Origin: Octopus sinensis
Lineage: Eukaryota
Direction: 5' to 3'
DNA: 22,041 nucleotides
Assembly: GCF_006345805.1 (NCBI RefSeq)
Contig: NW_021837012.1
Location: forward strand, 1-22,041
Within the stretch, counting starts at the first letter, position 1; every line of letters starts with the position of its first letter. Shown piece after piece: positions 1 to 22,041 of this stretch. The translations under genes and the position numbers were made by a program. The notes below the pieces were generated by a model that saw nothing but the letters and a program-made list of their open reading frames with translations, was not told where the DNA came from and did no database searches.

Positions 1-618
1 TGTCGCCAGTAGGGGTAGGAGCTTTCTAAACTTTGCTCAGGCTATTCGTATTCTAGTGGTGACACTCTCTGAGCATCCACCTTCACTACTAACTTGGTCA
101 CCCAGGTAGCGGAAACTATCAACTACTTCTAGTTTCTCCCCCTGGGGTGTGATGGAATCTGTTTTCTGAGTATTTGTGGTGTCTATTGTCCCTGTGCATC
201 TGCCGCACATGAAAGCTATCTTATCAATTAATTTCCCTTTGATGTTGCTGCACCTCTTATGCGTCCATAGCTTACACTGGGTGCATCTTATGGAGTTTCT
301 ACCTACACCTTTCCTACAGATCGAGCAGGGCCACCTGCCCGATGGGGTGTGTGCTGAGTTCGCCTTTCTGCTTACTATAACTTTGGTCTTTGCTACATTT
401 ACTCTAAGGCCCTTTGACTCTAACCCTTGTTTCCACACCCGAAATTTCTTTTCTAGTTCCGGTAGTGATTCTGCTATGAGAGCCAGGTCATCAGCATAGA
501 GGAGCTCCCAGGGGCAACCTGTTTTGAATTCCTCTGTTATTGCCTGGAGGACTATGATGAATAAAAGGGGACTGAGGGCTGAGATTTGGTGTACACCTAC
601 TTCTACCAGGAATTCTTC
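1..618 (-). pseudogene. RTE-like non-LTR retrotransposon ORF2 fragment: C-terminal half of reverse transcriptase with inserted PHD finger; premature stop; runs off the window edge
   Basis: Minus-strand translation EEFLVEVGVHQISALSPLLF...LLYADDLALIAES...GLRVNVAKTK...EKLEVVDSFRYLG. YADD is at 487-498. TGA at 37-39 falls inside RIA*AKFRKLLPLL (W expected). The N-terminal 42 aa of ORF 37..744 come from microsatellite and adjacent unrelated sequence. Confidence 0.9.
196..327 (-). other. PHD-type zinc finger (C4HC3) coding segment inside the RT
   Basis: CSIC-x10-CTQC-x4-HKRC-x14-CGRC, with W two residues before the H (WTH); 44 codons in frame with the RT. Confidence 0.8.
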
Positions 619-665
619 ATATATATATATATACATACATACATACATACATACATACATACATA
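619..665. repeat. (AT)n(ACAT)n microsatellite
   Basis: Directly visible. Confidence 0.95.
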
Positions 666-746
666 GGGACAACAAAATACAAAAAAAAATATGATGACCT
701 CGAAGACAGAATATTCCGGAATTGGTAACTTGATCTGTTAACACTT

Positions 747-1090
747 TTGAAGTGCTTTGAAGAGTGCCTTAGTAAAGTCAAGTCCTTCATTCGGAAGTAC
801 AACTCCGGAAACATACTAGTGATGGGTGATTTTAACCTCCCTTATGTGAACTGGCCCACAAATACTCTGAAGTTAGGCAAATGCTCTACATCAGATAGAG
901 CAGCAGCAGAACTGCTCTTTAATCTAATGGATGAATACTTCCTGACTCAGCTAGTGCTCGAACCAACGAGACAGAATAAAACGATCTTGGATCTGGTATT
1001 GACCAATCACTCTAGCTTCGTTCACAGTATTTCAGTTGAAAAAACTATCCTCTCAGACCTCGACATGATACTCTGCAATTTCAATTCCCG
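747..1090 (+). pseudogene. APE-type endonuclease fragment of the CR1-like LINE
   Basis: GDFNLP...EPTRQNKTILDLVLTN...LSDL (SDH motif mutated). Confidence 0.85.
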
Positions 1091-1666
1091 ACATATAAAA
1101 ACCAAACCAGCCAATACCACTCCATGGCACTCATTTGACAACATAAACTTCCACAAAGCGGACTGGGGAGCAACCAGAAAGGATCTGTCTTGCATCGACT
1201 TGTCTTTCACTCTCAATTCCACCCATACTGAGACCGCATGGCAGCACTTTGAAAACATTGTCACCTATACATGCGCTAAACACGCTCCCACGAAATCTAC
1301 TAACACAAACAGAAACCGGCTCCCTAAAAAGAAAAAAACACTCATCAGGCGCATCAAAAGACTCAACAAACAAAATCAACCAATTAAAATATTCCCACAT
1401 ACAACATCCAAATTCAACAACAATGAAAAGGCTAGAGCTGGAAAAACTTCATCTACAGAACGACATGAAAACCTCCATTGAAAATCAAAGAGCTGTGGAG
1501 GAACAGTGGGTAATCAAAAACATCAAACATAACCCAAAAGTGTTCTATTCTTATGCAAATAAGCATAGAACCACTGTCTCACCCATTGGGCCATTGATTG
1601 ATGATAACGGCATTCCCCAACACGATACTAAAGAAATGGTAGAAATACTGCAGAAATAATACTGCT

Positions 1667-3293
1667 TTGTCTGATATTGACGCAAGAGAAGCGAACGAAG
1701 TTGACCCTCAACATAAAATCTCAGACATAACCTTCACTGCCACTGACATCACAGCAGCAATAAATGAGATCAAATACTACTCTGCTGTAGGCCCTGATAG
1801 ATTCCCCGCTAGTCTCCTGAAGGAATGTAGACACCAACTTGCAGTCCCTCTGACCAACCTCTGGAGAAATTCGTTAGACGCAGGTTATATACCGAAACAG
1901 TTTCTATCCCAGTCAGTCATCCCGGTTTTCAAACAGGGAAACAGATCCCTCGCACTCAACTATCGCCCAATCTCACTCACCTCCCACATCATCAAAGTGT
2001 TTGAAAGAGTGTTAAGATCAAGGATAGCTGACTTCCTGGAGACCCACAAACTCCTAAATGCAAATCAGCATGGCTTTCGCTGAGGCAGGGACTGTCTAAC
2101 ACAGCTCTTACACCACATTGAAGATGTACTCAAAGCCTTGGGAACAGGTTCGAACTCTGATGTCATATATCTTGACTTCAGTAAAGCGTTCGACAGGGTA
2201 GACCATAATATCCTACTCTCAAAATTGGCAAATGTTGGAATCCGTGGAAAAGTTCTACACTGGATCAAGTATTTCCAGGCGAATATAACACATGTTGTAG
2301 TTGATGGAGTCCACTCAAGCCCAGCATAAGTCACCAGCGGTGTCCCCCAGGAGACTGTTTTGGGTCTGCTACTCTTCATAATTTACATAAACGACCTTTC
2401 CAGTGTCGTACATTACTGCAAAGTGAAAATATTTGCTGATGACACTAAGCTCCAGCAAATCGTCAATGAAGAAGCAGACCGAACTCAACTCCAGTCTGAT
2501 CTATATGCTGTGAGTCAATGGGCACACAGAGACAAAATGCAACTGAACAAGGGAAAATTTGAGCTGATGCATTTTGGAAGAAATTCCTCAATAAAAGGGG
2601 AACCGCTTACAGCCTCTAACAATATCAGACCTGGGTGTAATTGTTGATGACGATCTCAGTTGGAGTGCACACATCAACAAGAAGGTCGATATAGCTCGTA
2701 GGATGAGTTCCTGGATCTTAAGAACTTTCCGGTCCAGAGAACAAGGTGTCATCATACCACTTTTCTCCTCCTTTGTACGGCCACACCTCGAATACTGCTG
2801 CCCACTGTGGTCTCCTCACACAAGACAAAACATCTCCAGAATTGAGTCACCCCAGAGGGCACTCACTAAACGAATTGAAGGCATGGCTGCTGTCGATTAT
2901 TGGGATCGCCTTAAAGCCTTGAAACTTTACTCCCTCCAGCGTCGCCGTGAGCGGTACATCATTTGTACGATGTGGAAAATATACCGCCAACTAAGCCCAA
3001 ACGACCTGAACATTAGCTTCAAGGTTCATCCAAGACTTGGACCACGGGCTATACGTCCCCTGCCCAATTCAAGATCACAACATACATGTACACTGCAACA
3101 TAATTTCTTTTCCTCAACAGGCCCTGCCCTATTTAACATTGTCCCGAAAGAGATCAAAGAGCAACAGGATCCCATCAACTTTAAACGGAGTCTGGATAGA
3201 TTCCTTCAAGGAATACCAGATAAGCCACCCATAATTGGATACAACTCACCCAACAAAAACTCACTACTTGAATGGACCATAAACAAAGCTTGA
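1667..3293 (+). pseudogene. Reverse transcriptase and C-terminal region of the CR1-like LINE, broken into several frames
   Basis: ORF pieces 1667-2083, 2138-2329, 2360-2647 and 2703-3293 carry consecutive RT motifs. Confidence 0.9.
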
Positions 3294-3391
3294 CTTAAAC
3301 AGGATTCAAATAATCCTATCAGGTGGTGCTATTAAGTTAGACATGGCCTGGACCAATCTTTGGTCGAAACATATCTAAGTTTATCTAAGTT

Positions 3392-3620
3392 TATATACAA
3401 ATATACAAACATATATATACAAATCTATATACAAACACATACAAACATATATACAAATATATATACAAACATATATACAGACATATATATACAAATATAT
3501 ATATATACAAACATATATATATATACAACATATATACAAACACATATATACAAATATATATACAAACATATATACACAAATATATATACAAACATATACA
3601 TACAAATATATATACAAACA
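3392..3620. repeat. Compound (ATAC/AAAT/AT) microsatellite
   Basis: Directly visible. Confidence 0.95.
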
Positions 3621-4222
3621 TATGACCCTCTCCGTAACCTTCATTACCTGATCCAACAGCTTGATACCTGTTTAATTATTTGTATCTAAAGCGTCACCTT
3701 TACTTTTGTAGTAGTTGACTATTATGCTGCTACACCAGTCATTGGGTATGACTCCTTCGTGTATCAACTGGTTAACTATACAGGTGACCAGGCTATAACC
3801 AACACTGCCAGATATTTTGAGCATCTCTGCAGTAATTCCTGATGGGCCTGGGGCTTTTCCTGTCTTCATACTTCTAATTACCTTATCTACCAAAGAACTG
3901 TCAACTCGGATAGCTGGTCCCTCAGTTGGGTCGACATTCGGCAGACTCCCTTTCTCCCATTCATTTTCTTTATTCAGCAACTTTTTCATAGTGGCGTCTC
4001 CAAACCTCTCTCTTTGCAGCCACACTTAGCGCAAGTGAACCATTATCCATGCGAACACATTTCTCTCCTACCACGTCACGATTCTCTCTCACACACTGTC
4101 TTGCAACACGAAATACCTCAAGTCTTTTGTCCTCACGGCGCAGAACATTGGCAAATGTTTTCTTATCTGCTTCTCCTCTGGCTAAATAAACCTGCCTCCT
4201 AGCTTCCCTTCTGGCAGTCTGA
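3621..4222 (-). pseudogene. RTE-like ORF2 fragment: EN-RT linker and RT N-terminus, frameshifted
   Basis: QTARREARRQVYLA...EVFRVARQCVRENRDVVGEKCV / LLNKENEW...MKTGKAPGPSGITAEMLK...IPNDWCSSIIV...KGDAL / LLDQVMKVTERVI, ending at the microsatellite. Confidence 0.88.
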
Positions 4223-4228
4223 CACACT

Positions 4229-4321
4229 TCACCCATATAGTTAATCAGGATATATAGAAAGGTATTATACCCAATGACTGGCATAGCAGCATTGTAGTCA
4301 ACTGTTATAGGAAGACAGACG
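4229..4321 (+). mobile_element. Short diverged RTE-like RT fragment in opposite orientation
   Basis: Encodes GIIPNDWHSSIVVNCY; aligns by eye to the reverse complement of ~3692-3787. Confidence 0.75.
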
Positions 4322-4968
4322 TTAAATGATGTTGATATATTTTTTAGTATACATAACTGACTTCTACACGTCCTTCATGGATGATTCTATGATCCACAAA
4401 AACAGATGAATTATATCCAAAATGCTAATGTTGCTGCTACCAAAAGGTATTGAGGACTTGATGCTTTTTGTTTCAGTAGAGTTGCCCTTCCAACTATAAT
4501 CATCCTTATTTCTTTTAAATCTCTGAATTATCACCATTATCCCATTGCATGACATTTTGAGTCTATTGGGTACCTGGAAAATGAATAAAACCAGTCGTGT
4601 GTATCTCTTATTATAAAAGGCAGATTTTATCTGCCTCCCTTTGGGAGTTATACAAATCTACAATATAGGATTTCTTCAATTACAATTTACCTAGCATTTT
4701 TAAGAGTACAATGCATCGCGTCATGCCAGGTCCAGTTTTTAAAATTTAAACTCCAATTAAGCAAAATTTACAGAAAACTCACATTCTGGTGTGTGTGTCA
4801 AATGCTTTTCTTAGTCTGGTTTACACCACACGCAAACGCACACACACAGTGGGCAACGAATAAAATGAAAGTAATTCACTTACTGTAGTGAGTGATTCTT
4901 TCACTCTGCCTCCCACTTCCTTTTCCACACATAGACACGCAAATATATAAATAAAATTGTAAGCTAAC

Positions 4969-4982
4969 GTGCGTGTGTGTGA

Positions 4983-5016
<34 letters not shown>

Positions 5017-5095
5017 GTGTGTGTGTGTGCGCGCGCGCGTGTGTGTGTGTGAGAGGGTGTGTGTGTGTGTATGTGTGCGTGTGCGTGAGTGTGTG
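4969..5095. repeat. (GT)n microsatellite with (GC)n cores
   Basis: Directly visible. Confidence 0.95.
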
Positions 5096-5149
5096 ACAGG
5101 AAAGTTTTTTACGACGAATATAAGACCTATATCCAAGTAGCAGAAAGAT

Positions 5150-5412
5150 AAGACAGTAAGGTGTGATTTGAGGGAGATTTGGCTGCTATTTCTACCATGT
5201 CTAGCCGCCATGTAGGGGTCTCCCTCATAGGCTCATACATACATATATACATAGATAAGACAGTAAGGTGTGATTTGGGGGAAATTTGGCTGCTATTTCT
5301 ACCAGGTCTAGCTACCATGTAGGGGTCCCCCTCATTGGCTCATATATATATACATACACAAGACAGTAAGGTGTGATTTGAGGGAGATTTGGCTGCTGTT
5401 TCTACCAGGTCT
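5150..5412 (+). repeat. Three tandem copies (107 bp, 103 bp, partial) of a repeat fragment AAGACAGTAAGGTGTGATTTGAGGGAGATTTGGCTGCTATTTCTACC...
   Basis: Unit starts at 5150, 5257 and 5360; a related fragment lies near 7015-7045. Confidence 0.9.
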
Positions 5413-5479
5413 GTTAGGCCTTCTCATGTAAACTCAAGCTTTCTCATACCTTGAACATAAGACCAAAGCAGAGAATGTA

Positions 5480-5690
5480 TTCTTTTATTCTTCTGCTTTT
5501 TCCAACCATTGGTCTGTGGACATGCTGGGGCAATGCCTTGAAGAATTGTAGTTTAATGAATCAACTCCAGTTTTATTTTTGTAAGCATTGTACTTATTCT
5601 GTTTCCTTTGTCAAACCACTAGGTGACAGGGATGTAAACAAACCAACATTCGTTGTCAAGCAGTGGTGGAGGACAATCACAAGCACAGAC
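5480..5690 (-). mobile_element. 3' half of a tRNA-derived SINE (octopus OK/OR-like), diverged
   Basis: Matches the reverse complement of other SINE 3' halves in the window (GTACTTATTCT...AAACCACTAGGTGACAGGGATGTAAAC...GTTGTCAAGC). Confidence 0.7.
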
Positions 5691-5724
5691 ACGCACACAC
5701 ACATACATGCATACACATATACAC

Positions 5725-5759
<35 letters not shown>

Positions 5760-5767
5760 TATGTGTA

Positions 5768-6023
5768 TTGCAGCGTGGAAGGTGTTTGTAAGCCATTTAA
5801 GAAACACACAAAAACCGTTACATTCACTTCAACATTTAATTTAATTTGCCAAAAATTTTCGTCGCTTTGAGACCGCCACCTGTTCACTGACAAAATATCG
5901 TGCTAACAGGTCGCGGTCTCAAAGCGACGAAAATATTTTGACAAATTAAATTTAAATGTTGAAGTGAATCTAACGGTTTTTGTGTGTTTCTTAAATGGCT
6001 TATAACAACCTTCAACGCTGCAA
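5768..6023. mobile_element. Foldback element with ~115-bp inverted arms; probable Penelope-like inverted terminal fragment
   Basis: 5768-~5884 is nearly the reverse complement of ~5905-6023; short central spacer; TA/ACAT microsatellite on the left and (TA)n on the right after a ~65-bp extension. Confidence 0.85.
5845..5894 (-). ncRNA. Degenerate type I hammerhead-like motif with G3:C8 core (GUGAACA)
   Basis: Minus strand reads UUUGUCA GUGAACA G GUGGC GGUCUCAAA GCGAC GAAA AUUUU UGGCAAA. Stem I is 7 bp, stem II has one mismatch, stem III has lost one nt. The plus arm 5905-5945 keeps an intact stem II, GAAA, AATATT and the stem I 3' strand. Confidence 0.5.
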
Positions 6024-6188
6024 CTGTTTTCGTTCAAGCACACGATCTCAGATCAAGTCACTTGCTATGCAAGTACATCTCTGTAACTATATATATATTT
6101 ATATATATATATATATATATGTATATTGTAAAAACAGTAAGATAACAAAAGAAAGAAAGAGACCTCAATATTATGTAAATAGAGGAAA

Positions 6189-6580
6189 TCTTTATAGATA
6201 AAAGTGAGGTTGTGTGTCTGTCTCCTACGATTTAGATTCCTAACTACTCCCACATTTTGCGGTGCAGTTTAACCAAAACCGGGTATCTTATAGTCGTGAT
6301 TCATATCGAGACCGTCTGGGTATTAGCGCGCGTCTACGATGAGTCTACGATTTAAAAAAAATTTACTATCAATTTTTCCCATTTTTATCCATTTTTGACA
6401 TATATAAGGGAAGTAACTCTCTAAAATTTATTATTAAATCTCAGAACGTAAAAAGCTACAGTAACACCCTCCCCCTTTGTGGTTAGCCATATTGAGATGG
6501 CTATTATACTTTACATCTCTAAAAATGCTTATATAATTATTTCCCTTACAAACCCGAGCAACGCCGGGCGATACTGCTAC
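6189..6580 (+). mobile_element. Non-autonomous Helitron-like element
   Basis: A|TC 5' start (TCTTTATAGATAAAA); subterminal GC hairpin CCCGAGC-AAC-GCCGGG at 6553-6568; 3' CTAC|T (CTAG-like); sits between host A and T; no coding capacity. Confidence 0.7.
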
Positions 6581-6593
6581 TGTGTATATATAT

Positions 6594-6901
6594 GAGTGGC
6601 TGTGTGGTAAGTAGCTTGCTTACGAACCACATGGTTCCGGGTTCTATCCCAATGCATGGCACCTTGGGCAAGTGTCTTCTACTATAGCCTTGTGAGTGGA
6701 TTTGGTAGACGGAAACTGAAGGAAGCCCACCGTGTGTATATATATATATATTTGAGAGTTTGTGTATGTATATGTTCGTCCCCACCAACATCGCTTGGCA
6801 ACCGATGCTGTGTTTACGGCAAAAGAGACCGATAGAATAAGTACTAGGCTTACAAAGAATACGTCCTGGGGTCGATTTGCTCGACCAAAGTCGGTGCTCC
6901 A
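6594..6901 (+). mobile_element. tRNA-derived SINE (octopus OK/OR-like) with internal microsatellite and deletions
   Basis: A-box-like TGGCTGTGTGG, B-box-like GGGTTCTATCCC (6639-6650), CORE-like CCTTGGGCAAGTG, 3' half GAGACCGATAGAATAAGTACTAGGC...GTCGATTTGCTCGAC. Confidence 0.85.
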
Positions 6902-7199
6902 TCAAAAAAGAGAGAAAAACACGTTTTCACTCTCTAAATATCGACTTCTTTCATAAACAACCAAGTTGATTTGTTATTGGGCTCCTAGACTGAACAATTG
7001 CATGATCTTGTATGGATCTGAGAGTAATTTGACTGCTATTTCTAGCCACCCCAAGTTAGCCTTGTTAATCATGTGAACGTCTAAAGAACTGAAAGTTATT
7101 TTCACAGTTGACAAACCAAATTCTAGTCAAGAACTCGTTTAAAAATTGCTGAGCCTTAACAGAAACCATTAACATTTGAAGTAATAGACTTATTTTTAA

Positions 7200-7200
<1 letters not shown>

Positions 7201-7244
<44 letters not shown>

Positions 7245-7394
7245 TGTGTGTCTGTTTGTCCCCAAACATTGCTACACAACGGATGTTAGTCTGTTTACGT
7301 CCCCATAACTTAGAGGTTCAGCGAAAGAGATTGATAGAATAAGTACTAGGCCTACAAAGAATAAGTCCTGGGGTCGATATGCTCGACTGAAGGT
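7201..7394 (+). mobile_element. (GT)n tract followed by the SINE 3' half
   Basis: GTTTACGTCCCCATAACTTAGAGGTTCAGCGAAAGAG...GTCCTGGGGTCGATATGCTCGACTGAAGG. Confidence 0.85.
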
Positions 7395-7422
7395 GTATAT
7401 ATATATATATATATATATAAAT

Positions 7423-7555
7423 ACTGGAGCGCCGCCTTTAGTCGAGCACATCATACACAGCACTTCTTTGTAAGCCTAGTATTTATTCTAACTTGTTCTC
7501 TTTTGCCGAACCGCTAAAATGCAGGGAGTAAAACACACCTCTATCGGTTAAAAGC
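7423..7555 (-). mobile_element. SINE 3' half, inverted (first module of the macro-repeat; also at ~11214, 14432, 15938, 20617)
   Basis: CTGGAGCGCCGCCTTTAGTCGAGCAC...TTTTGCCGAACCGCTAA...ATCGGTT is the reverse complement of the SINE 3' half. Confidence 0.85.
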
Positions 7556-7567
7556 ATCAACAACTAC

Positions 7568-7810
7568 AGTCAATCGAAGATAATGACCAAACTGTCTACT
7601 CTTATCCACCAGTTCCAACACGATTTAACAAAAAACCAGACAAATTGCTTGACTAGATTTCACTGCAAAGCCAGTAACATCTATGGACTTCCCAAAATCT
7701 ACAAAAGTTAAGCCATAAACAAAACCTGTAACAAGTTAACTTCTATAGTCATAAATATTCCACACCCGAGAGATCTCCGAATGAGGCCAATTATGGCCGA
7801 TCCAGGTATG
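7568..7810 (+). pseudogene. Penelope-like retroelement RT N-terminal (fingers) fragment
   Basis: In-frame SQSKIMTKLSTLIHQFQHDLTKNQTNCLTRFHCKASNIYGLPKIYKS*AINKTCNKLTSIVINIPHPRDLRMRPIMADPG. YGLPKIxK...RPI are the conserved PLE RT motifs 1 and 2. One internal stop at 7709-7711. Confidence 0.8.
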
Positions 7811-8336
7811 TAGATACGGGGGGCATTGGGTGCTTAACACTTGCATATCTGACGTCGCTAAAGGTGCAATAAATTGAACTTCTTTTCATTTAGCAGTTAG
7901 TGATCTGCAAATGTGGGTATCTTTGAGATGCTTAAAGTGTTTGTTGTAGCTGTAATTGTCGCACACACACAAACGAATAAAAACACAGTCGCTCACACAC
8001 ACGTACACACACAAATAAAAACATTGGTATCTCTGATTTTTACAGAAGCGAGTACTCTTAACATTTCTACAAGAGTTTACTGGCTGTCGGAGGTCCTGTT
8101 TATATTGACTGTTGTTTTCACCAAGTCATTTATTTATTAAAAAATATATATATATATATATACATAAACTATGAGCTATGGTTAGATGTGTGTATTTCCA
8201 TTTCTACAGTCAACTACAGTCAATCGAAGATAATGACCAAACTGTCTACCAATTCAGACACTCAAACACGCGGACAAAACCAGAAATGAAAACAGTTACA
8301 TACCTGCACATGCACAAACACACAGACATACACATA

Positions 8337-8620
8337 TAGAAATGAAAAATACACAGTTACACATTCAAACTCTCACACTCACACACGCACAAACACACAC
8401 ACACACACACACACACCACCCCACAGAAATGAAAACACAGTTACACATTCAAACTCTCACACTCACACACGCACAAACACACACACACACACACACACCA
8501 CCCACACACAGAAATGAAAAATACAGTTACACATTCAAACTCTCACACTCACACACGCACAAACACACACACACACACACACGCACCCACACACAGAAAT
8601 GAAAACACAGTTACACAATC
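8337..8620. repeat. CA-rich minisatellite, ~65-75-bp unit (CAGAAATGAAAACACAGTTACACATTCAAACTCTCACAC...)
   Basis: About four units visible; paralogs at ~12283-12490, ~16740-16915 and ~21340-21480. Confidence 0.85.
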
Positions 8621-8970
8621 ACACATAAAACCCTAACCAGCACAAACATACAATTTATTCAGAATGTAAAGGGGCATTGGGTGCTTTGCACTCGCAGTTA
8701 GAATATCAGCTCCCTCCACGCCAGTATGAGAATTTCTTTCATCCACTTGTGAAATTAATACATTGTCGACACATGACAAAAATATGAGCAACATCTGAAG
8801 TCACTAAAGGTGCAATAAATTGAACTTATTTTGATTTAGTAGTTAGTGATCTCAAATGTATGTATCTTACAAATGGTCAAAGTGTTTGTTGTATTTGTAA
8901 GTGTCGCACACACACAAGCAAATAGAAACACTCAGTCGCTCACACACTCGCGCACACAGAAATAAAAACA

Positions 8971-9014
<44 letters not shown>

Positions 9015-9484
9015 GAAATGAAAATACCCACACTCACATAAATAAAAACAGTCCCACACTCACAAGGAGCCCCAATAGGTATATAAAAAAAGTTTCTAGT
9101 ATCTTTCCTAGCCCATAATTTATGATAATTGTAGTTCTAACAATAAATAAATACCTACTAATTCAGTACATCGAACATTACGTCCCCGTAAATTATCGGT
9201 TCTGCAAAGAGACCAATACGTTAAGTACTAGGAATACAAAAATAAGTCCTGGGGTCTATTTGCTCGACTAAATGCGGTACACCACAATTTAATAACAATA
9301 ATAAATTATATGCAAGGTAAGTAAATCTATATGATATTTTGTAGTTATCTCACTAACTTACGGTGACGTAAACACATCAGAATCGGTTGTCAAGCAATTT
9401 TGAGGACAAAAACGCAGACAGAAACATAGACACACACATACATATGTGTGTGCGTGTGTGTATATATATATATATCTTTATGTG

Positions 9485-9527
<43 letters not shown>

Positions 9528-9604
9528 TATATATATATATTATATATATATATATATATCTTTATGTGTGTATATATATATATTCTTATGTGTATATGTA
9601 TGTA

Positions 9605-9924
9605 TGGATCAGTGGTTAGAGCATCGAGCTTACGATCCTGAGGTTGTGAGCTCGAATCCCGACCGGGCTGCGTGTTGTGTTCTCGAGCAAGGCACTTTAT
9701 TTCACGTTGCTCCAGTTCACTCAGCTGTAGAAATGTGTTGTGACGTCACTGGTGCCAAGCTGTATCGACCTTGTCTTTCCCTTGGATAGCACTGGTGGCG
9801 TGGAGAGGGGAGGCTGGTATGCATGGGCGACTGCTGGTCTTCCATAAACAACCTTGCCCGGACTTGTGTCTAGGAGGGTAACTTTCTAGGTGCAATCCCA
9901 TGGTCATTCATGACCGAAGGGGTC
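9605..9924 (+). mobile_element. Near full-length tRNA-derived SINE of a second family, with a CORE/Meta-like central domain
   Basis: A-box-like TGGATCAGTGG, B-box-like GAGCTCGAATCCC, central GTGTTGTGTTCTCGAGCAAGGCACTTTATTTCAC...CAGCTGTAGAAATG; embedded in TA-minisatellite. Confidence 0.85.
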
Positions 9925-9980
<56 letters not shown>

Positions 9981-10010
9981 TATACATATATATATATCTT
10001 TATGTGTATG

Positions 10011-10088
<78 letters not shown>

Positions 10089-10369
10089 TTATGTGTGTAT
10101 ATACATATATATATATATATATATATAATATATATATCTTATGTGTGTATATGTATATATATATATATATCTTTATGTGTGTATATGTATATATATCTTT
10201 ATGTGTGTATATATATATATATATCTTTATGTGTGTATATATATATATATATCTTTATGTGTATATATATATATATATTATATATATATATATATATATA
10301 TCTTTATGTGTGTATATATATATATATCTTTATGTGTGTATATATATATGTATATATATAATATCTTTA

Positions 10370-10412
<43 letters not shown>

Positions 10413-10424
10413 TTATGTGTATAT

Positions 10425-10459
<35 letters not shown>

Positions 10460-10515
10460 TATATCTTTATGTGTATATGTATATATATATATATATATAT
10501 CTTTATGTGTATATG

Positions 10516-10546
<31 letters not shown>

Positions 10547-10547
<1 letters not shown>

Positions 10548-10889
10548 ATAAAATATTATTAGAGACAAAACCACTATTTTGCAAACAAACAAGGAAATAC
10601 TTAATCAATACATAAATTTTAATAAATAGTCAAAAAAACTTCATAATTTGACACTGAATTATTGGAAGTCCACCTGAAGATTGTCGATCAAGACAAGAAA
10701 CGATTGTAGTGGCGGTTTTTTTGACTATTTATTAAATTTTATGTATTGATTAAGTATTTCCTTGTTTGTTTTGCAAATAGTGTTTTGTCTCTAATAATAT
10801 TTTATAATATTTTACTATAAAATTGGATTTAATCCTAAATCTGATTTTTTTCCCTGTAAATTTGGATTTATTCCCTAATATTTATTATT

Positions 10890-10890
<1 letters not shown>
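10547..10890 (+). mobile_element. Foldback element carrying a hammerhead ribozyme; probable non-autonomous Penelope-like/retrozyme-type insertion
   Basis: Inverted arms 10547-10639 and 10715-10806, a 75-nt loop containing the hammerhead, an AT-rich extension to ~10890, and (TA)n on both sides. Absent from the equivalent tract in macro-repeat copy 2. Confidence 0.85.
10670..10712 (+). ncRNA. Minimal type I hammerhead ribozyme
   Basis: CCAC CUGAAGA UUGUC-GAUCAA-GACAA GAAA C-GAUU-G UA GUGG: intact core, stem I 4 bp, stem II 5 bp, short stem III, predicted GUA cleavage after 10708. Confidence 0.8.
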
Positions 10891-10933
<43 letters not shown>

Positions 10934-10940
10934 TTATGTG

Positions 10941-10995
<55 letters not shown>

Positions 10996-11097
10996 TTATG
11001 TGTATATGTATATATTATATATATCTTTATCTTTATGTGTATATATATATATAATATATATATTGTATATGTATATATATATATATATCTTTATGTG

Positions 11098-11135
<38 letters not shown>

Positions 11136-11148
11136 TTATGTGTATATG

Positions 11149-11201
<53 letters not shown>

Positions 11202-11510
11202 GTATATATAAATGCTGGACCACCGCCATTATTCGAGCACATCGTGCGCAGCACTTATTCTTTCTAAGCCTAGTATTTATTCTAACTTATTCTTTTTGGC
11301 CGAACCACTAAAATACAGGGAGGAAAACATACCAGCATCGGATGAAAAATCTACTGTAGCCCAGGGCTGACCAAAGCCTTGTGATTGGATTTGTTAGACG
11401 GATTTGTTAGAAGATTGTCGTATATATATGTAACAGTGGCTGTGGTATGTAACTTGCTTTCCAACACACCAGCATCGGTTAAAAAATCTAACCCTAACCC
11501 TAACAGATAC

Positions 11511-11752
11511 AGTCAATCGAAGATAATGACCAAACTGTCTACTCTTATCCACCAGTTCCAACACGATTTAACAAAAAAGGAGACAAATTGCTTGACTAGA
11601 TTTCACTGCAAAGCCAGTAACATCTGTGGACTTCTCAAAATCTACAAAAGTTAGGCCATAAACGAAATCAGTAACAAGTTAACTTCTATAGTCATAAATA
11701 TTCCACACCCTAGAGATCTCCGAATGACCAATTATGACCGATCCAGGTATGT
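11511..11752 (+). pseudogene. Penelope-like RT fragment, copy 2
   Basis: ...DLTKKETNCLTRFHCKASNICGLLKIYKS*; the RPI motif is disrupted by a small deletion. Confidence 0.75.
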
Positions 11753-12834
11753 AGGTACGGGGGGCATTGGGTGCTTAACACTTGCAAATCTGAAGTCGCT
11801 AAAGGTGCAATAAATTGAACTTCTTTTCATTTAGCAGTTAGTGATCTGCAAATGTGGGTATCTTAGAAATGGTTAAAGTGTTTGTTGTAGCTGTAATTGT
11901 TGCACACACACAAACGAATAAAAACACACAGACGCTCACACACACGTACACACACAAATAAAAACATTGGTATCTCTGATTTTTACAGAAGCGAGTACTC
12001 TTAACATTTCTACAAGAGTTTACTGGCTGTCGGAGGTCCTGTTTATATTGACTGTTGTTTTCACCAAGTCATTTATTTATTAAAAAATATATATATATAT
12101 ATATATACATAAACTATGAGCTATGGTTAGATGTGTGTATTTCCATTTCTACAGTCAACTACAGTCAATCGAAGATAATGACCAAACTGTCTACCAAATC
12201 AGACACTCAAACACGCGGACAAACACAGAAATGAAAACAGTTACATACCTGCACATGCACAAACACACAGACATACACATATAGAAATGAAAAATACACA
12301 GTTACACATTCAAACTCTCACACTCACACACGCACAAACACACACACACACACACACACGCACCCACACACAGAAATGAAAACACAGTTACACATTCAAA
12401 CTCTCACACTCACACACGCACAAACACACACACACACACACACACGCACCCACACACAGAAATGAAAACACAGTTACACAATCACACATAAAACCCTAAC
12501 CAGCACAAACATACAACAATTTATTCAGAATGTAAAGGGGCATTGGGTGCTTTGCACTCGCAGTTAGAATATCAGCTCCCTCCACGCCAGTATGAGAATT
12601 TCTTTCATCCACTTGTGAAATTAATACATTGTCGACACATGACAAAATATGAGCAACATCTGAAGTCACTAAAGGTGCAATAAATTGAACTTATTTTGAT
12701 TTAGTAGTTAGTGATCTCAAATGTATGTATCTTACAATGGTCCAAAGTGTTTGTTGTATTTGTAAGTGTCGCACACACCACAGCAAATAGAAACACTCAG
12801 TCGCTCACACACTCGCGCACACAGAAATAAAACA

Positions 12835-12867
<33 letters not shown>

Positions 12868-13342
12868 AAACACTGAAATGAAAATACCCACACTCACATA
12901 AATAAAAACAGTCCCACACTCACAAGGAGCCCCAATAGGTATATAAAAAAAGTTTCTAGTATCTTTCCTAGCCCATAATTTATGATAATTGTAGTTCTAA
13001 CAATAAATAAATACCTACTAATTCAGTACATCGAACATTACGTCCCCGTAAATTATCGGTTCTGCAAAAGAGACCAATACGTTAAGTACTAGGAATACAA
13101 AAATAAGTCCTGGGGTCTATTTGCTCGACTAAATGCGGTACACCACAATTTAATAACAATAATATAATTATATGCAAGGTAAGTAAATCTATATGATATT
13201 TTGTAGTTATCTCACTAACTTACGGTGACGTAAACACATCAGAATCGGTTGTCAAGCAATTTTGAGGACAAAAAAACGCAGACAGAAACATAGACACACA
13301 CACATATGTGTGTGCGTGTTGTGTTATATATATATATATCTT

Positions 13343-13395
<53 letters not shown>

Positions 13396-13414
13396 TTATG
13401 TGTATATGTATGTA

Positions 13415-13737
13415 TGGATCAGTGGTTAGAGCATCGAGCTTACGATCCTGAGGTTGTGAGCTCGAATCCCAGCCCGGGCTGCGTGTTGTGTTCTCGAGCA
13501 AGGCACTTTATTTCACGTTGCTCCAGTTCACTCAGCTGTAAAAATGTGTTGTGACGTCACTGGTGCCAAGCTGTATCGACCTTTGTCTTTCCCTTGGATA
13601 GCACTGGTGGCGTGGAGAGGGGAGGCTGGTATGCATGGGCGACTGCTGGTCTTCCATAAACAACCTTGCCCGGACTTGTGTCTAGGAGGGTAACTTTCTA
13701 GGTGCAATCCCATGGTCATTCATGACCGAAGGGGCTC
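13415..13737 (+). mobile_element. Second-family tRNA-derived SINE, duplicate of 9605-9924
   Basis: Near-identical sequence and context. Confidence 0.85.
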
Positions 13738-13906
13738 TTTTATATATATACATATATATATATCTTTATGTGTATATTATATATATATATATATATATCT
13801 TATGTGTGTATATACATATATATCTTTATGTGTGTATATATATATATCTTTATGTGTGTATATATATATATATATCTTTATGTGTGTGTATATATATATA
13901 TATATT

Positions 13907-13947
<41 letters not shown>

Positions 13948-13986
13948 TTATGTGTGTATATATATATATATAATATTATATATCTT

Positions 13987-14025
<39 letters not shown>

Positions 14026-14026
14026 T

Positions 14027-14062
<36 letters not shown>

Positions 14063-14130
14063 TATATATTTTATGTGTGTATATATATATATATATCTTT
14101 ATGTATGTGTATAATATATATATATATCTT

Positions 14131-14169
<39 letters not shown>

Positions 14170-14221
14170 TTATGTGTATATGTATAATATATATATATAT
14201 ATATATATATCTTTATGTGTG

Positions 14222-14260
<39 letters not shown>

Positions 14261-14313
14261 TTATGTGTATATGTATATATATATATATATCTTTATCTTT
14301 ATGTTATATATAT

Positions 14314-14362
<49 letters not shown>

Positions 14363-14431
14363 TATCTTTATGTGGTGTATATATATATATTATATATATA
14401 TATTATATATATAAAATTGTATATATAAATG

Positions 14432-15250
14432 CTGGACCACCGCCATTATTCGAGCACATCGTGCGCAGCACTTATTCTTTCTAAGCCTAGTATTTATTCT
14501 AACTTATTCTTTTTGGCCGAACCACTAAAATACAGGGAGGAAACATACACCAGCATCGGTTGAAAAATCTACTGTACCCCAGGGCCGACCAAAGCCTTGT
14601 GATTGGATTTGTTAGACGGATTTGTTAGAAGATTGTCGTATATATATGTAACAGTGGCTGTGGTATGTAACTTGCTTTCCAACACACCAGCATCGGTTAA
14701 AAAATCTAACCCTAACCCTAACAGATACAGTCAATCGAAGATAATGACCAAACTGTCTACTCTTATCCACCAGTTCCAACACGATTTAAAAAAGGAGACA
14801 TATTGCTTGACTAGATTTCACTGCAAAGCCAGTAACATCTGTGGACTTCCCAAAATCTACAAAAGTTAAGCCATAAACAAAACCTGTAACAAGTTAACTT
14901 CTATAGTCATAATATTCCACACCGAGAGATCTCCGAATGAGGCCAATTATGGCCGATCCAGGTATGTAGATACGGGGAGCATTGGGTGCTTAACAATCGC
15001 AAATCTGAAGTCGCAATAAATTGAACTTCTTTTCATTTAGCAGCTAGTGATTTGCAAATGTGGGTATCTTGGAGATGCTTAAAGTGTTTGTTGTAGCTGT
15101 AATTGTCGCACACACACAAACGAATGAAAACACAGTCGCTCACACACACACGTACACACAGAGATAAAAACAATCACACAAACAGAAACACTGAAATGAA
15201 AATACCGACACGCACAAATAAAAACAGTTCCACGTACACAAACACTGATA
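14432..15250. repeat. Composite macro-repeat copy 3 (partial), including a Penelope-like RT fragment at ~14730-14965
   Basis: First module of the same subtype as copy 2; CGLPKIYKS* and MRPIMADPG readable; diverges after the CA-rich tract. Confidence 0.85.
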
Positions 15251-15251
15251 C

Positions 15252-15496
15252 ATGTAGGGAAGTAACTCTGGAAGATTTTGTAATTATCTCCCTTTCGAGA
15301 GTTCCTTCCCTTTCCTCGTATATTTAACAATTATTAGTATACGTGAGGGAAGTAACACTGGAAGATATTGGAGTTATCTTCTTTTGTAGAGTTACTTACC
15401 TTGCATATTATAATTTAATAGCTAATAATACGTGAGGGGAGTAACTCTAGAAAGGAAGATAACTACAAAAATCTTCCAGAGTTACTTCCCTTACAT
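15252..15496. repeat. Array of three ~56-bp mini inverted-repeat units with AT-rich spacers; the whole forms a MITE-like element with ~32-bp terminal inverted repeats
   Basis: Units AGGGAAGTAACTCT...AGAGTTACTTCCCT start at 15256, 15346 and 15435; the third unit is inverted relative to the first. Confidence 0.8.
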
Positions 15497-15507
15497 TTAC
15501 TTTAAAT

Positions 15508-15690
15508 CTTTTCCTGGTTTAGTTATTTGACTGTGCCCATGCTGGAGCACAGCCTTTTCTAGAGCAAATCGACAATGGGACTTTTATCAACTTCAGTCTA
15601 GTATTTATTTTGTTGGTCTTCTTTTCCCGAAGGGATAAGTTAATGGACTGTAAACATCACCGGCATCGGTTTTGGGGACATCGAAAAATA
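15508..15690 (-). mobile_element. Diverged SINE 3' half
   Basis: TTTGACTGTGCCCATGCTGGAGCAC...CTAGTATTTATT...GGCATCGGTT. Confidence 0.7.
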
Positions 15691-15805
15691 CACACATATA
15701 CATATATATAAATATCTATATGTATATACATGTTTCTCTCTCTCTCCTCTCTCTCTCTCTCTATTATATATATATATTATATATATATATATAGATATAT
15801 ATCTG

Positions 15806-15836
<31 letters not shown>

Positions 15837-15860
15837 TATATATATATTATATATATTATA

Positions 15861-15916
<56 letters not shown>

Positions 15917-15937
15917 ATATATATACCAATCTATCTT

Positions 15938-17570
15938 CTTCGAGCACATCGTCAGCAGCACTTATTCTTTTCTGCCGAGCCGCTGAAATACAGGGAGTAA
16001 AACACACCTGTATCGGTAAAAACATCACAGTTACAGTTGTTCGAAGGTAATGGCCAAACTGTCTACTCTTATCCACCAGTTCCAACACGATTTAACAAAA
16101 AAGGAGACAAATTGCTTGACTAGATTTCACTGCAAAGCCAGTAACATCTATGAACTTCCCAAAATCTAAATAAGTTAAGCCATTAACAAAACCTGTAAAA
16201 GTTAACTTCTATAGTTATAAATATTCCACACCCGAGAGATCTCCGAATCAGGCCAATTATGGCCAATCCAGGTATGTAGATACGGGGTGCTTAACACTCG
16301 CAAATCTGAAGTCGCTAAAGGTGCAATGAATTGAACTTCTTTTCATTTAGAACTTAGGGATCTGCAAATGTGGGGTATCTTGGAGATGCTTAAAGTGTTT
16401 GTTGTAGCTGTAATTGTCGCACACACACAAACGAATAAAAACAGTCGCTTACACACACGTACACACACAAATAAAAACATTGGTATCTCTGATTTTTACA
16501 GAAGCGAGTACTCTTAACATTTCTACAAGAGTTTACTGGCTGTCGGAGGTCCTGTTTATATTGACTGTTGTTTTCACCAAGTCATTTATTTATTAAAAAA
16601 TATATATATATATATATATACATAAACTATGAGCTATGGTTAGATGTGTGTATTTCCATTTCTACAGTCAACTACAGTCAATCGAAGATAATGACCAAAC
16701 TGTCTACCAAATCAGACACTCAAACACGCGGACAAACACAGAAATGAAAACAGTTACATACCTACACATGCACAAACACAGACACACACAAATAGAATTC
16801 AAAAATGCAGTAACACATCCAAACTCTCACACACTAACATACGCACAAACACACCACACACACACAAACATACGCACCCACACACAGAAATGAAAACGCA
16901 GTTACACACTCACACATAAAACCCTAACCCTAACTAGCACAAACATACAATTTATTCAGAATGTAAAGGGGCATTGGGTGCTTTGCACTCGCAGTTAGAA
17001 TATCAGCCCCCTCCACGCCAGTATGAGAATTTCTTTTATCCACTTGTGAAATTAATACACTGTCGACACATGACAAAAATATGAGCAACATCTCAAGTCA
17101 CTAAAGGTGCAATAAATTGAACTTATTTGTATTTAGTAGTTAGTGATCTCAAATGTAGGTATCTTAGAAATGGTCAAAGTGTTTGTTGTATTTGTGTCGC
17201 ACACACACAAACAAATAGAAACACTCAGTCGCGCACACAGAAATAAAAACACTCTCACACACACACACAAACACTGAAATGAAAATACCGGCACTCACAT
17301 AAATAAAAACAGTCCCACACACACAAGGAGCCCCAATAAATATATCAAAAAAGTTTCTAGTATTTTTCCTAGCCCATAATTTATGATAATTGAAGTTATT
17401 ACAATAAATAAATACCTACTAAATCAGTACATCGAACATTACGTCCCCGTAACTTAGCGGTTCTGCAAAAGAGACCAATACGTTAAGTACTAGGAATACA
17501 AAAATAAGTCCTGGGGTCTATTTGCTCGACTAAAGGCGGTGCTCCACCATGGTCACAGTGAAATAACTGA
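15938..17570. repeat. Composite macro-repeat copy 4, including a Penelope-like RT fragment at ~16035-16280; ends in a complete SINE 3' half (~17440-17570)
   Basis: Same module order as copies 1 and 2 up to the plus-strand SINE half. Confidence 0.85.
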
Positions 17571-17594
17571 AAGTGTATGTTACGAACTACATAC

Positions 17595-17790
17595 TTAAGG
17601 GAGATAACTACAAAGTATCTTCTACAGTTACTTCCCTTGAATATTATATTTTAACAATAATAAAATAACATGCAAGAGAAATTAACTCTCGCAAGGGAGA
17701 CAACTAGATAACATCTTCCAGAGTTACTTTCCTTACATATAATTATATTACTTTTATTAAATTATAATGTGCAGAGGGAAATAACTCTCG
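17595..17790. repeat. Second, more diverged array of the GGGAAGTAACTCT mini inverted-repeat units
   Basis: AAGGGAGATAACTACAAAGTATCTTCTACAGTTACTTCCCTT, a unit at 17674-17734, and a partial unit at 17775. Confidence 0.7.
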
Positions 17791-17948
17791 AAAATATTAT
17801 TCAGACATGACACACTTTTACGATTTTTTGGAGTTTAACTGCTCTCTCTAGTGAGTCTGATATCCCATTATGGCCATCCCTTATATGTTTAAATATCTAT
17901 ATGTATATACATATATCTGTCAATATATACCTGTCTCTGTCTCTCTCT

Positions 17949-17997
<49 letters not shown>

Positions 17998-18011
17998 CAC
18001 CTATCTATATA

Positions 18012-18350
18012 CGACGGGCTACTTTCTGCTTCCGTGTACCAAATCTACTCAGAAATGTTGGTCTGTCCGAGGCTATATTGGAAGACACTTGCCCATGGGG
18101 CCACGTACTTGGACTGAACCAGAATCACCGTGTTTGGAAAGGAAGCTACATACCACAGCCACTCTTACTGCTACATACATATGTATATATATATACGACA
18201 GTCTTCTATTAGTTTCCGTCTCCCGAATCCACTCACAAGGCTTGGGTCGGCCCGAGACTATAGTAGAAGACATTTGCCCAACATGCCACCCAGTGGGACT
18301 GAACTCGGAAACATTTGTTAGGTAAGCAATCTAATTCCCATTCAGACACT
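18012..18350 (-). mobile_element. Two tandem SINE 5' halves, inverted (18012-18165, 18196-18350)
   Basis: GAAGACACTTGCCC, CCGAGGCTATA and ACCACAGCCAC are the reverse complement of the SINE head at 6594-6740. Confidence 0.75.
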
Positions 18351-18457
18351 ACTGTGTATGTTAACCGGACAAGTTCAAGGTGAGCCCTACTTGTTTGTAT
18401 GTAAATGAGTTCATTAATGAGGTCCGGAACTTTCACGGCTGGTTCCCATAAGACAAT

Positions 18458-19755
18458 GCAACCACCTTGGGTATAGGTGGACTGTGCTCACACACGCACA
18501 AACACCTACACGTCCGCACCCACGAATATAGATACATGCAAAGACGCAATCTCGTACCTATTTATGTTTTAAATATGTTGACCTTAAAACTGCGACATTC
18601 TGGAAACACACGTCCACACCCATGCACATAGAGACATGCATGTATGCAAACTCGTAGCTATTTATGTTTTAAACATGTTGACCTTTAAACCGTGACATTC
18701 TGTGTCTGTTTGTGCGCGCATTTCTGTGAGAATGATTGCTCACGAACCGCAATGCGATGAGTTCAAACCAACAGCGTTGCACCCTGGTAAGTGTATTCAA
18801 CTATAGCCTTGGGCCGACCAAAGTATGCTGAGTGGAGTCAGTAGAGGGAAACTAAAAGAAGCCCGTTGTATATATGAATATCGGCGTAGCAATGGCTATG
18901 TTGTAAGTAGTTCGCTTGCGAACCACATGGTTTGGTGTTCACTCCCACTGCCTGTCATCTTATGCCATTGTCTACTACTGTACCCCAAGGCCGAACTAAT
19001 CCTTGTGATTGGATTTAATGGAAGGAAACTGAAAAAATACCATCGTATATATGTTTAAATGTGTGTGTGTGTGTGTGTGTGTTTGTTCGCACTCGAAGGG
19101 CACACGAGAATGCACGCACGTACTATCACACATACAGATGCAAGTTTTCTTAATAAAACGGAAAGAACTCCCGTTCCATCCCTTACAGTTTCTTTTTTGT
19201 TTTAGACACTACATATACGTGCGTGGGTATATACACGTATATCTGTATGTGTATGTCTGGGTGAAACACTTTTGCGGGTGGGTCACATTAGCCGATGTGA
19301 CAACCTTGGGTATGTGTGGACTGTCCTCACACACGCACAAATACCCACACTTCCGCACTCATGCACATAGATACATGCAAAGCTATTTCATGTTTTAAAT
19401 ATGTTGACCTTAAAACCGTGACATTCTTAAAAAATTTTATGAGTGTCTGGGTCAGCCAATATGTGTGCTTTTATCTCTGTGTCTGTTTGCGCTCGCGCAT
19501 GTGTGTGAGAGTGTTTGCTCACCAACCTCAATGTGCTGGGTTCAATCCAACATCGTGGCACCTTCGGCAAGTATATTCAACTATACACCCGGGCCGACAA
19601 AAGTATTCTGAGTAGGGTTGGTAGAGGGAAACCGAAAGAAGACCGTCGTGTATATGAATATCGGCGCAGGAATGGCTGTGGTAAGTAGTTTGCCTACGAA
19701 CCACATGGTTTCAGTTTCATTCCCACTGCCTCTCATCTTGTCCAATTGTCTTCTA
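18458..19755 (+). repeat. Older imperfect duplication (~18458-18980 vs ~19298-19755), each copy with paired diverged SINE heads
   Basis: Shared CAACC..CTTGGGTAT..GTGGACTGT, TTTTAAATATGTTGACCTTAAAAC..GACATTC and TATATGAATATCGGCG..GGCT..GTAAGTAGTT..CGAACCACATGGTTT. Confidence 0.8.
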
Positions 19756-20059
19756 AACCTAACCCTAATCCATTCCAGCCTATTATTATTCAAACACTAT
19801 TTACGTATCCTAATGTTAAATTGTATTAGTATCAATCAACGGATGTAACTCTTGTCAAGTAAGGGATGTAGAGGGAGTTACTTTCCTTGGTTTGAGATTC
19901 ATTTTTATATTTAAGTGCTGTAAGTTTAAATGCCAAAGGGAGATGAAACTATGAGTTAGGGTTAAATGTGTGTATTTCCATTTCTGTGTGTGCGAATACG
20001 TGCTTTTATATACATGTGTGTATGTGTGTGTGTATATATAATATATATATATGTCTAGG

Positions 20060-20215
20060 TCTCCGTAACTTAGAGGTTCAGCGAAAGAGACTGTTAGAAT
20101 AAGTACTAGACCTACAAAGAATAATCCTGGGGTCGATATGCTCAACTGAAGGTGTTGTTCCAGCATGGCCACAGTTAAATGACTGAAACAAGTAAATGAG
20201 AGTAAAAGAGTAAAT
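20060..20215 (+). mobile_element. SINE 3' half with complete tail
   Basis: ...CCAGCATGGCCACAGTTAAATGACTGAAACAAGTAAA; shares diagnostic variants with 7305-7394. Confidence 0.85.
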
Positions 20216-20611
20216 AGCGACAAAAGTCTATAACCTGTTCACTAGGGAGATAGCTGAAAATATCTCCTAAACGTCATATAATACGTTTCATGTTGTAATT
20301 TCTGTAATAGGTGTGTTCGTTTTACGCCTGCGAAAGGAGACACGACCATGCGCACACCAACAGAGACACATACACATCCAAGTAATCTGCTGGTACCTTT
20401 AACAAATAAACATTGACTAGCTGATCATTTACATTTCACTACACCCCACAAATATATAAAGTAATAATGTTATCTAGTACTACCCTTCGGAGATAATCAA
20501 GTTTCTTTATTGTGTCAGATAGGATATATGCGTGTTGGGTATATAGACGTATATCTGTATGTATGGTACATAATTATATATATATATTATAATATATATA
20601 TATATATATAT

Positions 20612-22041
20612 AAATACTGGAGCGCCGCCTTAGTCGAGCACATCGTCCCGCAACTTATTCTTTGTAATCCTAGTATTTATTCTAACTTGTTCTCTTTTGC
20701 CGAACCGCTAAAATACAAGGAATAAAACACACCAGCATCGGTTTAAAACATCAACAACTACAGTCAATCGAAGATAATGACCAAACTGTCTACTCTTATC
20801 CACCAGTTCCAACACGATTTAACAAAAAAGGAGAACAATTGCTTGACTAGTAGACTTGACTGCAAAGCCATTATGTCTATGGACTTAAACAAAACCATGT
20901 AACAAGTGGCAATAAATTGAACTTCTTTTCATTCAGCAGTTAGTGATTTTCAAATGTGGGTATCTTAGAGATGCTTAAAGTGTTTGTTGTAGCTGGAATT
21001 GTCGCACACACACAAACGAATAAAAACGCACAGACGCTCACACACACGTACACACAGAAATAAAAACATTCACACAACACAAACACTGAAATTAAAATAC
21101 CAAAACACACTTTCACACACACACAAATAAAAACAGTCCCACGAACACAAACACTGAAAAAATACTCACACACTCACATACGCACAAACACACACAGAAG
21201 TGAAAATACACATCTATATATTCACACACTCAAACACGCGGACAAATAGAGAAAAGAAAATAGTTACATACCTACACACTCGAAGACACAGAAAAGAAAA
21301 CACTCATACGAACATGCTCAAACACACAGACATACACATATAGAAATGAAAAATACAGTTTCACATCCAAACTCTCACACACTTACACACGCACAAACAC
21401 ACACACACACATAAATGAAAATAGTCACACACACATACGCACCCACACACAGAAATGAAAACACAGTTACACACTCACACATAAAACCCTAACCCTAACT
21501 AGCACAAACAAGTTGCCAGACGAGATGGTGAAGATGCCGACGACCACTTTGTTCAAAGCCTCCCTGAACCTCAAGTGGCCTGAACTCTTTAGATGAACAC
21601 CACCCTGTACTTAACTCCATGTCCCCCTACATGGCCTTGCTATTTGCTTTTGAGCCAAATTAACTAACTAACTAAACATACAATTTATTCAGAATGTAAA
21701 GGGGCATTGGGTGCTTTCCACTCGCAGTTAGAATATCAGCTCCCTCCACGCCAGTATGAGAATTTCTTTCATCCACTTGTGAAATTAATACATTGTCGAC
21801 ATATAGGAAAAATATGAGCAACGTCTGAAGTCACTAAAGGTGCAATAAATTGAACTTGTTTTGATTTAGTACTTAGTGATCTCAAATGTATGTATCTTAC
21901 AAATGGTCAAAGTGTTTGTTGTATTTGTAAGTGTCGCACACACACAAACAAATAGAAACACTCAGTCGCTCACACAATCGCGCACACAGAAATAAAAACA
22001 CTCTCACACACACACACAAACACTGAAATGAAAATACCGGC
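20612..22041. repeat. Composite macro-repeat copy 5 (internally deleted, runs off the window)
   Basis: Inverted SINE half at 20617, truncated Penelope-like piece at ~20757-20900, CA minisatellite, conserved module at ~21693. Confidence 0.85.
21511..21673 (+). mobile_element. Heavily 5'-truncated CR1/L2-like LINE 3' end with (TAAC)n tail and 5-bp TSD
   Basis: Encodes KLPDEMVKMPTTTLFKASLNLKWPELFR*; tail TAACTAACTAACT; AAACA at 21506-21510 and 21674-21678; empty site CACAAACA|TACAAT in copies 1 and 4. Confidence 0.85.

What the first reader, a model, noticed from the sequence alone, without database searches (positions are those of the whole stretch)
10670..10712. Intact minimal type I hammerhead ribozyme in the loop of a ~260-bp foldback element
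Seen: CCAC-CUGAAGA-UUGUC(GAUCAA)GACAA-GAAA-C(GAUU)G-UA-GUGG, with all core nucleotides and three helices, placed between 93-bp inverted arms. The stem III segment ACGAUUGU is fully self-complementary when two G-U wobbles are allowed. Established: minimal type I hammerheads with a palindromic stem III occur in the terminal repeats of Penelope-like elements and in retrozymes, and typically cleave as dimers. Inference: this is a self-cleaving RNA module of a mobile non-coding element, cutting after GUA at 10708. The U-A pair at 10.1-11.1 is less common than G-C.
Basis: partly seen in the sequence, partly recalled or inferred. Interest (0 to 1): 0.85.

Follow-up and report, generated by a model that had tools for sequence, protein, structure and literature searches.

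The report
Hammerhead ribozyme motif in retroelement dimer
The 43-base hammerhead ribozyme motif is really there, but it belongs to a very abundant short retroelement of the Penelope-like type that inserts head-to-head into TA repeats, so the "foldback with a ribozyme in its loop" is a lopsided pair of copies: a new member of a known kind, not a new design.

Summary
The motif at 10670-10712 is confirmed. It has every hammerhead core base and three helices, and chance gives about 3e-4 such matches per window. It does not reach any Rfam hammerhead model, and it carries U-A where G10.1-C11.1 is normally conserved.

It is the consensus of a young repeat family in a 2.72-Gb animal genome. The exact 43-mer, allowing two mismatches, occurs 2,923 times and the arm about 5,159 times.

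The "foldback" is not a designed hairpin. The family unit is about 175 nt, or 252 nt with an optional 3' tail. It runs 5' hairpin, hammerhead, T7, 3' body. Copies usually lie head-to-head, 5' ends inward, inside (TA)n. In the window the left copy is cut at the T7 run, so only one hammerhead remains. Only 20 loci genome-wide have such a junction.

Constant outer ends, variable inner ends, one tail per dimer (55 of 56), (TA)n targets and flank duplications match published Penelope-like element (PLE) insertion signatures.

Catalysis is unproven. Seven independent truncated copies end exactly at the predicted cleavage product (G after GUA), which is suggestive, but a neighbour-count control was not clean.

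Verdict: a PLE-type minimal hammerhead in a non-autonomous retroelement, of moderate interest.

The parts
9927..10546 (.). Left part of the (TA)n tract, interrupted by TCTTTATGTG, into which the element is inserted
   Evidence: Tandem Repeats Finder gives period 2 over 9927-10550. The same TCTTTATGTGTATATG interruptions lie on both sides of the element.
10547..10639 (-). Left, inverted copy of the family unit, covering unit positions 175 down to about 78. It is 5'-truncated at the T7/A7 run, so it lacks the hammerhead and the 5' hairpin. C10639 could belong to either copy.
   Evidence: BLAST of the reference unit gives window 10639-10532 = unit 78-184 at 93.6%. Inverted repeat. Junction AATAGTCAAAAAAAC|TTCATAATTTG.
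10640..10669 (+). 5' end of the full-length right unit (unit positions 3-32), a predicted 11-bp hairpin directly upstream of hammerhead stem I
   Evidence: Many copies begin at the same (A)CTTCATAATTTG next to unrelated DNA. The pairing ACUUC/GAAGU and AUAAUU/AAUUAU was read from the sequence.
10670..10712 (+). Minimal type I hammerhead motif. Stem I is CCAC/GUGG. The core is CUGAAGA, GAAA and UA. Stem II is UUGUC/GACAA with loop GAUCAA. Stem III is AC/GU with loop GAUU. The predicted cut lies between A10708 and G10709.
   Evidence: It is identical to the family's commonest 43-mer.
10713..10722 (+). CGG plus a T7 run, the commonest inner truncation point of partner copies
10723..10806 (+).
10807..10889 (+). 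One-sided 3' tail (unit positions 176-252, the long 3' end). It contains an imperfect 21-nt repeat.
   Evidence: Conserved in other copies. It is present on exactly one side in 55 of 56 dimers. The window aligns to unit position 252 at 10889. Repeat at 10818-10876.
10890..11196 (.). Right part of the (TA)n tract

Best explanation
The motif is a genuine minimal type I hammerhead of the kind carried by Penelope-like elements (PLEs). It sits 32 nt from the 5' end of a short, non-coding, non-autonomous retroelement of about 175 nt, or 252 nt with an optional 3' tail. The element is very abundant and recently active in this 2.72-Gb animal genome.

Shown: new copies lie in (TA)n tracts. Their outer (3') ends are constant and their inner (5') ends are variable. 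They usually form head-to-head inverted dimers that carry the tail on exactly one side.

Inferred: copies are made by target-primed reverse transcription by a PLE-type reverse transcriptase/GIY-YIG endonuclease. That enzyme nicks and extends both DNA strands and starts at two internal sites on the RNA. This would give inverted dimers and a one-sided tail. The window's 'foldback' would then be one full-length copy joined to a partner truncated at the T7 run.

Inferred: in the RNA the hammerhead cuts after GUA, between window positions 10708 and 10709. It most likely acts as a dimer through the near-palindromic ACGAUUGU, with help from protein, and inefficiently because 10.1-11.1 is U-A. Uncut RNA is the main template for new copies. 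Cut RNA gives rare dead-end copies that start at G72 of the unit.
For: Motif and chance.

Dimer fold.

Family size: 2,923 hammerhead 43-mers with at most 2 mismatches, including at least 100 exact copies on one scaffold, and 5,159 arm 38-mers. Median identity to the reference unit is 97%.

Architecture:
- Two loops lie head-to-head in most loop-bearing loci.
- The right copy has a fixed 5' end (A)CTTCATAATTTG next to unrelated DNA.
- The partner is variably truncated, and solo half-units exist.
- 55 of 56 dimers have exactly one tail.
- (TA)n lies on both sides.
- One locus has a 155-bp direct target duplication at 100% identity, and another has a 97-nt inverted duplication of its flank.
- One 1.3-kb palindrome is a chimera of this unit with the genome's canonical hammerhead family, which points to template switching on a shared enzyme.

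The Rfam-positive canonical min-hammerhead family in the same genome has the same design and also forms inverted dimers at (TA)n. Its design is a 4-bp stem I, N7 = A, a 5-bp stem II, and C15.2-G16.2 with a 4-nt loop.

Literature:
- PMC4209133: minimal hammerheads in PLEs, pairs on opposite strands 100-700 bp apart, most as single truncated copies, dimer activity.
- PMC8557442: an inverted 5'-truncated copy, a one-sided tail, and (TA)n bias.
- PMC11167929: a purified PLE protein cuts and extends both strands, starts reverse transcription at two internal sites about 90 nt downstream of the hammerhead cut with the tail between them, prefers AT-rich DNA, and has a protein-assisted hammerhead that is not needed for insertion.

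Here the short 3' end lies 104 nt downstream of the predicted cut.

Cleavage in vivo: 51 loci are arms-only palindromes. About 15 of them have an inner end between unit positions 64 and 78. In 7 of those, all independent with different junction partners, the end falls exactly at G72. The binomial probability is 2e-5 for one pre-specified position and 2e-3 if positions 71 and 72 are pooled.
Against: - No Rfam hammerhead model matches, even with the search space cut to 59 nt.
- A covariance model built from this genome's canonical hammerheads ranks the site first in the window, but at only 13.4 bits and E about 0.04.
- U10.1-A11.1 replaces the G-C pair that PMC4209133 calls highly conserved. The extra base between positions 9 and 10.1 that is typical of PLE min-hammerheads is absent.
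- In the full palindromic form, an RNA would pair the hammerhead with its own antisense. In the window's hairpin, the predicted minimum-energy fold does not form stem I.
- The neighbour-count control for ends at the cut site was not clean. Ends at unit position 72 number 24 (3 of them point mutants), at 71 number 16, and at 73 number 30 (1 point mutant). In the 20 window-type junctions the main pile-up is at 78-80, not 72.
- No autonomous PLE sharing this 3' end was identified, because I could no longer read genome sequence.
- Conservation within the family says nothing either way.
Confidence: 0.6

Rival explanations
1. The motif descends from a Penelope-like element (PLE) hammerhead but no longer cuts. 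The U-A pair at 10.1-11.1 has disabled it. The fold survives only as a structured part of the template RNA (for example for protein binding), or simply hitch-hikes on a successful element.
For: U10.1-A11.1 and the lack of any Rfam match. PLE hammerheads cleave poorly even as dimers (PMC4209133). They are dispensable for insertion in vitro, and no reads end at the cut site in vivo (PMC11167929). The main pile-up of truncated ends, at 78-80 just 3' of the motif, fits a reverse transcriptase stalling at a folded domain as well as it fits cleavage.
Against: All eleven core bases and all three helices are intact in the family consensus, which has thousands of near-identical copies. Seven independent copies end exactly at G72, beyond the 3' strand of stem I, where a structural stall is not expected. 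The only subfamily change inside the motif, G65A, turns two G-U pairs of the dimer helix into A-U.
Confidence: 0.25
2. It is a metazoan non-LTR retrozyme. Tandem genomic copies are transcribed, each hammerhead cuts, and the unit-length RNA is ligated into a small circular RNA that is the transposition intermediate.
For: It has a type I hammerhead, low GC (26%) and a unit size within 170-400 nt (PMC7229834). A few tandem arrays exist, for example two copies 360 bp apart at C18:31889340-31889963, and same-strand hammerheads 512 bp apart.
Against: Tandem arrays are the exception: one close same-strand pair against 18 close inverted pairs among 100 exact hammerheads. Copies have defined linear 5' and 3' ends that do not coincide with the cut site. 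There are no circularly permuted copies among 116 aligned copies.
Confidence: 0.08
3. The whole palindrome plus tail is the mobile unit, whether a DNA foldback/MITE-like element or one long hairpin RNA. The hammerhead-like string is a chance match, and the variable centres are later deletions of an unstable palindrome.
For: A fixed structure with one tail would be inherited automatically. Identical junctions recur in a few loci. About 36 chance matches to the loose descriptor are expected per genome. There are weak Rfam hits to MITE-derived miRNA precursor families.
Against: Solo half-units start exactly at unit positions 1-2 next to unrelated DNA and lack the tail. Target-derived DNA lies between the two halves in L052 and L055. 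There is a chimera with another hammerhead family. No terminal inverted repeats bound the element, since the tail lies outside the arms. The chance that a given 252-nt consensus carries the motif is about 3e-6. The MIR8562 score is 32 bits against a gathering score of 211.
Confidence: 0.07

Closest known systems
Minimal hammerheads of Penelope-like elements (PLEs) (Cervera and de la Pena 2014, PMC4209133)
   Same: Type I topology, a 4-bp stem I, a 1-2-bp helix III with a small palindromic loop, and predicted action as a dimer. Thousands of dispersed, mostly solitary or truncated copies, and pairs on opposite strands about 100 bp apart.
   Different: U10.1-A11.1 replaces the highly conserved G-C pair. 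There is no extra base between positions 9 and 10.1. Stem II is 5 bp rather than 6-8. The cut-site triplet is GUA. The copies are nearly invariant rather than highly variable.
Poseidon PLE of the green anole, PAc (Frangieh et al. 2024, PMC11167929)
   Same: The order is hammerhead, then about 100 nt, then two alternative starting points of reverse transcription with an optional tail between them. The target is AT-rich. Both DNA strands are nicked and extended, which would give inverted copies.
   Different: This unit has no open reading frame and is only 175-252 nt. Its tail is 77 nt rather than 30-40. The relation to any PLE protein is inferred, not shown.
Naiad and other endonuclease-bearing PLE insertions (Craig et al. 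2021, PMC8557442)
   Same: An inverted 5'-truncated copy abuts the 5' end, the tail is one-sided, and there is a strong bias for (TA)n microsatellites. Naiads are reported in Octopus species.
   Different: Naiads lack canonical hammerheads and are 3.4-4.4 kb coding elements.
Metazoan non-LTR retrozymes (PMC7229834; 10.64898/2026.07.22.740005)
   Same: A short, AT-rich, non-coding element with a type I hammerhead, regarded as a non-autonomous derivative of PLE terminal repeats. Solitary monomers are known.
   Different: Retrozymes are defined by head-to-tail tandem repeats and circular RNA. Here tandems are rare and inverted dimers are the rule.
Canonical min-hammerhead family of the same genome (Rfam RF00163 hits, L031-L040, L071-L075)
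   Same: The same helix lengths, N7 = A and GAAAC, with a 4-nt loop III. It forms inverted dimers at (TA)n and is found fused to this unit in L034.
   Different: Outside the core the sequences are unrelated. That family has G10.1-C11.1 and reaches 30-48 bits on Rfam.

Membership tests
Hammerhead ribozyme, type I | Conserved core C3 U4 G5 A6 N7 G8 A9, G12 A13 A14, A15.1-U16.1, H17 | tested here: met
   All are present at 10674-10680, 10697-10700 and 10707-10708. The descriptor hits here and gives 0 hits in 2,000 shuffles.
Hammerhead ribozyme, type I | Three helices around the core, with helix I open | tested here: met
   Stem I has 4 bp, stem II 5 bp and stem III 2 bp. Stems I and II appear in the minimum-energy fold of the 43-mer. 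The full hammerhead fold lies 1.1 kcal/mol above it.
Hammerhead ribozyme, type I | G10.1-C11.1 base pair | tested here: not met
   The pair is U10681-A10696. PMC4209133 states that the G-C pair is highly conserved.
Hammerhead ribozyme, type I | Match to a curated covariance model (Rfam RF00163 and the other hammerhead families) | tested here: not met
   There is no hit at the gathering score, none at E<=10 on 341 nt, and none on 59 nt. My own model from this genome's canonical hammerheads gives 13.4 bits, E about 0.04, as the top hit in the window.
Hammerhead ribozyme, type I | Site-specific self-cleavage | not testable with these tools
   The only evidence is indirect. Seven independent truncated copies end at the predicted G1.1, and the neighbour counts are ambiguous.
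Penelope-like element (PLE) minimal hammerhead | Short helix III with a palindromic 15.2-16.2 and loop 3 that allows a double hammerhead | tested here: met
   ACGAUUGU is self-complementary with two G-U pairs. The dimer cofold gives -23.4 kcal/mol against -15.0 for two monomers. The G65A subfamily makes the palindrome perfect.
PLE minimal hammerhead | Unpaired base between positions 9 and 10.1 | tested here: not met
   A9 is followed directly by the first pair of stem II.
Non-autonomous element mobilised by a PLE | Inverted 5'-truncated copy at the 5' end, with constant 3' ends | tested here: met
   There are 56 head-to-head dimers in the loci held. Outer ends are constant and inner ends vary.
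Non-autonomous element mobilised by a PLE | Optional tail at one end only | tested here: met
   55 of 56 dimers have exactly one tail and none has two. The tail is 77 nt, longer than the published 30-40.
Non-autonomous element mobilised by a PLE | AT-rich or (TA)n target | tested here: met
Non-autonomous element mobilised by a PLE | Sequence shared with the terminal repeat of an autonomous PLE (reverse transcriptase plus GIY-YIG) in the same genome | not tested
Open reading frames in the held flanks gave only LINE-type domains.
Metazoan non-LTR retrozyme | Head-to-tail tandem repeats of 150-450 bp, each with a hammerhead | tested here: not met
   The window holds a single sense hammerhead. Among 100 exact hammerheads there is one close same-strand pair against 18 close inverted pairs.
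Metazoan non-LTR retrozyme | Expression as a unit-length circular RNA | not testable with these tools
   No transcript data were available.
MITE or foldback DNA transposon | Terminal inverted repeats at both ends, flanked by a fixed target duplication, with the element moving as a whole | tested here: not met
   The tail lies outside the right arm. Solo half-units exist. Duplications of 155 bp, and inverted ones, occur.
MIR8562 or MIR169_2 microRNA precursor | Rfam gathering score | tested here: not met
   The scores are 32 bits against 211, and 18 bits against 50. These hits merely reflect a long AT-rich hairpin.

The most novel reading that the evidence does not exclude
The genome keeps a fossil record of hammerhead self-cleavage in vivo. 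Copies whose 5' end falls exactly at G1.1 of the predicted cut would be run-off cDNAs made on cleaved RNA. That would show that a Penelope-like element (PLE) type minimal hammerhead with U10.1-A11.1 is active in the animal. It would also make the long-open question of what PLE hammerheads do testable by counting junctions. The rule of exactly one tail per inverted dimer (55 of 56) would likewise be a genomic read-out of a dimeric PLE enzyme that starts reverse transcription at its two internal sites on the two DNA strands.
Probability: 0.25. Interest if true: 0.6.

Novelty: new member of a known kind. Interest (0 to 1): 0.35.

Why it matters
Minimal hammerheads linked to Penelope-like elements (PLEs) are known in many animals, but their role is still unclear. 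They cleave poorly in vitro, insertion does not need them, and no cleaved RNA has been seen in vivo.

This family is large, young and uniform. Its ends are sharply defined, which makes it a convenient natural data set in three ways:
- Junction statistics over thousands of copies could show whether cleaved RNA is ever used as a template.
- The same statistics could show how inverted dimers and one-sided tails arise.
- An activity test would show whether a hammerhead tolerates U-A at 10.1-11.1.

For annotation, the practical lesson is that such "foldbacks" in TA-rich microsatellites are retroelement dimers. They are not MITEs and not microRNA precursors.

Tried and rejected
- Rfam at gathering and at permissive thresholds found no hammerhead. 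The only hits were weak ones to microRNA precursor families, caused by the AT-rich hairpin.
The hammerhead shows 0.54% mismatches against 1.06% elsewhere, p = 0.10. There is no power, because the copies are young.
- A flip-flop inversion of the loop was my first idea when the loop appeared in both orientations relative to the tail. I dropped it once the full form with two inverted loops was seen. Either loop can be the one that is lost.
- Exact-pattern scans of metagenome and viral contig collections found nothing.
- Pfam scans of open reading frames in the window and in flanks of other copies gave only LINE-type reverse transcriptase/endonuclease fragments or nothing. No Penelope-like element (PLE) gene turned up.
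- Counts of junctions at unit positions 71, 72 and 73, with point-mutant controls, did not give a clean spike. The counts were 16, 24 and 30. They are confounded by a probable 1-nt deletion variant (seen in L048) and by TA-repeat flanks that mimic the element's own TA.
- A Pol III reading (A/B boxes) was considered and rejected, because the T7 run lies between the candidate boxes.
- The organism was not identified by a tool. The assembly figures remind me of an octopus assembly, but that rests on memory only, and a paper search did not settle it.
From then on I used only pattern counts and the matched strings that the search itself prints.

Full report
**1. The observation**

They read CCAC, CUGAAGA, UUGUC, loop GAUCAA, GACAA, GAAA, C, loop GAUU, G, UA, GUGG.

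I wrote a descriptor requiring a 4-bp stem I, CUGANGA, a stem II of at least 4 bp, GAAA, A15.1-U16.1 plus at least one further pair, and UH.
- It finds exactly this site in the window and none in 2,000 dinucleotide shuffles.
- From base composition the expectation is 3e-4 per window, and about 36 chance matches in the whole genome.
- In 226.6 kb of real sequence from the same genome it hits only this family (79 times) and the genome's canonical hammerheads.

The inverted arms 10547-10639 and 10715-10806 are real. ACGAUUGU is self-complementary with two G-U pairs. Two copies cofold into an 8-bp intermolecular helix III at -23.4 kcal/mol, against -7.5 for each monomer.

Against the motif:
- No Rfam hammerhead family matches at the gathering score, at E<=10 on 341 nt, or on 59 nt.
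- A covariance model that I built from this genome's canonical hammerheads puts the site first in the window, but at only 13.4 bits.
- The 10.1-11.1 pair is U-A.

**2. What surrounds it**

The window comes from a 2.72-Gb assembly of 13,516 contigs with about 30 chromosome-sized scaffolds. It is an animal genome. Its figures remind me of an octopus assembly, but I did not verify that.

The 260-bp stretch has many copies at 87-97% identity. Pattern counts over the whole genome give 5,159 copies of a 38-nt piece of the arm with at most one mismatch. They give 2,923 copies of the 43-nt hammerhead with at most two mismatches, at least 100 of them exact on one scaffold.

Aligning 30 copies showed three things:
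- The element continues about 80 nt past the right arm, in a conserved tail.
- (TA)n flanks both sides.
- The loop occurs in either orientation relative to the tail.

A search with the loop alone explained the last point. Most loop-bearing loci have two loops head-to-head, forming a palindrome of about 335 bp with a hammerhead on each strand, plus one tail.

**3. The unit**

I took the right half of a full palindrome as the reference (252 nt). Its layout is:
- positions 1-32: a 5' hairpin;
- positions 33-75: the hammerhead, with the cut between 71 and 72;
- positions 72-78: GTGGCGG;
- positions 79-85: T7;
- positions 86-175: the 3' body;
- positions 176-252: the tail.

BLAST against the 75 loci held gave 116 independent copies with a median identity of 97%.
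- Outer ends are constant, at about 175 or at 252.
- Inner ends vary.
- The full-length copy starts at the same (A)CTTCATAATTTG whatever lies upstream: unrelated DNA, a partner cut at 58, 112 or 140, or a spacer.
- Solo half-units exist (L042, L045, L046, L070).
- Of 56 head-to-head dimers, 55 carry the tail on exactly one side and none on both.

In the window the right copy is full length with its tail (10640-10889). The left copy is cut at the T7 run (10547-10639). Only 20 loci in the genome have a junction of that type. The single hammerhead "in the loop" is therefore an accident of truncation, not the family's design. The insertion lies in a 1.27-kb (TA)n tract that carries the same interruptions on both sides.

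**4. What kind of element**

Four features argue for reverse transcription from the 3' end with strand or template switching, not DNA transposition:
- constant 3' ends with variable 5' ends;
- solo units;
- target DNA between or beside the halves, namely a 155-bp direct duplication at 100% identity in L052, microsatellite filler in L055, and a 97-nt inverted duplication of the flank in L045;
- a 1.3-kb palindrome (L034) whose halves are 99.8% identical, in which this unit, from position 24 on, is fused to the genome's canonical hammerhead family.

The published signatures of Penelope-like elements (PLEs) fit point by point.
- PMC8557442 reports an inverted 5'-truncated copy at the 5' end, a tail at one end only, and (TA)n bias. 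It also reports Naiad PLEs in Octopus.
- PMC11167929 reports a purified PLE protein that nicks and extends both strands, starts reverse transcription at two internal RNA sites roughly 90 nt downstream of the hammerhead cut with the tail between them, and prefers AT-rich DNA.
- PMC4209133 reports minimal hammerheads in PLE terminal repeats, mostly as solitary truncated copies and sometimes as pairs on opposite strands 100-700 bp apart.

Here the short 3' end lies 104 nt downstream of the predicted cut.

The Rfam-positive canonical family of this genome has the same helix plan and also forms inverted dimers next to (TA)n. I could not find the autonomous partner. The tool stopped releasing genome sequence, and the open reading frames in the held flanks are LINE-type or empty.

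**5. Does it cut?**

Conservation cannot tell. The copies are young, and the mismatch rate in the hammerhead (0.54%) does not differ significantly from the rest (1.06%, p = 0.10). The one subfamily change inside the motif, G65A, makes the helix III palindrome perfect.

I looked instead for copies made on cleaved RNA, which should begin at G72. There are 51 arms-only palindromes. About 15 of them have an inner end between positions 64 and 78. Those ends fall as follows:
- 7 independent loci (8 ends) stop exactly at ...CCGCCAC, which is G72. Each has a different continuation (A, AA, AAAAC, T, TA, TGAC, or the mirror GTGGCGG).
- 3 loci are at position 76, all with the same CCGCGG junction.
- 2 loci are at 64-65, 2 at 78 and 1 at 73.

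The binomial tail is 2e-5 for one pre-specified position, and 2e-3 if positions 71 and 72 are pooled. An end at 72 lies beyond the 3' strand of stem I. A run-off on cut RNA would stop there, but a stall at a helix would not.

Other results weaken this.
- Among the 20 window-type junctions, 11 are at 78-80, 3 at 72 (explicable by a 2-nt microhomology), 4 at 51 and 3 elsewhere.
- The genome-wide counts of ...CCGCCAC followed by a non-matching base (24, of which 3 are point mutants) are no higher than those one base to either side (16 and 30, the latter with 1 point mutant).
- Those counts are confounded by a probable 1-nt deletion variant (L048) and by TA flanks that imitate the element's own TA.

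I rate in vivo cleavage as suggested, not shown.

**6. Comparison and verdict**

It works like, and most probably is, a PLE-type minimal hammerhead in a short non-autonomous derivative. Recent work groups such elements with animal retrozymes (PMC7229834; 10.64898/2026.07.22.740005).

It fails three tests: the Rfam model test, the G10.1-C11.1 feature, and the tandem-repeat definition of retrozymes. I therefore file it as a new member of the PLE min-hammerhead kind with an unusual core-adjacent pair, not as a retrozyme proper.

Interest is moderate. The kind is known. What may be worth a specialist's time is the family's size and uniformity, the one-tail-per-dimer rule, and the possible fossil record of cleavage.

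Noticed in passing
L034:636-1907: This is a 1.3-kb near-perfect palindrome whose halves are 99.8% identical over 430 nt. Each half is a chimera. One part is a stretch of the genome's canonical-hammerhead family with its own hammerhead, followed by 37 nt of unknown origin. The rest is this unit from position 24 to its 3' end. The tail is on one side only.
   Followed up: partly
L052:1097-1869: The two inverted units are separated by 155 bp of non-element DNA. The same 155 bp is repeated at 100% identity just beyond the right unit and its (TA)n. No simple staggered-nick model that I tried reproduces this layout.
   Followed up: partly
L045:1204-1500: A solo unit is preceded by an inverted duplicate (97 nt, 99%) of its own left flank, with (TA)n between the two flank copies.
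   Followed up: partly
G000 scaffold C1, list: Among 100 exact hammerheads there are eight minus/plus pairs with 5' ends facing each other, 0.7-12 kb apart. There are no plus/minus pairs within 15 kb (sign test 0.008). These may be large palindromes like L034, or they may enclose longer, perhaps coding, elements.
   Followed up: no
L031-L040, L071-L075: A second hammerhead family that matches Rfam (GUAC CUGAAGAG ACCC..GGGU CGAAAC AUGU GUY GUAC, up to 48 bits) sits in a unit of at least 450 nt. It also forms head-to-head dimers next to (TA)n (L071) and tandem copies 431 bp apart (L036/L037).
   Followed up: partly
held loci, 56 dimers: The tail is present on exactly one side in 55 of 56 inverted dimers and on neither side of the solo units seen. 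Independent choice between two start sites would also give dimers with two tails or none.
   Followed up: partly
window 37-2083: These are fragments of a LINE-type retrotransposon on both strands. They carry reverse transcriptase with a PHD finger at 37-744 (minus strand), an Exo_endo_phos_2 endonuclease at 747-1481, and reverse transcriptase at 1667-2083. They are unrelated to the finding.
   Followed up: partly
G000 C19:52661578 and 52661888; C1:3736004-3736828; C18:31889340-31889963: Local tandem arrays of whole dimers occur at spacings of about 310-400 bp, including arrays of arms-only hairpins without any hammerhead. The family therefore also seeds small satellites.
   Followed up: no
window 10818-10876: The tail contains an imperfect 21-nt repeat of three copies (consensus TAAATTTGGATTTATTCCCT, 68% matches).
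   Followed up: no
L048:1640-1680: A variant lacks G72, the first base after the predicted cut (GATTGTA-TGGCGG). It may account for 22 genome-wide matches of CCGCCA followed by T. If it is an inherited subfamily, it would shift or weaken stem I.
   Followed up: no
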